Origin: Candidatus Babelota bacterium
GTDB lineage: Bacteria > Babelota > Babeliae > Babelales > CAIQNR01
Length of the DNA stretch: 64,000 nucleotides
Assembly: GCA_965658655.1 (NCBI GenBank)
Contig: CBFHTA010000001.1
Coordinates: 296,722 to 360,721 of the forward strand
Reading direction: 5' to 3'
In this document: one piece after another, positions 1-64,000 of the stretch
Position numbering within the stretch: position 1 is the stretch's first letter
Layout: each line of letters opens with the position of its first letter
Made by a program: the position numbers and the translations under genes
The notes under the pieces: generated by a model
Databases searched by the model: none
Seen by the model: only the letters and a program-made list of their open reading frames with translations
Told to the model about the DNA's origin: nothing

Positions 1-1472
1 TACACAGGGGTAGACTTAACCGTTATTTGATGTTCTCCAAAAGTTTCGATCTCAATGCCATGATCAACAAAAACGTTTAAGTGTGGCATTAATGTTTCAA
101 AATCTTGAGCTGTTAAAGTGACGACTTGTGGAAATAAGAGTGCAATTGTTTCTTGATTGTTAAATCGTTTAATAAATTGTTCGTATAAAACGCGTTCATG
201 CGCAGCATGCTGATCGATAATAAATAATCCATCAGGATGTTCTAATAATAAGTAGGTATTTTTAAATTGACCAATAAGTCGGTAGGGATACGATTCAACT
301 TCTTGTTGAGTTACACTTTCTATTGGCGTTTGAGTTGGTTGTGCTACTTCAGGTTCACTGGTTGGAAACGGTAGGGTAGAAAGGTCGGGGAACACGGAAC
401 GTGATGGTGGTTCGTATGTGGAGGTAAAGATGGGTGTTGCTGGTTGTTCTGCTAATGTGACGGTCTTTTTTAATTGGCTAGATAGGTGTTGTTCTAGTGT
501 TGTCTTAACCGATTGAGTGAGGGCCATTTCTACAATGCGTGGATTTAAAAAGAGCACTTCTTCTTTTTTAGGATGAATATTAATATCAACTGTTTTTGGG
601 TCTATGGTGATGTTTACAACTGCAATAGGAAATTTACCTGGTTGCAGTACATTTAAATATCCTTTGGTAATTGCAGTACTAAGTTTATAGTTTTTAACCC
701 ATCGTCCGTTTACAAAAAAGAACAGGCCGCCTCGGTCGTACCGCGCATAATGTGGCCCTGTCATAGCACCAGAAATAGTTATGTTCTTTTTAGCGCTTGG
801 AGATAAAGCCAGAGTATGGTTACTCACTTGTGTATCAAATAGTTGTGCAATACGCTCTTCAACAGTTTTTACGGGAGGACAATTATAAATAATTGAACCT
901 TCATGAGAGAGCGTGAAATGTACGTTTAGGTTACTAAAACAGAACGCTTTAAAAAGTGCAGAATTATGGTTCCATTCAGTGGTTGTTGTTTTTAAAAACT
1001 TCTTGCGAGCCGGTACGTTGTAAAATAGGTTCTCAATAGTAACGGTTGTTCCACGCTGCAAAGCAATAACTTGTTCTTGTTTGATCATGCCTTGGTCGAG
1101 TGTTAACTGTAGACCTTCGCTGGAACTTTTATGTTTTGTTTTGAGTGTTACTTGTGCAATTGAGCAAATGCTTGCTAGTGCTTCTCCGCGAAATCCAAAA
1201 GTTTTAATAGACTCAAGGTCATCGAAAGATGCTAACTTGCTTGTGGTATGGCGTTGAAAACAAATTCGTGCATCTTGCGTAAGCATACCGTTACCATTAT
1301 CGGAAATACTAATAAATTTTTTCCCGCCTTCTTCTAATGCAACTGTAATTCGTGTGGCATCTGCATCAAGACTGTTTTCTATGAGTTCTTTAACGATATT
1401 TGCAGGGCGTTCTACTACTTCACCCGCGGCAATTTTTTGAGCTTCATGAGCAGGAAGTTTTTGAATAATCAT
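1..1472 (-). CDS. mutL: DNA mismatch repair protein MutL (3' end runs off the window)
   Basis: Not in the ORF track; translated by hand from ATG at 1472: MIIQKLPAHEAQKIAAGEVVERPANIVKELIENSLDA. Contains GFRGEALASI, DINIHPKKEEVLF and the C-terminal DQHAAHER motif. Confidence 0.96.
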   Translation of the reverse strand, partial: MIIQKLPAHEAQKIAAGEVVERPANIVKELIENSLDADATRITVALEEGGKKFISISDNGNGMLTQDARICFQRHTTSKLASFDDLESIKTFGFRGEALASICSIAQVTLKTKHKSSSEGLQLTLDQGMIKQEQVIALQRGTTVTIENLFYNVPARKKFLKTTTTEWNHNSALFKAFCFSNLNVHFTLSHEGSIIYNCPPVKTVEERIAQLFDTQVSNHTLALSPSAKKNITISGAMTGPHYARYDRGGLFFFVNGRWVKNYKLSTAITKGYLNVLQPGKFPIAVVNITIDPKTVDINIHPKKEEVLFLNPRIVEMALTQSVKTTLEQHLSSQLKKTVTLAEQPATPIFTSTYEPPSRSVFPDLSTLPFPTSEPEVAQPTQTPIESVTQQEVESYPYRLIGQFKNTYLLLEHPDGLFIIDQHAAHERVLYEQFIKRFNNQETIALLFPQVVTLTAQDFETLMPHLNVFVDHGIEIETFGEHQITVKSTPV

Positions 1473-1573
1473 AGTCTATTGTTCTAGTTTGTTTTATTTA
1501 GCAGAGCAGTATTTATTTTTACGAGTAAAGGAATCTGTGATGCTTTTAAAATATCTTCACTAGGATACTTCTT

Positions 1574-2401
1574 TCAGAAGGTGATGGCAAATCCAAAGCG
1601 GACTATATGGCCATGCAATCGAATCTTTGGTTCAACTGGTAAATAAATACTATCTACATCTTCGAGTAAGAGTTGATCATGAAAGATTTGGCTTGCGTTT
1701 GGGTCAGGTGTAGTAATGATAACGCGTTTTTTTAATGCGATATTTCCCATAAAGAAAGAATACCCAAAGGAAAAAATTCGGTTTCCTTTGCCACCGAAAA
1801 GAAGGGTGGTTCCAAATTCCCCAGCTGCATGCTTTTTGTGTGGCTCTAAGTCTTGTCCTGTATAGCTTGCTGTATCTTTTTCCCACCACCTGAATCGTTC
1901 AACTCCTCTGATGCCAATAGTAGGGGCAATCCATACAGATAATGAGAATCGTGTTTGTTGTACTAACCATTCTGCAAAAGGTGCAATGCGAATACTTTTT
2001 ATATCTTGATGTACTTCTAAGCTTGCTTGTGTTTCATCATGGTCAAAATAGTCTGTTTTTATTGCATTGTTACGTTTTGCAAAATTAAATTTTGCTCCAA
2101 TATAAAGAGCAGTTGGTCGTTCAGATTGCCAAAATTTTCGCTTAAGAGAAAAAGAAAATCCTGGTACGGTAGCACTTTGATTATTTTTTATAAAATCTTT
2201 ATTGCTACTAACATCAAGAATGGTGCGATCTGGACAGTGCCACCAACTTAAAGTTGGCCCAGCATTAATAACAATGTTAGGAGAGACTGCGGTTTCCATT
2301 GTTGGTTGATTGTGTTCCGGTAGACGATAGGGGCCTAGAAAAGCTAAGGTACTATAAAGAGACAAAGGGATAGTACATAAAAGTAATAATTTTTTTTTCA
2401 T
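1574..2401 (-). CDS. Putative outer-membrane beta-barrel protein
   Basis: Signal peptide, alternating hydrophobic/aromatic beta-strands, and C-terminal ...VRFGFAITF resembling a Bam beta-signal. Confidence 0.6.
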   Translation of the reverse strand: MKKKLLLLCTIPLSLYSTLAFLGPYRLPEHNQPTMETAVSPNIVINAGPTLSWWHCPDRTILDVSSNKDFIKNNQSATVPGFSFSLKRKFWQSERPTALYIGAKFNFAKRNNAIKTDYFDHDETQASLEVHQDIKSIRIAPFAEWLVQQTRFSLSVWIAPTIGIRGVERFRWWEKDTASYTGQDLEPHKKHAAGEFGTTLLFGGKGNRIFSFGYSFFMGNIALKKRVIITTPDPNASQIFHDQLLLEDVDSIYLPVEPKIRLHGHIVRFGFAITF

Positions 2402-2403
2402 TT

Positions 2404-4179
2404 TTATTCTCCTGGAGGGCTTAGAATTCCTAAGCTTTTATTTTGTATTTTTACTATTTCTGCGTATGTTTTCATTTTTACCGGAGTAGTGAGCGATAAA
2501 TTTTTTCTTAGAATTCTCTTTAGCTGCTCTTTGGTTGCACCATTAATTAAAGTAGTTTTGTCAGCTCCTGAAGGCATTGCATTAACTAAACCTGAATTAG
2601 CAAGCTTAATAAGACCATTTACTGTAATAGCATCGAAAGCACACCAAGGAATACTGGTTAATGCAGTGCTGTTTTCAAGGTAAATATCACCAGTAATTTG
2701 CATATTGTAAAAGGCAAGAGGTTCGATTTCAGTAAGGGCAGTATTATTGTCTATGCGTAAATCATTTCCTACAGTAGCTCCTTTAAAGAGTTTATTTGTG
2801 ACCTTTGTAATGTTTGTGTTGTCTATTCTTAAATCGTTACTTACGGTAGCAGACTTAAAAGCTTCTTGTTTGAGAGAAGTAATAGCGGTGTTGTCTAGTC
2901 GAATATCTCCAGTTGTGGACTGTTCAGAGAAAAAATCAGTAATAATAGCATCATCCACCGAAGTTAGACTTGTATTTCCAGTTAAGCTTATTGTTCCACC
3001 AATAGTTCCTCCGCTAAATGCTGTAGCGCTAAGGCTTGTAAGATTTGTATTGCTTTGCATTTGTAGATCACCTGTTACTGTAATCCTATTAAAAGCACTT
3101 GCGGCAATAGTCGTAAGGTTGCTGTTGTTATTAAGTTGTAAATTTCCAGAGACAGTTAATCCACTAAAGGCATTTGCCCCAATAGTTGTGATTCCAAGAT
3201 TATTTAATAAAAGATTCCCTCCTACAGTTAATCCATTAAGAGCATCAGTAGGAATACTCGTAAGAGAAGTATTGCCATCTAGTCGTAAATTGCCTGTAAG
3301 CGAAAGTCCACTAAATGCATCAGTCGAAATAGTAGTAATACCAGTATTATCTTGAAGTTCGAGATTTTCTAGGTTTGGAAATGTTGCAAAAATATCTGCA
3401 GGTATACTCGTTAAGTCGGTATTGCCACCGAGTTTAAGCGTGGTTATTGCAGATTTGTCTATTCCGTCAAGTGATCCATCGAGTCCTGTAAGTTCTTCAA
3501 GGACGCTTTGACCAGCAGCAATGAGTGTAGACCCTGATAAATCGAGTGTTGTGCCACTATCTTGCAAGTAAGTAGCGCTGCTTAAATCTACAGCTGCAGC
3601 AAGTGTAGTAACAGTTTGGGTGCCAGATGTAGAATCAAAAAGAGCTATTCTCGGATAGTCTCGTGCTGTAGCATCATAATACGATGTCCAATTGTCATCA
3701 CTTCCTCCATAAGCTTCTAGAGTTTTTTTAATGTTCCAACTTCCAGAAGCAGTTACCTCTGTTGAGCTGGTTCTTGTATAGTAATGATTTGCTATATTAA
3801 TCGTGGGTCTTATCTCAATCCAATAAGTTCCAGTAGATGGAATTGTTATTGATCCTGTATAGGTTGCGAGCCCTCCATCTCTAGAGTCATAAGCTAAAAC
3901 ACTTCCTAGGTCTGTTCCTACCGTGCCTGCAGAATCTGTGTGTATTCGTATTTCCGTATATTGAATATAGGTAGTTGAAGAAGCGGAGTGTTGGACCTGG
4001 GCACTTGTTATTGTAGTTGCTGATCCTGCTGTAAACTGGTGGGCGTAACGAACATTTCCTCTGATTAGCAAAGTAGAGTTTTGAGCTTCATCAATATTAC
4101 TTAAAAGTGTTATACCTAAAAGGTTTATTGGTAGAATAAATAAAAATGTTAGTAACCTTATATAATGGTTAATTTTCAT
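2404..4179 (-). CDS. Exported leucine-rich-repeat protein (BspA-like repeats), paralog 1
   Basis: Start at MKINHY with AAGGA RBS. Signal peptide, beta-rich N-domain, then ~25-aa repeats LxLxxNxxLTxIxxxAFxGLTVxG. Confidence 0.85.
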   Translation of the reverse strand: MKINHYIRLLTFLFILPINLLGITLLSNIDEAQNSTLLIRGNVRYAHQFTAGSATTITSAQVQHSASSTTYIQYTEIRIHTDSAGTVGTDLGSVLAYDSRDGGLATYTGSITIPSTGTYWIEIRPTINIANHYYTRTSSTEVTASGSWNIKKTLEAYGGSDDNWTSYYDATARDYPRIALFDSTSGTQTVTTLAAAVDLSSATYLQDSGTTLDLSGSTLIAAGQSVLEELTGLDGSLDGIDKSAITTLKLGGNTDLTSIPADIFATFPNLENLELQDNTGITTISTDAFSGLSLTGNLRLDGNTSLTSIPTDALNGLTVGGNLLLNNLGITTIGANAFSGLTVSGNLQLNNNSNLTTIAASAFNRITVTGDLQMQSNTNLTSLSATAFSGGTIGGTISLTGNTSLTSVDDAIITDFFSEQSTTGDIRLDNTAITSLKQEAFKSATVSNDLRIDNTNITKVTNKLFKGATVGNDLRIDNNTALTEIEPLAFYNMQITGDIYLENSTALTSIPWCAFDAITVNGLIKLANSGLVNAMPSGADKTTLINGATKEQLKRILRKNLSLTTPVKMKTYAEIVKIQNKSLGILSPPGE

Positions 4180-4280
4180 ATGTTTTCCTTTTTCTATAAA
4201 GAAAAATGTCAATTTAAAAAAGAAGTATTTAACGGTTTGCTTTCTTAGTAGATATTTTGGTGCAGTTGTTTTTGCATTTT

Positions 4281-6497
4281 TTATCCTGCAGCTCCTAAAC
4301 TTTTATTCTGTAATTTTAAAATTTCAGCATACTCTTTCAGCTTTACTGGAGCTGCAAGTGAAGGATTTTTCCTTAAAATTGCTTTGATTTGTTCTTTGGT
4401 TGCGCCATTGGTTAAGGTTGTTTTATCTGCTCCTGCAGTCATTGCATTTACAAGACCAGAGTTAGCAAGTTTGATAATGCCGTTTACCGCTACAGCATCA
4501 AAAGCACACCAAGGGATTCGGGTTAAGGCAGTGGTGTTTTCTAAGTCAATGTCTCCTGTAACTTGCATATTATAAAAGGCTTTCGGTTCTATTTCTGTCA
4601 ATGCTGCGTTAGAAGCTAAAGATAACTCATTGCCTACAATAGTGTCCTTGAATGTTTCGTTAGAAAGTTTTGTGATACCCGTACTATCCATTCTTAAATT
4701 GTTAGTTATGTTAGCTTTTTGAAAAGCAGTAATAGGAACCGTAGTGAGTGCAGCATTATTGTCTACTCTTAAGTCATTGCTTACTAGTGTCTCTTTGAAT
4801 GCACTTTCTTCTAGATTTGTTAATCCTGTGCTATCTAAGCGGATATCTCCTGTGATAGATATTCCCTTAAAGAAAGTATTTAAAATAGTACTGGGTATTG
4901 TCTCTAAAGAGCTGTTTCCTGTTAAACTTAAACTACCCGTAAGGTTTACTCCTTCAAATGCATTTTCGTTAAGGGTGGTTAACGCGGTGTTTCCTGTTAC
5001 TTCTAAATCTCCAGTGACGGTAAGACCGTTAAACGCATTTTCGCCAATGCTCGTTAAAGAGGCATTATTATTTATTTTTACATTTCCAGAGACCGTTGCT
5101 CCATTGAAAGCATTTTCAGATAATGAGGTAAGCCCTGTATTTTGTACTTCTAAGTCAGTATTAATGGTGGTAGTTTCAAAACCGTTGGTTGGTAGCGTGG
5201 CTAATGCAGAGTTATCGTCTAGACATAATGTTCCAAAAGTTGCGCCATTAAAAGCATTTGTAGCGATAGTTTCTAAAGCAGTGTTCCCATCAAGGCGTGT
5301 GGTGCCTGTGACTTCAATTCCATTAAAAGCATTTTCTGGAAGTGTTGTGAGGCCAGTATTACCATTAAGTTGTAAGTTTCCGCCTACTGTTAGTCCATTA
5401 AAGGTGTTTGCAGGAATTGTTGTAAGAGCAGTGTTGCCATCAATGCGTAAATTTCCTGTTATTGTTAATCCCGTAAAGGCTCCAGAAGCAATTGTTGTAA
5501 GAGAAGTATTGCTATCAATGCGTAATGTTCCCGAAACAGTAAGTCCATTCAAGCCGTTTTCTGGGAGTGTTGTTAAACTTGTATTCGCATCTAAACGTAA
5601 ATCGGTAACCGTTAAATTATTAAATGCATCTGCTGTAATAGTTGTTAATCCAGTATTTCCATGGAGCTCTAATGTTTCTAAATGAGTAAAAGTGGCAAAT
5701 ATGTCTGCAGGAATGGTCGTTAAACTTGTATTTCCGCCAAGTTTAAGAGTGGTAACTGCTGTTTTATCAATGCCATCAAGAGATCCATCTAATCCTGTTA
5801 ACTCTTCAAGAGCATTTTGACCTTGATCGCTTATTGTAGAACCAGAAAGATCAAGCGTGGTTCCATTGTCAGTAAGCCACGGAGAAGCACTTAAATCGAC
5901 AGCTGCAGCTAGAGTGGTTATGGTTTGGGTGTCTGGAACAACATTACTTGTACCTTGTAATGAAAATTTTGGATATTGGTAAGGGGTTCCTGTAAAATAG
6001 TTCCAAGTGCTTGAGTCACTTCCACTTGCTATTTTATCTTTTTTAACTGTCCATCCTTCGGCGCTCCCTGTGGCAGAAGTAGAAGCTGTTGTTGTGTAGT
6101 AATGATTTGCAATTGCTGCTGTTGGATAAATTTCGAACCAGTAGGTTCCTGCAGCTGGTATTTCTACTTCACCGCTGTATGTTATGACATTGCTTCCATC
6201 AATTGACACATAAGAAAGTGTCCCTAAGAGCGATCCGACTGTGTCGTCTGAGTCGCTATGAATTCTAATGGCTGTTGAGGAAGGGTATTTTTGTGCCCCA
6301 GAAACTTGGCTCTGTGCGGTTGTGATAGTTGCAGCGCTTCCTGCTGTAAATTGATGAGCGTAACGAACATTGCTTCGTACTATCCAAGAGGTGGTTTGTC
6401 CTGTTGTTTCATTCATGTTGGTAAAAAGTGTTTCACACTAAAGTTGTTGAAACACAAAGAGCATGCTTAAAGATAGTAAACTTTTCCAGGGCTTCAT
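4281..6497 (-). CDS. Exported leucine-rich-repeat protein, paralog 2; signal peptide interrupted by in-frame TAG (possible pseudogene)
   Basis: ORF 4281..6416 extends in frame to ATG 6497 (AAGGAG RBS): MKPWKSLLSLSMLFVFQQL*CETLFTNMNET. Same architecture as paralog 1, with more repeats. Confidence 0.8.
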
Positions 6498-6557
6498 AGA
6501 TTCTCCTTTTTTATAAAGAAAAAATTAGCAGCTCATAGAAAGAGATTCAAGATTTGA

Positions 6558-7448
6558 TTATCCGATCACAACGCGATTGTGGCCTGAGAAATCATTAAGA
6601 ATGCGTGTTCTTGTAAACCCTGCTGTTGTAAAGAGTTGTTTCACGTCTTCTCCTTGATTGTATCCAATTTCTACAATTAAAGATGCCAGGTTGTGCTTAC
6701 GTAAAATACTTTGCTGATTAATGTAATATGGGGCATGCGCAACTAATTGTGTAAGAATTTCTAACCCTTTGTTTCCTGCAATTAACGCTCCTCTATCTTC
6801 CCATTTTCTAATAGTAGGAGAAAGTTCATTCCAGTCTTCTGGAGCAATATAAGGAGGATTAGAGAAGATGCAATCAAACTTTATATCTTGTGGCAAGAGT
6901 GTAAAAAGATCAGATTTTATAAATATAATGTTAGAGATGTTATTTTGTTCAGCATTTTTTTTAGCAAGTGCCAATGCAGAATCTGAAACATCTACAGCAT
7001 AAATGGTTGCGTTTGGAAGTTCACGCGCAAGCCAGAGTGCTATGCATCCAGATCCGGTTCCTATATCTAGAATTTTTAATGGTTCATTTTTTATAGGGGC
7101 AAAACCGGGAAGCAGTGAAGCCATCCATTCTTCTGTTTCTGGTCTAGGAATAAGTGTTGGTGGCTCAACAGAAATAGTTAACGGACCAAAAGGAACAGAA
7201 CCAAGAACGTAATGTAATGGGTAGTCTTCATCTAAATGTTGTGAGATCCATTGATTGAGTTGAGCAATGTCTTGCTTTGACATCTCAAATACAGTTTGGG
7301 TCATTAAATCTAATTTACTTTGATTTGTTAACCGCTCGAGTAGCCACCAGGCAGCAGTATGTGCATGCATAGTACTTTCATAACGCGGCTCTAAGCTTTT
7401 TGTTACCTCTTTGATAACTACATATACATTGTAAGAATCTTTTTCCAT
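6558..7448 (-). CDS. prmC: Release factor glutamine methyltransferase
   Basis: LIPRPETE, LDIGTGSGCIA and SNPPY motifs. Confidence 0.95.
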   Translation of the reverse strand: MEKDSYNVYVVIKEVTKSLEPRYESTMHAHTAAWWLLERLTNQSKLDLMTQTVFEMSKQDIAQLNQWISQHLDEDYPLHYVLGSVPFGPLTISVEPPTLIPRPETEEWMASLLPGFAPIKNEPLKILDIGTGSGCIALWLARELPNATIYAVDVSDSALALAKKNAEQNNISNIIFIKSDLFTLLPQDIKFDCIFSNPPYIAPEDWNELSPTIRKWEDRGALIAGNKGLEILTQLVAHAPYYINQQSILRKHNLASLIVEIGYNQGEDVKQLFTTAGFTRTRILNDFSGHNRVVIG

Positions 7449-7628
7449 AGGCCTTCCTAGCTTGTCTATAAAATTATATTATCAACTTTACTTTGAGAAT
7501 AAAATACAATCAAGGGTATAAAAGTAATCTGGCTTAAACTTTAAAAATCGACATTATACGTCTTTTTCGCATATTACAAAAGATAGTTTCTGTATTCCTA
7601 AGAAATTAGTTTCACTGCAATGGTTTAG

Positions 7629-8219
7629 TTAAGAAATGCGCTCTGTAAGGATTTTGAGTTTGCGGTAATCGTTGCCAGTCAAAAGAGAGACCATTTCTAT
7701 AATGCTATAGAGTTTATTTTCGCTTAAAAGATTTAACTTTTTTTGCTCTCTAAGAAGAGCAAGCAATAGTTCGTCTTTGTTTTGAATTTGTTCGCTAGCG
7801 AATAGAACAGGTAGATACTTGGAACAACTAAAAAATTGTTTATTTAACTGTAAAGAACTTTTTTGGATAAACGCGTGAATCTTGGGAGGCTCAGGTGGGA
7901 CTTGGTAATGTATACGCTCTTGCTCAATAAACCCTAAAGCTAAACATTCAAATGTAGTACGTAAAAATTCAAAAATTTGTGGTTGTTCAGCTAAAAGTTC
8001 TTCTTCTGTTTTTTTATAAGCAAATGGGGTACGCCCTGGGTCTGCTGAACCAGTGGTTACTTGATAGACTAAGCCAAACCAGGTTCTTTGGGGGGTAGTA
8101 ATGGTTACTAATGAACCAAATGTAGGGAAAAGGTCCCATTTCCAGCTTTGGCCGGTCCAGTTTTGCAAAGAACTTTGTATTACCTCAGAAAAGGCTTGCT
8201 TGTCTTGCTTTATCACCAT
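7629..8219 (-). CDS. Stand-alone HAS-barrel-like protein (family usually linked to NurA/HerA)
   Basis: PxFGSLV, GLVYQVTT, EELLAEQPQIFEFLRTTF and PPEPPKIHAF resemble cyanobacterial/Chloroflexi HAS-barrel proteins (from recall). Confidence 0.6.
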   Translation of the reverse strand: MVIKQDKQAFSEVIQSSLQNWTGQSWKWDLFPTFGSLVTITTPQRTWFGLVYQVTTGSADPGRTPFAYKKTEEELLAEQPQIFEFLRTTFECLALGFIEQERIHYQVPPEPPKIHAFIQKSSLQLNKQFFSCSKYLPVLFASEQIQNKDELLLALLREQKKLNLLSENKLYSIIEMVSLLTGNDYRKLKILTERIS

Positions 8220-8865
8220 CTTTTTCTCCCTTTTTTAGTTTTGTAAGAAAAGTGGTTCTATGGATAACGGATGGCTGATGAGTGTGGATTCCTGTTTGAT
8301 GAGCCTTTGATCCATATCCTTTATTTGAGCTTAAATCGTATCCAGGAAAAAAGCTATCCATGCGTTTCATGAGTTCATCTCGCTTAACTTTAGCTAGAAT
8401 AGAGGCTGCGGCTATAGAGATAGACTTACTTTCTCCCTTAGTAAAAGAGGCTATTCTTATTGAGCTTAAATCTCCAGCTAAGCTTAACGGCATAGCATCG
8501 ATTAAAATGAGCTCCGGCCTTGGGGCCGAATTATGAGAGAAGAGCCCATAGAGGGCCTTTTTCATCGCTAGTTGAGTGGCTTTATAGATATTAAGCTTAT
8601 CTACTAAATGGGCATCTACAATGCCAAAACTATGCCAAGAATTGTCGTAAATCCACGCTGCGGCTTCATTCCGCTTATTTTCAGTCAGAATTTTTGAGTC
8701 TTTGAGTAAAGGGTGGGTCTTAAAGGGTTTTAAGATCACCGCCGATGTTACAACTGGTCCAGCTAGACATCCTCGGCCAACTTCATCAATTCCGCACAAA
8801 TAAGCCTGTAAAGACCAGATTTTCTTCTCAAATTGAGAGGGGTTTAATGAAGATGAGCTTAACAT
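8185..8865 (-). CDS. rnhB: Ribonuclease HII
   Basis: GIDEVGRGCLAGPV, LKDSK, IAAASILAKVKRD and NKGYG motifs. Confidence 0.95.
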   Translation of the reverse strand: MLSSSSLNPSQFEKKIWSLQAYLCGIDEVGRGCLAGPVVTSAVILKPFKTHPLLKDSKILTENKRNEAAAWIYDNSWHSFGIVDAHLVDKLNIYKATQLAMKKALYGLFSHNSAPRPELILIDAMPLSLAGDLSSIRIASFTKGESKSISIAAASILAKVKRDELMKRMDSFFPGYDLSSNKGYGSKAHQTGIHTHQPSVIHRTTFLTKLKKGEKDGDKARQASLF

Positions 8866-8879
8866 TTTTTCTTTTCCAT

Positions 8880-8907
8880 TTGACAAGCCTGCACAATCCT
8901 GTATTCT
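8880..8907 (+). promoter_or_regulatory. Candidate sigma70 promoter for the XRE/S24 regulator
   Basis: TTGACA at 8880-8885, 16-nt spacer, TATTCT at 8902-8907. Confidence 0.45.
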
Positions 8908-8968
8908 ATTAGAAAATACGCAGTGTTAATAAAACAGTAACCAAAGCTAACAAATTAAGGAGTTGAGC

Positions 8969-9640
8969 ATGTCATCAACAGCCCTTAGAGTCAAGGAGCT
9001 TCTGAGAGAAAAAGGATGGACAACCAAGATCTTAGCCGAGAAAACTGGTATGTCTGAAAGTTACTTGACGCATATAAAAAATGGAACAAGACGTTGGAAT
9101 GAAGATTCTCTTAAGAAATTGGCCAACGCATTTGAGATTAGCCCAATAGATCTTTTTGCCGAACGCAGAAAGAGAACAGATAATATAGACAGCAATGTGA
9201 GCATGCCAGAGAAATCTGATATTGACCTTAAAGTACAGGTAGTACCGGTTGTGGGAGAAATTCCTTCAAATCCATCTCCTTATAATAATCAGCTTATGCA
9301 GACTACTACAGGTTATAAAGATATTTTTGTCCCTACCCTTAATACAACCGATGCATCTATGTTTGCTTTGGGAGTAGATAATAATCTCTTAGCGCCAGCT
9401 TTTGTAAAGGGTGATTTACTTATTATCTCTCCAGAAGTATGGACTCGGTCAGGTGATGTTGCAGCTGTAGAATATGGTAATGATACGCCAATTAAGGCTA
9501 TTATGCAGGTCACCTTCAGTGAAGATTTTATTGTTCTTGAGTCTCCAAATAGAAAGCAAGCTCCAGCTGCTTTAGTGAGAGGTAAAGATCATTTCAGAAT
9601 TATTGGAAGAGTGGTTCAGCGAATTCAGAAATTTGCTTAA
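8969..9640 (+). CDS. XRE-family HTH regulator with LexA/S24-like C-terminal domain
   Basis: HTH (LAEKTGMSESYLTHIKNG), VPVVGEI, FAL...GDLLII and RIIGRVV; AAGGAG RBS before ATG 8969. Confidence 0.85.
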   Translation: MSSTALRVKELLREKGWTTKILAEKTGMSESYLTHIKNGTRRWNEDSLKKLANAFEISPIDLFAERRKRTDNIDSNVSMPEKSDIDLKVQVVPVVGEIPSNPSPYNNQLMQTTTGYKDIFVPTLNTTDASMFALGVDNNLLAPAFVKGDLLIISPEVWTRSGDVAAVEYGNDTPIKAIMQVTFSEDFIVLESPNRKQAPAALVRGKDHFRIIGRVVQRIQKFA

Positions 9641-9665
9641 AAACCTCTTCTAAGCTTACTTTTGA

Positions 9666-9700
9666 TACCAGGAAGACTATCTTTTTATAGTGTTTCTGGT
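9666..9700 (+). terminator. Hairpin after the regulator gene (possible terminator)
   Basis: ATACCAGGAAGACTAT pairs imperfectly with ATAGTGTTTCTGGTAT. Confidence 0.4.
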
Positions 9701-9808
9701 ATTCTTATTAGCTTAAATCTATTTACTAAATAGAATAACTGGTTATTTGTTATTTTATAGTGCCCAGCGGAGGGCATTTCCAGTTAGTAACTATAAGGGA
9801 ATCGTACA

Positions 9809-10390
9809 ATGACTAAGTACGAATATTTGATGCTTGCAAATCCCGGAATTACCGGAGATGAGACAAGTGGTCTTGAACAAAACTTTGAAAAGCTCGTTAA
9901 GCAGTTCAAAGGTAATCTCGTTTCTTTCGATCGTTGGGGAAAGTGTCGTTTAGCATATCCTGTAAAACATCAGGATTACGGTGTTTATTACATGGTTCGT
10001 TTTGAAATGGACGCTCCTCAAGAGTTCTTAAAAGAAATTAAGCTATTGCTTGATGTTAAATACAATGATCTTATTATGCGTACAGCAACTGTTAAGATTG
10101 AAGAAAATGAATCTTACAGTGATTATCGCCCTGAGTCCGTAGAGGATCTTCCAACACGTAATGTTGATCAATTCTTACGTGAAAACAAAATGGAAGGCTT
10201 AATTGGTAAAGCCGAAAAAGAAGAGAAGAAGGCAGAAGTAGAAGCTGCTGATAAAGCGGCAGTAACTGAAGCGGTTAAAGAAGCTTCAGCTGCATCAACC
10301 GCAACACCAGAAGCTGCAAAAACTTCAGAGATGAATGCAACAGAAGGCAAATCTGAAGATAACTCTAACGATGAAGGGGCATCTGCATGA
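9809..10390 (+). CDS. rpsF: 30S ribosomal protein S6 with long acidic/Ala-rich tail
   Basis: [18 protein letters not shown] and GVYYMVRF motifs; lies upstream of rpsR. Confidence 0.93.
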
Positions 10391-10674
10391 CTAAAAAATT
10401 AAAACTTAAAATCAGTGCCCGCTTGTTAAAGAAAAAAAGCAAACGTTTTTCTTCTTCACAAAAAAAGCATTGCCGATTTTCTGGAGATCCAGAACAAGCA
10501 AAAGCACTTGATTATAAAAATACCAAGTTATTACGTAATTTTTTGACAGAGCGTGGTAAGATTCTACCTTCACGTATCTCAGGAACCTCTGCGTATTATC
10601 AGCGTAAGTTGAGTAAGGCAATTAAACTTGCTCGTACTATGGCGCTTTTGCCTTACGGATCAACTCGCTACTAA
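10387..10674 (+). CDS. rpsR: 30S ribosomal protein S18
   Basis: [24 protein letters not shown] and [19 protein letters not shown]. Confidence 0.97.
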
Positions 10675-10696
10675 TTAATAACAAGTATTAAAAATT

Positions 10697-10728
10697 AAAG
10701 AGGTTGCTTTTTGAGCGACCTCTTTTTT
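10697..10728 (+). terminator. Rho-independent terminator
   Basis: Stem AAAGAGGTTGCT/AGCGACCTCTTT followed by a T run. Confidence 0.8.
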
Positions 10729-10740
10729 ATGAAGGTGGTT

Positions 10741-11097
10741 ATGAAATCTCATTTATTCTTATCTTTATGTATTTATTCTTTTTCTTATGGATCTGCACCT
10801 TTTCTTTCTTCAAATCAATTAAGAGTTTTGCCTGATCGATCAAAAATAGTCGTTTCTTATCTGTTTAAGCATGCTGAAGAAGGTCTTGTGCATCTAGAAG
10901 CAACAAATTTTCCTGGTAATAAAAAAAATGATTCATTTTATGCAGATCTAGAAAGTAAGATACGTAAAGTGAATCCCAATGCTGAATGTTTAGACTTGAT
11001 CAGCGGGTATATTAAGGGAACCGTTCGTATGCAGATAAACAATGGATCGAACGCGGCAGTTTCTAGACAAGATTATATGCTAACTTTTAAAGAGTAG
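10741..11097 (+). CDS. Hypothetical exported protein
   Basis: Signal-like MKSHLFLSLCIYSFSYG; GAAGGTGG RBS. Confidence 0.6.
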   Translation: MKSHLFLSLCIYSFSYGSAPFLSSNQLRVLPDRSKIVVSYLFKHAEEGLVHLEATNFPGNKKNDSFYADLESKIRKVNPNAECLDLISGYIKGTVRMQINNGSNAAVSRQDYMLTFKE

Positions 11098-11111
11098 AAT
11101 TAAGGGTGGTT

Positions 11112-11867
11112 ATGAATTCGTATAAACTTATTGTTGCGTATGATGGGACCAGCTATCATGGTTGGCAGTGGCAAGACAATGCTATTTCTATTGATAATGT
11201 TTTAAGAGAAACATTCTTAAAGACATTTAAACAAACAGAAATGCATATTGTAGGTGCCTCTCGTACTGATGCTGGTGTTCATGCGCAAGGGCAAGTTGTA
11301 CGGCTCGGAACTCTTCTTTCCATTGATCCTCAAAAACTTATGTATGTTTTTAACAATGCCTTGCCAGGTGAGATTGTTATTACAGAGTGTACACGTGTTG
11401 ACCCGGGCAGCAGGTTTCATCCGCAGCATGATATTGGAATCAAAACGTATACGTATCGTTTCTTTTTAAAGCGTCCTGAGCCAATGGTGCAACGTTACGG
11501 TCATTTTGTGGAATACCCTATTGATACACAAAAATTGGTCCAGGCGTTGACTGTCTTTGTAGGAACGCATGACTTTCGAGCTTTTTCTAAGGAACTCAAA
11601 GAAAAAGATACACAGCGAACGGTAGAAAGCGTTACGGTTACTCCATGTAGAAAATTTGGTGGTTATACTATTACGTTTACGGGGAAGTCTTTTTTGCGGC
11701 ATATGATTCGAAGAATGGTAGGAGCGGCTTTTGAGGTTGCACGACGCCCGAATCGTTCATGCCAGGAGCTTAAGCAGTTACTTTTTGTGCCGCGTACTAC
11801 AGAAAATCTTCCCACAGCACCTGCAAAAGGGTTATGCTTAGAGTCTATTACATACAAACAGTTATAA
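11112..11867 (+). CDS. truA: tRNA pseudouridine(38-40) synthase
   Basis: AYDGTSYHGWQ, GASRTDAGVHAQGQV, FLRHMIRRMVG and TAPAKGLCL motifs. Confidence 0.96.
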   Translation: MNSYKLIVAYDGTSYHGWQWQDNAISIDNVLRETFLKTFKQTEMHIVGASRTDAGVHAQGQVVRLGTLLSIDPQKLMYVFNNALPGEIVITECTRVDPGSRFHPQHDIGIKTYTYRFFLKRPEPMVQRYGHFVEYPIDTQKLVQALTVFVGTHDFRAFSKELKEKDTQRTVESVTVTPCRKFGGYTITFTGKSFLRHMIRRMVGAAFEVARRPNRSCQELKQLLFVPRTTENLPTAPAKGLCLESITYKQL

Positions 11868-11877
11868 GGGGATTTTG

Positions 11878-12441
11878 ATGAGAATAAAAGTACTGGGGGC
11901 CATCTTACTGGCAGGCGCTATGTTGATGTCTGGGATTACATTTAATGCATACCGTTCTTCTAACTTGGATGCTATTGGGTATGGACCAATTCGTTTATAT
12001 AAAAAAGAAAGAGATCGTTCTTCTGTAGAGCAGCTGTTTAAAGATAATTTCTATGCATTGACCGCAAATCCTGATCATGATTTTGACACTATGCTCGAAA
12101 AAAAATCTCCTAATAGATTCCAATCTAAATATTTTGGTAAAATGGACACTGCGGTTCTTTACGATGGAGATAAGCTTGCAGGATTTGTTTCGTATTACAT
12201 GCAAAATTCTTTTGTAGGTAAAATATTATATTTGAGTGTAAATAAAGATTTTCGTCGAAAAGGGTATGCAGTAAAGCTCATGAATATGACTATTGATCGT
12301 TTAAAAAAGCAAGGTGCTAAAGTTATAAAAGTATGTACTCGTACTGATAATGCTCCAGCACAAAATTTATACGCTAATAAATTTAAGTTTGTAAAAGAGC
12401 ATACTTTAGATGGTTTTGTTTTTTATCGTAAAGATGTTTGA
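11878..12441 (+). CDS. GNAT family N-acetyltransferase with N-terminal signal/anchor
   Basis: LSVNKDFRRKGYA (acetyl-CoA motif A) and DNAPAQNLY; hydrophobic N-terminus. Confidence 0.85.
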   Translation: MRIKVLGAILLAGAMLMSGITFNAYRSSNLDAIGYGPIRLYKKERDRSSVEQLFKDNFYALTANPDHDFDTMLEKKSPNRFQSKYFGKMDTAVLYDGDKLAGFVSYYMQNSFVGKILYLSVNKDFRRKGYAVKLMNMTIDRLKKQGAKVIKVCTRTDNAPAQNLYANKFKFVKEHTLDGFVFYRKDV

Positions 12442-13940
12442 AGGCCATCGATCATAACTTGAGCAATAAAAGGTGCTACATCACTCAATTGATTCAGTGG
12501 CAGGTGTAGTTCGATATCTTTGAGCTCTTGAGTTACCATAATAAAGAATACCGGGTTTTGGGTGTGCGAGGTTAAGGGTTGTTTGGTTTTAGGATCAATC
12601 ATTTCTTCTGCATTGCCATGATCGCCGGTGATATACAAGATTCCTTTTTGTTTGATAACAATTTCTTCAACCAGTTTCTTTAATTGTTTATCTAAACATT
12701 CAACTGCTTTGATTGTTGCATGTAAGTCTCCCGTGTGTCCAACCATGTCGGCATTAGGGTAATTAATAACATAAAAATCATGCGGGTTAGTTCTTGCTGT
12801 TTCGAGTACAGCTTCTGTGATAGTTGGAGCGCTCATTTCTGGGAATTGATCATATTGTTTACGTGTGGTTGAAGGAACCAGTATTCGTGTTTCATTGTCT
12901 AGTTTCTTTTCTCTGCCCCCGTTGAAGAAATAAGTTACGTGAGCATATTTTTCTGTTCCTGCGATAGAGGCAATAGAATAATCTTTGTCGTGTAAAAATT
13001 GTGTGAGGGTCTGTGGGATTTGTGGTCGATCGAAGAGTCTGGTTGTAGGATAATCTGCACCATAAGAAACAGGAGTAATAAAAAATGCAATTTGAGGAGC
13101 AGGAGCATCTTGAATTCTGTTTCCATTAAGAAAGAAAGAGGTTAGTTGTCGTGCTCGATCTGCGCGAAAATTGAAAAAAATTATACCATCATTGGGTTGA
13201 ATGCAGGCTTTAGTGTCAAATTGCACGGGATCGAAAAACTCTTCTGATGGATGGAGTTTTTGCTGTTCTTTTAGATATGTTCCCCATGAATTTACAGTTG
13301 TTGGTTGTGGTTCGGTTAAGACAAGAAAGCTTTTTTCTGTTTGTTGCCAATTTCTGTTTCTATCCATTGCATAGAATCGACCATGAAGGGAACCTATTTT
13401 TCCTACACCAAGCTTTTTGCATTCTTGCTCTATTTGTTCTAAATAATTCTCTGCACTATCGAGAGGGACATCTCTTCCATCTAAAAAACCATGGATAATT
13501 ACATCTTCAATCTCTTGTTCTGCTGCAGCCTTGAGTAATGCAAAAAGATGCTGAAGAGAGCTATGGACACCACCGTCAGAGAGTAGTCCCATCAGATGGA
13601 GTACTTTTTTTGAGGTCTTTAATTCTTGGAGTGCTTTCTTAAGTTTTTTGTTTTTATAAAAAGAACCGTTGTGAATAGCCTCTTCTATGAGAGTGAGAGA
13701 TTGTGGGACAATAGTTCCACAGCCAAGAGTAAGGTGACCAACTTCTGAGTTGCCGTTGTAACCATCAGGTAATCCGACTGCTGCTCCAGCGGATTTAAGT
13801 GTAGTAGCAGGATAGGTTTCAAGTAGTTTGTTGAACGTGGGCATTGAAGCTTGAGCAATTGCATTGCCCTCTTCGACTTCGCGATAGCCAAATCCATCAA
13901 GTATCACAAGTGCGGTCGGGAAACGGTTTTTCATGGTCAT
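12423..13940 (-). CDS. gpmI: 2,3-bisphosphoglycerate-independent phosphoglycerate mutase
   Basis: ILDGFG, GNSEVGH, GRFYAMDR, NADMVGHTG and DHGNAE motifs. Confidence 0.97.
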   Translation of the reverse strand: MTMKNRFPTALVILDGFGYREVEEGNAIAQASMPTFNKLLETYPATTLKSAGAAVGLPDGYNGNSEVGHLTLGCGTIVPQSLTLIEEAIHNGSFYKNKKLKKALQELKTSKKVLHLMGLLSDGGVHSSLQHLFALLKAAAEQEIEDVIIHGFLDGRDVPLDSAENYLEQIEQECKKLGVGKIGSLHGRFYAMDRNRNWQQTEKSFLVLTEPQPTTVNSWGTYLKEQQKLHPSEEFFDPVQFDTKACIQPNDGIIFFNFRADRARQLTSFFLNGNRIQDAPAPQIAFFITPVSYGADYPTTRLFDRPQIPQTLTQFLHDKDYSIASIAGTEKYAHVTYFFNGGREKKLDNETRILVPSTTRKQYDQFPEMSAPTITEAVLETARTNPHDFYVINYPNADMVGHTGDLHATIKAVECLDKQLKKLVEEIVIKQKGILYITGDHGNAEEMIDPKTKQPLTSHTQNPVFFIMVTQELKDIELHLPLNQLSDVAPFIAQVMIDGLQTSLR

Positions 13941-14004
13941 TCCTTTTTTCTAGAAGCATATGATATACTATATAGGAAAATTGGGATAAAAAATAAGGAA
14001 AAAT

Positions 14005-14280
14005 ATGAAGAAAAAAATAATGATCATTCTCTTAAGTATAAGTCTGTTTCAATCACTCCAAGCTGAGAGTTTTGATGAGCAACTTTTCTTTGAAGGAAGT
14101 CATCCCGCGTTAAATGATATTACAGTAGTAAGAGAGCCAGAGAAAAAAAATATTTCTGTATGGGCTGCACTTAGACTTGCCCCGCGTTATATTTATGAAA
14201 CGCATGTAAAAACATTTAGACCAAAATTCTATGCATTTATTGCAGCGATCGTTAAATCTAAAAAAAGAAATAAATGGTAA
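14005..14280 (+). CDS. Hypothetical exported protein
   Basis: Signal peptide MKKKIMIILLSISLFQSLQA; AAGGA RBS. Confidence 0.6.
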   Translation: MKKKIMIILLSISLFQSLQAESFDEQLFFEGSHPALNDITVVREPEKKNISVWAALRLAPRYIYETHVKTFRPKFYAFIAAIVKSKKRNKW

Positions 14281-15005
14281 AAGATAATAAACACGAATTT
14301 GCACTTTTTTACTCTGATCTTTCATCGCAAAAGTCTGGTGATACCCTTTTGATTAGTAATGTGTCGTTGGTCCAACGAATTACTTCTATATTGCGTTTAA
14401 AGCCTAATGACCGATTGGTTCTCTTTAATCAAGAAATGCATGTACAAGTACAGCTGAAAAATTGTTCAAAAAAAAGCTGTTCTTTTATGGTTGAGTCTGG
14501 GAGTAAAAATAAAATTCTTAAACCAGAGATCACTGTTCTTTTGCCTGTGCTTAAAAGGGATGCTCTTGAATCAGCTCTTTATTCATGCGTTGCATTAGGT
14601 GCTTCTATTGTTCAATTGATAACAACTGAGAAAACGCGCAAATGGCAGGGGGGAAAAGAATTTGAACGTTTACAGCGCATAACTATTTCAGCAGCAGAAC
14701 AATCAAAACATTTTGCATTTCCCACTGTTAAGCCACCTTTATCTTTGGCTAATGCCCTTGAACAGTATAAAGCAACCACACACAAGTTTTTTGCTGACCC
14801 ACAAGGAGTTTCTTGTCTAGAAAAAATGTCTACATTGGATGTGAAAAAGGATTTTCTTTTGATGGTAGGTCCTGAAGGGGATCTTGCAACTGGAGAAAAA
14901 GAACTACTAAAAAAAGATTTTATATTTGTAGCACTTGTTCCAACGGTTTTAAAATCAGAGCAAGCACTAGGACTTTTATTAGGCGTAACTCGAATGGCTA
15001 CATAG
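14274..15005 (+). CDS. rsmE: 16S rRNA m3U1498 methyltransferase
   Basis: ILRLKPND, SAAEQS and VGPEGD SPOUT motifs. Confidence 0.88.
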   Translation: MVKDNKHEFALFYSDLSSQKSGDTLLISNVSLVQRITSILRLKPNDRLVLFNQEMHVQVQLKNCSKKSCSFMVESGSKNKILKPEITVLLPVLKRDALESALYSCVALGASIVQLITTEKTRKWQGGKEFERLQRITISAAEQSKHFAFPTVKPPLSLANALEQYKATTHKFFADPQGVSCLEKMSTLDVKKDFLLMVGPEGDLATGEKELLKKDFIFVALVPTVLKSEQALGLLLGVTRMAT

Positions 15006-15672
15006 CTGTTTTGTATTCTTGTGTTTTCAGATACAAAGGTAGAAGCATATCAGCAACATTTTCTTTTTGTTCCCACTGTTTATACGCTTGAGTAACAACT
15101 GATTCAACTGAACAGTACTCTGGAAGAGGATCGGGGAATTTTGCATAGTCACCAAAGATTGTTTTTATTTCTTTTTCAAAAAGAATGGTGCCGTTACCTA
15201 CAAAGGTAATTGGAGTATTAACATAATCTTTGTCTAATGATTCAAAGAATATTGTGTGGTTTTCCCATCCAGTAGCAATGATTGTGTTTTCTTTTTTGAT
15301 TCCAAAATAAACATCTTTTGCGAATGCATTTAAAAGTACAACTGTAAGAGGTGTATCGTGTTGTTGTTCTTCTAAAAAGGTTTTAATACCGTCTACTCCA
15401 ACAAGTGGAATTTTATGTGCAAAGTTTAAACCATTTGCTGTGGTGATGATTACACGCAATGTGGTAAATGGAGCAGGTCCTTGATTAAGACCTATGAAAG
15501 TAAGATCTTCCCAACTAAGATTCTGGTTATTTAAAAGGGTATTCATTTGTGAAACAAGATTAATACTAGCTTTATGCTTAGTGTCGGTGCTGGTTTCAAG
15601 AATCGAACTGTTTTTGCAAAGAGCGACAGAAACATTATTATAGTCGGATTGAAGAATGAGAGAGTAGGTCAT
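14998..15672 (-). CDS. tsaB: t6A biosynthesis protein TsaB
   Basis: GPAPFTTLRV (GPGSFTGLRI-like) and C-terminal LLPLYLK. Confidence 0.88.
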   Translation of the reverse strand: MTYSLILQSDYNNVSVALCKNSSILETSTDTKHKASINLVSQMNTLLNNQNLSWEDLTFIGLNQGPAPFTTLRVIITTANGLNFAHKIPLVGVDGIKTFLEEQQHDTPLTVVLLNAFAKDVYFGIKKENTIIATGWENHTIFFESLDKDYVNTPITFVGNGTILFEKEIKTIFGDYAKFPDPLPEYCSVESVVTQAYKQWEQKENVADMLLPLYLKTQEYKTAM

Positions 15673-15675
15673 AAA

Positions 15676-15855
15676 TTATTTTTTGTTCTTACATTTTTGT
15701 TGTTGATAAAAAATTCCAAATGCATCGGTTTCTAAATTTTTTTCTTTTTTTGGAATAACTTTTCCACAATTCAAGCATTTCCAGCCATCAAAATTTAAAA
15801 AATGGTCAAAAAATGATTGAAGAACCATTAGGCCCGAGCATTTTTTACACTTCAT
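15676..15855 (-). CDS. 59-aa zinc-ribbon protein (below the ORF-track cutoff)
   Basis: MKCKKCSGLMVLQSFFDHFLNFDGWKCLNCGKVI...; GAGGAG RBS; ends 3 nt before the tsaB start. Confidence 0.8.
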   Translation of the reverse strand: MKCKKCSGLMVLQSFFDHFLNFDGWKCLNCGKVIPKKEKNLETDAFGIFYQQQKCKNKK

Positions 15856-15918
15856 TAGCGCTCCTCAACATTACATTCACTCAGTTTTTTATAAGTTTAG
15901 CACAAATAGCATAAGATA

Positions 15919-16329
15919 CTAAGAATTATTCATTTCTTCTTTAAAACGCAAGTGTGCTAGATAAGCATCGAGAATAACTGCTGCTGCTTTAGCATGAACG
16001 TGGTGCTTATCTCCTTTTTTTCCTACTGTCTGTGCTTGCTTGCTTGAAAGTCGCTCGTCCCAGAATACCCATTCAACTGAATTGAATTTCTTTTCGAGTG
16101 CTTCTTTTTGAACAACAATTTTTTTTGTTTGTTCGCTTTCTGTCCCTTTGAGTGTTTGTGGGTAGCCAACAACAATTATTGAAATTGGTTCATCTGTAAG
16201 GAGTTTGGTAAGAAATGATTCAAGCTCTGCCAGTGTTACGGTAGTATGTGGACGGGCAAGGATGCGAGACATATCAGTTATGGCAACGCCTACCCATTGG
16301 TCTCCTAAGTCTAAGGCAACTATCTTCAT
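15919..16329 (-). CDS. ruvX: Pre-16S rRNA nuclease YqgF/RuvX
   Basis: ALDLGDQWVGVAITD, IVVGYP, WDERLSS and AAAVIL motifs. Confidence 0.92.
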   Translation of the reverse strand: MKIVALDLGDQWVGVAITDMSRILARPHTTVTLAELESFLTKLLTDEPISIIVVGYPQTLKGTESEQTKKIVVQKEALEKKFNSVEWVFWDERLSSKQAQTVGKKGDKHHVHAKAAAVILDAYLAHLRFKEEMNNS

Positions 16330-16409
16330 AAAGACATCTTTCGATAAATCACGTATACTGAATCACGATAGTATAATCTCACACTTTTTCCTTAAAGGAA
16401 AGGAATTTT

Positions 16410-17750
16410 ATGATACACAATTTCCTGACCATGGTTCGTGATATGGTTTGGTCTCTCCCGTTCTTAAGCTTTATTATAGGGGTGGGTTGTATCGTGACGG
16501 TCGCGTTGAATTTTATTCAGGTGCGTAAATTCTTTACGAGTTGGAGATTAGTACTAGGTGGTCCTGATGAAGATCCAAGTACAGGAGCCGGATCAAAAGG
16601 AGATATGTCTCCTTTTCAAGCTTTCTTAAACGCTTTGAGTGTTAGTGTTGGTAATGGATCATTAGCTGGTATGGGTACTGCGATTTATATGGGTGGCCCA
16701 GGAGCAGTTTTTTGGATGTTCTTAATTGGTCTTTTATTAATGGCTATTAGATTTGCTGAAGTTTTCTTAGGTGTTTCATTTGCACATCTTGGTTTTTCAG
16801 CTGGAGAGAATAAACTTGGTGGACCATTTTCATATATCGATAAATTACCTCTTGGTAGTGCTTTAGCAATGCTTTACGCTGCTTCATGTTGGTTTTATGG
16901 TGTAGTAAGTGGTTGTGCAATGCAATGTAACGCAATTAGTGTTTCAGTTAATAGTGCTCTTGGGGTTTCTACCTATGTTGTAGGAGGAGTGCTTGCAGCA
17001 TTTGTGCTTTATGTAATGTTTGGTGGAGCACAGCGTATTGTTAAGGTTTCTGAGGGATTGGTACCAGTTAAAGTAGGCTTGTTTTTTGTTACTATAATTA
17101 TGGTGCTTGCTTATCACTGGGCAAGTTTTATTCCATCTCTTATATTAATTTTCAAAAGTGCTTTTAATCCAAGTGCCGCATCCGGTGGAATAGCAGGATT
17201 AACTCTTCAACGAATGTTTGCAGTTTCAGCAGCTCGTACTATCAGTTCAACAGAGGCTGGTTTGGGAACAGCAGCAGTCTTTTATGCAAATACTGCAAGC
17301 GACAAGCCAGTTAATGATGGAGCAACGAGTATGTTGAGTACTTTTATTGGAAGTAACATTGTAAACACTATGATTGCTTTAGCCATTGTTATGAGTGGTG
17401 TTTGGGATAAAGGTCATGATGGAGCACAAGCTATCTTTGCCGCTTATACTACAGTTTTTGGAGCAGTAGGCGGATGGCTCGTTTCATTGTTGGCTATTAC
17501 TTTTGGTATGGGTGTATTCGTAGCTTATGGATATGTAACTCGTCAGTGCTGGTTGTATATGACCAATGGTCGATTTGCAGATTTTTTCAGTGTTTTCTTT
17601 GCATCAATAGCTTTTCTTGGTTCGATTGCAAAAATACAATTGGTATGGGCGATGGTAGATCTTTCTGTTGCGTGTTGTTTAATTTTAAATCTTGCAGCCA
17701 TTCTCTACTTAATTCCTTATATGCGAGCACATGTTTTAGGAAATAAATAA
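16410..17750 (+). CDS. Alanine/glycine:cation symporter (AGCS family)
   Basis: SPFQA, VGNGSLAG, GGPGAVFWM, GGPFSYI and EAGLGTA motifs; multiple TM helices. Confidence 0.9.
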   Translation: MIHNFLTMVRDMVWSLPFLSFIIGVGCIVTVALNFIQVRKFFTSWRLVLGGPDEDPSTGAGSKGDMSPFQAFLNALSVSVGNGSLAGMGTAIYMGGPGAVFWMFLIGLLLMAIRFAEVFLGVSFAHLGFSAGENKLGGPFSYIDKLPLGSALAMLYAASCWFYGVVSGCAMQCNAISVSVNSALGVSTYVVGGVLAAFVLYVMFGGAQRIVKVSEGLVPVKVGLFFVTIIMVLAYHWASFIPSLILIFKSAFNPSAASGGIAGLTLQRMFAVSAARTISSTEAGLGTAAVFYANTASDKPVNDGATSMLSTFIGSNIVNTMIALAIVMSGVWDKGHDGAQAIFAAYTTVFGAVGGWLVSLLAITFGMGVFVAYGYVTRQCWLYMTNGRFADFFSVFFASIAFLGSIAKIQLVWAMVDLSVACCLILNLAAILYLIPYMRAHVLGNK

Positions 17751-17753
17751 ATT

Positions 17754-19061
17754 ATGAAAATGCCATCCATTTTTCCGGTGGCTTCTCATACTGACAATGT
17801 TGGCCCCGGATCTACGTTTGTAGCTATCAGGGGCCTTAATTTTGATGGTCACAATTACATTGATCTGGCATTAGAAAAAGGTGCCACTAAGATTGTTAAA
17901 GAATGTAAAGAAACCCCAAATACACGCAAAGTGCTTGCTGAGTTAAGTGCGCAAGCTGCTGGGCACCCTGCAAAGAAATTAAAACTTTTAGGTGTTACAG
18001 GCACTAAGGGGAAAACAACCTCTGTCTATCTTATGCATTATTTACTTAAACAGGCTGGTCACAAAATAGCGCTTTTGAGTACCATAAAAAATTGTATTTT
18101 AGATCAAGATATTCCTGCAACCATGACCACCGCTCAACCAGATTATTTACATCAGTTTTTTAAATTGTGTGTGGAGGCTGGCGTTGAGTATGTAATTATG
18201 GAAACAGCTGCTCAGGCAACTACATTTCATCGTTTGGAAACACTGCAGTTTGATGGCCTTATTTTTACGAATCTCGACCGTGAGCATGCAGAATTGTATC
18301 CAACTATGGAAGAATATTTTGAAGCGAAAGCAAAGATATTTGAGTATGCAAAGCCGGGTGGAGTAGTGGTGAGTAATGTTGATGATCTGTATGGCAAAAA
18401 GCTTCTGGAGCGGTTTGCAGCAGGTGTGCCATTGACGGTCAGTGATTGGTATGAAGGTACTGTTTTAGTTGATGGTAAAAAGTATAGGTACTCTAATCTT
18501 GCAGGTGTTTTTAATGCGTATAATCTTGCAGGTGTTTTATTGTTGCTTAAGAATTTGGGTATTACAATAGATCTAAACATTGGTCCATTGCCACCAATAC
18601 CAGGTCGGTTACAAAAAATAGATTTACCTAATGGTGCAATTGCATACATTGATTACGCTCATACGCCAGGATCATTTAAAAGTTTGTTCTCTACTGTACA
18701 AGCATGGACGCAAGATTTAATTGTTATCTTTGGGGCTGGTGGAGGCAAGGATGACCAGAAGAGGCCCTTGATGGGTTCTGTAGCAGAACAATTTGCCGAT
18801 AGGGTTATTTTAACTGACGACAATCCGCGCCATGAAAATCCGAAAAAAATTGTACAAGATATTTGTAAGGGTATTTCAAACTCAGCAAAAGTTCTTGTTG
18901 AGCATGATCGTCAAAAGGCAATTGAGAAGGCCTATGAGATGTCGCAAAAAGGTTCTATTATTTTAATTCTTGGCAAAGGCCCGGATGAACATCAAATAAT
19001 TGGAACAAAAAAAATGCCCTTCAGCGAGAAGGGCATTTTAGACGATTTGAGCTTAAAATAA
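17754..19061 (+). CDS. murE: UDP-MurNAc-dipeptide:meso-DAP ligase
   Basis: GVTGTKGKTT, IDYAHTP, DNPR (DAP-type) and LGKG motifs. Confidence 0.93.
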   Translation: MKMPSIFPVASHTDNVGPGSTFVAIRGLNFDGHNYIDLALEKGATKIVKECKETPNTRKVLAELSAQAAGHPAKKLKLLGVTGTKGKTTSVYLMHYLLKQAGHKIALLSTIKNCILDQDIPATMTTAQPDYLHQFFKLCVEAGVEYVIMETAAQATTFHRLETLQFDGLIFTNLDREHAELYPTMEEYFEAKAKIFEYAKPGGVVVSNVDDLYGKKLLERFAAGVPLTVSDWYEGTVLVDGKKYRYSNLAGVFNAYNLAGVLLLLKNLGITIDLNIGPLPPIPGRLQKIDLPNGAIAYIDYAHTPGSFKSLFSTVQAWTQDLIVIFGAGGGKDDQKRPLMGSVAEQFADRVILTDDNPRHENPKKIVQDICKGISNSAKVLVEHDRQKAIEKAYEMSQKGSIILILGKGPDEHQIIGTKKMPFSEKGILDDLSLK

Positions 19062-19173
19062 ATTTTTAAATTGTAAGTTTCAGGCAAACTCTTTATGTTT
19101 TTATTCAATTTGTAATATATTTACTATATGTGTTATTTAAAAAAATATTAACAGTAGGTTTGGGTTAAAAATA

Positions 19174-21372
19174 ATGAAAAAAATATTTATTTTTATATTA
19201 ATGTTGAGTTTAGGCACAGTTCAAGGTGCATGGAATAATGTTCGTCATAAACACGGCGAGATGATGAATATGCTACCTGAGAATAAACGTCTTTATGCTC
19301 CTTTAGTGGGAGTTTCTTTACTGGAAGGTTCTTTGGGCAAAAAAATATATAACGAAAAGAGTAAGCGCGGTGAATTTGCTAAAAATGTATTACGATTTTT
19401 GGATGATCGATTTATTAAGCACAGTGTAGAGAGTAATCCATTTACTACTATTGAAGTCAAAGAAATTGGGATGCTTGTTAACGCTATTATAGATAATAAT
19501 CTAGAAGAGTTCATAAATAGCGATGCTGTTATAGAATGGCATAAAAGACATTTTGAAAAGACAAAAAGATTTCATAAGATAGCTAAATTTAAAAATGATT
19601 TAAAAAAGAAACTAGCTCCTCTTGAGGATATGCATTCTCAAGACATTGCATATATTCTTGCTATGCTTTTAGTTGTTGTTAGTAATTCACCTGATGATTA
19701 TAAAGTTTATTTAGATTTGCTACGAAAACATCATGAATTTGATCAGAGTGATGATCTAGGTTCAGAACAAGATTTTTTTGAATCTGCAGTTACAAAAATT
19801 TTAGATAACAAGGTTCATGATTTTAGCAAGCTTGTCCCTTCTGAGCAGATGTACGGTGATTGTAAAGGTAAGAAACTGCCGATATGTGCAGAACAAGCTT
19901 TGTGGGGTTTTGTTAACCTTGTTTTGTATAATAAAGAAAAAAAATATTTAGACTTATCTGTATTATCAAATGACATTCAACCATTACCTGCTTTTAAAGA
20001 ATTTATAGAAAACCATTCTATAATTGAGGGTATTTCCTATTATGAAGACAATAAGCAAGAATGGATAAATCTTGTTTCGGGGGTTCCTGGTATTGATTAC
20101 AGAGATGATGGTTGTGAATTACTAACTAATACAACCAACAGTATCAAAGTGTTGAATTATCTTTTTAATATTAATGCAAAAACTTTAAATGAGTGTGGAG
20201 AGATTCTGTCTTCTACGGATAAAGAGATTATTATTAATAAGTTAGAAGAAGACTATGGAGAATTTATTATAAAAATAGATTATTTTCCTATAAGAATAAT
20301 ATGGAAATTTAGTGAGGGCCATGTGAGCTTTTTTCTACCAAAAGAAAAAAGAACGTTTGATGATGCTTTTGTAAAAAAAATTATTGAGTATGAATCTGAT
20401 AATCCATCAAAGCCATTAGCACATCTTATTGCAGATGAATTATTAATATTACTATTTTCATCAAAAAATGATTTTGATAATATGCAAGTGAAAAATAGAA
20501 AAGAATTTATTGAAAAAATTATTAATTTACCATCTTTTGATATGCATAATCTTAGATATCAAGGAAAATCATTACTTTCATATGCTATTGCTGAAAAAAA
20601 TTATATGGCATTTCTTGCATTAGTACAAAGTGGAGCAGATCTTAATGAAGCGATCGCTAACTTATCACCTTCAGATGATATACCTTTCATTGATTTTCTT
20701 ATTAAGAATGGAGCTGATATTAATAAATTACCAACATCTTTTTATGAAGGATTAAAGTCTAAAAAATCAGCACAATTTTTATTGAAAAATGGTGCTGATG
20801 TAACAACTCATGTGGAAAGTTTAATTAAAGGTAAGAAGATTTTTCAAGCTCGTTTTTTATATAGAAATATGTGGGATGAAAATAAAAAAATTGATGGAAG
20901 ATTTTTAAAAAATACATTGGATTTTTATAACTATATGTATGATGTTAATCCTATTGACTCTGATGATATATTGACGGCATTGTTAATGCAAGAATACGAT
21001 CAATTGAGAGTATTATTTAAAAAAGGAGCAGAATTAAAAAAAATAGAAAAAGAAGAAGACGTTGATTTTATTATTGAGGAATTATTAGAAAAAAACTTTG
21101 ATAGTAACGTCATTTTAGACCAAGTTGTTTGTGAAAAATTTAATTCAAAAAATAATTATACATACTATCTTGATATGCTGATTAAGGCTGGAATTAGCGT
21201 TAATGATATTTTGGATAAAGCAATTGAGAAAAATAATGATATGTCTTCTGATGTTATAAAGTATTGCGTTGAAAAAGGAGCCACTATAGATAAAGAATTG
21301 CGCTCCAAAATAGAAGGTAATAATAGAGAACTCAGGGAAGTTAAAGGTGCGGATGAGGATCAAGTCATTTAG
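19174..21372 (+). CDS. Exported protein with C-terminal degenerate ankyrin repeats
   Basis: Signal peptide; LVQSGADLN, LIKNGADIN, LLKNGADVT and CVEKGATID repeats; visibly more AT-rich than its neighbours. Confidence 0.75.
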   Translation: MKKIFIFILMLSLGTVQGAWNNVRHKHGEMMNMLPENKRLYAPLVGVSLLEGSLGKKIYNEKSKRGEFAKNVLRFLDDRFIKHSVESNPFTTIEVKEIGMLVNAIIDNNLEEFINSDAVIEWHKRHFEKTKRFHKIAKFKNDLKKKLAPLEDMHSQDIAYILAMLLVVVSNSPDDYKVYLDLLRKHHEFDQSDDLGSEQDFFESAVTKILDNKVHDFSKLVPSEQMYGDCKGKKLPICAEQALWGFVNLVLYNKEKKYLDLSVLSNDIQPLPAFKEFIENHSIIEGISYYEDNKQEWINLVSGVPGIDYRDDGCELLTNTTNSIKVLNYLFNINAKTLNECGEILSSTDKEIIINKLEEDYGEFIIKIDYFPIRIIWKFSEGHVSFFLPKEKRTFDDAFVKKIIEYESDNPSKPLAHLIADELLILLFSSKNDFDNMQVKNRKEFIEKIINLPSFDMHNLRYQGKSLLSYAIAEKNYMAFLALVQSGADLNEAIANLSPSDDIPFIDFLIKNGADINKLPTSFYEGLKSKKSAQFLLKNGADVTTHVESLIKGKKIFQARFLYRNMWDENKKIDGRFLKNTLDFYNYMYDVNPIDSDDILTALLMQEYDQLRVLFKKGAELKKIEKEEDVDFIIEELLEKNFDSNVILDQVVCEKFNSKNNYTYYLDMLIKAGISVNDILDKAIEKNNDMSSDVIKYCVEKGATIDKELRSKIEGNNRELREVKGADEDQVI

Positions 21373-21800
21373 AATGATAAAGGCACCGATATATTTCAAC
21401 TTTTTCAGTTTTATATTGTATTGCGATAAACTTTTCCATCATATAATCTCATAATTTTAGTGTTTCTTGACGAGTTGATTTAAGAACTCTTTTGAGTGAG
21501 GATTCAATGCGATCTAGGAACGTTTCATAATCAGGATCCCATACTGTCTGGCCATCTGCTGATACATTTGTAACTCAAAAACAATTATTATGTTTAGTAA
21601 AAAAAATTACCATAGATCCTTTTGAGAAACTATATATAATAGTTTTAAGCTTGGGTATTTTAAATATTTTTATAATCAAATTTAGCCTGTCTCCAAATTG
21701 CCTCTGTGAGCTTATTTTGGCTTGTTTGCTTTACAAAATAATCTATTTAGGTACCATATTTAAAGCTAGGTTTACCTCTTTATACATACGGAGTTCATAT

Positions 21801-23771
21801 ATGATCGATCTATATCAGTCGTTTTTTGCAGTCTCAGGAATTGGGGCGCTTATTGTCGGTGCATTGTTTAGCAAGATTAATCAGGAGAAAGTAAGTAGTG
21901 CAAAGGCTGAAAAAATAGCCGCTGCAATTTCTGAAGGGGCTATGACCTTTCTACAGGAAGAATATAAAATTATTATGGTTGTAGTTGCTCTTGTTGGCGG
22001 TGCAATTGGTTACTCAGTAGGGTCAATTCCAGCACTATTGTTTGCTGCTGGATCTTTCCTTTCTATGATTACAGGTTTTATTGGTATGCGTGCTGCAACT
22101 TCTGCAAACGTTCGTACCACTATGGCTGCAAAACGTAGCGGTGAACATGCTGCGTTCATGATTTCATTCTTTGGTGGTGGAGTTATGGGATTTGCTGTTG
22201 CAACATTTGGTTTACTTGGAATCACTGTTGTAATGAATCAATATGGTACACATTCAGATATAGCACTTTATCTTACTTGCTTTAGTTTGGGTGCAAGTTT
22301 AGTTGCATTCTTTGCACGTATTGGTGGTGGTATTTTCACTAAATCTGCAGACGTTGGAGCAGATTTGGTTGGTAAAGTAGAGGCAGGAATTCCTGAAGAT
22401 GATCCTCGTAATCCTGCGGTTATTGCAGATAACGTGGGTGATTGTGTTGGTGATACTGCTGGTATGGGTGCTGACATTTATGAATCATACGTTGGTGCAA
22501 TGGTATCTTCTATTATTTTAGCTTTAACATTACATCCAGAAAATCCACTTTACATAACACTTCCAATTGTTCTTGCTGCTATTGGGTTGGCAAGTTCTGC
22601 AGTTGGGTTGTTCTCTAACTTACTTATGAAAGCAAAGCCAGATGCTATGCTTCGTAATGCAACATATGTAGCTATTGTAGCATATTTAGCTGGAGCATAT
22701 TGGTATTTGGGTAAATATAACTTACCAATACATTTATTCTATGCAATGGTAATTGGTTGCGTATCAGGAATGGTTATTGGATTAATTACTGAATATTACA
22801 CAGGTGGTAACCCTGTTAAAAAATTAGCAGAAAGTTGTGAATCTGGAGCAGCAACAAACATTATTTATGGTTTGTCTCTCGGTATGGAATCTGTTGCGTT
22901 TCCAGTAATTCTTCTTGCTTTCTCTGTTCTTGCAGCATTTGTTTACGGTGGTGGTGATCTTTACGGAGTATCACTCGCTGCAGTTTCTATGTTGGCAACT
23001 GTTGGTATTACTATGACAGTTGATGCTTACGGGCCGATTGCAGATAATGCTGGTGGTATTGCAGAAATGGCTGGTTTTGGAAAACCAGTTCGTGATATTA
23101 CAGATAAACTCGATGCGCTTGGAAATACAACAGCAGCAATCGGAAAAGGTTTTGCAATTGGTTCTGCATTGATGACTGCATTAGCAATGTTTGCAGCATA
23201 TGCAAAAGAAGCTAGTATTGAATCATTAAATGTTCTTGATCCATGGGTACTTACAGGACTATTTATCGGTGGTGTAATGCCATTTGTTATTTCTGCATTA
23301 ACTATGCGTTCTGTTGGTAAGGCTGCATGGGAAATGGTACAAGAGGTTCGTCGACAGTTCAAAACAATTAAAGGTTTAATGCAAGGCAAGGCTGAACCAG
23401 ATTACAAGCGTTGTATTGCGATTAGTACTCGTTCTGCATTGCGTGAAATGGTACTTCCTGGTGTTTTAACCGTATGTTTACCTGTTCTTGTTAAATTTAC
23501 ATTGGGAACATTAGCTTTAGGTGGCATGCTTGTTGGTGCTACATTGAGTGGTGTAACACTTGCTCTTATGATGGCAAACGGTGGTGGTGCATGGGATAAC
23601 GCTAAAAAGTACATCGAAGCGGGTGCACTTGGCGGTAAAGGTTCTGATGCACACAAAGCAGCGGTTGTTGGTGACACTGTTGGTGATCCATTTAAAGATA
23701 CTTCTGGTCCCGCACTTAACATTTTGATTAAGTTGATGGCTGTTGTTTCTTTGTTGCTTGTTTCTATGTAA
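21801..23771 (+). CDS. hppA: Membrane-bound ion-translocating pyrophosphatase (K+-dependent signature)
   Basis: GGGIFTKSADVGADLVGKVE, DNVGDCVGD, GNTTAAIGKG and GDTVGDPFKDTSGP; GGAG RBS before ATG 21801. Confidence 0.97.
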   Translation: MIDLYQSFFAVSGIGALIVGALFSKINQEKVSSAKAEKIAAAISEGAMTFLQEEYKIIMVVVALVGGAIGYSVGSIPALLFAAGSFLSMITGFIGMRAATSANVRTTMAAKRSGEHAAFMISFFGGGVMGFAVATFGLLGITVVMNQYGTHSDIALYLTCFSLGASLVAFFARIGGGIFTKSADVGADLVGKVEAGIPEDDPRNPAVIADNVGDCVGDTAGMGADIYESYVGAMVSSIILALTLHPENPLYITLPIVLAAIGLASSAVGLFSNLLMKAKPDAMLRNATYVAIVAYLAGAYWYLGKYNLPIHLFYAMVIGCVSGMVIGLITEYYTGGNPVKKLAESCESGAATNIIYGLSLGMESVAFPVILLAFSVLAAFVYGGGDLYGVSLAAVSMLATVGITMTVDAYGPIADNAGGIAEMAGFGKPVRDITDKLDALGNTTAAIGKGFAIGSALMTALAMFAAYAKEASIESLNVLDPWVLTGLFIGGVMPFVISALTMRSVGKAAWEMVQEVRRQFKTIKGLMQGKAEPDYKRCIAISTRSALREMVLPGVLTVCLPVLVKFTLGTLALGGMLVGATLSGVTLALMMANGGGAWDNAKKYIEAGALGGKGSDAHKAAVVGDTVGDPFKDTSGPALNILIKLMAVVSLLLVSM

Positions 23772-23793
23772 GTAAACTTTAGCTAAAAAGATT

Positions 23794-23817
23794 AAGGCTC
23801 CTTAGGGAGCCTTTTTT
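23794..23817 (+). terminator. Rho-independent terminator
   Basis: AAGGCTCC-TTAG-GGAGCCTT followed by a T run. Confidence 0.85.
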
Positions 23818-23874
23818 ATTGACCAATCTTCTCCCTTCTTTCTAGAATAGAAACTTCAAGATAAAAGGGGATTC

Positions 23875-24201
23875 ATGAATAAGATAACGTTTTTGATAGT
23901 ACTATTTTTGGGGGTAATGCCACACAATGTGCGCAGTGAAAACATGATTCCTGAAAAAAATGTAGACCAGGTTCAAGTAGAAGAAGTACTTAAAATGTTA
24001 GATATTATTCTTAAAGAATTGCCTATTTTTATAGAAAAGTATGAATTGAATTCAAATCTATCGTGGGAAGAATGGAAGAGGAAGTATTGGTTATTGGCAC
24101 CTGCGGGAACAATAATATTGGGAGTTAAGTTTTATTTTGTGTTGGCTAGTGTGTTTAGTTTCGCACCGCGTTCTTCGTCTATTAAAGATAATTGGGGATA
24201 A
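23875..24201 (+). CDS. Hypothetical membrane/exported protein
   Basis: Signal peptide plus a C-terminal hydrophobic segment. Confidence 0.6.
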   Translation: MNKITFLIVLFLGVMPHNVRSENMIPEKNVDQVQVEEVLKMLDIILKELPIFIEKYELNSNLSWEEWKRKYWLLAPAGTIILGVKFYFVLASVFSFAPRSSSIKDNWG

Positions 24202-24222
24202 TTTACCTAGGGAGTAAGGGCT

Positions 24223-25290
24223 ATGAAACGTACTCTTTGCCTTTTTGCTGCATTTTTAATGGTGTCTGCTTATCCTGCCTCTAGTTTATTCAAGAAAGAA
24301 CCTTTACCGCTTCGTGGAGAAAAGATTGTTACTAAAGCCAAGGATCTAACGCGTGTTGCAAAAGAGTCTGCTGATTTCTTGCGTAAGCTTCCTAAAAGTA
24401 AATATGTAAAAGCTGACGCAGGTCTTTTTGAAGAGTTTGGAGTAAACCTAGATGATGTTCGAGAAACATTAGAGTTTATTGCAGAAACTGGGGAGAAACG
24501 ACCTAAGCTTTTAGCGAGTCCGTGGTTTTTGAACCAGCACTTTGAGTTATACCGTTGGTATGGAGATAAAACAAAACAAAAAGAAGTGATTCCTCCAGGG
24601 TGGAAACCTGCTCCCGAACATATTAGAACAACACAATATCGTATTACAGAAATAGGTGGATCTTTTAAAAAAACAAAAAAGTTTTTTTATCCTATTTATG
24701 AAATTCCGCGTGATGAAACTTGCTTAACATTTGAACAAAGGAAGAAAAAGAAAGATGAGCTTATACGATTTAGATATTCTCGCTCTGAGATACTTAGTGG
24801 CGCGTTAGACAAAAATACAAAAACCAAACCATTGGCTTGGCTCACAGAAAAAGGGCGCAAAGAGCTTGCTATGCAGGGGAGTGCACTGATTAACTTTAGT
24901 AAAAATAATAAAAAACTTATACGGGTTGCTGGTAGCAATGGTAGAGAAGATAAGCAAAAATATTGGTATGCGACCGAAGTTGCAAAACGACCAACTAGCT
25001 CTAGCTATCCTGTTAAGGTGAAACCCAGAGCAGGTGTTACTTGTGCAGGAGATGTTAAGCTTCTTGGATTTGGTAAAGTTATAGTACTTGTTGGTCTTAA
25101 CCCAAAAACACAACGAGAAGAGACTCGCTTGCAGGTACTCGTTGACACTGGAGGAGCCTTTAAAGGTAATCTTTCTAAGCTAGATTTATTTACGGGTTAT
25201 TTTAAAGATAATGCTGCGTTTAAAGCCCATGCAGCTTCCTATCCTCATACCGCACGGGCTTATATTTTACTTAAGAAAAAGCGTTCTTAA
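24223..25290 (+). CDS. mltA: MltA-like lytic murein transglycosylase
   Basis: MQGSALI and 3D-domain motif VDTGGAFKG..KLDLFTG; signal peptide. Confidence 0.8.
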   Translation: MKRTLCLFAAFLMVSAYPASSLFKKEPLPLRGEKIVTKAKDLTRVAKESADFLRKLPKSKYVKADAGLFEEFGVNLDDVRETLEFIAETGEKRPKLLASPWFLNQHFELYRWYGDKTKQKEVIPPGWKPAPEHIRTTQYRITEIGGSFKKTKKFFYPIYEIPRDETCLTFEQRKKKKDELIRFRYSRSEILSGALDKNTKTKPLAWLTEKGRKELAMQGSALINFSKNNKKLIRVAGSNGREDKQKYWYATEVAKRPTSSSYPVKVKPRAGVTCAGDVKLLGFGKVIVLVGLNPKTQREETRLQVLVDTGGAFKGNLSKLDLFTGYFKDNAAFKAHAASYPHTARAYILLKKKRS

Positions 25291-25747
25291 TCTTTTCAGC
25301 TAGCTTTTCTTTGCTCATTCCGCCGACGAACTGCTCATTAACTTTATCACCTTGGCGTAATACAAAAGTTGGGAGTGCTTCTACTCCGTCTTTTGCAACT
25401 TTATGTTCATCTACGTAGGTCATAATGTCTTGATTATCAACGTTAACTTCATAAAAGTGAGCATTTGAAACTTCATTTGAAACTGCAGCGAAAGGTCCTT
25501 TTACATAGTTGCAAGCTCCGCACCAATCGGCATGAAATTTAATAACCACAGGATTGTCGCCTTCAAGCGCTTTTTTAAGTTCGCTTGCATCATTTATTTC
25601 GGTTACTGTTCCTTGTATAGCTTGATCTTTGGCAGCATGATTTTGTTTGAATGCTTTCTGTAGTGGTAAAAATTTGATTGCAGTTATAACAATCAGCGTT
25701 CCTAGTATCCCTAGAAATAAAACTGTAAATAATTTTTTATTTATCAT
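25271..25747 (-). CDS. Membrane-anchored thioredoxin-family protein
   Basis: FHADWCGAC and cis-Pro motif ALPTF; N-terminal TM helix. Confidence 0.88.
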   Translation of the reverse strand: MINKKLFTVLFLGILGTLIVITAIKFLPLQKAFKQNHAAKDQAIQGTVTEINDASELKKALEGDNPVVIKFHADWCGACNYVKGPFAAVSNEVSNAHFYEVNVDNQDIMTYVDEHKVAKDGVEALPTFVLRQGDKVNEQFVGGMSKEKLAEKIKNAFS

Positions 25748-26205
25748 AATGTTCTCCCCTAATTTTTATATATCTATGCTGTTAAGTATAACAAAATGAC
25801 AAGATTGAATGTCAACAATAACTGAATTTATTTTCTTTTTTACTTAAACTTTAATTTCATAATATTGAAACTTTAATTCTGAAAAAATGCATAAAAAGAG
25901 AGTGATAGGCTTAGTTTAGCTACATTTCTATATGCAATCTTAAGGAAAGAAAAAAAAGTTCAAATTTTAGAATATGGCTTAAAAAAAAAAGATGGAAATT
26001 TATTTGATTCAAAGGGTTAAAATCGGTACAGTTATCTTTCACTGCTACTATGAAATGTTTTCTCTCTGTAACATTATTATTATTTATGGAATTCGGCAGA
26101 AGAACAGAGCGAAAAATCTTTGTAGAGGGTTCTCTCGACGTTTTTAGGGGTAGGGTTATTTGTACCAATGGAATTTAGTATCCGCTTTTAATGAAAGGGG
26201 CACGT

Positions 26206-28764
26206 ATGCACGAGCAAGGAGAGGTTGTACCACAGGTACCACTTCACGCACAGAAAAGTGAGCAGGAAAGAGAAGTAAAGCACTCTTCTATTGATAAGGC
26301 GGCTCTTTTTACCATTAATAAAAAAGATGGTGAAGGCGTTCCTTTCAATCGAGAAAAAGTATATTTGACTCTTAAGCGGGCTTGCAAAGGCTTAGAGGAC
26401 GATGTTGTTGTTGACTTGATAATGCAAGAGGTCACTAAAAATTTATATGATCAAGCATCAACTAAAGAAGTAGAAGACGCCCTTATATTGGCTGCTATTG
26501 CTTTTATTGAAAAGGATCCAGCTTATAGTAAAGTTGGTTCTCGTCTATTGCTCCAAAAGCTTTCTAAGGAAGTTTTTGGAAATTCTATTACGCAAGAGAC
26601 TTATGGACAGCATTATTATCGTTCTTTTATAGAAGGTATTCAATTAGGGGTAGAAAACGATATTTTTGATAAAGGTTTACTTGAGTTTGATCTTGAGTTG
26701 CTTGCTTCAAAGCTTGTTTTAGAGAGAGACGACATAATTGAATATTTGGGTCTATTTAACTTGTATGAACGTTATTTCTCCAAAGTTAAAGGTCGTCGTA
26801 TCGAGCTGCCTCAAATGTTCTGGATGCGTACAGCTATGGGTCTTGCTATGCAAGAAAAAGAAAATCGCAATGAACTGGCCATGGAGTTCTACGACATTAT
26901 GTCGGAACTTTATTATGTTCCATCGACACCCACTTTATTGCATTCTGGTGGTACTCATCCCCAATTGAGTTCTTGCTTTTTAACCACAATTGGCGATGAT
27001 TTGGATCATATTTTTAAATGTTATGGTGATAACGCTCAAATGGCACGTTGGTCTGGTGGTGTTGCTAATGATTGGACTCCGCTGCGTGGTACCGGTGCCT
27101 ATATTAAGAGTATTAAGTCTCCTGGGCAAGGTGTAGTACCATTTTTAAAAGTTGCTAATGATGTGAATGCTGCTATTAACCGTAGTGGTCGTCGTAGAGG
27201 AGCAACAGTTGCTTATCTTGAGACTTGGCATTATGACATTGAAGATTTTTTAGATTTACGTAGAAATACAGGTGATGAACGTCGTCGTACGCATGACATG
27301 AACACTGCAAATTGGATTCCAGATTTGTTCATGAAGCGTGTTATGCAAGATAAGCAGTGGACACTTTTCTCTCCAGACGAAGTACCAGATTTGCATGATT
27401 TGTATGGTCAAGCATTTGAAAAGCGTTATGAAGAGTACGAAATGCTGGCAGATCAAGGAAAAATAGAACTGACTAAAAAAGTAAAAGCAGTTGAGTTATG
27501 GCGTAAAATGCTTACTCGATTGTTTGAAACTGGTCATCCATGGTTAACTTTTAAAGATCCATGTAATGTTCGATCTCCTCAAGATCATGCGGGTGTAGTT
27601 CATAGTTCAAACTTGTGTACAGAAATTACTTTGAATACTTCAGCAGAAGAAACAGCGGTATGTAATTTAGGTTCTGTGAACTTAGGTAAACATGTTATTA
27701 ATGGTGAATTTGATCAGCAACTGCTTGGTAAAACTATTAAAACTGCTATTCGTATGCTCGACAATGTGATTGATATTAATTTCTATCCAACAAAAGAGGG
27801 TAGAACTTCTAATATGCGACATCGTCCTATTGGATTAGGTATGATGGGCTTTCAAGATGCATTGTTTAAAATGAATATTAGTTTTTCATCTCAAGAAGCT
27901 CTTGATTTTGCAGATAAAACAACAGAGATGTTCTCTTACTACGCTATTCTATCTTCTTCTCAATTAGCTAAAGAACGTGGAACTTACAGCTCTTACAAGG
28001 GTTCAAAGTGGGACAGGAATATCTTCCCTGTTGATACTATGGATCTTCTTGAGAAAGAGCGTGGACTTAAAATTGAAGTGTCTCGCACTGAGCACTTAGA
28101 TTGGGCTCCTGTTCGTGAGCATGTTAAGGCGCATGGTATGAGAAACTCAAATACCATGGCAATTGCACCAACCGCGACGATCTCTAACATTTCTGGTTGT
28201 TTCCCATGTATTGAGCCGATTTACAAGAATTTGTATGTAAAGGCAAATATGGGTGGTGAGTTTACTGTTACCAATAAATACTTAGTTCAAGATTTGAAAA
28301 AAGAAAATCTATGGAATCAAGAAATGCTTGATTTAATTAAGTATTATGATGGTTCAGTTGAAAAGATAGATTCAATTCCAGAGTATTTACGTAACAAGTA
28401 TGCAGAGGCATTTGAACTTGATCCACTATGGATGGTTGAGATAGCAGCTGCGCGTGGAAAATGGTTAGATCAAAGTCAATCATACAATGTGTTTGTTCGT
28501 GGTGTATCTGGTAAAATTCTTGACTCTGTGTACAAAAAAGCGTGGGAAAAAGGCTTAAAATGTACCTATTATCTACGTTCACTTGGTGCGAGTCAAATTG
28601 AAAAATCTACACTCGACGCTAAAAAGTTTGGATATACACAAAAGCGTGATTACAAAAAAGTTGAAGAAAGTAACACTTCTTCAGAAGAAGTAAAAACAGT
28701 ACCTGCATCTCAAGTACAAAGCGCTTGTAGTCTTATAGAACCAGATTGTGAAGCATGTCAGTAA
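26206..28764 (+). CDS. nrdA: Ribonucleoside-diphosphate reductase alpha subunit with ATP-cone
   Basis: ATP-cone (INKKDG..PFNREK), QLSSCF, SSNLCTEI, APTATIS, YYLR and C-terminal CEACQ. Confidence 0.97.
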   Translation: MHEQGEVVPQVPLHAQKSEQEREVKHSSIDKAALFTINKKDGEGVPFNREKVYLTLKRACKGLEDDVVVDLIMQEVTKNLYDQASTKEVEDALILAAIAFIEKDPAYSKVGSRLLLQKLSKEVFGNSITQETYGQHYYRSFIEGIQLGVENDIFDKGLLEFDLELLASKLVLERDDIIEYLGLFNLYERYFSKVKGRRIELPQMFWMRTAMGLAMQEKENRNELAMEFYDIMSELYYVPSTPTLLHSGGTHPQLSSCFLTTIGDDLDHIFKCYGDNAQMARWSGGVANDWTPLRGTGAYIKSIKSPGQGVVPFLKVANDVNAAINRSGRRRGATVAYLETWHYDIEDFLDLRRNTGDERRRTHDMNTANWIPDLFMKRVMQDKQWTLFSPDEVPDLHDLYGQAFEKRYEEYEMLADQGKIELTKKVKAVELWRKMLTRLFETGHPWLTFKDPCNVRSPQDHAGVVHSSNLCTEITLNTSAEETAVCNLGSVNLGKHVINGEFDQQLLGKTIKTAIRMLDNVIDINFYPTKEGRTSNMRHRPIGLGMMGFQDALFKMNISFSSQEALDFADKTTEMFSYYAILSSSQLAKERGTYSSYKGSKWDRNIFPVDTMDLLEKERGLKIEVSRTEHLDWAPVREHVKAHGMRNSNTMAIAPTATISNISGCFPCIEPIYKNLYVKANMGGEFTVTNKYLVQDLKKENLWNQEMLDLIKYYDGSVEKIDSIPEYLRNKYAEAFELDPLWMVEIAAARGKWLDQSQSYNVFVRGVSGKILDSVYKKAWEKGLKCTYYLRSLGASQIEKSTLDAKKFGYTQKRDYKKVEESNTSSEEVKTVPASQVQSACSLIEPDCEACQ

Positions 28765-28787
28765 TTTAAAAAAATAAGAGGTCTACT

Positions 28788-29807
28788 ATGGAAAATAGTA
28801 AAGATATTAATCAATCTGGGATCATTTGTAATACTACAACTGATCCTAATAAAATTCTTCCTATGCGTTATTTATGGGCTCGTCAACATTATCAAGATGG
28901 TGTAGCTAATAACTGGACTCCTGAAGAAGTTTCAATGCAAAAAGATGTTGAGCAATGGAAAGATCCAAAGTGCTTAACAGAAGATGAACGCCGTATGATG
29001 TTATGGAATCTTGGTTTTTTTTCTACAGCAGAATCTTTAACTGCAAATAACTTAGTACTTGCAGTATATAGACATATAACCAATCCAGAATGTCGTCAGT
29101 ATTTGCTACGTCAGGCATATGAAGAAGCGGTTCATACAGATACCTTTATTTATGTGTGTGATTCGTTAGCTCTTGATCCTGATGAAATTTACAACATGTA
29201 TGAGACTATTCCTTCCATTGAAGAAAAAGATAATTTTGTTATTAATTTAACTAAATCTATCTTTGATCCTAACTTTGAAATTACAGATCTCAAGTCTATG
29301 CAAATGTTTGTGCATGACCTTGTGGGGTACTATGTAATTATGGAAGGTATCTTCTTTTATGCAGGGTTTGCCATGATGTTGGCTCTTAAGCGTCAAAATA
29401 AGATGATTGGTATTGGTGAGCAGTTTGAATATATTATGCGAGACGAAAGCATTCATTTAGCATTTGGTTGTGACTTAATCAATACTATTAAAAAAGAAAA
29501 TCCAGCTTTGTGGACCCAAGAATTTCAAGATAATATTGTTGAGTTAATTAAAAAAGCTGTTGAGCTTGAAGCGCAATATGCTATTGATGCTTGTCCGCGT
29601 GGATTACTTGGTATCAGTAATGATCAATTTGTGAATTACGTAAAACATATTGCTGATCGTCGTTTAGAACGTATTGGTTTGCCAAAAGTATATAACGAAG
29701 AAAATCCATTCCCATGGATGTCTCAAGCAACAGATTTAAGCAAAGAGAAAAACTTCTTTGAATCTCGTGTAACAGAATACAGAACAGGCGGTTCATTAGA
29801 GTGGTAA
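28788..29807 (+). CDS. nrdB: Ribonucleotide reductase beta subunit, class Ic (Mn/Fe) type
   Basis: STAES, EEAVHTDTF, MEGIFFY, RDESIH and NFFESRVTEY motifs. Confidence 0.95.
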   Translation: MENSKDINQSGIICNTTTDPNKILPMRYLWARQHYQDGVANNWTPEEVSMQKDVEQWKDPKCLTEDERRMMLWNLGFFSTAESLTANNLVLAVYRHITNPECRQYLLRQAYEEAVHTDTFIYVCDSLALDPDEIYNMYETIPSIEEKDNFVINLTKSIFDPNFEITDLKSMQMFVHDLVGYYVIMEGIFFYAGFAMMLALKRQNKMIGIGEQFEYIMRDESIHLAFGCDLINTIKKENPALWTQEFQDNIVELIKKAVELEAQYAIDACPRGLLGISNDQFVNYVKHIADRRLERIGLPKVYNEENPFPWMSQATDLSKEKNFFESRVTEYRTGGSLEW

Positions 29808-29862
29808 CATCTTTTGTTTAAGCAACGCTGACGGTTACACTTTTATTATTGAGTTTATCTAT

Positions 29863-29899
29863 AAGAGCAGAAGCATGTAATGTTTCTGCTCTTTATTTT
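29863..29899. terminator. Probable bidirectional terminator between convergent genes
   Basis: AAGAGCAGAAGCAT pairs with ATGTTTCTGCTCTT. Confidence 0.7.
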
Positions 29900-29915
29900 C
29901 TAGCAGAACCGTGTG

Positions 29916-30794
29916 CTACCGGTACCAATTGTTATTTTGTTTATACGGGATTCCCTTGCCTTCTAAGAAATCTGTTCTGTTTTGCTCGCGTACAATTCTA
30001 TCGGTTTCTCTTTTTTTTTCTTCTCTTGCTTTTTTTTCTTTTACTTCTTTTTCTGCTCTTTCTCTTTCTTCTTTATTTCGTCTTTTTTGTGCGTTACTTT
30101 CTCCTTGTTTTCCTAGAGAGGGAAAGTCTTTATTAAATTGAGGATCTACAGTTTTGCTCTTATCATCAAAATATCGCTCCAGTTGAATAGTGCTTTGTTT
30201 AGGATGTGGTAGTGCCGGTTTAGAGGGACGCCCAGAATCACAGGAGAATTGAGACATTGCTAACATAGAAACACTTTCTCCTGAGCATGGAGTATGGTGA
30301 TTTTGACTTTGTCTTTCTTCACGTTTTGTTCTTTGACTATGTTGTTTTTTGTCAAAACATTTTTGTTTACTATTGGGATGGACAAGAGGATGGAATTTCT
30401 TTGTTTTTTGTGCTGCAGGTGGTAGATGTGTTTGAGGTTTTTCTGTTTCTTCGAGAGTATTGCGGCTGCTTATTTCGGGGATATGAGCTTTTTTCTTTTT
30501 TTTTTCTTCTCTCTTTTCTTCAGCTATTTTCGCTGCTAATTTGTGTAATATGATGGGGTCTTCGGCTTCCTCATCACTATCATCTAAAATTAAAGCTCCA
30601 AATGGATTGTTACTGAAACGATCTTCGTTTGTGAGAAGGGGTGTTTTTGGAAAAAATTTTTTTTCTAATGTTGCTTTATCTGAGGGTGTCATATAAGTTT
30701 GCCCATTGATTCTGTTACCACCACGACCTTTTCTATGTCTTCCACATTCAAGAGAAAAGGGCAGTAATAAAATAAAAAGAAAATATTTATTCAT
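29916..30794 (-). CDS. Exported low-complexity Lys/Glu-rich protein with eukaryote-like linear motifs
   Basis: Signal peptide, then RGG, NPFGAL..DD..EDP, KKKKK and DFPSLG. Confidence 0.7.
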   Translation of the reverse strand: MNKYFLFILLLPFSLECGRHRKGRGGNRINGQTYMTPSDKATLEKKFFPKTPLLTNEDRFSNNPFGALILDDSDEEAEDPIILHKLAAKIAEEKREEKKKKKAHIPEISSRNTLEETEKPQTHLPPAAQKTKKFHPLVHPNSKQKCFDKKQHSQRTKREERQSQNHHTPCSGESVSMLAMSQFSCDSGRPSKPALPHPKQSTIQLERYFDDKSKTVDPQFNKDFPSLGKQGESNAQKRRNKEERERAEKEVKEKKAREEKKRETDRIVREQNRTDFLEGKGIPYKQNNNWYR

Positions 30795-30900
30795 AGATTA
30801 AATTCCATTGTAAAAAAAGCGCATATATTTTAATTCATTACGAGTCATTGTAGGATACATGCGTTTTTCTGTAAAATTGTATTGGTGTTTTATGCGATTT

Positions 30901-31215
30901 TTAGATTTTTTCTTTTGAAAGTGCCTCAATAGAGCTTTGTGTTTGTTTATTAAACGGCCTTTTGAGTGTTATAGAAAAACGTGTCAAATGGGGTCTTTCG
31001 TTCTTAGAGGTACATTCTCTTGCCCTACCAGTATCTGTTTTTTGTTGTTCAAGTAACACTTTAAGATGAGAAGATACTTCTGATGATAGAGGAAAAAATA
31101 CATTAAAAAGAAATGATTCAAGTTTCTCTCTGTTTAATTCTGTTGATGGCTCTACACTATATATTGTCACAGAGTAGCTCAGTGTAAGCAGTATAATCCA
31201 TATGATTTTTTTCAT
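30901..31215 (-). CDS. Hypothetical exported protein
   Basis: Signal-like MKKIIWIILLTLSYSVTIYS. Confidence 0.6.
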   Translation of the reverse strand: MKKIIWIILLTLSYSVTIYSVEPSTELNREKLESFLFNVFFPLSSEVSSHLKVLLEQQKTDTGRARECTSKNERPHLTRFSITLKRPFNKQTQSSIEALSKEKI

Positions 31216-31297
31216 ACCTATTTCCTATAATAATTAAATTAATATTTTTAAGTTAGAATAATAGAGTATTATGGATTTGTTTTAAACAATATGTTTT

Positions 31298-32207
31298 TTA
31301 TTCGCTAACAGATAGTACAGAGAAGCGATTAGTAGACGATCTTTTTTCTTTCAGCTTAGTAAGTTCTTTAAGAGCAAGAACACCAAGGTTGCTGCTATTA
31401 TCTTCTTTTTTCTTTGGCATAGCTCTTTTTTGAGAAAATACAAGATTCTGCTTTGACTTACGTTTTAAAGCTATAATAACTGCATTTGAAGTTGTGTGGT
31501 GTTTTTCTACTACCCATGCAATACAGACAGGGCTTGAAGAATGAGCGATAGCATCTAAATCTTTATCAAACGAAGTTTTAGATTCAATAAAACGTTTTTT
31601 ATGTTCATTTTCTATAGGTCCATATTTTTCTACAAGAAGACTAGCTACTTTTTTTGGACCGATTCCATATTTTTTTTGTACTTGATTAATCGTGATTTCT
31701 TTAGCATTAATAGCAGCTAAATCTTTGTCTAGTTCTATATAAGAATCGACTTTTTTTTTTCTTTTTTTTTCTTTTTCTATGTTTAAGTGCTTTTTTTAAT
31801 GAACTTTTTGTAGAACCTGATTCTTGAAATGGTTCTAATGAGGTTAATTCTTTTTTTAATATAGAGTCTTTTACCACAGTTAATGGGGGAGAAGTGACTT
31901 CACAGCCACTATCATTGTTGATTGACGCAGCGCGATTAGGTGAAGCTTCTAATGATGATTCACTTCCAATATTGCATTCGACAAGATTAGATTGTGATGG
32001 ATTTTCTTCTAGAGGGGAAAGAGTGAGGCCAAAATCAAAGGGACTTGTTCCTCTTCTTGTATCAGTAGTTGGTGTTAACGGAGAAGAAGTAACTTTTAGA
32101 GGGGAAAGAGTGAGGCCAAAATCAAAGGGGCTTGTTCCTTTTTCGGTTTCGGCAGTCATTAAAAATGAAGGAACAGAAAGTAATAGTAATAAAAAAACAA
32201 AGTGCAC
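31298..32207 (-). pseudogene. Exported Ser/Pro-rich, Lys-tract protein split by one frameshift in a poly-A tract
   Basis: Removing one A from the A9/A10 runs (31751-31770) joins ORF 31707..32207 to a stop-free 150-codon frame (31750 to TAA at 31298). Confidence 0.75.
32010..32139. repeat. Two 43-bp direct repeats (32010-32052, 32097-32139), one mismatch
   Basis: Each copy encodes GTSPFDFGLTLSPL; period is 87 nt. Confidence 0.9.
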
Positions 32208-32289
32208 GATATGATTCCTACATGTGTGAATTGGTTTGATTAAATAAGAATTAAAGTATCACATATAGAAGTCTTGTCTATCAATAACG

Positions 32290-32703
32290 TTATTCTGCGG
32301 CCCTTTTGTCTTGTTGTTTTACATAGTATTCTAGCGCAGACATAAAGCCTGAGGAATGGCTTACGGGGGGTATCTTTTGTTTAAGTTTTTTTTCTATTTG
32401 TTTGAGTTTTGATTTTGGTTTTTTTTTAACAGGTTTAGGTGTTTTTTCTAATGTTTGTTCTTTTCTTTTTTTTCTTTGTAAAAAAAAGAGCTTCTTAGCT
32501 TCTGCTATAGGCAATACCCTTTCAGGAGGGAGTGCCATGTTATCTTCTTTTTTTTTACTCGACTTGCCCGCTTTGTGCGTATTTTTTGCTGCACTAGATT
32601 TGTTATTAGCTGGGTGAATGGTCCCAGTCCATAAGCACAGAGGTAGTACTATATTAGAGAGATTTTTTATTTTTATATATCGTTTTAATAATGCTTTTTT
32701 CAT
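32290..32703 (-). CDS. Hypothetical Lys-rich, probably exported protein
   Basis: Hydrophobic stretch near the N-terminus and several basic clusters. Confidence 0.55.
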   Translation of the reverse strand: MKKALLKRYIKIKNLSNIVLPLCLWTGTIHPANNKSSAAKNTHKAGKSSKKKEDNMALPPERVLPIAEAKKLFFLQRKKRKEQTLEKTPKPVKKKPKSKLKQIEKKLKQKIPPVSHSSGFMSALEYYVKQQDKRAAE

Positions 32704-33472
32704 TTATTATCGCTTTAATATATTTTTGTGATCGACTATCTATTTTTTGTGGCTTTAAAAACACAATGGTATCTACAATTGTTTCTTGGCATAAAGTATG
32801 CAATGCGTCAAGGGTTGGAAGTTTACTTTGGTTAACATGCACGCTTTCTAACACAACGGTTCCGAATTGTTTTGTGAGTGTATTCATGAGTGTGTAAGAA
32901 ATCCAAGAGGATGGGTTGATCTTCTCTCCTAGACCGCCATTGTCTACCATAGTAAGGGAGCCATTATTGTTATAGACAGAGACTGTTTTTTTATTGCACC
33001 TTATGGTTCTTTTTGAGGGCGCACTGAGTATTTTATTGGTTAGTAAGATAGTACAGAAAAGAAGTGTATACAAAAATGCACTGGTAGATTTTTTTCCCCA
33101 CTGTGTGTGTTGTAAAATAATAATCGATAACATGGCAGCAATAATAGAGAAGGGCAGTACAGAAAGTTTAAAACCAACCATCCATGTCTTTGGTCCCCAT
33201 TGCAAACACCACAGCCAAAGTTGGGTGATTTTTTCTAACATCCAAATACACATGCTATTGGGTATATGTAAAATTTCAGTAAAAAAAACAAGAGAAGAAC
33301 ATAATAGAAAGACGCTCAAGAAGGGCGCAAAAACCAAATTGCCTACTATGGTTAGTAAAGAAAATGGCAATCCCCATGCAATGAGAAAGGGAATCGAAAT
33401 TAATGAAAGAAAAAATTGTACTTGAATAAATGGAATAAACCATCTAGTTGCTGCTTGCCAATATATGTTCAT
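32654..33472 (-). CDS. Membrane protein resembling the distal half of the ComEC/Rec2 Competence domain
   Basis: LISIPFLIAWGLPFSLLTIVGNLVFAPFL resembles the ComEC P..F..S...NL..P motif. Confidence 0.45.
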   Translation of the reverse strand: MNIYWQAATRWFIPFIQVQFFLSLISIPFLIAWGLPFSLLTIVGNLVFAPFLSVFLLCSSLVFFTEILHIPNSMCIWMLEKITQLWLWCLQWGPKTWMVGFKLSVLPFSIIAAMLSIIILQHTQWGKKSTSAFLYTLLFCTILLTNKILSAPSKRTIRCNKKTVSVYNNNGSLTMVDNGGLGEKINPSSWISYTLMNTLTKQFGTVVLESVHVNQSKLPTLDALHTLCQETIVDTIVFLKPQKIDSRSQKYIKAIINEKSIIKTIYKNKKSL

Positions 33473-33621
33473 GTACCATAGAATACCACATGCTAATGTA
33501 AAAGAAACCTTTTAGAGGATTAATGAGTTGAGTGTGTTCAATCTTTTCATTGATGAATTTCTTTACTAATATTCATAAAGTAAGTATAGAATGAAGCTGT
33601 AAAAAGAAAGGTTTATGTAGT

Positions 33622-34035
33622 ATGAAAAAGCAATTAGTTTTTTTAGTCATAGTATTGTTAGCAGCAAAGAATGTTTTTCCTTCTGCTCCTCCTCCTCAGT
33701 ATCAACACCTTGAGCATAGTGCTGGTCCTTGTGGGAAAGATGCAATTGTTTCTGCGCCACCATCTTTAGTTATAGATAAATATGATCCAACAAAAGAAGT
33801 CCTAAAAGGTGAAAATAAAGCGGCTGTTTATGTTGTTGAAAATTCATCTTGTGTATGTTTATGTCCTATTAAAGTAAGTATTATTCCAGTTTTGCATGGT
33901 ATTACTACACGATTGTCCTTTGGTTTATTTGGTGCAGCGGATAGTACTATAACCGAAGAAAATAAACATGCAGATTTTGTTGATCAGGCTTCGTATCTTT
34001 CTGTTGACGATGACATGGGAAAAAAGAAAGCATGA
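33622..34035 (+). CDS. Hypothetical exported protein
   Basis: Signal peptide MKKQLVFLVIVLL; GAAAGG RBS. Confidence 0.6.
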   Translation: MKKQLVFLVIVLLAAKNVFPSAPPPQYQHLEHSAGPCGKDAIVSAPPSLVIDKYDPTKEVLKGENKAAVYVVENSSCVCLCPIKVSIIPVLHGITTRLSFGLFGAADSTITEENKHADFVDQASYLSVDDDMGKKKA

Positions 34036-35846
34036 AAAGTTTGCTTGAGGAAAAAGCCTATCTGTTACGGTTAGGTTCTTTAAAAGCAACACGTGTTGCA
34101 GGGTCGGGGCATCCAACTTCTTGTTTGTCGGCAGCTGATATTGTTGCAACACTTTTTTTTCATACCATGCAGTACGATCCACAGAATCCATATAACCCAA
34201 ATAATGATTGTTTTATTTTATCCAAAGGTCATGCTGCACCTTTGTTGTATGCTGCGTGGTGGCAGGCGGGGGTGTTAACAGAAGAAGAGTTGCTCACACT
34301 TCGTCAATTCGATTCTGTTTTAGAAGGGCATCCAACTTCACGATTTGGGTATACCAAAGTTGCAACAGGGTCACTGGGTTGTGGCCTTTCCATTGGTTTA
34401 GGAGAAGCACTTGCCGGCCGTGTTGCACGTAAAAATTTTAGAACGTATGTGTTACTCGGTGATAGCGAATGTGCAGAAGGTTCGGTATGGGAAGCAGCAG
34501 AACTTGCGGCGTACTACAAAGCACATACTCTTACCGGAATTGTTGATTATAATAGACTGGGTCAAAGTACAGAAACACTCGATGGACATAATACACACGT
34601 GTTAGCAGAAAAATTTAAAGCTTTTGGTTGGCATACTCTTGAGATAAATGGTCACAATATTGATGAGATTGTACAAGCCTTTGAGGATGCGCAACAAGAA
34701 AAAGAAAAGCCAACCATAATTATTGCAAAAACATTTAAAGGTAATGGTGTAGCATCTGTTCAAAATTTAGAAAATTTTCATGGTAAAGCGCTCGATGCAA
34801 ATGCTGAAAAACAGTTAGTGCCCTCTGTTAATCATGGTCCAGAGTGGCATCCTAATGTGCCAAAACAAGAAGATGTATTGGAACAAAAAGAATATAGCAT
34901 TCCTGCGCCTTCGTATCAGGAACCAATTGCAACACGTAAAGTGTATGGAGATGCGTTGGCTGCATTAGGTAAAGAATATAAAAATGTTGTTGCGCTAGAT
35001 GCAGAAGTTAAAAACTCTACCTTTGCTCAAACGTTTGAGCAACAACATAAAGAACGGTTCTTCCAATGTTTTATTGCAGAGCAGAATATGGTTGGTATGG
35101 CAATCGGATTCTCTGTGCATAATTTTTTACCGTTCACTTCAACTTTTGGTGCCTTTTTTTCTCGTGCGTTTGATCAAATTCGAATGGCAGGTGTTGGTCG
35201 AAACGCAATTAAACTTTCTGGGTCACATGCTGGAATTTCTATTGGAGAGGATGGTCCATCTCAAATGGCACTCGAGGATTTGGCTTTTATGCGTGCGGTG
35301 CCGAAGGCTCTTGTTCTTTATCCAAGCGATGGAGTGAGTGCGTACAAATGCGTAGAGCTTATGGCAAATTATTCCGATGGTGTTTCGTATCTTCGAACCA
35401 CTAGAGAGGCAACACCAATACTTTATAAAAGCAACGAAGAATTTAAAGTGGGGGGCTGCAAAATTCTTAAAAAGAATCGAAATTCCAAAGCACTTATTGT
35501 TGCTGCAGGTATTACGGTGCATGAAGCACTGAAAGCAGAAGAGCAGCTTGAGGCTGAACAGATCTATGTTTCTATTATAGATGCGTATTCCATTAAGCCG
35601 CTTGATGATTATACTATTGCGCGCGAAGCACGTGAGTGCGGTAATGTGATTGTTACTGTTGAAGATCACTACCTTGAAGGTGGCCTTGGCAGTGCTGTTG
35701 CAGATGCTTTAAGCGATACCGATATTCGTGTGATACGCTTGGCAGTTTCTGAATTGCCTCGATCAGGTAAACCCGAAGAGCTTCGCTCTTGGGCCGGTAT
35801 TGATACAGCAGCGCTTATAAAACACATCAAAATTTTGGTTCAATAA
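34032..35846 (+). CDS. tkt: Transketolase (short ~600-aa type)
   Basis: SGHPTSC, SKGHAAP, GSLGCG, TPP motif GDSECAEG..N, IAEQNM and GEDGPSQM. Confidence 0.95.
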   Translation: MKSLLEEKAYLLRLGSLKATRVAGSGHPTSCLSAADIVATLFFHTMQYDPQNPYNPNNDCFILSKGHAAPLLYAAWWQAGVLTEEELLTLRQFDSVLEGHPTSRFGYTKVATGSLGCGLSIGLGEALAGRVARKNFRTYVLLGDSECAEGSVWEAAELAAYYKAHTLTGIVDYNRLGQSTETLDGHNTHVLAEKFKAFGWHTLEINGHNIDEIVQAFEDAQQEKEKPTIIIAKTFKGNGVASVQNLENFHGKALDANAEKQLVPSVNHGPEWHPNVPKQEDVLEQKEYSIPAPSYQEPIATRKVYGDALAALGKEYKNVVALDAEVKNSTFAQTFEQQHKERFFQCFIAEQNMVGMAIGFSVHNFLPFTSTFGAFFSRAFDQIRMAGVGRNAIKLSGSHAGISIGEDGPSQMALEDLAFMRAVPKALVLYPSDGVSAYKCVELMANYSDGVSYLRTTREATPILYKSNEEFKVGGCKILKKNRNSKALIVAAGITVHEALKAEEQLEAEQIYVSIIDAYSIKPLDDYTIAREARECGNVIVTVEDHYLEGGLGSAVADALSDTDIRVIRLAVSELPRSGKPEELRSWAGIDTAALIKHIKILVQ

Positions 35847-36064
35847 TGTTATTTTTCATCATTTATTGAAAGAGATCATTAAAATGTGCAGGATCCTTCA
35901 AAAAGTCCTTTGCAGGTTATAATCGAGCTGTTAGATCAGTTGCTTGACTGAGGTAGATTGAAAAAAATAAACAGATAACGGGCACAAAGTTGTAAATAAG
36001 TTTAACTACCAATAAAACAGTCTTTGAAGATATAAAATAAAAAATACATAAAGCTTTAATCTGC

Positions 36065-36092
36065 AAAACCCACTGTTTCTCGGTGGGTTTTT
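36065..36092 (+). terminator. Rho-independent terminator-like hairpin
   Basis: AAAACCCACTG pairs with CGGTGGGTTTTT. Confidence 0.7.
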
Positions 36093-36153
36093 CGTTGTTT
36101 ACATTATTTCCTATTTAAGGCAAACTGACCGCTATAGTGTGTAGGAGAGCTCC

Positions 36154-37653
36154 ATGAAAAAACTTATTCTTGTATTATTGTCTGTGTCGTTATTAATAGG
36201 CTCATTCTTATTTGTTTCTAAAGCAAATTCCTTTAAATCTTCGGTTCCTTTAGCGAGCTCATCAATAGCTCCTTCAATGAATGATTTTAGTCCTTCTAAA
36301 AAGATCGCTCAGTGTTCTTCTTCTGGTCAAAAAGAACGTCATGGTGCATTTGTAGTTGTCAGTGCGGGAACTACTGATGATGGTAAGGGTAAGATTTGTG
36401 ATTACTTGGCAAAAGATGCTTTCTTTTCTGTTCGATCTCAGGGAACACTTCCTGAAGGTCACAGAGTGCAAAAGAATGGAAAAACATATGTTCTCCATCA
36501 TATTCCGGTAGCGATTCTTACACCGCATGTAAAATGTTATCTGGCACCGGGAATGGTCATTGACCCCAAATTACTTTTTCAAGAAATAGATGATTTACAA
36601 AAGCAAGGTATAAATCTTGATGATCGTTTGAAAATTTCTACGGCAGCTCATTTATTAATGCCATATCATGTGCAGATCGATAATCTTGGTAGAAAAACAA
36701 AACGACGCAAGGGTGCTGCAGGAGTTCGTCGTGGTGCAGGAGCCGCTTCATCGGATAAACGCTTAGGTTTGGGAATTCGTATTGCAGATTTGTGGGGAGA
36801 AGATTTCCCTATTGATCTCAAAGAAAAATTGAAAATTATTAATGAAACTCTTACCAAGGTATATGGAGCAAAGCCTGTGGCGTATAAGCCTTTACTAAAA
36901 GAGCTTATGGAGTACAAGGAAAAATTTGAGCCTTATGTTCGGGACCGTGTTGAATTAAAACTAAACCAGCTTTTAAGAAAACGTAAAAAAGGAATCTTTG
37001 AAGGTGCCCATGGTACATTTCTTGATATTACGCATGGTATTTATCCATATACTGCTCCTACCGATACCACTGCTTCTGGAATAGTTGCAAATGCTGGTGT
37101 AGGACCGTCTAAGATCGATCATACTTTGGGTGTAGTGAAAGCCTATGCTACATGTGAAGGCGATGGTCCGTTTACAACAGAAATTAAAGATCCAGCAATT
37201 ACTCAGCATTTTAGAGATAAAAATAAAGCACTTTCTGATCCAGATAGATATCGTTATGGTTGGCTTGATGCTGTTATGGTTCGTCAAGCTATGTTTATCA
37301 ATGGAATGGACTCTATTGTAATTAGTCGACTAGATGATTTAGATGGACTAGATAAAATAAAAGTTTGTATCGATTACGATTATAAAGAGAATCCTGAAGA
37401 TACTGAAGTACAGCATTTCGACTATCCACCGCCTAGAATTAAGCAGTTACGGGAGGTTACACCGCATTATGTTGAGTTTGATGGGTGGAAAGAATCAACC
37501 AAAAATGCAAAGCACATTTCGCAGTTACCTTTGAATGCACGTGTGTTTGTTAAACGTCTAGAAGCTTTATTTGCGACACCTGTAAGCATTGTTTCTGTTG
37601 GCCCTCGTCAAGATCAAACAATTTTAGTGAATGATTTCTTTAGATACATTTAA
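36154..37653 (+). CDS. Divergent adenylosuccinate-synthetase-fold protein with N-terminal signal peptide
   Basis: DDGKGKICD, GH, EGAHG, GVVKAY, GWLD and SVGP give the PurA fold, but the IMP- and Asp-binding motifs are altered and there is a ~63-aa N-extension. Confidence 0.85.
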   Translation: MKKLILVLLSVSLLIGSFLFVSKANSFKSSVPLASSSIAPSMNDFSPSKKIAQCSSSGQKERHGAFVVVSAGTTDDGKGKICDYLAKDAFFSVRSQGTLPEGHRVQKNGKTYVLHHIPVAILTPHVKCYLAPGMVIDPKLLFQEIDDLQKQGINLDDRLKISTAAHLLMPYHVQIDNLGRKTKRRKGAAGVRRGAGAASSDKRLGLGIRIADLWGEDFPIDLKEKLKIINETLTKVYGAKPVAYKPLLKELMEYKEKFEPYVRDRVELKLNQLLRKRKKGIFEGAHGTFLDITHGIYPYTAPTDTTASGIVANAGVGPSKIDHTLGVVKAYATCEGDGPFTTEIKDPAITQHFRDKNKALSDPDRYRYGWLDAVMVRQAMFINGMDSIVISRLDDLDGLDKIKVCIDYDYKENPEDTEVQHFDYPPPRIKQLREVTPHYVEFDGWKESTKNAKHISQLPLNARVFVKRLEALFATPVSIVSVGPRQDQTILVNDFFRYI

Positions 37654-37751
37654 GCAAAAATTATAGGGCAATCTACTATTGCACACTGTATTGTACCTAT
37701 CGAGAAAAAAATTACGCACGCAAAGATGGCCATAGCTAAAAGCTTTTTCAT
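37650..37751 (-). CDS. 33-aa peptide that is mostly a signal sequence
   Basis: GAAAGGAAA RBS, then MKKLLAMAIFACVIFFSIGTIQCAIVDCPIIFA. Confidence 0.45.
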   Translation of the reverse strand: MKKLLAMAIFACVIFFSIGTIQCAIVDCPIIFA

Positions 37752-37803
37752 GGGTTTCCTTTCTAAAAATAAATAATTTAGAGTTCGTGAATAAAAAAGT
37801 GCA

Positions 37804-37992
37804 TTATTGCCAAATAATAACACCGTATTTAAACGTGAGTAGCGCAAAGAAGACGACCGCGTGTGAGCGATATGTACGCTTTAGTTTGATCAGAGTGATC
37901 AAAAAACTAAGATAAGAGAAGCGTGAAAGTTTAGATTTCGGTCGATCGGGCGGTATAGAATTTCGCAATTCATTCGAAGATAACAATATCAT
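37804..37992 (-). CDS. Small hypothetical protein
   Basis: AAGGAG RBS before MILLSS; follows directly after the 660-aa gene. Confidence 0.35.
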   Translation of the reverse strand: MILLSSNELRNSIPPDRPKSKLSRFSYLSFLITLIKLKRTYRSHAVVFFALLTFKYGVIIWQ

Positions 37993-38015
37993 AGTAATTC
38001 TCCTTTTTAAAAACA

Positions 38016-39998
38016 TTACTTCTTGTCAGTATACGCTTTCAGCTTTCTAATAACAAGAGAAGGGTTGTATTCGCTGCACTCAAGGTTGTACCAATCACTT
38101 TTTTTGCATGATTGGAAAAAGCGTGAGAATCTATTTATCCAAATTCCATGATGGTATTTACTTAAGTCAAAATTTGGGTGTGTTTTATCTGTAATATGAG
38201 ATAACATAACCACAGGAAGGTGTACTGCGTGAATACCATGTTGTTCAAACCATGGTTTATGACTGTAATAATTAAGATTAAACGTTGCCAAAATGAGCGG
38301 TTCTTGGGCAGATCCTAAGCCTGCGAAAAGTCCTCGATAAAACCAACAATCAAGAAGTGAGGGGAGATAAGCACCTATGAGAGCATGCGGAAGTTCTTTT
38401 TTAATAATGGTTTTTAGTTTAATTCCTAATTGCTTTGCGGCATCTTGGAGTGTAGAAAAATACTCATGAAAACGGTTATTTTTAAATAAGAATGTTATAC
38501 GTTTGTTTATTGTGTTTAGTTTCTTGAGGTTCGATTGTTTTGTGGTGCGAATATAGAGGTTCCAGGAAACATCAGAAAAATCCATAAGATTCGTATAGAC
38601 AGCCGCTTGCTCTGGTGCATGATACATTTCAAAATCAAAAAAGATACCACCGATAGGAACATGTTTATCTGCATGCTTTTTCCAGTGAGTTATAAACTTT
38701 TTAAATGGGTCAATGAATTCTTCTTTCCAGAAGTGTTGATCATCGAGTGGAGAAGGAATCTTTGAGAATTCTTTCCCATAAACATTCCTTACTGGATGAG
38801 TAACAGGTGACTTTCCATAGTTATTGGTAAGATCGAAACCTACAAAAAGAGATGGTTTTTCTTGTTCTCTGTAAGTTCTTGCAAGTTCTTTAGTAAAATG
38901 ACGAATTCCTGTGGTAACTTGTTCGTATTCTTTTTCTGAGCGCATAGCCTGCTTGCTCAAAAACCATTCCGGATTAAATGAGGTCCATAAAAGATTAACG
39001 TTGCTTTTTTTTAGGTAGTCTACAGCAGTTTTCCAATTATTTTTAAGTGGTTCAATTTCCATCCAGGCGCAAGAAATTTTTTTGTGAAAAAGTGGATGTG
39101 CGGCTGCTGTATAAAGTTTTGACTCTTGTGGAAGCACGTTTGGTGGTAACGTAATTTTTACAGGACTTGCTGTTGGTGATTGACCGGTTGTAAGTGTGGT
39201 ATGTAACTGAAGCAAAGTATGCTGAAGAACGGTAAGGAATTTCTTTCTATCTTTCCAGTCGTAAGGAGAGAAGAACATATTTTCTTCAAGATCGACACCT
39301 TTAAAACTGCTGTCTGGCCCTAAAACAAGAGCTGCATGTTTATGGGGTTTTACATACAATCCCAAAGGCAAAATGCTTTCTAAATAACTTTTTTTACGAT
39401 CGGCTGGAAGCGTAAGAGGTTTATGCTCTAATTCACTTAAAGATGAGAGTCGACAACGAAGAGGTTTTTTTTGACCCTTATATGAAACGCGAGGATAAAA
39501 CAAAGAAGTTCTGTACGTCGAGCTACGGTCATTGTCTGTTGAAAAAATACACGGGCCTAGATCATTTGTAATGGTACACAGTTGATGATTGATATTTAGT
39601 TGGTTAAAAAATCCACAAAGTGCATGAGCAACTTGGGGATTTTGTGGAAGCTTGCCTGGGAAAAGAAGTGCTAGAAGACCTTTTTCTTTTTTGGCGTACG
39701 CTTTAACTAAAGAGAGTATTCTTGTGGTTAAAGGACTTTTGGTTGATGCACCACTGTTTTTAAAAAAGTAAGGATCGAGGAATAAAAAAACAGCGTCAAA
39801 GTTTTGTAAGCTGTTTGGAGGACTATAGAAATTTGCAAAAGAGCAGTTGAAACCAACAGATTCTGCCAGTGCTTGTAATTGTGAATAACTTGCCTGTGAT
39901 TTTCCGCTTGTATCTAGAATAAGTAATTTTTTTTGTGGTGTTTTTGCGCAGAGCTGTACAAAATTTAAAAACAGTAAGTAATACTTTAACTTTTTCAT
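38016..39998 (-). CDS. Exported hypothetical protein, C-terminal half possibly a glycoside-hydrolase-like TIM barrel
   Basis: Signal peptide; PSPLD..FW, GGIFFDFEMY and aromatic-rich alpha/beta pattern. Confidence 0.55.
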   Translation of the reverse strand: MKKLKYYLLFLNFVQLCAKTPQKKLLILDTSGKSQASYSQLQALAESVGFNCSFANFYSPPNSLQNFDAVFLFLDPYFFKNSGASTKSPLTTRILSLVKAYAKKEKGLLALLFPGKLPQNPQVAHALCGFFNQLNINHQLCTITNDLGPCIFSTDNDRSSTYRTSLFYPRVSYKGQKKPLRCRLSSLSELEHKPLTLPADRKKSYLESILPLGLYVKPHKHAALVLGPDSSFKGVDLEENMFFSPYDWKDRKKFLTVLQHTLLQLHTTLTTGQSPTASPVKITLPPNVLPQESKLYTAAAHPLFHKKISCAWMEIEPLKNNWKTAVDYLKKSNVNLLWTSFNPEWFLSKQAMRSEKEYEQVTTGIRHFTKELARTYREQEKPSLFVGFDLTNNYGKSPVTHPVRNVYGKEFSKIPSPLDDQHFWKEEFIDPFKKFITHWKKHADKHVPIGGIFFDFEMYHAPEQAAVYTNLMDFSDVSWNLYIRTTKQSNLKKLNTINKRITFLFKNNRFHEYFSTLQDAAKQLGIKLKTIIKKELPHALIGAYLPSLLDCWFYRGLFAGLGSAQEPLILATFNLNYYSHKPWFEQHGIHAVHLPVVMLSHITDKTHPNFDLSKYHHGIWINRFSRFFQSCKKSDWYNLECSEYNPSLVIRKLKAYTDKK

Positions 39999-40116
39999 CT
40001 TTTTCCCCTAACCCTTGTGTTTAAACCTAGCAATTTTATTAATAAAGAAACAAGAGATGGGGTGAATACGAGAACATTTTTTGGTTATTTAAATAACAAT
40101 ACTGTGTATTTTTTAT

Positions 40117-40518
40117 TTATAAAAGCGATCTATGTTTGTTTAAAAATAGTTTTCCTTGTTCAGATTGTAGATAAGCTAAAAGACATATTTCTGGTGTAAG
40201 ATTAGGATAGCGTTTGCGAACTTTGGTTAAGGCAAGAATGAGTGCTCCTGTTCCTTGTACTGCATCTCCTACTGAGTGGAGTATCTCTTCTGTATCATCA
40301 ACTTCTTTAGCAGCCACTGCATTTAAAAGATTAGGAATAACAGAGTGTAGAAGAGTACCAACAATCAATGATGCCGAGTCTGGTTCTTCTTTTTTATCTT
40401 CTTTTTTCTTTATCGTGAGTTTTTCTGTGACCGGTGGTTTGCGCTTTCTTAAAGTTGTCATGGAAAGAGCTGGGGTAGTTGCACATAAAAGTAGAAAAAA
40501 TAACATAAAACGTTTCAT
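40117..40518 (-). CDS. Hypothetical exported protein
   Basis: AAGGAG RBS; signal peptide followed by RKRK. Confidence 0.65.
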   Translation of the reverse strand: MKRFMLFFLLLCATTPALSMTTLRKRKPPVTEKLTIKKKEDKKEEPDSASLIVGTLLHSVIPNLLNAVAAKEVDDTEEILHSVGDAVQGTGALILALTKVRKRYPNLTPEICLLAYLQSEQGKLFLNKHRSLL

Positions 40519-40630
40519 ATATTCTCCTTAAATCTAAGTTCTCGTATTCAGGAGTTAGATATAGCTTATGACTGCTACTTCTCGATACAATTCTTATGAA
40601 ATTACTCGAAATTACTTGTTCTATTTATTA

Positions 40631-41944
40631 TTACTGGGCTTCTTTGTCTTTAAAGATAAGAACTTGAACCACACGTTTAGGTGTAGATTTTTGTACTTGG
40701 AATACATAACCTTGATAAGGTACTCGTTCCCCTTTGCGTGGTAGATGCTGCAGTTTCTCTGTTAAAAAACCTGCAATAGTAACGGCATCTTCACTATCGA
40801 AACGAATATTTAAAAGTTTTTCGATTTGATCTAAATCAACACCAGCATAGACAAGCCATCCACCATTTTCAAGTGGAACAATATGTTCGGAAACAGATTC
40901 GTGCTCATCGCTAATGTCACCTACAATTTCTTCGATAGCATCTTCTAGAGTTACTAATCCAATAATTCCGCCATACTCGTTAAGCACCATAGCAATATGA
41001 TGCCGCTGCTGTTTGAATTGACGTAAAAGCTGGTTTACACGCATACTTTCTGGCACAAATAAAATAGGGCGTACTAAGTCTTTAAGTGGTTTGTCTTCAG
41101 ACTTTTCTAGGAGCAGGAAAATATCTTTCTGATGGACCATCCCAATAATATTGTCTGCTTTTCCTTCATAAATAGGTAATCGAGAATAGTGATACTTAGC
41201 AAACACTTTTAAAGCCTCGTCAATTGAGGTTGCAGCATCTAGTGTAATTACATCAACTTCGGGTACCATAATCTCTTCTACCGTGGTATTACCTAAGTCG
41301 AAAATACTGCTGAGCATTTGGCTTTTATCGCTGTCCATCAAACCTTTTTTGTTGATATACTCGATTAAGAATTGAATTTCTTTCTCAGAAGAAAGAGCTT
41401 CTTCGGTCGCGTCTTTATGAGAGTTTTTTTGATTGATCATTTTAATAATGAAGTTAGAAAACATAGAAAGGATAACAACCAATGGATACATTAAGTAGAA
41501 TGTAGTATTGATGAGCCATAGTGTGGATTTGAATAGAGAAGATCCGCGAGCTTGGGCAATATTCTTAGGTAGAATTTCTCCGATAATCAAAATTGCTGTA
41601 GTAGCAATAGCGATACCTAAAGAAAACCCAAGCCCTTCAGATAATTTGAGACTCGCAAAGAGATCTTCCATAACTTGTGTAATAAGTGCTGCAGAGGTGA
41701 CATTAGCAATACTGTTGGCAATCAAAATAGCAATCAGAACTTTTTGAGGTTCTTGTTCAAGCGTTGCGAAGAGCATACGATAGCCCTTGGTATTCTTGGC
41801 GATCTCTTTAAGATTAAATAGTCGAAGCGCTGTGACAGCTGTTTCTAAAAAAGAAAATAGTGCACAGAACAACAACGAAACAGTAAAGTAACCAATCTGT
41901 AAGTAAAAAACACTCGGTAAGGAATTTTCCATACGATTTATCAA
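40631..41944 (-). CDS. CNNM/DUF21-CBS-CorC (HlyC/TlyC-like) protein
   Basis: FSFLETA, GEILPKNIA, YSRLPIY and GLVTLEDAIEEIVGDISDEH motifs. Confidence 0.93.
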   Translation of the reverse strand: MINRMENSLPSVFYLQIGYFTVSLLFCALFSFLETAVTALRLFNLKEIAKNTKGYRMLFATLEQEPQKVLIAILIANSIANVTSAALITQVMEDLFASLKLSEGLGFSLGIAIATTAILIIGEILPKNIAQARGSSLFKSTLWLINTTFYLMYPLVVILSMFSNFIIKMINQKNSHKDATEEALSSEKEIQFLIEYINKKGLMDSDKSQMLSSIFDLGNTTVEEIMVPEVDVITLDAATSIDEALKVFAKYHYSRLPIYEGKADNIIGMVHQKDIFLLLEKSEDKPLKDLVRPILFVPESMRVNQLLRQFKQQRHHIAMVLNEYGGIIGLVTLEDAIEEIVGDISDEHESVSEHIVPLENGGWLVYAGVDLDQIEKLLNIRFDSEDAVTIAGFLTEKLQHLPRKGERVPYQGYVFQVQKSTPKRVVQVLIFKDKEAQ

Positions 41945-41956
41945 ACCTTTCTTTTA

Positions 41957-44152
41957 TTATTCAATCGAATCACCAGGACCGATATCAAATTCCTTGTCAA
42001 AGAAGGTTTGAAGCTTTTTGCTTCGCGAAGGATGTCGCAATTTTCTTAGCGCTTTCACTTCAATTTGTCGAATTCGTTCCCTGGTGACTGAGAAATCTTT
42101 TCCAACTTCTTCCAACGTATGTTCTGAGGCTACATCAATTCCGAAGCGCATTTTAAGAACTTTTTCTTCTCGAGGTGCTAAAGTCTTTAGTACTTGGCGA
42201 ACTCGCTCTTTTAAATCTGAGTTAGCCACGGTGTCTGCTGGAGAAAATTCATCATCATGAGGAATAAAATCTTTTAAGAAAGCATCTTCACTGTCACCTA
42301 CAGGTGATTCTAAAGAAACAGGCTCTTTAGAAATTTTAATAATGTTCTTAACCTTCTTCTCATCAAGATTGAGTTCTTTAGCTAGTTCTGCGTATGTTGG
42401 TTCGCGCCCGTGCTGCTGTACGAAGAGCCTTTTGATCTTGTTGATTTTATTTAATGTTTCAACCATGTGGACAGGAACACGAATAGTTCTAGATTGATCA
42501 GCGATTGCACGAGTAATTGCTTGGCGAATCCACCAGGTTGCGTATGTAGAGAATTTGTATCCACGTTCGAATTCAAACTTCTCTACTGCTTTCATCAAGC
42601 CGATGTTACCTTCTTGAATAAGATCTAAGAAATGCAGACCACGGTTAACATATTTTTTTGCCAAGTTAACAACCAGTCGAAGGTTAGCCTTAGCCAATTC
42701 ATCTTTTGCTTGTTTGTCGTCTCGCTGGCTTTTAATAAGCTGTCGATAATACTTAGTAATCTTATCAAGTGGAAGACCAGTTTCGCTTTCTGTTTTTTTG
42801 ATTGCCTTGTTGGCCATACGTGCTTCTACGTTAAGCTCTTCAATAAGTGACTTATCGTCTTCGCTTGGCTTTTTAGCTTTCTTTAAAGAAGTTAAGCGTT
42901 TTTCATTCGTACGAATAATCTCTTGCTTCTCTTGAATCTTGAATAGATATTTTTCAATTTTCTTACCAATCTTTCTAATGAATTTATTGGCAAGACGAAT
43001 TGATTTAATCTCGTCGCTGATAGCTTTCTTGTTGTCTTGGACCTTTTGAAGCATCTCTTTCTTCTTTTCTGCAGAAGAAAGGTCGTTGCGATATTTCTTA
43101 TAAATCTGTTCTTCGTTTTTGGTCAAGTCAGCGATTTTATTAAGTGTCTGTAAGAATGCTTTAAGTTCTTCGTCGATCTTTGGGATGTTTTCATCATCGT
43201 ATTCAGCAAACTGAATGATGTCTTTAAGTGCTAGACTATTCTTTGCTATCCGATCGATCATAGCTGTAAATTCTTTGTGTACAAAAGGGAAGTGAGAAAT
43301 TGCATCGATAGAAAGACGTTTACTTCCGGCTATTTTTTCTGCAATAACTTTTTCGGTCACTTTGTTCAGAAGAGGAATTTTACCAATATCACGAAGATAA
43401 CATTTAACCCCATCGGTAATTTGAGCTGAGGTTTCTGTGGTTTCTTTTTCTTTTTCTTCTTCTTCATCGCTGTCGGCATTAATACTGCTGGCGAGTTTTT
43501 CTTTCATCTCACCTTTGTGGCCAGAGCCATATTCTTCTTTTTCTTGGTCAAAGTGGGCTTGTTGAACAAGTTCTTCTTCCATTACTAAAGCAATGTGTGC
43601 TTTTTCTAATTCTTTTAAAAAATCGTTAGCCTCTTTTTCAGAAAGCTGCCCTTTTTCATTGAATGCAATCACTTCTTCGTACGTCAGCACTCCGTTTTCT
43701 TTGCCTTTTTCTATAAGACTGTTGTGCAATTCTTTTTTGATTGTAGCTAAATCTTTTGCAGGAGCCTTCTTAGAAGTTTTTTTCTTGGGAGATTTATTGA
43801 TAGACGTAGAAATAGATTTTTTAACTGTCTTAGATGCTTTTGTTTGTGTTTGAGATGATGCCACTTTTTTAACCGGTTGTTTAGGAGTTTTAATCGCTTT
43901 CTTCTTGACCACTTTCTGAGTTACTATTTTTTTGATTGTCTTTTTAGGCCCTACTGTTTTAGCAACCTTCTTCTTGACTACACGTTTTACAGTTTTTTTC
44001 TTAACCGCCTTTTTAGGTGCAACTTTTTTAGCTGAACGCTTAACAGCTTTTTTAACCTCTTTTTTCTTGGCTACTTTCTTAGCGGGTTTCTTCTTGGTTG
44101 CTTTCTTCTTGTTGTCCCCAATGAGCCTACTCAAAATACTTTTAATAACCAC
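41957..44152 (-). CDS. rpoD: RNA polymerase primary sigma factor with Lys-rich N-terminal extension
   Basis: [49 protein letters not shown] and [10 protein letters not shown]. Confidence 0.97.
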
Positions 44153-45894
44153 TATATGAGCCCCTTCCGCAATAACTTTTTTTTCAGATCGAGAAAAGAC
44201 GCGACAATTCTTTGCACTGCTTCTTTATTGTGCTCTGCTTCTGCTTGTGCTAGTTGTATTTTTGTTCCACTCACAATTGTTTTCCAATATTTTTTTTCCA
44301 GGAGTATTACGACCTGATTGAAGTCTTCTTCTTCTTCTTGGCTTACGAGTAACTCATTTACCATGCGCTTTTCATGATATTCAAGAGTGTCAAAAAAAAG
44401 AGCGAAAGTATCGCCTTCATCAGACCCTTTTACCTGCTTCAGTTTGATTATCAAACACTTGAGTGGTTCGGGTGTATAGTGCAAAAGTCGCTGAACTTCG
44501 TCTCGTTCCAACAACTGAGTGTTATTAAGTATACCACACATGAATTTTTTTTCTAAAGAAGAAAGCTCAAAAACTGGCATTTGAGCAGGTTTTTCTTCTG
44601 TTTTTGGCGCTGCAGGCTTATTTCTTCTGGTTGCACCCATCTCTTTTTTTAGAGATCCAAAGGGCAAATCAAAGATTTCTGAGGCTTTTTGAAGAAGAAT
44701 GTCTTGTTTAAAGGCATCTTTTAGGTTTGCAACAATGGCCAAAAAGCTTCGAGTTGAGTTTAATTTTTGTTGAAGTGGCTGCTGAGAAAAGTCTTTTCCA
44801 AGGGCTTTTAAGTAGAAAGATAAAATATCCTGCGCATGGCCAATCGCTTCTTTAAGATCGCCGTTGTCGTTCAGGTAGGTTGCAGGGTCGTGCCCCTCGG
44901 GTAAAAAGATAACTTGTAAATCTAGATCAACTTGCCAACAGAGTTCAGCAAGTCGAAGCATTGCTTTTTGTCCAGCAGTGTCACTGTCATAGACTAAGTA
45001 AACTGTTTGTGCATGGTACGCTAGTAATTTTAAATGATCTATTGTGCACGATGTTCCCAGGGTGGCCACGGTGTTTCGGTAACCGTATTGGGCCATGGCA
45101 ACACAGTCTGTATAGCCTTCAACTAAGAAGACCTGCCCTGTTTTTTGAATTTCTTTCTTTGCTAAATCTAAACCAAAAAGCAATGAGCCTTTTTGAAAGT
45201 AGCTGTTTTCTTTTGAATTGTAATATTTTGAGCGTTCATCAGTTTTTTTTAGAACACGGCCACCAAAGCCACAGTTATTGCTAAGGTGATCTTTGATAGG
45301 GAATATCAATCGTTGTTCAAAGGCTGAATAAACGGTTTTGCCTTCTGAGGCAATGCCCGCATCAAATAAATCTTTAAGCAAAAATTGCTCATCGGCAATG
45401 TCTCTTGCAAGTGCTTTAATTGAGCGTTCTCCGCCAGGAAAATAGCCAATTTTAAAAGTATTAATACTTGCTTGTGAAAAACCACGTTTTTCTAAATAGT
45501 GCATAACCGAAGGGTATTTAAACAATTGTGTGTGGCACCAATTTGCAACGGCTTGGCACACAGCAAAGTATCGTTTTTTCTCATCTGTTTTTTCTGTTGA
45601 CTCTTGGCTGATTGTTTCCGGTAGGTCTATATTGTATCGTTCTGCCAAATGCTTAGCAGCTTCAACTTGTGTGCAATTTTCTATTTTAGAGATAAACCCA
45701 ATAACGTCACCACTTTCTTGGCAACCAAAGCAGTAAAAAATTCCGCGATGAGGACTCACGGTAAACGAACCGGTTTTTTCGCTATGAAATGGGCAAGCGC
45801 CTTTCCAATAGTTACCGGCTTTTTTTAAGGCAAGATGTTCTTGTACAACATCTAAAATTTGTAATCTTTGCTTTACAAAGCTAAATAGGTTCAT
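44152..45894 (-). CDS. dnaG: DNA primase
   Basis: [12 protein letters not shown] zinc finger, FGGR, KYYNS, VEGYTD and YDSDTAG. Confidence 0.97.
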
Positions 45895-46225
45895 AGAGAA
45901 CAAGAATACAGGAGAATTTTAAAGATGGGTAGCAAGATTTTTAATTATTCGTTTGTTTGAGTTCCAAGCGTTTTATTTTTTCCTCAGGATCTTTTATTTT
46001 TTGTTCTATTATCTCTATTGTTTCGGGGTTGTTGTTTTTGGTTCTTAGTTGGGTGCGTGGTTCTTCTTGAAGACGCTTGTGTCTTCTTTGTTGTCTTACA
46101 AGATATCTCTTGTTTCTTTTAAAAGTTTAAATTGTTGAAGCAAAGGTAAAATACATTCTGATTTTTCATCGCAGTCGCAGGGCCAATATAATTTGATGTT
46201 GCAGGAAGCAATCTGTGAGAGGTTG

Positions 46226-46978
46226 TTATCTTCTTCTGAGATAATAGCTTTTACTTTTAATCATTAATCCAACAACAGCTATACATAATGCAATGAGCTG
46301 ATCATGAGAATAATGCAAAAGTAGGGGTACGTGTCTAGCTCTTAACCCATCTAGGCCAGATCGTAATAATCCCATGAAAAATAAGTAAGATCCAAAAAGG
46401 TATCCAGAACCGTTTTTATGAATGTTTCTTTCTGAATACAAAACACAAAAAATAATAAAGAGTCCCAGCGCGCTTAAGAGTTGCACGGGAATGAGAGGTT
46501 GATTAAGGAGAGCCATAGAGTCTGGATTGGTGTACATCACATGAAACCAACTGCTGGTTACGCGTCCATGGCAACAACCAGAAAGGGCACAACCCAAGCG
46601 TGCAATGCCTTGAAGTAGCGGAATATAAATTGCAAAGCGGTCCAAAACAAATATCACAGGGACTTTGTAGAATTGAAGATAAAGAGGGATAAAGATTAAA
46701 TTAGGAATAATAGCTCCAAAAACAGATAATCCGCCATCCCATACTGCAATTGGATTTAAAAAAGAGTCTGCTCTATGTTCGACTAAATAGAGAAGTCGTG
46801 CGCCAATAACGCCAACGAGAATTACTAAGCTTGTCAGGTTTAGAATTTTGTCTAGAGAAATCTTGGACATCAACGGTTTGTCTTGTTTAATCATGTAGAG
46901 CATTGTAAGAATGCCTATAACAATCATGGCGCCATAACTTTGAATAGCAAATGGTCCAAAAGTAAAAAGAGTAATCAC
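46226..46978 (-). CDS. lgt: Prolipoprotein diacylglyceryl transferase family protein (divergent)
   Basis: SYG, GVIGARLLY, WDGGLS and RLGC...GCCHG motifs. Confidence 0.8.
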   Translation of the reverse strand: MITLFTFGPFAIQSYGAMIVIGILTMLYMIKQDKPLMSKISLDKILNLTSLVILVGVIGARLLYLVEHRADSFLNPIAVWDGGLSVFGAIIPNLIFIPLYLQFYKVPVIFVLDRFAIYIPLLQGIARLGCALSGCCHGRVTSSWFHVMYTNPDSMALLNQPLIPVQLLSALGLFIIFCVLYSERNIHKNGSGYLFGSYLFFMGLLRSGLDGLRARHVPLLLHYSHDQLIALCIAVVGLMIKSKSYYLRRR

Positions 46979-46981
46979 AGG

Positions 46982-48787
46982 CTACTTTCTTTTAGGTTTT
47001 TCCAATAGCTTAACTTGTAAGATTAAAAATGAAAGGGCGGCAGGAGTCATGCCAGAGATTAATCCTGCTTGAGCAATGGTAGCAGGGCGAATCTTAGAGA
47101 GTTTCTGTTGTAGTTCTTTAGAAAGTCCTGTCATGCCGTTGTATTCAAAAGATTCTGGAAGTTTCATTTCTTGGTGTTTTGTGAGCTTTTGAACTTCACG
47201 TTCTTCACGCACTAGATAGGGTTCGTATTTAATAGCTGCTTGAATAGTTTGGCATATGCGGCCATGTAATTTTTTGCCAGTTAATTTTTCTATTTTTGCT
47301 TGAGTGTCGACGTTCTCTGTAAACAAATCAAGAAGTTCGGCATTTTTTGTTTTTGCTCGTAGTTCTTTAATAGTTTCTTCAATAAGTTTTTCTTCTTCTA
47401 AAAATTTTGCATAGAACCCATCAGATACCAATCCTACATTATGAGCTTTTGGGGTAAGTCGAGAAAAGGCATTATCTTGACGGAGGAGTAATCTACGTTC
47501 AGCACGAGAGGTAAACATTCGATAGGGCTCATCGATGCTTAGTGTGGTAATGTCGTCTATCATTACACCAATATAGCCTTCTGACCTGCTAATAGTGAAA
47601 GGATCTTTTTTGTGAGCAACTTGGTGTGCGTTGGCTCCGGCCATCAATCCTTGACCTGCAGCTTCTTCGTATCCTGTAGTTCCATTAATTTGACCTGCTA
47701 AAAATAAACCTGGAACAGATTTTACCTCGAGCGTATGTTTTAACTGGTTCGGTATAACAATGTCGTATTCAATTGCATAACCCGGACGAGCTATTTTAGC
47801 GTTTTCAAAACCTTTAATGGCTCTAATATATTTTTCTTGAGCATGTTCAGGAAGTGAGGTAGAAATACCATTAGGGTAGATCCAGTCTGTATTCGCGCTT
47901 TCGGGTTCTACGAAAATCTGATGTGCCGTTTTGTCTGGAAAACGCGTAATTTTATCTTCGATAGAAGGGCAATAGCGTGGACCTGTACCTTCTATATCTT
48001 CTCGTAAAATAGGGGATTCGTTGGCATATTTCTTAACAATATCGTGTACAGCTTCGTTAGTGTGGGTGATATAGCAATCGTGGGAATTTTTAACTTCATG
48101 TGGTTCAAATTCAAATAAAAAATCTAAATCTTCTAGCCCTTGGCTCTCCATTACGGAAAAATCAATTGTTGATCTGAGTAATCGAGGAGGAGTTCCAGTT
48201 TTGAGGCGACCAATTTTAAGATCTAAATTAATCAGGGCTTGAGTCAATGTTGTGACCGCGGCTTCATCTTCTCTACCAGATGCGTAGTTTTTGAGCCCTA
48301 CATGAACGAGGCCGTTCAAAAACGTGCCGGTTGTTAGTACCACGCTCGGTGCATGTAAAATGCTGTCATCGTTGAGTTTTACCCCGGTTACCGTTTTGTT
48401 GGAATCGACAACAATATCATCAACCATTGCTTCAAGTATTGTTAGGTTTTCTGTTTCTTTTAGGGCTTTTTGAGCTTCTTTTGCATAAGCTTCTTTGTCT
48501 ATTTGTAGCCGCAGGCCATGAACAGCCGGACCTTTTTTGGTATTGAGCATGCGGGCTTGAAGATAGGTTTTAGTACAGAGCTTGGGCATTAAGCCTCCAA
48601 GTGCACTAATTTCAAAAACGATATGTCCTTTTCCAATACCACCAATTGCAGGATTGCAAGGCATGTATCCAATCTTTTTTTCTGTTAGGGTGATAAGAGC
48701 TGTCTTTGAGCCAAGACGTGCAGCAGCATACGCCGCTTCTATACCTGCGTGTCCACCCCCAACAATAATAACATCGAATTTGTTCAT
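46982..48787 (-). CDS. mnmG: tRNA U34 carboxymethylaminomethyl modification enzyme MnmG (GidA)
   Basis: GGGHAGIEAA, MPCNPAIGG, GPRYCPSIEDK and GQINGTTGYEEAAGQG. Confidence 0.97.
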   Translation of the reverse strand: MNKFDVIIVGGGHAGIEAAYAAARLGSKTALITLTEKKIGYMPCNPAIGGIGKGHIVFEISALGGLMPKLCTKTYLQARMLNTKKGPAVHGLRLQIDKEAYAKEAQKALKETENLTILEAMVDDIVVDSNKTVTGVKLNDDSILHAPSVVLTTGTFLNGLVHVGLKNYASGREDEAAVTTLTQALINLDLKIGRLKTGTPPRLLRSTIDFSVMESQGLEDLDFLFEFEPHEVKNSHDCYITHTNEAVHDIVKKYANESPILREDIEGTGPRYCPSIEDKITRFPDKTAHQIFVEPESANTDWIYPNGISTSLPEHAQEKYIRAIKGFENAKIARPGYAIEYDIVIPNQLKHTLEVKSVPGLFLAGQINGTTGYEEAAGQGLMAGANAHQVAHKKDPFTISRSEGYIGVMIDDITTLSIDEPYRMFTSRAERRLLLRQDNAFSRLTPKAHNVGLVSDGFYAKFLEEEKLIEETIKELRAKTKNAELLDLFTENVDTQAKIEKLTGKKLHGRICQTIQAAIKYEPYLVREEREVQKLTKHQEMKLPESFEYNGMTGLSKELQQKLSKIRPATIAQAGLISGMTPAALSFLILQVKLLEKPKRK

Positions 48788-48933
48788 GTATGCCCTTAAA
48801 AAAAATGATCCCCAGAAAATCAATATGATCATCCAGGGATCTATTTTACCCAATTAAAAGGAGTTTCGCAATCGAGACTCCGCGTTCATCGTAAGATGAA
48901 CTACCTCCATTTCCGCCTATTTAAGACAAAAAT

Positions 48934-49254
48934 TTACTTTTTTGCTTTTTGAAAAATTTTTTGCAAATGTTCTTTTTCCTGTGTGCAGGCTTTGATAACA
49001 GCTAATTTTTCGACGAAGCCAAGTTTTGCAACTGCTTCTTGTGCTGTTTTTTCACATTTTACATCTTTGAATGTTTCTGCAATTTTCTCATGACCATTGT
49101 CTGTAAGCTCTTTTTTAAGTGTTTCTTCACACTTTGCAGCTTTAATGCAATCTCTAATAGATTTTTTAACAATAGCTTTAGTCTCTATAACGTTTATAGA
49201 AGTAAGCATTGCCACAGTTAACACAATCATTAATTTATTTAGATTCAATTTCAT
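48934..49254 (-). CDS. Hypothetical exported helical protein with 4 Cys
   Basis: Signal peptide; AAAGGG RBS. Confidence 0.65.
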   Translation of the reverse strand: MKLNLNKLMIVLTVAMLTSINVIETKAIVKKSIRDCIKAAKCEETLKKELTDNGHEKIAETFKDVKCEKTAQEAVAKLGFVEKLAVIKACTQEKEHLQKIFQKAKK

Positions 49255-49417
49255 AATAATACCCTTTTGATTTGAAGTAATATATTCGTTCAGGTCTCAC
49301 TAGAATACTAAAATAGAAAAAGGAGTGCAAAAGCCCCCTTCTGATTTGTTGATTTACGAGGGATATCCGTTTAAACTTAGAGGCTGATTAACCTTAAATA
49401 AGCTCAATTGGAAATCT

Positions 49418-50482
49418 ATGCTGTATCATATTGCCTCGTATCTTCGGCCTTATTTCTCAGCCTTAAACGTTATCCATTACATTAGCTTTCGAGCCATGGC
49501 TGCTCTTTTAAGCTCACTGGCTTTTTCCCTTTATTTTGGCCCTTGGTTTATTAGGCTTTCTCAAAGGTTATTCAGGGCTAAAGTTCGGCCTTTTACTCCC
49601 GACAGCCACCAGGTTAAAAACGATATGCCTACTATGGGGGGCATTTTTATTATAGGGATTGTTCTTTTAACCGTACTTTTATGGGGTAATTTGGTTCGCC
49701 CTCAAATATGGATTGCGCTTGCTTGTTTGGTTAGTTTTGCCGGCATTGGTTTGCTCGATGATATTTCTAAGCTTACCGATTCTCAGGGGATTTCTTCTCG
49801 GTTGAAGTTTGCATTACAGTTTTTGGTTGCCGCTCTTATTGGTTTTTTTTGGGTGTGGTATGTTAACCCGTCTACAGAATTAAGTTTCCCTTTTTTTAAG
49901 AATTTTCATCCAGATCTTGGGGTGTTTTTTATCCCTTGGGTTATGTTTGTCTTAATTGGAACCAGTAATGCTGTAAACCTCACCGATGGTTTAGATGGTT
50001 TAGCTATAGGATCTTTAATTTCTAACTTTGGTACATTTGCTCTTATCTGTTACATCGCAGGGCATGGAGTAATCTCTCACTATTTACATATTCCGTTTGC
50101 AGGTACCGGTGAAATGGCAGTTGTAGGAAGTTCTTTAGTTGGGGCCTCGCTTGGCTTTTTATGGTATAACACTTACCCCGCTCAAATCTTTATGGGTGAT
50201 GTGGGTTCGCTGGGTTTGGGAGCGGTTTTAGCATTTATGGCGCTTTCGAGCAAACAAGAACTCTTACTTCCTATTGCTGGAGGTTTGTTTGTTGTTGAAA
50301 CACTTTCTGTCATTGTGCAAGTGTTATCGTTTAAATTTTTAGGCCGCCGTATGTTTAAAATGGCTCCTATTCATCATCATTTTGAATTGCAGGGGTGGCA
50401 AGAATCAAAGATTACCGTGCGCTTTTGTATTATTTCTTTTGTGTTGTGTTTAGTTGCGCTTATGACTTTGAAGTTGCGTTGA
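49418..50482 (+). CDS. mraY: Phospho-N-acetylmuramoyl-pentapeptide transferase
   Basis: PTMGG, LLDD, NAVNLTDGLDGLA, FMGDVGS and MAPIHHHFE motifs. Confidence 0.97.
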   Translation: MLYHIASYLRPYFSALNVIHYISFRAMAALLSSLAFSLYFGPWFIRLSQRLFRAKVRPFTPDSHQVKNDMPTMGGIFIIGIVLLTVLLWGNLVRPQIWIALACLVSFAGIGLLDDISKLTDSQGISSRLKFALQFLVAALIGFFWVWYVNPSTELSFPFFKNFHPDLGVFFIPWVMFVLIGTSNAVNLTDGLDGLAIGSLISNFGTFALICYIAGHGVISHYLHIPFAGTGEMAVVGSSLVGASLGFLWYNTYPAQIFMGDVGSLGLGAVLAFMALSSKQELLLPIAGGLFVVETLSVIVQVLSFKFLGRRMFKMAPIHHHFELQGWQESKITVRFCIISFVLCLVALMTLKLR

Positions 50483-51736
50483 ATATTTTGTATAGAGAAA
50501 CATTATAATCCCAATCATTAAAATTACAGTGAATCGTATTAATGGGCTCAGGCTAGTGAATATGAATCCTTGAAAGCATGCAATAAGTCCTGTGGTACAA
50601 GAAAGTAGTCCTATTTTGCTCAAGAGTGTTCGTTCTGCTCTGTGAAGGCTTATAACGCTAATGGTATACGCAGTTAAGCAACCGAGGGTGCTGGTATATT
50701 GGAGTGGGATTTGTGAGCCATAAGAAAACAATAAATGCATTAAACAAATAATACCTTCTACAAAAACACACAAATAGGGAATGTGGTATACATTCTCTTT
50801 TTTAAAGAATGAAGAACCGAATAAGTGTTTGTGTTGTGCTAGAGCAAAAAGATTCCAGACATTACTATACATAATCCCATAAGCTCCTCCTAAAGAAGAA
50901 AGAGCGATGGCTATAGAGGTCAGCGGAGTGAAGATATGGGCAAGGGCGGGAGAGACTTTATGAAAGAAGACAGGAAAGGCTTCTGTGTAATCGGGTTGTT
51001 GCGCCAACACTGGGCCTAGGGTTAAAGAGAATAATGTTTGGTAAAGGACAGCAAGTGTAACAACAATGCCAAAAGATATGAGAATAGCTCGTGCAGCATT
51101 TTGTTTTGAATTTTCAATATGTTGAGCGAGTGAGCACGTTGCTTCGAACCCTAAACAGCAAAAGAGTGTAAGGGGAAGTGCAACAGGTAAGTTTCTCCAG
51201 ATGTGGCTCGGTGCATGAATAGTAATGTTTCCAATTTTGTGAAATCCATAGAATACAATAAGGGTAATAGGAGCTGTTTTGGCAATAAGGAAGAATGATT
51301 GAATAGTGCTTCCTGCTCTAACATGCAAAAGGTTAAGGCCTACAAATAAAAATATGAGTACTGTGTCTATTCCGAGGGTGGGGTATACTTCTAAAGCAGG
51401 AATAACATCTTGTATAAACATAGAAAATACATGAATACCCAATGCGGCAGATGACAGTTTACCAACAAAGTAACTCCAGGAACTTACGAAACCCCAGAAT
51501 GGATTAATGTCTGCGCCGTAGGTATAAAAACTTCCACCTGGGTGTGTTTGCGTTAAGCGAGCAATACACAAAATTAATGGCAGCATAATGGCAGCAGCAA
51601 GGAGGTACAAGGTTGATCCCCATAGTCCCATTTTCTTTGCTAATAAAACGGTATTCACAAAAACACCACTTCCAAGCATAATGTTTATGTTGACCAATAA
51701 AGCAGCGATAAGCGAGAGTTTGTGTTGCTTTTGCAT
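50450..51736 (-). CDS. APC-superfamily amino acid permease
   Basis: NIMLGSGVF, GGSFYTY and GFEA motifs; about 12 TM segments. Confidence 0.9.
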   Translation of the reverse strand: MQKQHKLSLIAALLVNINIMLGSGVFVNTVLLAKKMGLWGSTLYLLAAAIMLPLILCIARLTQTHPGGSFYTYGADINPFWGFVSSWSYFVGKLSSAALGIHVFSMFIQDVIPALEVYPTLGIDTVLIFLFVGLNLLHVRAGSTIQSFFLIAKTAPITLIVFYGFHKIGNITIHAPSHIWRNLPVALPLTLFCCLGFEATCSLAQHIENSKQNAARAILISFGIVVTLAVLYQTLFSLTLGPVLAQQPDYTEAFPVFFHKVSPALAHIFTPLTSIAIALSSLGGAYGIMYSNVWNLFALAQHKHLFGSSFFKKENVYHIPYLCVFVEGIICLMHLLFSYGSQIPLQYTSTLGCLTAYTISVISLHRAERTLLSKIGLLSCTTGLIACFQGFIFTSLSPLIRFTVILMIGIIMFLYTKYSTQLQSHKRN

Positions 51737-51830
51737 AGTGTTCCTTAGAGTTCTTTACACACGTCTTTTTTGTTGTATATACCCAAGTGAAGTGTTTTTT
51801 ATTTTTACCACAAATTACAAGGAGTGGCTA

Positions 51831-52802
51831 ATGAAGCAGGTAATACAGGCCGTTACAGCTTTAATAGGAATAAGTTTTTTGACTACATCTGTTTATGCGC
51901 GGCCCCCTATGCTGGGTAAGTTTTTTAAGAATTCAGTAGTGGTTGCACAGAGTTTTTCTTCTCAAGCAAGAAAAGCAAAAGTAGCTCATGTAGATATGGG
52001 AGGTACCCGTGGAGACAGCTATTGTAGTCAATCTCTTAAGGCATTTGAGGAGGCAGTTGAGTCATTAAATGTTGAAAAAGAAAATGTGCACAATCTCATT
52101 TATGATAAAATGGGAATGCCTAAAAAAACACATTTAAGAGAAATTTTGTTTAGCGATCAAGGCATTGATTTATTTGCCGAAGTAAATGGTCGTTATCCTC
52201 AAGAAGCTGATCTAGATAATGCTTATAAAGTTTTTGTGAAAGTGCAACGTGAATTGTTAAAAGACGGTTATCCAATTATTCCAGGATATGCTCAAGCAGA
52301 AAAAGAGATGAGAGACATGGGTTTATCTATTATTGGAACCACTGATTATGATTCAGACTTAAGAGATTGTACAGATTTGTGGCTGAGGTATCAAGGTTCA
52401 GATGTAGATGATTCTATTACCCCAGAAGAAGCTGGTGGAGGTGGTTGGCCGTCTCCGGAGCAAATTTTTGAGGTTATGAAAAAAGCGTATAAATTACGCG
52501 GAGAATTTGTAAAGCCACATGAAATCGTAACGTTTGATGATACTTCCGCGGGAATAGAGGCAGGGCGCAACGCAGGAACCTGGTGTGTGGGTATCGCAGG
52601 AACAAGTATTTTGCAAAATCAATATCCAGGAGATTTTACAACCATTAGTAAAGTATTATTAAGAGCTGGAGCACATTTTGTTATTGATTCGGTTAGAGAG
52701 GCGCCGGACGTAGTGCAAGATATTAATATTTTTATGGAAGATCCATTAATGAGCCCCGAGACGTTTGTTGCACGTTTAATTCAAAAAGAAGAGAGTGATT
52801 GA
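51831..52802 (+). CDS. Phosphonatase (PhnX)-like HAD hydrolase with signal peptide
   Basis: AAGGAG RBS before ATG 51831; DMGGT, MGMPKKTH, DDT..GIEAGRNAG.WCVG and AGAHFVIDS. Confidence 0.8.
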   Translation: MKQVIQAVTALIGISFLTTSVYARPPMLGKFFKNSVVVAQSFSSQARKAKVAHVDMGGTRGDSYCSQSLKAFEEAVESLNVEKENVHNLIYDKMGMPKKTHLREILFSDQGIDLFAEVNGRYPQEADLDNAYKVFVKVQRELLKDGYPIIPGYAQAEKEMRDMGLSIIGTTDYDSDLRDCTDLWLRYQGSDVDDSITPEEAGGGGWPSPEQIFEVMKKAYKLRGEFVKPHEIVTFDDTSAGIEAGRNAGTWCVGIAGTSILQNQYPGDFTTISKVLLRAGAHFVIDSVREAPDVVQDINIFMEDPLMSPETFVARLIQKEESD

Positions 52803-52843
52803 CTGAGAGAGGTATCTATTTAGGCTTTCTATAAGAGGTATTG

Positions 52844-52876
52844 ATGGGGTGCGTCTTTGCGTACTTCATTTTTTTG
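52844..52876 (+). terminator. Probable terminator
   Basis: ATGGGGTGCG/CGTACTTCAT stem with G-U pairs, followed by a T run. Confidence 0.5.
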
Positions 52877-52950
52877 ATGATTTTACCTTTTTCTTTTCTG
52901 AGACTATAATGAAAGTTATTTATTATTTATAAAATGGGAAGGAGTGGTTC

Positions 52951-53634
52951 ATGCAACTACTAAGGTTAGCTCTAATTTTATTATTGAGTCCTCAATTATT
53001 AATCACAAAAGAGTCTGAGACTATTGAGATTTCAGAGAAGAATAATTATACCAGAAATCAGAGTATTGATGGATTTAAAACGGCATTGAGATCTTTGGGT
53101 ATTGACCCAGAAGTGAGAGGAATCGAGCGAATACTCGCTGATTATTCCAGTACAGCAGACAAAAGAAATTTCCTTGAAAAGCTTGTAATGAGCGCTGAGG
53201 GTAGTGCTCAATTTCAAAAGAAGAATGGCAGAAAACCAACCAATTCTGATGTTGAATCTGCATATGAGGTCTTGCTTGGTCATTACGAAACAGTTGCTCA
53301 AAAGGTTTGCGTTGCTGCTGAAAATGAAACTATAGAGGGGGGTTTAAAGGCCATATCGAATGGTAATATTGCCTCTCAATTATTATATTCTGCTACTCAT
53401 GGATATAATAATTTAAAATCCGGATGTTCACATGATTTAACGCATGCACATCATCATGGGCATAATCACCGTCATTCAGAAGGGGAAGATGGTCTTTCTA
53501 GTGCCCATAAATGTTCGCATGGCCATGGTTCTCATGAACATCATAATCATCACCATAACCACCATCACGACCATACACGTGCGTCTGGTAGTGTTGATGT
53601 TGTAATAGGTTGCGCTTGTTCACAGTGTGGATAA
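52951..53634 (+). CDS. Exported protein with a PhnX-cap-like segment and His-rich/Cys C-terminal tail
   Basis: Aligns by eye with the cap region of the upstream gene; ends HEHHNHHHNHHHDH...CACSQCG. Confidence 0.7.
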   Translation: MQLLRLALILLLSPQLLITKESETIEISEKNNYTRNQSIDGFKTALRSLGIDPEVRGIERILADYSSTADKRNFLEKLVMSAEGSAQFQKKNGRKPTNSDVESAYEVLLGHYETVAQKVCVAAENETIEGGLKAISNGNIASQLLYSATHGYNNLKSGCSHDLTHAHHHGHNHRHSEGEDGLSSAHKCSHGHGSHEHHNHHHNHHHDHTRASGSVDVVIGCACSQCG

Positions 53635-54357
53635 CAAGTAAAGAGCTAATGATCCTGCAATAGCAGCATTTAAGCTTTCTGTGTTTTTATTCATGGGTAA
53701 TGTAATGTGCGTTTTGCAATCAGCAATTTGATCTGGTGAAAGACCATGTGCTTCGTTGCCCACAACTAATAAAAGATTCTTGTTTGATTTAAGATTTTGT
53801 GGAGGTTGTCCACCCTTTACCACTAACGCACAAAGTGTAAAATTCTGTGTGTTCTTAATGAGTTGTTTCCAAGACCATTGTAGGATTATAAGGTGAGCTA
53901 CAGCTCCAGCAGATGCTTGAATTACTTTAGGAGAAAAAGGATCGCAACCATCAACAATAACTGCGCTTTTAGATCCAAACGCTGCGGCTGAACGAAGCAA
54001 TGTCCCCATGTTTCCAGGATCAGTAATATTAGAAAGAACGAGCCCAGAGTAAACAGTACTGCTTGATTTTGGATAAGAAAAAACAGCAACTATGCCACTT
54101 GGGGTCGTTGCGGCACTAATTTTTGCCATAACATGATTAGAAACTATAATTGGTTCTTGTTTAAAAAGATTTTGGGCATCTTCTGCCATCTGTTCTGTAG
54201 TAAAAAGTTCTATTGGACTCCAGTTGTTGTATGCGAAGCTTTTGAGCACTCGGGTACCTTCGGCTAAAAACTTTTTTTGTTCTTTACGGCCTTTAGAGGA
54301 GTGGAGTTTAGTAATGGTTTTTATAAGTTCATTTTGAACTGATGTTATATTTTTCAT
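53620..54357 (-). CDS. TrmH/SpoU family RNA methyltransferase
   Basis: DPGNMGTLLRSA, VGNEAHGLS and ESLNAA motifs. Confidence 0.93.
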   Translation of the reverse strand: MKNITSVQNELIKTITKLHSSKGRKEQKKFLAEGTRVLKSFAYNNWSPIELFTTEQMAEDAQNLFKQEPIIVSNHVMAKISAATTPSGIVAVFSYPKSSSTVYSGLVLSNITDPGNMGTLLRSAAAFGSKSAVIVDGCDPFSPKVIQASAGAVAHLIILQWSWKQLIKNTQNFTLCALVVKGGQPPQNLKSNKNLLLVVGNEAHGLSPDQIADCKTHITLPMNKNTESLNAAIAGSLALYLLSTL

Positions 54358-54375
54358 AGAGCCTTAGTATAACAG

Positions 54376-54882
54376 TTACCAGTAATAGTTGTAGTAGGGT
54401 CTATTACCATATGGTCCCCAACCTCCCCAAGGGGTATAAAATGGATCAGAACTCATGTAATAGTATCCACGTTGACGATAGCCAAAGCCAAAGCCAAAAG
54501 AGACATTGGGGCCAACGTTTACCTCTGGTCTTCGATCTTTAATATCAATTACTTTTTCTTCTAAAGAGCCATCTTCATCGTAAAAGTTGAGGATTACAAT
54601 ACCGTCTTCCATACCGGTTATTTCGTGCTTACCATCCTCTATTTCGGTAATGTATACCTTACCATTACTTTTAGGGTTTACAGTAATAGTGTTGTAGCCA
54701 CGTATAGTTTTGCTTTTGCCCACACGAATATTTTTGAGGCTTCTTAGGTTAGAACGAGATTTTCGTTTTCCCCTTTTCTTTTTTGTAGAGGAAGTTTTAG
54801 AAGTAGAAAAAAGGCCTGTATATGTTTTTTCTACATAGCCTAATGCCAGCAATGTAATAAGTGTGAAATAAATTTTTTTCAT
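54376..54882 (-). CDS. Exported protein: basic cluster, small beta domain, Gly/Tyr-rich tail
   Basis: GGAGG RBS; signal peptide; KKKRGKRKSR; GFGFGY...YYNYYW. Confidence 0.65.
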   Translation of the reverse strand: MKKIYFTLITLLALGYVEKTYTGLFSTSKTSSTKKKRGKRKSRSNLRSLKNIRVGKSKTIRGYNTITVNPKSNGKVYITEIEDGKHEITGMEDGIVILNFYDEDGSLEEKVIDIKDRRPEVNVGPNVSFGFGFGYRQRGYYYMSSDPFYTPWGGWGPYGNRPYYNYYW

Positions 54883-54975
54883 TCTAACCTCCACTTAAAA
54901 AATGGGCCCCAACTTTTTCCTTTTTTAATTAAAGTTCAAGGCCCAAATTTTATAAGACTTATGATTAATTAATTC

Positions 54976-55359
54976 TTATAATGATGCTGCGGTTAAAGTG
55001 CTCATTTTTTCGTTTAAATCTTTGCTTGGTTTAGATCCCCCCTTATATTGTTTTGCAAGTTTTTTTGTTGCAGTAAAAGCTTTACTTACTGCATCTTTCA
55101 CAACGGCATCTTTTATATCTGAGTGGCTCGCTGTTGCCTTTGCATCATTGCAAGCATCATAAGCTCTTTTTTGCTCTTGAGTTTGAGGAAGGCTGCTAAT
55201 TGTTTGTTGTAGTTTTGTTACCGCGCTAAACACCTTGTCTTTGTGGTCCTTGTCCTTATTCAGATGTCCTAGATGGTATGATGCATGCATAACATCTTTG
55301 TTAGCTTGAATTGTTACTGCACTTACTAATAATGTAATTGCTAATAGTTGTTTCTTCAT
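54976..55359 (-). CDS. Hypothetical exported helical protein
   Basis: Signal peptide MKKQLLAITLLVSAVTIQA. Confidence 0.7.
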   Translation of the reverse strand: MKKQLLAITLLVSAVTIQANKDVMHASYHLGHLNKDKDHKDKVFSAVTKLQQTISSLPQTQEQKRAYDACNDAKATASHSDIKDAVVKDAVSKAFTATKKLAKQYKGGSKPSKDLNEKMSTLTAASL

Positions 55360-55395
55360 TTCAATCTCCTTTTTAGTTACGGTTAATTAATTCTT
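55342..55395. repeat. 54-bp perfect direct repeat, copy 1 (leader, RBS and first six codons)
   Basis: Identical to 55925-55978. Confidence 0.95.
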
Positions 55396-55942
55396 ATTTT
55401 TGTAATTCTGTTACTATCGATTGTAATTTTTTAGCATTATCGTTAAGAGTTTTTGCGGCAGGTAATGATTTAACTGTACTTATCTTTTGTATATTATTAT
55501 TAGCACGTTGTGTGTAAGTATTTGTCTCTGTAATTCCTGTAGCAATCTTTGAAACGTCACCTTCCTCTAGAGCCATAGATAACGGTATAGTATTTGTCGT
55601 GATTGACATAAGAGAAAGAAAAGCCTTCACGTTGGATATTTTTTGTAGTTCTTTTATTTTCATTAGAATCTCTGTCGCTTCTTTGATAGCTTTCAAGATA
55701 GGTTTTAAATTGGCTTTATATTCTGCAAGACCTTTTTTTAACGCAGCTTCTGCATTTTTTAAGTCTTGCGCAATAGTAGCGGCACCTTTCTGTGCGGCTG
55801 TTTCTACGCCATGTATGTCTCCTTCTCCCTTGTTCTTCAAATGCTGATAATCGTGAACTGGATTAAGATCATGCCAGTGAAAATCAGCATTTATTTGTGT
55901 TCCACCGACTAGCAGTGTGATAATTAATAGTTGTTTCTTCAT
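55394..55942 (-). CDS. Hypothetical exported helical/coiled-coil protein
   Basis: Signal peptide MKKQLLIITLLVGGTQINA. Confidence 0.7.
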   Translation of the reverse strand: MKKQLLIITLLVGGTQINADFHWHDLNPVHDYQHLKNKGEGDIHGVETAAQKGAATIAQDLKNAEAALKKGLAEYKANLKPILKAIKEATEILMKIKELQKISNVKAFLSLMSITTNTIPLSMALEEGDVSKIATGITETNTYTQRANNNIQKISTVKSLPAAKTLNDNAKKLQSIVTELQK

Positions 55943-55978
55943 TTCAATCTCCTTTTTAGTTACGGTTAATTAATTCTT
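55925..55978. repeat. 54-bp perfect direct repeat, copy 2
   Basis: Identical to 55342-55395. Confidence 0.95.
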
Positions 55979-55987
55979 TGTTCTTAT

Positions 55988-56596
55988 TCATTTCTCATCT
56001 TTTTTGTTTTCTGTCTCTTTTACTTTAATAGAAACTGTTTTGCCTTCTTTATCTTTTAAAATTGCATCTTCTTTTCCATAATCAATAGCTTTAATCTTTA
56101 ACACTTTATATTTTCTCTTATCACTTCCTGTCAGGGTGATATTTTTTGTTCTTATGCTTCCAGCTTCATGTTCATGCTTATTGTCTTGATGAAATTCATT
56201 GCCCGGAGTAATTTTAAAGTATTTCTTTTCGCCTTCTTCCATTGTTATATGTGAAGGAAGGGCTTTGGCAGCTACAATAATAGTATAGCCTTTGCGTTTT
56301 TTGGTTTCGCTTTTTTTCGAGTTTTTATTTACTATTTCAATAAAGGCTTTTCCTGCTTTATGGGCTGTAACTTCCCATTTTTTGTGGTCGACTTTTTTTA
56401 CAGAAGCAATGTTTGAATTGCCAGAAACAAGAACTTTGTTTTTTCCAGGTTTAAATCTTTTGGTTTGTTCTGGTACCATGATTGAGTTTTTTGAGCTAGC
56501 TTTTTGAAAAGCAATATAAGCACCAAGAATTATAAATTGAGTGGTTCCTATGTATCCTGCCAATGCTAATGCAATAATTAATATTTTTTTGCTCAT
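55988..56596 (-). CDS. Exported/anchored protein with two small Ig-like (Big_2/pilus-N-like) domains
   Basis: SGNSNIASV..WEVTAHKAGKAFIEI and LKIKAIDYGKEDAIL. Confidence 0.6.
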   Translation of the reverse strand: MSKKILIIALALAGYIGTTQFIILGAYIAFQKASSKNSIMVPEQTKRFKPGKNKVLVSGNSNIASVKKVDHKKWEVTAHKAGKAFIEIVNKNSKKSETKKRKGYTIIVAAKALPSHITMEEGEKKYFKITPGNEFHQDNKHEHEAGSIRTKNITLTGSDKRKYKVLKIKAIDYGKEDAILKDKEGKTVSIKVKETENKKDEK

Positions 56597-56616
56597 TTTA
56601 TTTCCTTCCTTTTGGC

Positions 56617-57015
56617 TTATTTAATAGTTATTTTTATTCTTTTAAAGAGTACGGCCCGAGATTGTATTGGTCTTTTGTATTTTTTAGTTAAATAGTTACT
56701 TATTCTTCTTTTTAATCTTTTATTGTGAGTAATAGTCAAAGTGTATTCTCCAGCGCTAGGAGCTTTGAATTTTAAAATGTTTGCAGTGCAAATACCTTGT
56801 GAGATTACTTTTCCATTCTTATTTTTGAGCTTATAATAGGTTTTAAATTGATTGTTATCAACAAGATTGCTATAAACACCTAATATTTTCTTTGCATTAA
56901 GTGCATAGTTACGGCCTGCCTCAAACCCTGTCATTAAGTTGACCTGTTTAATTCTGTTGGTTGCGTGTATGTTTACGCTTACTAGCGTACATAGGGCTAT
57001 TAAAACCTTTTTCAT
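56617..57015 (-). CDS. Small exported basic beta-sandwich-like protein
   Basis: GGAG RBS; signal peptide; LKFKAPSAGEYTLTI. Confidence 0.6.
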   Translation of the reverse strand: MKKVLIALCTLVSVNIHATNRIKQVNLMTGFEAGRNYALNAKKILGVYSNLVDNNQFKTYYKLKNKNGKVISQGICTANILKFKAPSAGEYTLTITHNKRLKRRISNYLTKKYKRPIQSRAVLFKRIKITIK

Positions 57016-57129
57016 GTTGATCTCCATTTAACCCTAAATTTTCCATTAATACTAAACTAACAAATCTGAGAATTGAAAATCAAGGATAATTTGTCTTAGA
57101 GCCTATATTGATTCTTTTTGGGCTTAAAT

Positions 57130-57447
57130 TTAAATCTCTATGCTGACATGAAATAGAGATTTAAATTCATCTTTTAAGGTTTTTTTGAAAAGGGCAAAAG
57201 TTCCTTCGGGAGCTCCAGACTTAGGTTTTATAGTGCAAGAATGAATGTGTTGATCTTGTAAAGAGTCGACTGGCTTGCAAGAAATTTTAAGATAATCTTC
57301 GTTCTGTTTGTGGACGCCAATAGGTCGTTTCCTATGGGGAGAAACTAAAGAAAATGTATGAGGATTATCACGAGAAATATTAATTACTTTTGCGTGAACT
57401 GATCCTGTTATTATAAGCATTGTAATTACAATAAATTTATTTTTCAT
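57130..57447 (-). CDS. Small exported beta-rich protein
   Basis: GGAGGGAG RBS; signal peptide ending VHA; two Cys. Confidence 0.6.
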   Translation of the reverse strand: MKNKFIVITMLIITGSVHAKVINISRDNPHTFSLVSPHRKRPIGVHKQNEDYLKISCKPVDSLQDQHIHSCTIKPKSGAPEGTFALFKKTLKDEFKSLFHVSIEI

Positions 57448-57553
57448 CTCTCCCTCCATTTTTTAGATGCTAACGAGCGTTAACATAAAACCATATGTAT
57501 TTATTATAATGCTACAGGATCGTATTATTCAAGGTTTTTTAAAAAAGAAATTT

Positions 57554-58684
57554 TTAAATTTCGTCATTAAGAATTTTTGACCTTAAATTCTCCATATATT
57601 TCATCATAAAATGAATATTATGAATACTCGCAAGGTGATAGGCGGTTAATTCATGGGCCTTGAACAGGTGCCTAAGATAAGCAATGGTATAGTTTTTACA
57701 GGTATAACAGGCACAGTCTTTTTCGATAGGTTTAAAAATATTTTGGTATTTTGAGTTTAAAAGTTTAATAGATCCTTGCAGTGTAAAAAGTGTTGCGTGC
57801 CGAGCGCATTTGGTTGGGTAAGAAGAATCCATGGTATCTACGCCTAGTTTTACCACAGGTTCGATTGAGGTTAAATCTCCAATACCCAATAAATGGTTTG
57901 GTTTTTCGGAAGGTAAAAACGCCATCATTTTTGTGAGCATCTCAAACATTTGAGTATGATTTTTGCCGAGAGACCCACCAATTGCATGACCATCAAAATC
58001 AAGGTTACCTAAAATTTTACAACTTAACTCGCGTAGTTCAGGGTCAATACCACCATGAATTACCGAATACATTGCCTGCTGGTTTCTGTTTTTTAAATGA
58101 TGATTCAAAGAACGTTCTTCCCAGCGATGAGTTCGGTCGAACGAATGTTTAAGTTTATGAGGATTTGTGTGGTACGGAGGAAGTTCATCAAAAGGAATAA
58201 TAATATCTGCACCTAGATTTTTTTGTGCTTGAACAGATGTTTCTGGTGTAAGTAGAATTTTTTCTCCATCACGATACGATCTAAATAAAACACCGTCTTC
58301 ATTGATTTTAAGAACACTGTTTGATGTTTGCTTTTGCCCCTTGCTCTTAATTTCACTTGTTACACCGCCATACATTAAACTAAAAACTTGGAAACCGCCG
58401 GAGTCAGTTATAATTGGTTGCTTACGATTCATAAATTTATGCAAACCGCCAGCTTCTTTAATAAGTTGTGTTCCTGGATGCAGCATAAGGTGGTAAGTGT
58501 TGCAGAACATAAGTTGCACATTAAGTTGATCAACCAATATACTATCGAGTGCTTTCATGGTTGCGTTTGTACCAACAGGAACAAAATTAGGAGTTTCAAT
58601 AATGCCATGTGGTGTATGAATCTTACCAACACGAGCTTTAGATTTTTTAGATTGGTGGATGAGTTCAAATGTAAAGAAAGACAC
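57554..58684 (-). CDS. tgt: tRNA-guanine transglycosylase (Chlamydia-like, probably queuine-inserting)
   Basis: TPNFVPVGT, TDSGGFQVFSL, DELPP, IGGSLG and the CACYTC...H zinc site. Confidence 0.95.
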   Translation of the reverse strand: MSFFTFELIHQSKKSKARVGKIHTPHGIIETPNFVPVGTNATMKALDSILVDQLNVQLMFCNTYHLMLHPGTQLIKEAGGLHKFMNRKQPIITDSGGFQVFSLMYGGVTSEIKSKGQKQTSNSVLKINEDGVLFRSYRDGEKILLTPETSVQAQKNLGADIIIPFDELPPYHTNPHKLKHSFDRTHRWEERSLNHHLKNRNQQAMYSVIHGGIDPELRELSCKILGNLDFDGHAIGGSLGKNHTQMFEMLTKMMAFLPSEKPNHLLGIGDLTSIEPVVKLGVDTMDSSYPTKCARHATLFTLQGSIKLLNSKYQNIFKPIEKDCACYTCKNYTIAYLRHLFKAHELTAYHLASIHNIHFMMKYMENLRSKILNDEI

Positions 58685-58687
58685 GGA

Positions 58688-59362
58688 TTAATCCTTACCT
58701 TTCGGGATAAGGTATTTGTGGCAAAGTGAAATGCAAGGCACCGCAATAGAAATTGCAATAACTTTTACAATGTAGCTAAAAACAATAATATTACCAATAT
58801 TAGCCACATTGCCGTAAAGGCCTAAGAAAGCAAAAAGGATAGTATCTGCCAATTGTGCAATCAGAAGTGCACCCATAGATTTAATATAAAAATATCCGTC
58901 ACCCAATTTTTTAGTAAATATATTAAAGAGTCCAAGGTTAATAGATTTACTGATAGCTGATACTATAAATGATGCAATAATAATTCGTGGCATAAAGCCA
59001 AGAAGATAATCGTAATGGATAGATGACGTATCGTGTGTATTAGGAATATACATAATTAAAAATTGAGAAACGATTAAGAAAAAAATGGCAGTATAGATTC
59101 CTACTCCAATAGAGCGCTTTGCTTCTTTCTGCCCATAGTATTCACGTAGTAAGGTAACGCCCATATTCGAACCAATAGCAAATACGTCTGAGGTAACTAC
59201 GTCAAGACCAAAGAGGGTTACTTCTTTAACTACAAATAGATTTCCGAGTACCCAAGCAACCGAAGTAAAAGCATAAAGAGCTCCGGATCCAAAAAATACG
59301 GCACCAATGGCAAAGCCAGATACCAGAATACTCTGAGTGACAAATAATATCTCGTTCCACAT
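58688..59362 (-). CDS. yhhQ: Queuosine precursor/queuine transporter (YhhQ/VUT family)
   Basis: GNLFVVK, LREYYG..AK, PRIIIAS and AQLADTILF; directly upstream of tgt. Confidence 0.88.
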   Translation of the reverse strand: MWNEILFVTQSILVSGFAIGAVFFGSGALYAFTSVAWVLGNLFVVKEVTLFGLDVVTSDVFAIGSNMGVTLLREYYGQKEAKRSIGVGIYTAIFFLIVSQFLIMYIPNTHDTSSIHYDYLLGFMPRIIIASFIVSAISKSINLGLFNIFTKKLGDGYFYIKSMGALLIAQLADTILFAFLGLYGNVANIGNIIVFSYIVKVIAISIAVPCISLCHKYLIPKGKD

Positions 59363-59626
59363 AAGCAATATCCTTGAAAAAGAGTGTGTTAACAGTATAT
59401 CTTGTATATTACTTAATTGAAGGGTTACCGGGGGGAAACTCAAGAAAAAAGGTTCATTTTTTTTGAATCTTCCTTTTTTAAGCTTATTGGGGTCTCCTCT
59501 TATTGATTTCAGTGGAGAGATCATGAAGCAAAAAGCCTTACTTTTCTTTTTTTTAAAAAATCTTCATGAGACAACTGTTGTTTAAATGGGATGAGTTTTA
59601 ATTAAAATCCAGTTAGGGGGACGAAT

Positions 59627-59848
59627 ATGAAGCGATTACTATTTTTATTATTGACTATGAGTCTGCCGATACAGACAAATCATTGGTTAGAAAGTACTGA
59701 TGAACGAATTTCATATGAATGTGTTCATTGTGAAGAACCATTGTCTCGATCTGAAGTTTCACTTGCTTTGTTAACAGCTATTCACCAAGAGCCACCAACT
59801 TTTATCTGTGACAAATGCAGAAATAAGTTGGAAAAAGTAGAAGATTAA
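59627..59848 (+). CDS. Small protein with signal-like N-terminus and CxxC...CxxC
   Basis: CVHC...CDKC; AGGGGG RBS. Confidence 0.6.
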   Translation: MKRLLFLLLTMSLPIQTNHWLESTDERISYECVHCEEPLSRSEVSLALLTAIHQEPPTFICDKCRNKLEKVED

Positions 59849-59862
59849 GGAGGTTTATTGTA

Positions 59863-60162
59863 ATGAAAATCTATGTAGGTATTTTATTGTTTTCGATCAC
59901 GTTACTTCATTCTGGAAGTCAGGAAGAAGAATCTCATGAAGAAGCAATTTTAAACGAACTTGTTAACCAACACTCTAGTGAGAATGATTATCAAGAAATA
60001 TTTAAGTTGTATTTTCAAATGTATTCAGAATGGTTAAAAAGAGAAAATATTTCAAACGAAGATAAAAAAAAATATACTCAACTAGTTCAGCATGGAAAGA
60101 ATCAAATAAAACGTTACCAAAAACGCCTTGATAAAGCCCGGGTTGATCAAGTGCAATCTTAA
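59863..60162 (+). CDS. Hypothetical exported protein
   Basis: AAGGAGG RBS; signal peptide. Confidence 0.65.
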   Translation: MKIYVGILLFSITLLHSGSQEEESHEEAILNELVNQHSSENDYQEIFKLYFQMYSEWLKRENISNEDKKKYTQLVQHGKNQIKRYQKRLDKARVDQVQS

Positions 60163-60179
60163 TAAAGTTCTCGAGAATA

Positions 60180-61115
60180 TTACTTGGAAAGTAAAGGATA
60201 CTTTTTAAATCCTACAAAAATACATTCAGGTTCAGGAACAATCCCAAATTCTTTCTTTACTTTTTCTTGAAGAAGGCGTGCCAATTGGACGATCTCATGA
60301 GATGTGCCATTCCCGCGATTTAAGAGCATGTTTGCATGTTGTGGAGAAACTTGTACGTCTCCTACTTGTGCTGCTCCTTTAACACCAATTTTATCTAGAT
60401 AATAAGCAACATAAATCATTTTTTTATTGTCATACATTAAAGAAACTTCATTTGGATGAAAATTTCTAAAGAAGCTACCGCAAGTGTTTTCTTTAGGATA
60501 GCGCGAGATGCGGTGACGAATAATTTCCCATCTTCTTCCTCGGGCAAATGCGCCGCCATTATCGTCTACTACTTCGAGTTGAAATGTTGCATTTATTAAA
60601 TAATATTCTTTTTCCATGAGCTTTGATTTGTCATAGCCAAACTGAAACCATTCTGTATTAACTTTTTTAATGGTGCCAGTCGGAATATGAATAACCTCAG
60701 CTTCTAATAAATAGTCACTAATAAAGGCTTCAAAGTAATGTAGGTTAATATAAACAGCGCCGCCAACAGTTCCAGGAATATAAGAAAAAATTTCTAAACC
60801 AATAAGATTGTTATCAACAGCTAATCCAATCAGATCATCCATACGTGTGCCAGCGTTGGCAGTTATCAATCCAGTTTTTGTGTTGAGTATAGGATTGTTT
60901 TTTTGAGGATGAATAACAAGACCATCAAAGCCATCATCATTGATCAGAATATTGGCGCCTTCACCTAAAACAAAAATCTCTAGATTGTTTTTTTGAGCAA
61001 AGGTTAATGCTTCTTTAAAATCTTGAGTTGTTTCTGGTTGACAAAAATAGCGAGCAGGCCCGCCAGTTTTAAACCAATTTTTATCGTTAAGCGGTATATT
61101 CTCTTGTATTTTCAT
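60180..61115 (-). CDS. murB: UDP-N-acetylenolpyruvoylglucosamine reductase
   Basis: GGPA, LGEGANIL, IPGTVGGA, GSFFRN and HANMLLN motifs. Confidence 0.95.
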   Translation of the reverse strand: MKIQENIPLNDKNWFKTGGPARYFCQPETTQDFKEALTFAQKNNLEIFVLGEGANILINDDGFDGLVIHPQKNNPILNTKTGLITANAGTRMDDLIGLAVDNNLIGLEIFSYIPGTVGGAVYINLHYFEAFISDYLLEAEVIHIPTGTIKKVNTEWFQFGYDKSKLMEKEYYLINATFQLEVVDDNGGAFARGRRWEIIRHRISRYPKENTCGSFFRNFHPNEVSLMYDNKKMIYVAYYLDKIGVKGAAQVGDVQVSPQHANMLLNRGNGTSHEIVQLARLLQEKVKKEFGIVPEPECIFVGFKKYPLLSK

Positions 61116-61130
61116 TACTCTTCTTTATTG

Positions 61131-62045
61131 TTAAATTTCAGCGGCAACGCGTGCCAGTTTCTTTCTGGTATTTACTTTCCCTGCGGTAACTAAAGCAATA
61201 CATGCTTGGCTACAACATTCTTGTGATTTAGTAATACACTCTGGGCAGCCCAAAAATTGTTTGTTGCATTGTGCATTAATACAGTTGGTGTAATAATCGC
61301 AAGGAGCATCGCACATATCGCAATTGCTTAAAATGTCATCGTTTACCTTATGAGAAACACGACCATCAAATACGTAGTTAGATCCTCTAAAGTGGCCGTC
61401 AGGGAACTTTTCTATATAGCGATGAATGCCACCTTCAATTTGATATACTTTTTGGGCAACGCCTTTTTTATTTACGTACGCAGATGCTCGTTCGCAACGA
61501 ATACCACCGGTGCACATCATGAGAACAGTTTTGTCTTTAAGTTCATTAACGTGTTCATCAACGTATTCTGGAAACTCTCTAAAATATTTTTTATCTGGGC
61601 ACATGGATCCTGGAATAGTTCCAATACGTGTTTCGTAATTGTTACGAGTATCAATAATCACTAAGTTATCGGGTTTGTTGTTTAGGAGTTCGTGAGTTTG
61701 TTCTGGAGTTAAATGTTGACCGCCATCTGCAGTGGTGAGGTCTTTTGGATCGATACCTAGGTTGACGATTTCTTTTTTGATTTGAACTCGAATGCGTGGA
61801 AAATACCGTTCGTCACCGGGAGCAGTTTTAAAATCTATGCCACCGAATGATTCATGGGCATTCATAGCCTCTATGTAAGCTTGTGTTGCCTCTTCCGATC
61901 CACCAACGGTTCCATTGATGCCTTCGGTCGCCAGAATAATACGACCAGTCAGGCCTAATTTTTTACATAAACGTTTTTGCCATTTTGCAACGGCTTCTGG
62001 TATTTCAAGCTCAACATATTTATAAAACAGTAAAATTTTTCCCAT
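61131..62045 (-). CDS. trhO: tRNA uridine(34) hydroxylase, rhodanese-domain UPF0176
   Basis: GRIILATEGINGT, DTRNNYE, CTGGIRCERAS and YVFDGR motifs. Confidence 0.92.
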   Translation of the reverse strand: MGKILLFYKYVELEIPEAVAKWQKRLCKKLGLTGRIILATEGINGTVGGSEEATQAYIEAMNAHESFGGIDFKTAPGDERYFPRIRVQIKKEIVNLGIDPKDLTTADGGQHLTPEQTHELLNNKPDNLVIIDTRNNYETRIGTIPGSMCPDKKYFREFPEYVDEHVNELKDKTVLMMCTGGIRCERASAYVNKKGVAQKVYQIEGGIHRYIEKFPDGHFRGSNYVFDGRVSHKVNDDILSNCDMCDAPCDYYTNCINAQCNKQFLGCPECITKSQECCSQACIALVTAGKVNTRKKLARVAAEI

Positions 62046-62129
62046 AACGGCACTTCTCTTTGCATTTTTATTGAATTACAGATCTCTGTCAGTATACCAT
62101 AGAGCTTTTAAACTTTCTAAGGGGTAAAA

Positions 62130-62693
62130 ATGCAGAATCGATTTCTTGTTGTTTTGCTGGTAATAAGGACAGTATCTGCCAGTTCTCATCCTGATGATTT
62201 ATTATCTTGGTCACCGCCCTCTTGGTCTCCACCTGTTCCTGAAGTATCGAGTAGTGAATCGTCTGGCTCTAATTCTTCATTGTCGCCTGAAGTTTCTTCA
62301 GTTTCATTTTTTGAGACAGTTGATGAATACAAAAAGGCCATTAAAGATTTAGCGGAAAGGGAAAGAGAGTCTACGTCTGTAGATCTTGAAGATAAAAAAG
62401 TAACGTTTACTCGTATGGGTAAAGAATGGCACTTAGTTGCAACGTCAGGTTGTATTTTTAAAGATTGTATATTGGTTGAATCAAAATTCTATATAGAAGC
62501 AATGCTTTGTGGAAATCGTGAAGAACATATAGGCCAGCAATCAGTTACGTTTAAAGCTTGTACAGATGACCTGTGTCGGTCTCATCCACCATCTGTGGGA
62601 GCATGGTCAATTTTAGAAGAAAATGGGCTTGTAGGTAGTTCTGTCGATAAGTACTTTAAAGTGGTATCAGGTTCTGATGATACTGTTGGATGA
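62130..62693 (+). CDS. Hypothetical exported protein with Ser/Pro-rich N-region
   Basis: Signal peptide; SWSPPSWSPP. Confidence 0.6.
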   Translation: MQNRFLVVLLVIRTVSASSHPDDLLSWSPPSWSPPVPEVSSSESSGSNSSLSPEVSSVSFFETVDEYKKAIKDLAERERESTSVDLEDKKVTFTRMGKEWHLVATSGCIFKDCILVESKFYIEAMLCGNREEHIGQQSVTFKACTDDLCRSHPPSVGAWSILEENGLVGSSVDKYFKVVSGSDDTVG

Positions 62694-62775
62694 GTTGCAT
62701 CAGTTGTACTTTTGTCCTATTCTAAGCACTAGAAAAAGGTTTTGAAACGTTTGTTACCGTGCAAAGGCTCCACTC

Positions 62776-64000
62776 ATGAAATTGTCGCTTCGGTGGGTAT
62801 GTGACCACCTTGAAATTGATTGGAAAAAGATCAATGTTGAAAAGCTTGTAGAAAAATTTAATACTACTACGGCAGAAATCGAAGAGTTTGAAAAATATAC
62901 GCTTGATCTTAAACCCTTTGCATTGGCTCAAGTTATAAGTTCGTCTAAAAATGGTTGTGCGTTAGAATGTCCAGAATGGAAAAGCAAACCAGTGTTGCCT
63001 GCTAGGACCGACGCTCAAAAAAGCGCTTGGTATCTCATTAAAAAAGAGGGTGACAAAGTAGAATGGGTAAGTCCTGCTGATTTTGATTGTGAAAAAGAAG
63101 GTTTATTACCAGCGTTTTTTTGTTCAGAAAAAGATGCTAGATCAGGTGCATGGAAAAAACAGATAGAGACAGAAGATTATATTCTTGATGTAGACAATAA
63201 ATCTATCACTCATAGGCCAGACATGTGGAGCCATCGTGGATTTGCTCGTGAAGTAGCAGCATTTCTCGATATTCCTCTCGTTCCAGAGTCTCAATTTTTA
63301 ACTAAGATTCCTTTGATTACAGAAACCAAAAAATTTAAAGCGAGTAAAGAAATACCTTTTTCTATTTCATTAGATGCTTCTGGGTGTAAACGTTTTTCAG
63401 CTTTATATATTGATGATATTGCATGGCAGCCGTCGGATTTAGTTATGGCAAGTAGGTTGTTACGTTTAGATAATCGAGCAATAGATTTATTTGTTGATGC
63501 AACCAACTATGCAATGCTTGATATTGGTCAGCCACTTCATGCATTTGATGCAGATCAATTGGCAGGTAAAACAATTGGTCCTCGTTTGGCAAAGAAGGGC
63601 GAAAAACTCAAACTACTGGATGAAACAAAACTTAATCTTACTAAAGACGATATGGTAATCGCTGATAGCAAACAGCCTCTTGCGCTTGCAGGTATTAAAG
63701 GTGGTTTATCTAGCGGAGTAACTCCTGAAACACGCGCTATTTTGTTAGAATCAGCGAATTTTGATGCAACACCAGTTCGTTTATCTGCTGCACATCATAA
63801 AGTGCGAACAGAAGCTTCTGCTCGTTTTGAAAAATCACTTGATCCAAACCAAAACGTTCTAGGAATTATGCGCTTTGTAAAATTACTCAAAAATGCAGAT
63901 GCAGAGATTTCTTATACTCCAAAGATCGTATCTCTTGGTTCAGTGGCAAAAACCAGTACAATTAAAGTGGCACATGAGTTTATAGAGAAGAAATTAGGTA
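62776..64000 (+). CDS. pheT: Phenylalanine--tRNA ligase beta subunit (3' end runs off the window)
   Basis: Not in the ORF track; translated by hand: MKLSLRWV, DNKSITHRPDMWSHRGFAREVAA, VDATNYAMLDIGQPLHAFDAD, RTEASARFEK. Confidence 0.95.
   Translation, partial: MKLSLRWVCDHLEIDWKKINVEKLVEKFNTTTAEIEEFEKYTLDLKPFALAQVISSSKNGCALECPEWKSKPVLPARTDAQKSAWYLIKKEGDKVEWVSPADFDCEKEGLLPAFFCSEKDARSGAWKKQIETEDYILDVDNKSITHRPDMWSHRGFAREVAAFLDIPLVPESQFLTKIPLITETKKFKASKEIPFSISLDASGCKRFSALYIDDIAWQPSDLVMASRLLRLDNRAIDLFVDATNYAMLDIGQPLHAFDADQLAGKTIGPRLAKKGEKLKLLDETKLNLTKDDMVIADSKQPLALAGIKGGLSSGVTPETRAILLESANFDATPVRLSAAHHKVRTEASARFEKSLDPNQNVLGIMRFVKLLKNADAEISYTPKIVSLGSVAKTSTIKVAHEFIEKKLG

Follow-up and report, generated by a model that had tools for sequence, protein, structure and literature searches.

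Some bacterial effectors copy eukaryotic short linear motifs. P0001, an open reading frame of an intracellular bacterium, resembles them in that, as read from its sequence, it appears to be disordered, exported by a signal-like start, and furnished with host-like short motifs. Among the literature matches listed by a non-exhaustive search, none describes an effector that copies the ribosome-docking handles of Stm1 or SERBP1, the eukaryotic ribosome-dormancy factors with which P0001 is compared here. The family motifs cited in an initial annotation of this locus are real, as members of the Stm1/SERBP1/RGG family recovered by our searches carry an N-terminal NPFDLLxDDxEDP, followed by YERRSGTGRG, GNWG, EMTLEEYEK, and a C-terminal FP[ST]LGGK or FPAL. 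In our family profile A1, the R, SGT, and WG columns are invariant and form the most conserved core.

Published work on SERBP1, to the extent of the portions available, describes three ribosome handles. The N-terminus lies near H79 of 28S rRNA, the FPxL motif occupies a pocket of RACK1, the conserved Trp of the channel block binds uS3, and ribosome binding persists in a mutant from which the channel region is missing. Besides the C-terminus of SERBP1, ZAK-alpha, LARP4, and RNF10 carry the RACK1-interacting motif, FPx(L/F), whose docking site is a hydrophobic pocket on RACK1 blades 2–3; all carriers named in the available portions of these accounts are eukaryotic cytosolic proteins. In the ZAK motif, FPPLIK, residues F417, L420, and K422 contact RACK1, and the motif is internal rather than C-terminal. 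The core motif is short and frequent: according to the same partial sources, putative FPxL motifs are present in 4.5–6% of ribosome-bound human proteins.

Exported proteins without relatives have been described in Dependentiae. In the accessible part of the account of one cultured member, 44% of coding sequences have a signal peptide and this set is enriched in ORFans. Chromulinavorax destructans and the bacterium studied here both have small, reduced genomes in which signal peptides are frequent and many of the exported proteins lack relatives. That part of the account describes no ribosome-directed motif in its exported proteins, and P0001 has no relative among them.

P0001 lies in a window of 64,000 nucleotides, the whole stretch of DNA analyzed (table 1). 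The genome is 0.93 Mb in size, was recovered from marine plankton, and encodes two secretins and one GspE-like ATPase. The organism is probably a member of Dependentiae/TM6; it exports many ORFans and in all likelihood lives as an obligate protist parasite.

Table 1. Features of P0001 and its surroundings, in window coordinates
Feature	Position	Strand	Residues	Description
nrdA and nrdB	26191..29807	plus		Conserved left border of the island
14-bp hairpin	29863..29893	.		Terminator hairpin between the convergent stop codons of nrdB and P0001
ORF P0001	29916..30794	minus	292 aa + stop	Orphan; exported (signal-like start), basic, mostly disordered
Predicted long helix	29964..30095	minus	234–277	K/E/R-rich; pLDDT 84–98
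DFPSLGK (FPxLxK)	30108..30128	minus	223–229	Look-alike of the RACK1-interacting motif
TIQLERYF	30168..30191	minus	202–209	Chance-level likeness to the MTLEEY block, 4.8 bits
FDKKQHS	30336..30356	minus	147–153	Chance-level likeness to the YERRSG block
Predicted helix	30489..30557	minus	80–102	K/E-rich; AlphaFold2 pLDDT 85–87 over residues 81–100
NPFGALILDDSDEEAEDP	30555..30608	minus	63–80	Look-alike of the Stm1/SERBP1 N-terminal 60S handle (NPFGALILDD...)
Single RGG	30717..30725	minus	24–26	One copy
Signal-peptide-like N-terminus	30744..30794	minus	1–17	K3, then a 12-residue hydrophobic run
Promoter-like site TTTACA-17-TACAAT	30847..30875	minus		About 50 nt upstream of the P0001 ATG; 10/12 matches
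Three small ORFs (104, 166, 137 aa)	30901..32703	minus		Hydrophobic N-termini, K-rich tails; fill the island together with P0001
Conserved 272-aa gene	32654..33472	minus		Right border of the island

P0001 looks like a real native gene, to judge from its codon use, promoter-like site, and terminator hairpin. Its in-frame codon log-likelihood is 0.223 per codon versus −0.25 to −1.31 in the five other frames, and lies above the genome mean of 0.199. GC3 is 0.218 in P0001 and 0.241 in nrdB. Promoter-like sites in the region as a whole are no more numerous than in shuffled sequence.

The surroundings of P0001 form a hypervariable island, made up of small exported ORFs unrelated to one another, that extends from nrdAB to the gene for a 272-aa protein. 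The borders are conserved: nrdB is present in 15 of 16 family genomes, with 82–92% identity in the relatives, and homologues of the 272-aa gene are found 0.7–4.0 kb away from nrdB at 11 of the relatives' loci. Between these borders, the ORFs of relatives are mostly unrelated to one another and many have a signal-peptide-like start; the only clear homologue pair among the island ORFs compared is that of genomes G004 and G009, and no credible relative of P0001 is found among them. The three small ORFs that accompany P0001 have in-frame codon scores of 0.03–0.13 and no homologues among the island ORFs compared from relatives; Pfam returns nothing for them except a weak, unrelated match of the 137-aa ORF to DUF6080 (E 0.12). 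In a genome of the same genus (G001), an unrelated convergent ORF lies beside an nrdB that is 92% identical, on a contig that ends ∼390 nt past nrdB. Two K/E-rich pieces of one ORF of genome G010 match one another, and also the K/E-rich tail of P0001, but these matches are weak and of low complexity.

Export of P0001 is suggested by its N-terminus. It passes a hydrophobicity rule of our own, used in place of a dedicated predictor, but because the rule flags 273 of the 897 ORFs of this genome, a signal peptide says little in this setting. By inspection, Cys17 or Gly18 are possible −1 residues for cleavage; a lipoprotein reading is rejected, as there is no lipobox. The mature protein has a net charge of +17. 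A single AlphaFold2 model, computed from one sequence and mostly of low confidence (mean pLDDT 59.7; 121 residues below 50), predicts that P0001 is largely disordered with two K/E/R-rich helices.

No homologue of P0001 is found in any collection searched. It is the sole match to itself among 1.84 billion protein representatives, and matches nothing but itself in a collection of 5.8 billion proteins (1194 candidates scored) and, at E ≤ 10, in 41 related genomes. Searches of the ESM Atlas with the whole protein and with residues 55–232 give no usable match. A sequence search of the PDB with the whole protein and two fragments returns a kinesin-like coil and a designed protein, with no Stm1 or SERBP1, and Pfam searches with the whole protein and four fragments return weak unrelated matches alone. 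A literature search with the motif strings themselves yields nothing useful.

The sequence elements quoted in the initial annotation (RGG, NPFGALILDDSDEEAEDP, FDKKQHS, TIQLERYF, and DFPSLGK) are all present in the ORF. Like Stm1, SERBP1, HABP4, and plant RGG proteins, P0001 is predicted to be disordered and is basic, with an NPF-x-x-L...DD motif followed by an FPxL motif in the N-to-C order of the family. Unlike them, it is bacterial, has native codon use, and begins with a signal-peptide-like sequence. It has one RGG, whereas the family has RG-rich repeats, and both motifs are internal in P0001, whereas all full-length family members inspected at their ends have them at the termini.

Sequence profiles place P0001 outside the Stm1/SERBP1/RGG family and show no homology to it. 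Neither PF09598 (Stm1_N, cut-off 23 bits) nor PF04774 (HABP4_PAI-RBP1, cut-off 21.8 bits) matches it at E ≤ 10, whether the whole protein or four fragments are searched; true members score 36.8–83.4 bits with the former (six members) and 26.8–103.2 bits with the latter. A six-frame search of the genome with both models gives zero matches, and chance matches occur in 7 and 3 of 14 control genomes, respectively. Our own family profile recovers human SERBP1 at 5e-14 and yeast Stm1 at 4e-5 in the PDB; full-sequence scores of P0001 with three family profiles range from −5.4 to 1.4 bits, and there is no profile signal beyond a stretch of 12–45 residues. A second family search with L085, aimed at members from protists, returned mostly plants. 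Across 261 genomes of the order, profile A1 reaches E ≤ 10 six times, each time through the K/E-rich middle of the model and never through its N-terminal motif. Genome G000 itself goes undetected in that search.

The absence of the channel block limits what P0001 could do. RSGTG...NWG is absent, the sole Trp is residue 290, and, as the initial annotation had noted, WG occurs nowhere in the protein. Lacking the Trp-containing mRNA-channel block, P0001 is therefore predicted to be unable to clamp a ribosome in the manner of Stm1.

Two of the four motifs that had been reported to follow the family order do not stand out from chance. Blocks were scored with position scores taken from the family profile, with no fitting to P0001. 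The middle blocks (RSGTG, NWG, and MTLEEY) total 15.1 bits, where shuffles average 13.3 and 5297 of 20,000 of them score at least as high. FDKKQHS is outside the top three sites for the YERRSG block (block p 0.57), and the NWG block has p 0.11. The MTL-E-E-Y block is not found at its family position beyond chance; a better site of this type than TIQLERYF, RNTLEETEK at residue 111 (9.7 bits), does not follow the family order.

The other two motifs, at the N-terminal and FPxL blocks, form a rare ordered pair, and this part of the earlier claim stands. The pair scores 32.3 bits versus 13.9 ± 3.2 in shuffles and is matched by none of 20,000 global and one of 20,000 local shuffles (1 of 40,000 together), as well as by none of 1756 natural windows of this genome and none of 2125 windows from other loci (0 of 3881). 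P0001 ranks at the top of 43 disordered-like ORFs (z = 5.4). Its score is inside the range of true members (29.1–58.5 bits) but under 202 of the 207. However, the two-handle shuffle p is ≤0.05 in 8 of the 43 natural disordered-like ORFs where about two are expected, so shuffle p-values are too low for natural disordered proteins.

Taken separately, the N-terminal motif lies in a stretch, residues 61–106, that aligns to positions 3–44 of the family HMMs, at the N-terminal end of the profile, with best-domain scores that vary from 5.4 to 11.9 bits with the profile. With a plant-weighted profile, P0001 ranks first of 897 ORFs by best domain; with a more diverse one, the match is weak: it scores 5.4 bits, ranks fourth of 897, and is equaled or bettered in 22 of 5000 shuffles when these are global and in 84 of 5000 when they are local. 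For the 10-residue block scored without gaps, the shuffle p is 0.0085; the hhalign alignment covers 12 columns at a probability of 3.7%. The NPF is ∼45 residues past the predicted cleavage site and its alignment to the family needs gaps. Clathrin-box and dileucine readings of ALILDD were set aside, as neither fits the consensus for such motifs.

The FPxL motif is the strongest of its kind in the genome. DFPSLG is the best C-terminal-block site among the 897 ORFs (14.8 bits; shuffle p 0.0012), and the spacing of F, L, and K, with K at +5, is the same as in ZAK FPPLIK. By this motif P0001 is a candidate RACK1 ligand. FPSL (residues 224–227) is in a low-confidence stretch, with pLDDT of about 60 over residues 211–230, immediately before the predicted long helix. 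It is followed by 63 residues in P0001, whereas inspected family members end 0–3 residues after the motif. The proteome shows no enrichment of FP[SA]L, which is present in 8 ORFs versus 7.4 occurrences expected.

Family-like blocks are also seen in the ORFs adjacent to nrdB in relatives. The ORF of genome G012 has two FP[SA]L sites and an RSG-like block, and that of genome G010 has an NxFxxLDxD site and an MTLxxY site. Family-block p-values ≤0.01 are obtained in 4 of 70 tests of such ORFs versus 2 of 225 and 3 of 160 in control sets; against controls of disordered proteins, the excess is marginal.

P0001 is best explained as a genuine gene, restricted to its species, in an intracellular bacterium with a reduced genome. 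We give an even chance to its likeness to Stm1/SERBP1 motifs being a coincidence: two of the four motifs are at chance level, and the other pair, though rare, is of a kind that arises when very many ORFs are read. Under coincidence, Sec would move the protein into the periplasm, and release could follow in outer-membrane vesicles or via either secretin. Once released, P0001 would be a fast-evolving polycation whose basic helices may bind polyanions such as RNA, DNA, or acidic membranes. The suggestion of polyanion binding comes from composition alone. If coincidental, P0001 is still a useful calibration case in which four reported, ordered motifs are reduced to two by family-derived scores and shuffles, and which exposes shuffle p-values as over-optimistic for natural disordered proteins.

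A more doubtful reading, which we nonetheless take seriously, is that P0001, exported into the marine protists that its bacterium would parasitize, copies two of the three handles of the host's own dormancy factor with a disordered chain and without the channel plug. FPSLGK would plug into RACK1 on the 40S subunit at its hydrophobic FPxL pocket, the NPF-acidic motif would fill the 60S site near H79 that the N-terminus of Stm1/SERBP1 uses, and ∼145 disordered residues would link the two motifs, which would be convergent in origin. P0001 would compete with or displace host Stm1/SERBP1 and other FPxL proteins at these docking sites. Because there is no channel plug, the mRNA channel would stay unblocked and displacement would therefore occur without silencing of ribosomes, and host ribosome dormancy, protection, or RACK1-based signaling could change. 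The gene beside nrdB in relatives may be a fast-evolving platform for such motifs.

Ribosome mimicry draws on the rarity of the ordered pair, the alignment of its first motif at the correct end of the profile, the top rank of both motifs among 897 ORFs in at least one scoring, the family-like blocks in the nrdB-adjacent ORFs of genomes G012 and G010, and the biology of a probable protist parasite with many exported ORFans. In the available portions of the SERBP1 and ZAK work, the two motifs correspond to separate, experimentally described ribosome handles of SERBP1, binding survives loss of the channel region, and the ZAK motif is internal. Against it are the lack of any homologue, the weak N-terminal match with the diverse profile, a pair score lower than those of nearly all true members, the internal position of both motifs, the lack of FP[SA]L enrichment in the proteome, the commonness of FPxL in ribosome-bound human proteins, the lack of an Stm1-like N-terminal match in 261 genomes of the order, and the marginal excess in relatives. 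In addition, the per-ORF chance is roughly 1e-4, which is not rare over the millions of ORFs scanned. If the motifs work, P0001 would be, per a limited literature search, the first bacterial protein known to copy the handles with which a eukaryotic ribosome-dormancy factor docks. Such a protein would be a natural separation-of-function tool, with handles and no channel plug, suited to revealing the effects of occupying the RACK1 pocket and the 60S handle site alone.

Capture from a host, which the initial annotation had also proposed, is very unlikely. A Stm1/SERBP1/RGG gene would have been acquired, extended at either end, fitted with a signal peptide, and decayed until the terminal motifs were left. 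The N-to-C order of the two motifs, the similarity of FPSLGK to the plant and algal ending FP[ST]LGGK, and the single RGG are compatible with this history. However, the profile signal is confined to a short stretch, the core with R, SGT, and WG is missing from P0001, and codon use and GC3 are fully native. Neither the 41 nor the 261 related genomes contain an intermediate, and in the same-genus genome another gene occupies this place. The initial annotation had itself put profile similarity first among the conditions that would refute it if lacking, and since neither Stm1_N nor HABP4_PAI-RBP1 matches P0001, the claim that it is a captured gene or family member falls.

It is equally improbable that P0001 alters phagosome traffic, with NPF acting as a ligand of host EH domains and FPSL being incidental. 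NPF binds EH domains, and EH ligands favor acidic residues right after the tripeptide. P0001 is exported and its NPF is in a stretch modeled with low confidence and presumably disordered, as such a ligand might be, but NPF by itself occurs in 4.1% of shuffles and the acidic run begins at +6.

Orphan status, low complexity, and a fast-turnover island could point to a variable spacer in which the ORF arose by chance or is decaying, but this is the least credible reading for a 292-codon frame in DNA of about 35% GC that has a promoter-like site, a terminator, and codon use above the genome mean and far better than that of the five other frames. Among public sequencing runs, no RNA run is listed as containing the sequence, and contigs from two DNA runs carry the identical sequence, with zero variants.

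Two of the motifs in P0001, an orphan ORF convergent with nrdB, are jointly unusual and correspond to known ribosome handles of SERBP1, one of the eukaryotic Stm1/SERBP1/RGG dormancy factors. All strings quoted from P0001 in the initial annotation are present in its translation, and the family's WG is, as claimed, missing (the sole Trp is residue 290). Of the four motifs said to follow the family's order, NPFGALILDDSDEEAEDP and DFPSLGK jointly exceed shuffled expectation, whereas FDKKQHS and TIQLERYF are at chance. The most conserved blocks, corresponding to invariant columns of A1 (a profile aligned from six full-length members), were excised from the family profiles, and the best ordered chain of ungapped block matches was scored. 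A chain joining the N-terminal blocks to the C-terminal FPxL block reaches 32.3 bits in P0001 versus 13.9 ± 3.2, a score equalled by none of 20000 global and one of 20000 local shuffles, by none of 1756 natural windows of the same genome (G000), and by none of 2125 windows from 719 ORFs at other loci. True members score 29.1-58.5 bits (median 54.5), with 5 of 207 below P0001, and KDFPSLG of P0001 is the top site for the C-terminal block across the 897 ORFs of G000. Residues 61-106 align to model positions 3-44 of the family profiles; this N-terminal match scores 11.9 bits with a plant-heavy profile (0/5000 and 1/5000 shuffles; rank 1 of 897 ORFs) but 5.4 bits when the profile is more diverse (22/5000 and 84/5000; rank 4). 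The RSGTG, NWG and MTLEEY blocks together yield 15.1 bits where shuffles average 13.3, a level reached by 5297 of 20000 shuffles. FDKKQHS is outside the top three P0001 sites for its block, and TIQLERYF scores 4.8 bits, with a higher-scoring site for the same block that breaks family order. The resemblance of these two strings is noise.

Locations of P0001, its motifs and other ORFs discussed
Feature	Location	Strand	Description
P0001	window 29916-30794	-	292 codons
RGG	P0001 residues 24-26
NPFGALILDDSDEEAEDP	P0001 residues 63-80
FDKKQHS	P0001 residues 147-153
TIQLERYF	P0001 residues 202-209
DFPSLGK	P0001 residues 223-229
104-aa ORF	window 30901-31215	-	small orphan, signal-like start
166-aa ORF	window 31707-32207	-	hydrophobic N-terminus
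137-aa ORF	window 32290-32703	-	small orphan, signal-like start
732-aa protein	window 19174-21372	+	weak ankyrin-repeat match
H+-pyrophosphatase	window 21651-23771	+	membrane protein, 819 bits
Adenylosuccinate synthetase	window 36154-37653	+
G012 ORF	L029:6363-6908	+	181 aa, signal peptide
G010 ORF	L027:633-1851	-	K/E-rich, adjoins nrdB
211-aa ORF	G000 C2:70157-70792	+	signal peptide
268-aa ORF	G000 C1:28585-29391	-	extremely Lys-rich, signal peptide
736-aa ORF	G080:C12:12691-13068 (L231)	-	other family of the order

We give about an even chance to the likeness being a coincidence in an ordinary fast-evolving exported orphan. Natural disordered ORFs show an excess of small shuffle p-values for the two-end chain (p ≤ 0.05 in 8 of 43), among which P0001 has z = 5.4 and the next-best z = 3.5; no enrichment of FP[SA]L was found in the G000 proteome. 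We put the chance of such a motif pair on the order of 1e-4 per ORF, which is rare inside a single genome but not over millions of ORFs, where a likeness to any of many families may be noticed.

Ribosome mimicry through two handles is possible but distinctly less probable. According to published accounts, SERBP1 has an N-terminal handle near H79 of 28S rRNA on the 60S subunit, an internal region inside the mRNA channel, and a C-terminal FPxL in a hydrophobic pocket of RACK1, and a mutant without the channel region retains ribosome binding. The family's conserved Trp is described as binding a uS3 pocket within the channel, and P0001 has no counterpart of it. In published accounts, FPxL is also common to ZAK, LARP4 and RNF10, and the FPPLIK of ZAK is internal, with F, L and K contacting RACK1. 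FPSLGK of P0001 has identical F, L, K spacing (noticed post hoc), and P0001 therefore resembles handles one and three, without handle two. If functional, P0001 would dock on the ribosome in competition with host factors and leave the channel unplugged, which differs from the clamp proposed initially. Neither the entries listed by a non-exhaustive literature search nor passages of a review of RACK1 in infection describe a bacterial protein that mimics Stm1/SERBP1.

ORFs adjacent to nrdB in relatives were scored with the same blocks against their own shuffles, leaving P0001 out. Matches at p ≤ 0.01 and p ≤ 0.05 numbered 4 and 9 in 70 tests, versus 2 and 10 in 225 tests of other ORFs at these loci and 3 and 7 in 160 tests of 32 disordered-like G000 ORFs. 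The excess over the disordered-protein rate is marginal (~p 0.04, in a test designed post hoc), and the nrdB-adjacent matches are confined to two ORFs. The G012 ORF is syntenic with P0001, convergent on nrdB and not homologous to P0001 in sequence. Its block matches are FHFPSLE and EEFPALT, both FP[SA]L sites (12.1 and 11.5 bits), and the RSG-like EHHRKVGTG. The G010 ORF, whose sequence is interrupted and possibly cut by a contig end, carries NQFEVLDEDA (p 0.0002) together with AMTLQHYWR (p 0.006) in an order unlike the family's: AMTLQHYWR is close to the start and NQFEVLDEDAAWLVDPDDE, likewise Stm1/SERBP1-block-like, close to the C-terminus. Elsewhere in G000, NPFSTSSDDD in the 211-aa ORF combines an NPF with an acidic run after it (shuffle p 0.0017 for the N-terminal block of Stm1); this ORF also contains a long Gly/Ser/Tyr/Met repeat (SGGMNSYGNSGGMTSGG...) that recalls the low-complexity RNA-binding domains of eukaryotes. 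In the 268-aa ORF, RYERKSRSGKKR close to the C-terminus matches the YERRSGTG channel block (shuffle p 0.0003). The Stm1/RGG profile picks up the 736-aa ORF through its K/E-rich middle (model positions 218-344; 21.5 bits, E 6.3e-5), probably as a low-complexity coiled coil.

Descent from a captured gene, since decayed, is improbable. The initial annotation had raised capture; Pfam, PDB sequence searches and hhalign show no profile similarity to the family. Stm1_N and HABP4_PAI-RBP1 gave no match at E ≤ 10 to whole P0001 or four fragments, and none in G000; the same models gave chance matches in 7 and 3 of 14 control genomes. True members were sought by scanning metagenomes with the back-translated N-terminal motif. 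Most of the 80 loci encode bacterial NPFDFF proteins because the pattern also accepted Phe codons, and 14 have Stm1-like N-termini. Six full-length ORFs exceed the cut-offs of both Pfam models (26.8-103.2 bits), and A1, aligned from them, recovered 1857 proteins; the 120 matches listed all have both domains, and those with named organisms are plants. In PDB the profile recovers fungal HABP4 (1.5e-14), human SERBP1 (5e-14), Vig2 (6e-6) and yeast Stm1 (4e-5), which validates it across kingdoms; it is skewed to the NPFDLL form because members were collected by N-terminal motif. P0001 retrieved none of Stm1, SERBP1, HABP4 and Vig2 in PDB sequence searches, scores -1.0, 1.4 and -5.4 bits over its full sequence against three family profiles with all filters off, and aligns by hhalign over 12 columns at 3.7% probability. 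Membership in the family is rejected. Homologue searches returned P0001 alone, whether word-indexed against 5.8 billion proteins (1194 candidates scored), run in full with HMMER over 1.84 billion representatives, or made in six frames against 41 related genomes (E ≤ 10); ESM Atlas gave no usable match.

The G000 assembly comprises 4 contigs totalling 928,713 bases, at 95% completeness. Its nrdB most resembles one from a 'candidate division TM6' genome (78% identity), a single gene that tentatively places it in Dependentiae. Its size, many signal-peptide ORFs and nearby ankyrin protein agree with Dependentiae as described for Chromulinavorax destructans, in which 44% of coding sequences have signal peptides, the exported set is ORFan-rich and vesicle budding is seen during infection. 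That P0001 is a carrier of an NPF/EH-type motif is improbable. G000 encodes two secretins and one GspE-like ATPase. Its DNA occurs in two public runs labelled marine plankton metagenome, and no RNA run is among the public runs listed for it.

That P0001 is not a functional gene is the least probable of the readings named, to which we assign most but not all of the probability; it has the appearance of a genuine native gene. Codons in frame score 0.223 each (genome mean 0.199; remaining frames -0.25 to -1.31), its GC3 is 0.218 (nrdB, 0.241), a promoter-like site with 10/12 matches precedes it by ~50 nt, and between it and nrdB lies a 14-bp hairpin. The N-terminus, a Lys and then a 12-residue hydrophobic run, satisfies our own simple signal-peptide rule, which flags 273 of 897 G000 ORFs. 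The mature protein is 76% polar with a net charge of +17. The single-sequence AlphaFold2 model has a mean pLDDT of 59.7, with 121 residues below 50 and confident K/E-rich helices at residues 80-102 and 234-277.

The 2.85 kb that separate nrdB from a conserved 272-aa gene are filled by four small ORFs with hydrophobic N-termini, P0001 first, a same-strand island absent from the relatives' loci compared. The interval spans 0.7-4.0 kb in 10 relatives' loci, where most of its ORFs are unrelated and many have signal-like starts; in a same-genus genome, nrdB is 92% identical and is followed by a different convergent ORF. The stretch is a fast-turnover island. One of the 104- and 137-aa ORFs is very K-rich. 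The 166-aa ORF, with no Pfam match, has an internal repeat, GTSPFDFGLTLSPL, present twice and a C-terminal Lys run (KHRKRKKKKKKS) that looks like a nuclear localisation signal. The Pfam match of the adenylosuccinate synthetase begins at residue 67, leaving an unexplained N-terminal extension of ~65 aa. The 732-aa protein, whose sole match is a weak one to ankyrin repeats, is followed by the H+-pyrophosphatase, a pair typical of host-dependent reduced genomes.

Follow-up and report, generated by a model that had tools for sequence, protein, structure and literature searches.

A relative of adenylosuccinate synthetase in Dependentiae that has a signal-like N-terminus, keeps its GTP site and has lost its substrate contacts

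What is the role of a gene that encodes a full PurA fold behind a signal-like N-terminus, in a genome where a search for purB finds nothing? The gene lies in a window of 64 kb, the whole stretch of DNA analysed (64,000 nt), from a 0.93-Mb genome (G000) that MnmG matches place in the Dependentiae (Babeliales) and that is 95 % complete. It is the only PurA homologue of its genome. Profile searches of this 95 % complete genome found no Lyase_1 (purB), IMPDH or HAM1 (ITPase), and the sole PRTase match, at 37 bits, appears by eye to be ComF-like. A separate canonical purA or purB, which an earlier reading made from the DNA letters (the sequence-only reading) had suggested looking for, was found in neither case. 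The genome does carry four tandem TLC (nucleotide) transporter genes. According to Yeoh et al. 2016 (PMC4776705), Dependentiae have no nucleotide biosynthesis of their own and depend on nucleotides that they import from the host.

The open reading frame occupies 36154..37653, as the sequence-only reading had it, lies on the forward strand, matches PF00709 and encodes 499 amino acids followed by a stop codon. A Shine-Dalgarno sequence, AGGAGA, at 36143..36148 (+) is separated by 5 nt from the ATG at 36154. Separating it from the transketolase gene is a terminator-like hairpin at 36065..36091 (+), whose 11-pair stem includes 5 GC pairs and runs into a T-rich tail; the hairpin suggests that the purA-like gene forms its own transcription unit. 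Another terminator-like hairpin, a weak site with a 7-pair stem, lies about 200 nt 3' of the stop codon at 37859..37879 (+). An Rfam scan of the 64-kb window gave zero matches at gathering thresholds. A search for sequencing runs brought up marine-plankton DNA of one study, one run of which may be the source, and no RNA.

The first 24 residues (36154..36225, +) resemble a signal peptide, with MKK, an 18-residue hydrophobic run and S-K-A at positions 22-24; AlphaFold2 models a helix at residues 2-19. They are followed by a Ser-rich linker at residues 25-64 (36226..36345, +; 12 Ser in 40 residues, counted on the translation) that is predicted to be disordered, pLDDT being below 50 for residues 18-60. 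A signal peptide and a Ser-rich linker had been noted ahead of the PurA fold, and a signal-like N-terminus and the linker are there; the signal-like N-terminus is conserved, while the linker is found in the closest relatives P0001-P0006 only and is missing from the alignment of P0007-P0033. A crude signal heuristic is positive in 26 of 33 relatives and is not very specific, with about 38 % of the ORFs in the same genome passing it; the seven misses are, for the most part, genes that were called too short or too long. The 18-residue run could be a membrane anchor instead of a cleaved signal. A lipoprotein was rejected, as the alignment of the purA-like relatives contains no conserved lipobox Cys. 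Deeg et al. 2019 (PMC6561590) give signal peptides for 44 % of CDS in one cultured member of the Dependentiae.

One could argue that this N-terminus is an annotation artefact, that the true start lies downstream and that the protein is cytoplasmic. After the hydrophobic segment the frame does offer one start, the ATG of residue 42, but no Shine-Dalgarno sequence precedes it whereas a strong one precedes the first ATG, which upholds the upstream start chosen in the sequence-only reading. Moreover, a hydrophobic N-terminus is present in every full-length relative tabulated, P0008 and P0012 have no Met between it and the fold, and the signal-bearing PurA genes of two other genomes of the order (G034 and G170, discussed below) have no ATG, GTG or TTG between N-extension and fold. 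We find a downstream start hardly credible, and the hydrophobic N-terminus, conserved in every full-length relative, is predicted to be translated.

The remainder of the protein, residues 67-499 (36352..37650, +), is an adenylosuccinate-synthetase fold by PF00709 and Foldseek. The PF00709 match covers residues 67-490 and profile positions 1-416 of 416 (E 1e-112), the AlphaFold2 model has a mean pLDDT of 86.5 with a confident fold from residue 65 to the end, and the best Foldseek matches are bacterial PurA structures with TM 0.90-0.95, in agreement with the full PurA fold claimed earlier. The protein nevertheless scores under both purA equivalog cut-offs (377.7 vs 402 for NF002223 and 347.1 vs 395.55 for TIGR00184).

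Residue assignments were anchored on a HMMER alignment to chains 3hid and 1ade, the E. coli number being the query number minus 62. As to roles in the E. coli enzyme, we take N38, T128, T129, T239 and R143 (the latter from the partner subunit) to contact the IMP 5'-phosphate, Q224 to be a further IMP contact, and T300-T301-G-R303-x-R305 to form the aspartate loop, with which we group the T-R-V-G segment. The residues for GTP binding and catalysis are retained. The P-loop G72-T-T-D-D-G-K-G-K80 (36367..36393, +) retains D13 (D75), G15, K16, G17 and K18, with GKGK at 77-80; it differs at G12 (now T) and E14 (now D), both present in 43/43 canonical PurA sequences. G40 and H41 are kept as G102 and H103 within Q96-G-T-L-P-E-G-H103 (36439..36462, +). 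The guanine-specificity motif, canonically T-K/R-L-D with K/R331, reads S391-R-L-D394 (37324..37335, +), with D333 kept as D394, and the second guanine-binding motif, S414-x-G-P, reads S481-V-G-P484 (37594..37605, +).

The contacts to the substrate, on the other hand, are replaced. N38 has become P100 in the segment that still carries G40 and H41. Within 36718..36780 (+) the alignment gives A189-G190-V191 for G127-T128-T129 and G205 for R143; R209 corresponds to R147, and R192 in the same segment is conserved in 39/45 family sequences. Further on, H286 is aligned with Q224 and A301 with T239 (FEGAHGT...YPYTAPTD, 37009..37065, +), and T333-C-E-G336 with T-R-V-G (37150..37161, +). The former aspartate loop GATTGRRRR is now L360-S-D-P-D-R-Y-R-Y368, in the stretch L360-S-D-P-D-R-Y-R-Y-G-W370 (37231..37263, +). 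Its alignment is ambiguous by one residue, since HMMER and MAFFT place a one-residue gap differently and R365 falls at R303 or R304; under both placements R305 is replaced by Y366 and R306 is kept as R367. The alignment to 3hid and 1ade confirms both the kept and the replaced residues that the sequence-only reading had listed by eye, including the change of TRVG to TCEG and, within the one-residue ambiguity, the loss of the aspartate loop.

We then asked how these positions behave among the relatives, using 45 family sequences for active-site tallies, 50 for MAFFT conservation and 34 rows on the tree. The canonical residue is kept in none of the 45 sequences at N38, T128, T239 and R305, in one at T129, in six at R143 and in seven at Q224, compared with 42 at D333 and 45 at S414; both the S and the G of the SVGP motif are found in 45/45. 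The MAFFT column of R303 has R in 0/50 sequences. At the position of N38 the family has V (9), P (8), S (6), I (6) and others, and conservation across the 45-50 members is among the lowest at the positions of the former pocket. The residues that would hold the IMP phosphate and aspartate are thus replaced clade-wide. As a further reference we used 131 canonical cluster representatives, in which 45 positions reach a conservation of at least 95 %; of these positions the 50 family sequences keep 20 at 90 % or more and lose 14 to below 50 %, N38, T129, T239, R303 and R305 included. This pattern of retention and loss is not chance. Five residues, G72, R203, E267, S301 and Q378, are conserved in the family and rare in canonical PurA; together with R192 they could be part of a new site.

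The GTP site has a more uneven history. On the tree, D13 is kept in 16/34 family rows vs 57/57 rows outside the family (at least 8 changes), K16 in 19/34 (at least 5 changes) and H41 in 25/34 (at least 8 changes). The full set of five GTP and catalytic residues occurs in 12/34 rows, and these include all 8 rows of the sub-clade to which our protein belongs, where D13, K16, K18, G40, H41, D333 and S414 are kept throughout, across about 60 % identity. Such retention is as compatible with an active enzyme as with a binding protein. At the other extreme stands genus g4 (L031-L033), in which the P-loop is lost (the sequence there is TNDYQTV), D333 is gone from its motif (now FNGLHLL or FNGLQLL) and SVGP is without its proline. 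Of 12 pairs of purA-like genes, 11 have a dN/dS of 0.056-0.25 and one is saturated; in g4, the most degenerate genus, it is 0.056-0.12, with the lowest value of 0.056 at a dS of 0.53.

The purA-like gene is carried by the whole family. PF00709 is found in 16/16 genomes of the GTDB family and in 5/245 other genomes of the order, at one locus per family genome (G006 has two matches in one frame), while Lyase_1 (PurB) is found in 0/16 of the family genomes. The purA-like clade is monophyletic (34 rows, SH-aLRT 100, stem 0.41). The order comEC-like ... purA-like ... CNNM-rpoD-dnaG is conserved in 5 of 7 loci compared; in L015 and L012 the contig stops to one side of the locus. Directly 5' of the gene these seven loci have either transketolase or a pair of genes, one for a product of about 330 aa and the other for a putative membrane protein of about 150 aa, and no conserved functional neighbour (operon partner) was found among them. 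The purA-like gene is therefore at a fixed chromosomal position and under purifying selection.

Some other Babeliales have a PurA that combines a similar N-terminus with a canonical active site. G034, G170 and G223, of the same order, encode PurA that passes the equivalog cut-off and has the same kind of hydrophobic N-extension; the metagenomic sequences P0261, P0263, P0283 and P0113 have such an N-extension too. In G034 and G170 there is no start codon between the N-extension and the P-loop. Unlike the purA-like protein, the PurA of G034, G170 and G223 has all canonical active-site residues intact. Its gene adjoins purB in G034 and G223, and in G034 also fumC and a HAM1 ITPase gene. The purA-like clade is sister (support 96) to a group that contains all four signal-bearing canonical PurAs on the tree, namely G034, P0261, P0263 and P0283; G170, G223 and P0113 were left out of it.

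Because the substrate pocket has been dismantled, the purA-like protein almost certainly has a job other than adenylosuccinate synthesis. The reading that we favor, with a confidence only slightly above even, is that of a Sec-targeted PurA descendant that has ceased to make adenylosuccinate, is still likely to bind GTP and has a role independent of the old pocket. The ancestor of the family would have had a working PurA that was exported already; after the loss of its pathway, this PurA would have been kept for a new role that did not need the old substrate pocket; the pocket would now be drifting, and D13, K16 and H41 would have been lost repeatedly in sister lineages. Any adenylosuccinate made would have no onward route, since no purB or other Lyase_1 was found in any of the 16 family genomes. 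With the P-loop, H41 and both guanine motifs invariant in the sub-clade, the protein most likely still binds GTP or GDP, which an intracellular parasite would draw from its host, and it may hydrolyze GTP. We expect it to bind nucleotides or serve as a scaffold outside the cytoplasm, and not to be a ligase. It would be exported to the periplasm, the cell surface or, once secreted, the host.

A possible though doubtful alternative is that the sub-clade holds a neofunctionalised enzyme, in which GTP would drive phosphorylation or ligation of a new, non-IMP substrate, an acidic pocket being suited to a basic amine or a host molecule. The seven GTP and catalytic residues invariant in the sub-clade and the family-specific conserved residues would agree with it, and so would the near relatives: P0001-P0011 have, by eye, identical P-loop, GH, SRLD and SVG strings, and among the seven closest sequences, P0001-P0007, TCEGD(G/S) is found in 5/7 and [DE][RK]YRYGW in 6/7. 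The acidic residues themselves (E335, D337, D362 and D364), however, are common only to these seven. The next sister group, P0008-P0011, has the same P-loop but a non-acidic pocket, with THLGxG and TSPEL in their places, so a conserved new pocket does not accompany the conserved GTP site. In addition, the catalytic residues are dispensable elsewhere in a clade under purifying selection and no conserved neighbour gene points to a pathway. The sequence-only reading therefore stands as to an exported-type PurA fold with its GTP site kept and its substrate contacts gone, but not as to a pocket remodelled to take another substrate, for instance a basic amine: the acidic residues end at P0007, the pocket is variable family-wide, and relatives under purifying selection have repeatedly lost the catalytic residues. 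That reading had named unconserved decay as an outcome that would speak against it; the pocket substitutions are indeed unconserved in homologues, but the low dN/dS shows that the gene is not decaying.

A family-wide pseudoenzyme would have no meaningful nucleotide binding and a structural, scaffolding or host-binding role (e.g. as a decoy pairing with another protein), the intact P-loop reflecting slower decay. The low dN/dS of g4 despite its lost motifs, and the 12/34 rows that keep all five residues, would favor this; yet in the sub-clade adjoining positions vary and the P-loop and both guanine motifs do not, which argues for constraint on nucleotide binding there and makes a family-wide pseudoenzyme quite unlikely in our view. 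Weak residual adenylosuccinate synthetase activity on host IMP in an extracytoplasmic location, completed to AMP by a host lyase, could draw on the intact fold and catalytic residues and on the exported-looking canonical PurA found with PurB in other Babeliales families. We consider it very improbable given that R305 and all the presumed IMP 5'-phosphate contacts (N38, T128, T129, T239 and R143) are replaced, that the score is under both equivalog cut-offs and that purB was not found in any of the 16 family genomes. A broader and unlikely scenario is that some Dependentiae export functional PurA, PurB, fumarase and ITPase (the set of the G034 operon), converting host IMP or ITP to AMP in the periplasm or the host and feeding the adenine-nucleotide pool that their transporters draw on; this system would have been dismantled in the purA-like family and the exported PurA kept as a GTP-binding effector or sensor. 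Such an effector might report or capture host guanine nucleotides or interfere with the dimeric adenylosuccinate synthetase of the host, examples that share, jointly with the export scenario, its low probability.

Under our favored reading of a PurA descendant with a role independent of the old pocket, one whole Dependentiae family keeps a PurA-derived gene (16/16 genomes) with an export-type signal, no downstream lyase and an old pocket released from constraint. The clade would be a clean natural example of an enzyme fold repurposed after pathway loss, with exported-type canonical PurA and PurB in sister families as living intermediates of the repurposing. If the exported canonical enzymes are active, this would suggest that Dependentiae manipulate the purine pools of their hosts or process nucleotides in the periplasm. 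The purA-like gene is named 'adenylosuccinate synthase' by automatic annotation, a name that would wrongly credit these genomes with the IMP-to-AMP step. Text searches of the literature found nothing on PurA in Dependentiae or on exported PurA, a query on periplasmic forms bringing up an Asaia secretome catalogue (PMC12502724), and nothing relevant on a PurA pseudoenzyme; PurA genes adjoining ART-like genes in other bacteria are not pertinent.

How does the protein compare with known systems? PurA itself (EC 6.3.4.4; PF00709, TIGR00184; PDB 1ade, 3hid, 6bs7) has the same full-length fold at 32-36 % identity. The P-loop, G40/H41, the (T/S)(K/R)LD motif and the SVGP motif are common to both, whereas the purA-like protein adds the N-terminal signal-like peptide and linker and has the IMP phosphate and base contacts, with roles as presumed above, and the aspartate loop replaced; its 377.7 bits compare with 549-573 bits for canonical Babeliales PurAs, which are over the 402 cut-off. 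PurZ, the succino-aminodeoxyadenylate synthase of phages, has Ser for Asp in the P-loop, is about 350 aa long and uses dGMP as substrate. PurZ and PurZ0 (PDB 7odx, 7vf6) are likewise PurA-fold enzymes with altered substrate specificity, but their chains reach a TM of only 0.70-0.72 to the purA-like protein, which keeps the P-loop Asp. An identity as PurZ, already dismissed in the sequence-only reading, is rejected by D75 and by a score of 69.4 bits with NF038379, against a cut-off of 300 and 362 bits for a true PurZ in G058. As in pseudoenzymes in general, many clade members lack catalytic residues at low dN/dS; unlike pseudoenzymes, the purA-like protein itself keeps D13, K16, K18, H41 and D333.

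The purA-like gene (36154..37653, + strand) encodes 499 aa in the translation of the window, and its ATG is preceded by a Shine-Dalgarno AGGAGA with a 5-nt spacer. Because terminator-like hairpins are found between it and the upstream transketolase gene (36065-36091) and, weaker, at 37859-37879, the gene appears to be transcribed separately. The Pfam family PF00709 matches residues 67-490 over the full profile (E 1e-112). An AlphaFold2 model based on a 64-sequence alignment (mean pLDDT 86.5) has a helix at residues 2-19, disorder over 18-60 and a confidently predicted fold starting at residue 65. The best Foldseek matches are bacterial PurA structures (TM 0.90-0.95), and the PDB titles among them show that K16, R143 and R303 mutants have been studied. 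The protein falls under both NCBIfam purA equivalog cut-offs (377.7 versus 402 and 347.1 versus 395.55).

All full-length relatives start with one or two basic residues followed by a hydrophobic run. A crude heuristic for such an N-terminus, which is not specific and flags membrane proteins too, was positive in 26 of the 33 family members and in 1 of the 87 canonical sequences of our large protein search. The 7 family members that it missed are mostly gene calls starting inside the hydrophobic run or over-extended upstream. In the window protein the hydrophobic run is 18 residues long and may be a signal anchor. The run would not be translated if the start had been mis-called, and there is one further in-frame start after the hydrophobic segment, the ATG at residue 42. 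A mis-called start is unlikely: that ATG has no Shine-Dalgarno sequence whereas the first one has, and P0008 and P0012, the short-N-terminus relatives whose sequence was inspected, have no Met from the hydrophobic run to the fold.

To place active-site residues we aligned the window protein with PDB chains 3hid and 1ade using HMMER; the roles of E. coli PurA residues in the IMP, aspartate and catalytic sites follow the Honzatko/Fromm work. All substitutions listed in the sequence-only reading are present in the window protein: N38>P, G127-T128-T129>A-G-V, R143>G, Q224>H, T239>A and T-R-V-G>T-C-E-G, with D13, K16, K18, G40, H41, D333 and S414-x-G-P retained. The aspartate loop reads S-D-P-D-R-Y-R-Y, where R365 of the window protein could occupy the R303 position because the HMMER and MAFFT alignments differ by one residue. 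The acidic pocket that the same reading described holds for the seven closest sequences (P0001-P0007) and is limited to them: P0008-P0011 have the same P-loop, yet THLGxG and TSPEL replace the acidic-pocket segments.

We compared 50 family sequences with 131 canonical cluster representatives (50 % clusters) at the 45 sites that are at least 95 % conserved in the canonical set. The family retains 20 of these positions at 90 % or more, 11 at 50-90 % and 14 at less than 50 %, 9 of the latter being at or below 10 %. The lost sites are substrate contacts (G12, E14, G36, N38, A39, T129, G134, T239, S241, R303, R305 and neighbours) and have gained no new shared residue except T239>S (86 %); position N38, for instance, is occupied by V9, P8, S6, I6, A4 and T3 (n = 45). 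The guanine motifs are retained (D333 in 42/45, S414 and G416 in 45/45). On the tree, D13 is found in 16/34 family rows and K16 in 19/34, compared to 57/57 outside for both, with at least 8 and 5 changes respectively; H41 is found in 25/34 and also changed at least 8 times. All of D13, K16, K18, H41 and D333 are retained in only 12 of the 34 rows, and the P-loop, D333 and the SVGP proline have all been lost from genus g4, which is sister to the sub-clade of the window. These losses occur under purifying selection: pairs within g4 give a dN/dS of 0.056 (dS 0.53) and 0.10-0.12, those in the P0012-type clade 0.07-0.11, the window paired with its congener 0.12 and more distant pairs up to 0.25, with 1 of 12 pairs saturated. 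The family conserves G72, R203, E267, S301 and Q378, residues that canonical PurA rarely has; R192 is likewise conserved (39/45). Relatives P0012-P0024, P0029 and P0026-P0032 close the PurA fold with sub-clade-specific C-terminal tails (alignment A1, columns 601-663), of which one type reads ...NLLPEGxNPPxQQKW.KC... and another terminates ...NLLPRP(T/S)C; the window protein differs in having no such tail.

The purA-like gene is a family trait. In our survey of 261 genomes of the order, PF00709 was found in all 16 genomes (8 genera) of the window's family, at a single locus each (G006 has two matches in one frame); across the other 20 families it occurs in only 5 of 245 genomes. Lyase_1 was found in 0 of the 16 family genomes and in 6 of 45 sampled genomes of other families. 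The large protein search returned 33 clusters with 43-100 % identity (453-503 aa) ahead of canonical 427-aa PurAs starting at 42 %, and the clade's public source names seen there were all 'adenylosuccinate synthase'. On a tree of 91 rows (90 distinct sequences, P0283 being present twice), a single clade (SH-aLRT 100, stem length 0.41) unites the 29 family rows with 5 other cluster representatives. Its sister group, with a joint support of 96, is composed of 14 distinct canonical PurAs, including all four signal-bearing canonical sequences.

The order comEC-like, purA-like, small secreted protein, CNNM, rpoD, dnaG is conserved in 5 of 7 related loci; in L015 and L012 the contig stops on one side. 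No functional neighbour recurs in all seven. Directly upstream, most relatives (L011, L013, L014, L017, L012, L015) carry a pair of genes of ~150 and ~330 aa, both beginning with a hydrophobic N-terminus, in place of which the window has transketolase. Three neighbouring ORFs in the window have a signal-like N-terminus and no Pfam match: 137 aa (33622-34035, +), 660 aa (38016-39998, −) and 133 aa (40117-40518, −). The 660-aa ORF has no counterpart at the same position in the seven related loci, where the 5 that reach downstream instead encode a small secreted protein (127-187 aa).

The genome holding the window (928,713 bp, 4 contigs, 95 % complete) has an MnmG whose best named relatives are 'Candidatus Babeliales' and 'Candidatus Dependentiae' (~62 % identity). 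The window carries ordinary chromosomal genes (RNR, rpoD, dnaG, mur genes, H+-PPase) and BspA-type leucine-rich-repeat proteins, typical host-interaction candidates, two of which are large and adjacent (602 and 711 aa; 2404-6416, −). Outside the window, four TLC genes (ATP/ADP-type nucleotide transporters, 444-477 aa) lie in tandem (G000:C1:489882-495556), and the genome also encodes two Omp85 and two secretin genes. ADK and NDK are present without a signal-like N-terminus. Genome-wide, the purA-like gene is the sole PF00709 match. No Lyase_1 gene was found in this 95 % complete genome; purB, fumC and aspA are therefore absent and adenylosuccinate would be a dead end in the cell. We likewise found no IMPDH, HAM1 or other IMP-handling enzyme in the genome, and its single PRTase match is weak (37 bits) and ComF-like by eye. 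Passages of Yeoh et al. 2016 (PMC4776705) describe TM6 genomes as devoid of nucleoside biosynthesis.

The small number of canonical PurAs found in other families of the Babeliales also have hydrophobic N-extensions of ~25 aa. Those of genomes G034, G170 (L050, G170:C7 1411-2790) and G223 (L051, G223:C41 1489-2823, −) are above the equivalog cut-offs (551, 573 and 549 bits). A codon check of the first two found no start codon from the N-extension to the P-loop, and in G223 purA adjoins purB and purM. In G034, four co-directional genes (L044, G034:C92 817-5963), each with a hydrophobic signal-like N-extension, encode a class II fumarase (749 bits versus a cut-off of 664.75), the PurA, a HAM1/RdgB ITPase (133 versus 145, marginally under) and PurB (408 versus 326). 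In this other family of the Babeliales, the set may represent a purine-nucleotide cycle that is exported; the source MAG has 3 % contamination, so that the ownership of the contig is provisional. Together with the signal-bearing PurAs, it suggests that exported enzymes of this cycle exist in the phylum and that the window gene is their degenerate descendant. The G172 match to PF00709 is fragmentary, lies at the end of a contig and belongs to a bin with 6 % contamination. That of G058 is a true PurZ (362 bits versus 300), next to genes for a P4-type primase and an HD 5'-deoxynucleotidase-like protein (L034, G058:C80 42-3207). The G058 contig is phage-like, may stem from an aminoadenine (Z-base) genome and was binned together with a Babeliales MAG.

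Most simply, an exported PurA would have lost its pathway in the ancestor of the window's family and been retained for a role independent of the IMP and aspartate pocket. Continued adenylosuccinate synthesis by the window protein, which keeps the fold and the residues D13 and H41, is unlikely with its IMP contacts substituted and no purB found in the genome. A newly specified ligase, as the sequence-only reading proposed, is possible for the window's sub-clade; the family-wide evidence, with no common replacement at nearly all lost sites, does not support it. The nucleotide site is clearly constrained in the sub-clade, so these proteins likely bind GTP or GDP and perhaps hydrolyse GTP, as judged from their residues. 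Host nucleotides would plausibly be present in the periplasm of an intracellular parasite, given that the transporters of its inner membrane draw on them.

Text searches, with subscription journals and supplements outside their scope, returned no published account of PurA in Dependentiae or of an exported PurA; the novelty is a PurA subfamily that is specific to one lineage, probably exported and undergoing erosion of its catalytic residues. PurZ identity was rejected for the window protein (profile score 69 versus a cut-off of 300), and PurZ and PurZ0 structures reach a TM of only 0.70-0.72 in Foldseek. The abundance of signal-like N-termini resembles a known case: of the 802 ORFs in the genome with 100 aa or more, 308 are positive in the crude test, membrane proteins included. 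This lies close to the 44 % of CDS with signal peptides, the predicted secretome, that Deeg et al. 2019 (PMC6561590) report for the cultured Dependentiae Chromulinavorax; they propose export by the Sec route into the periplasm and further out.
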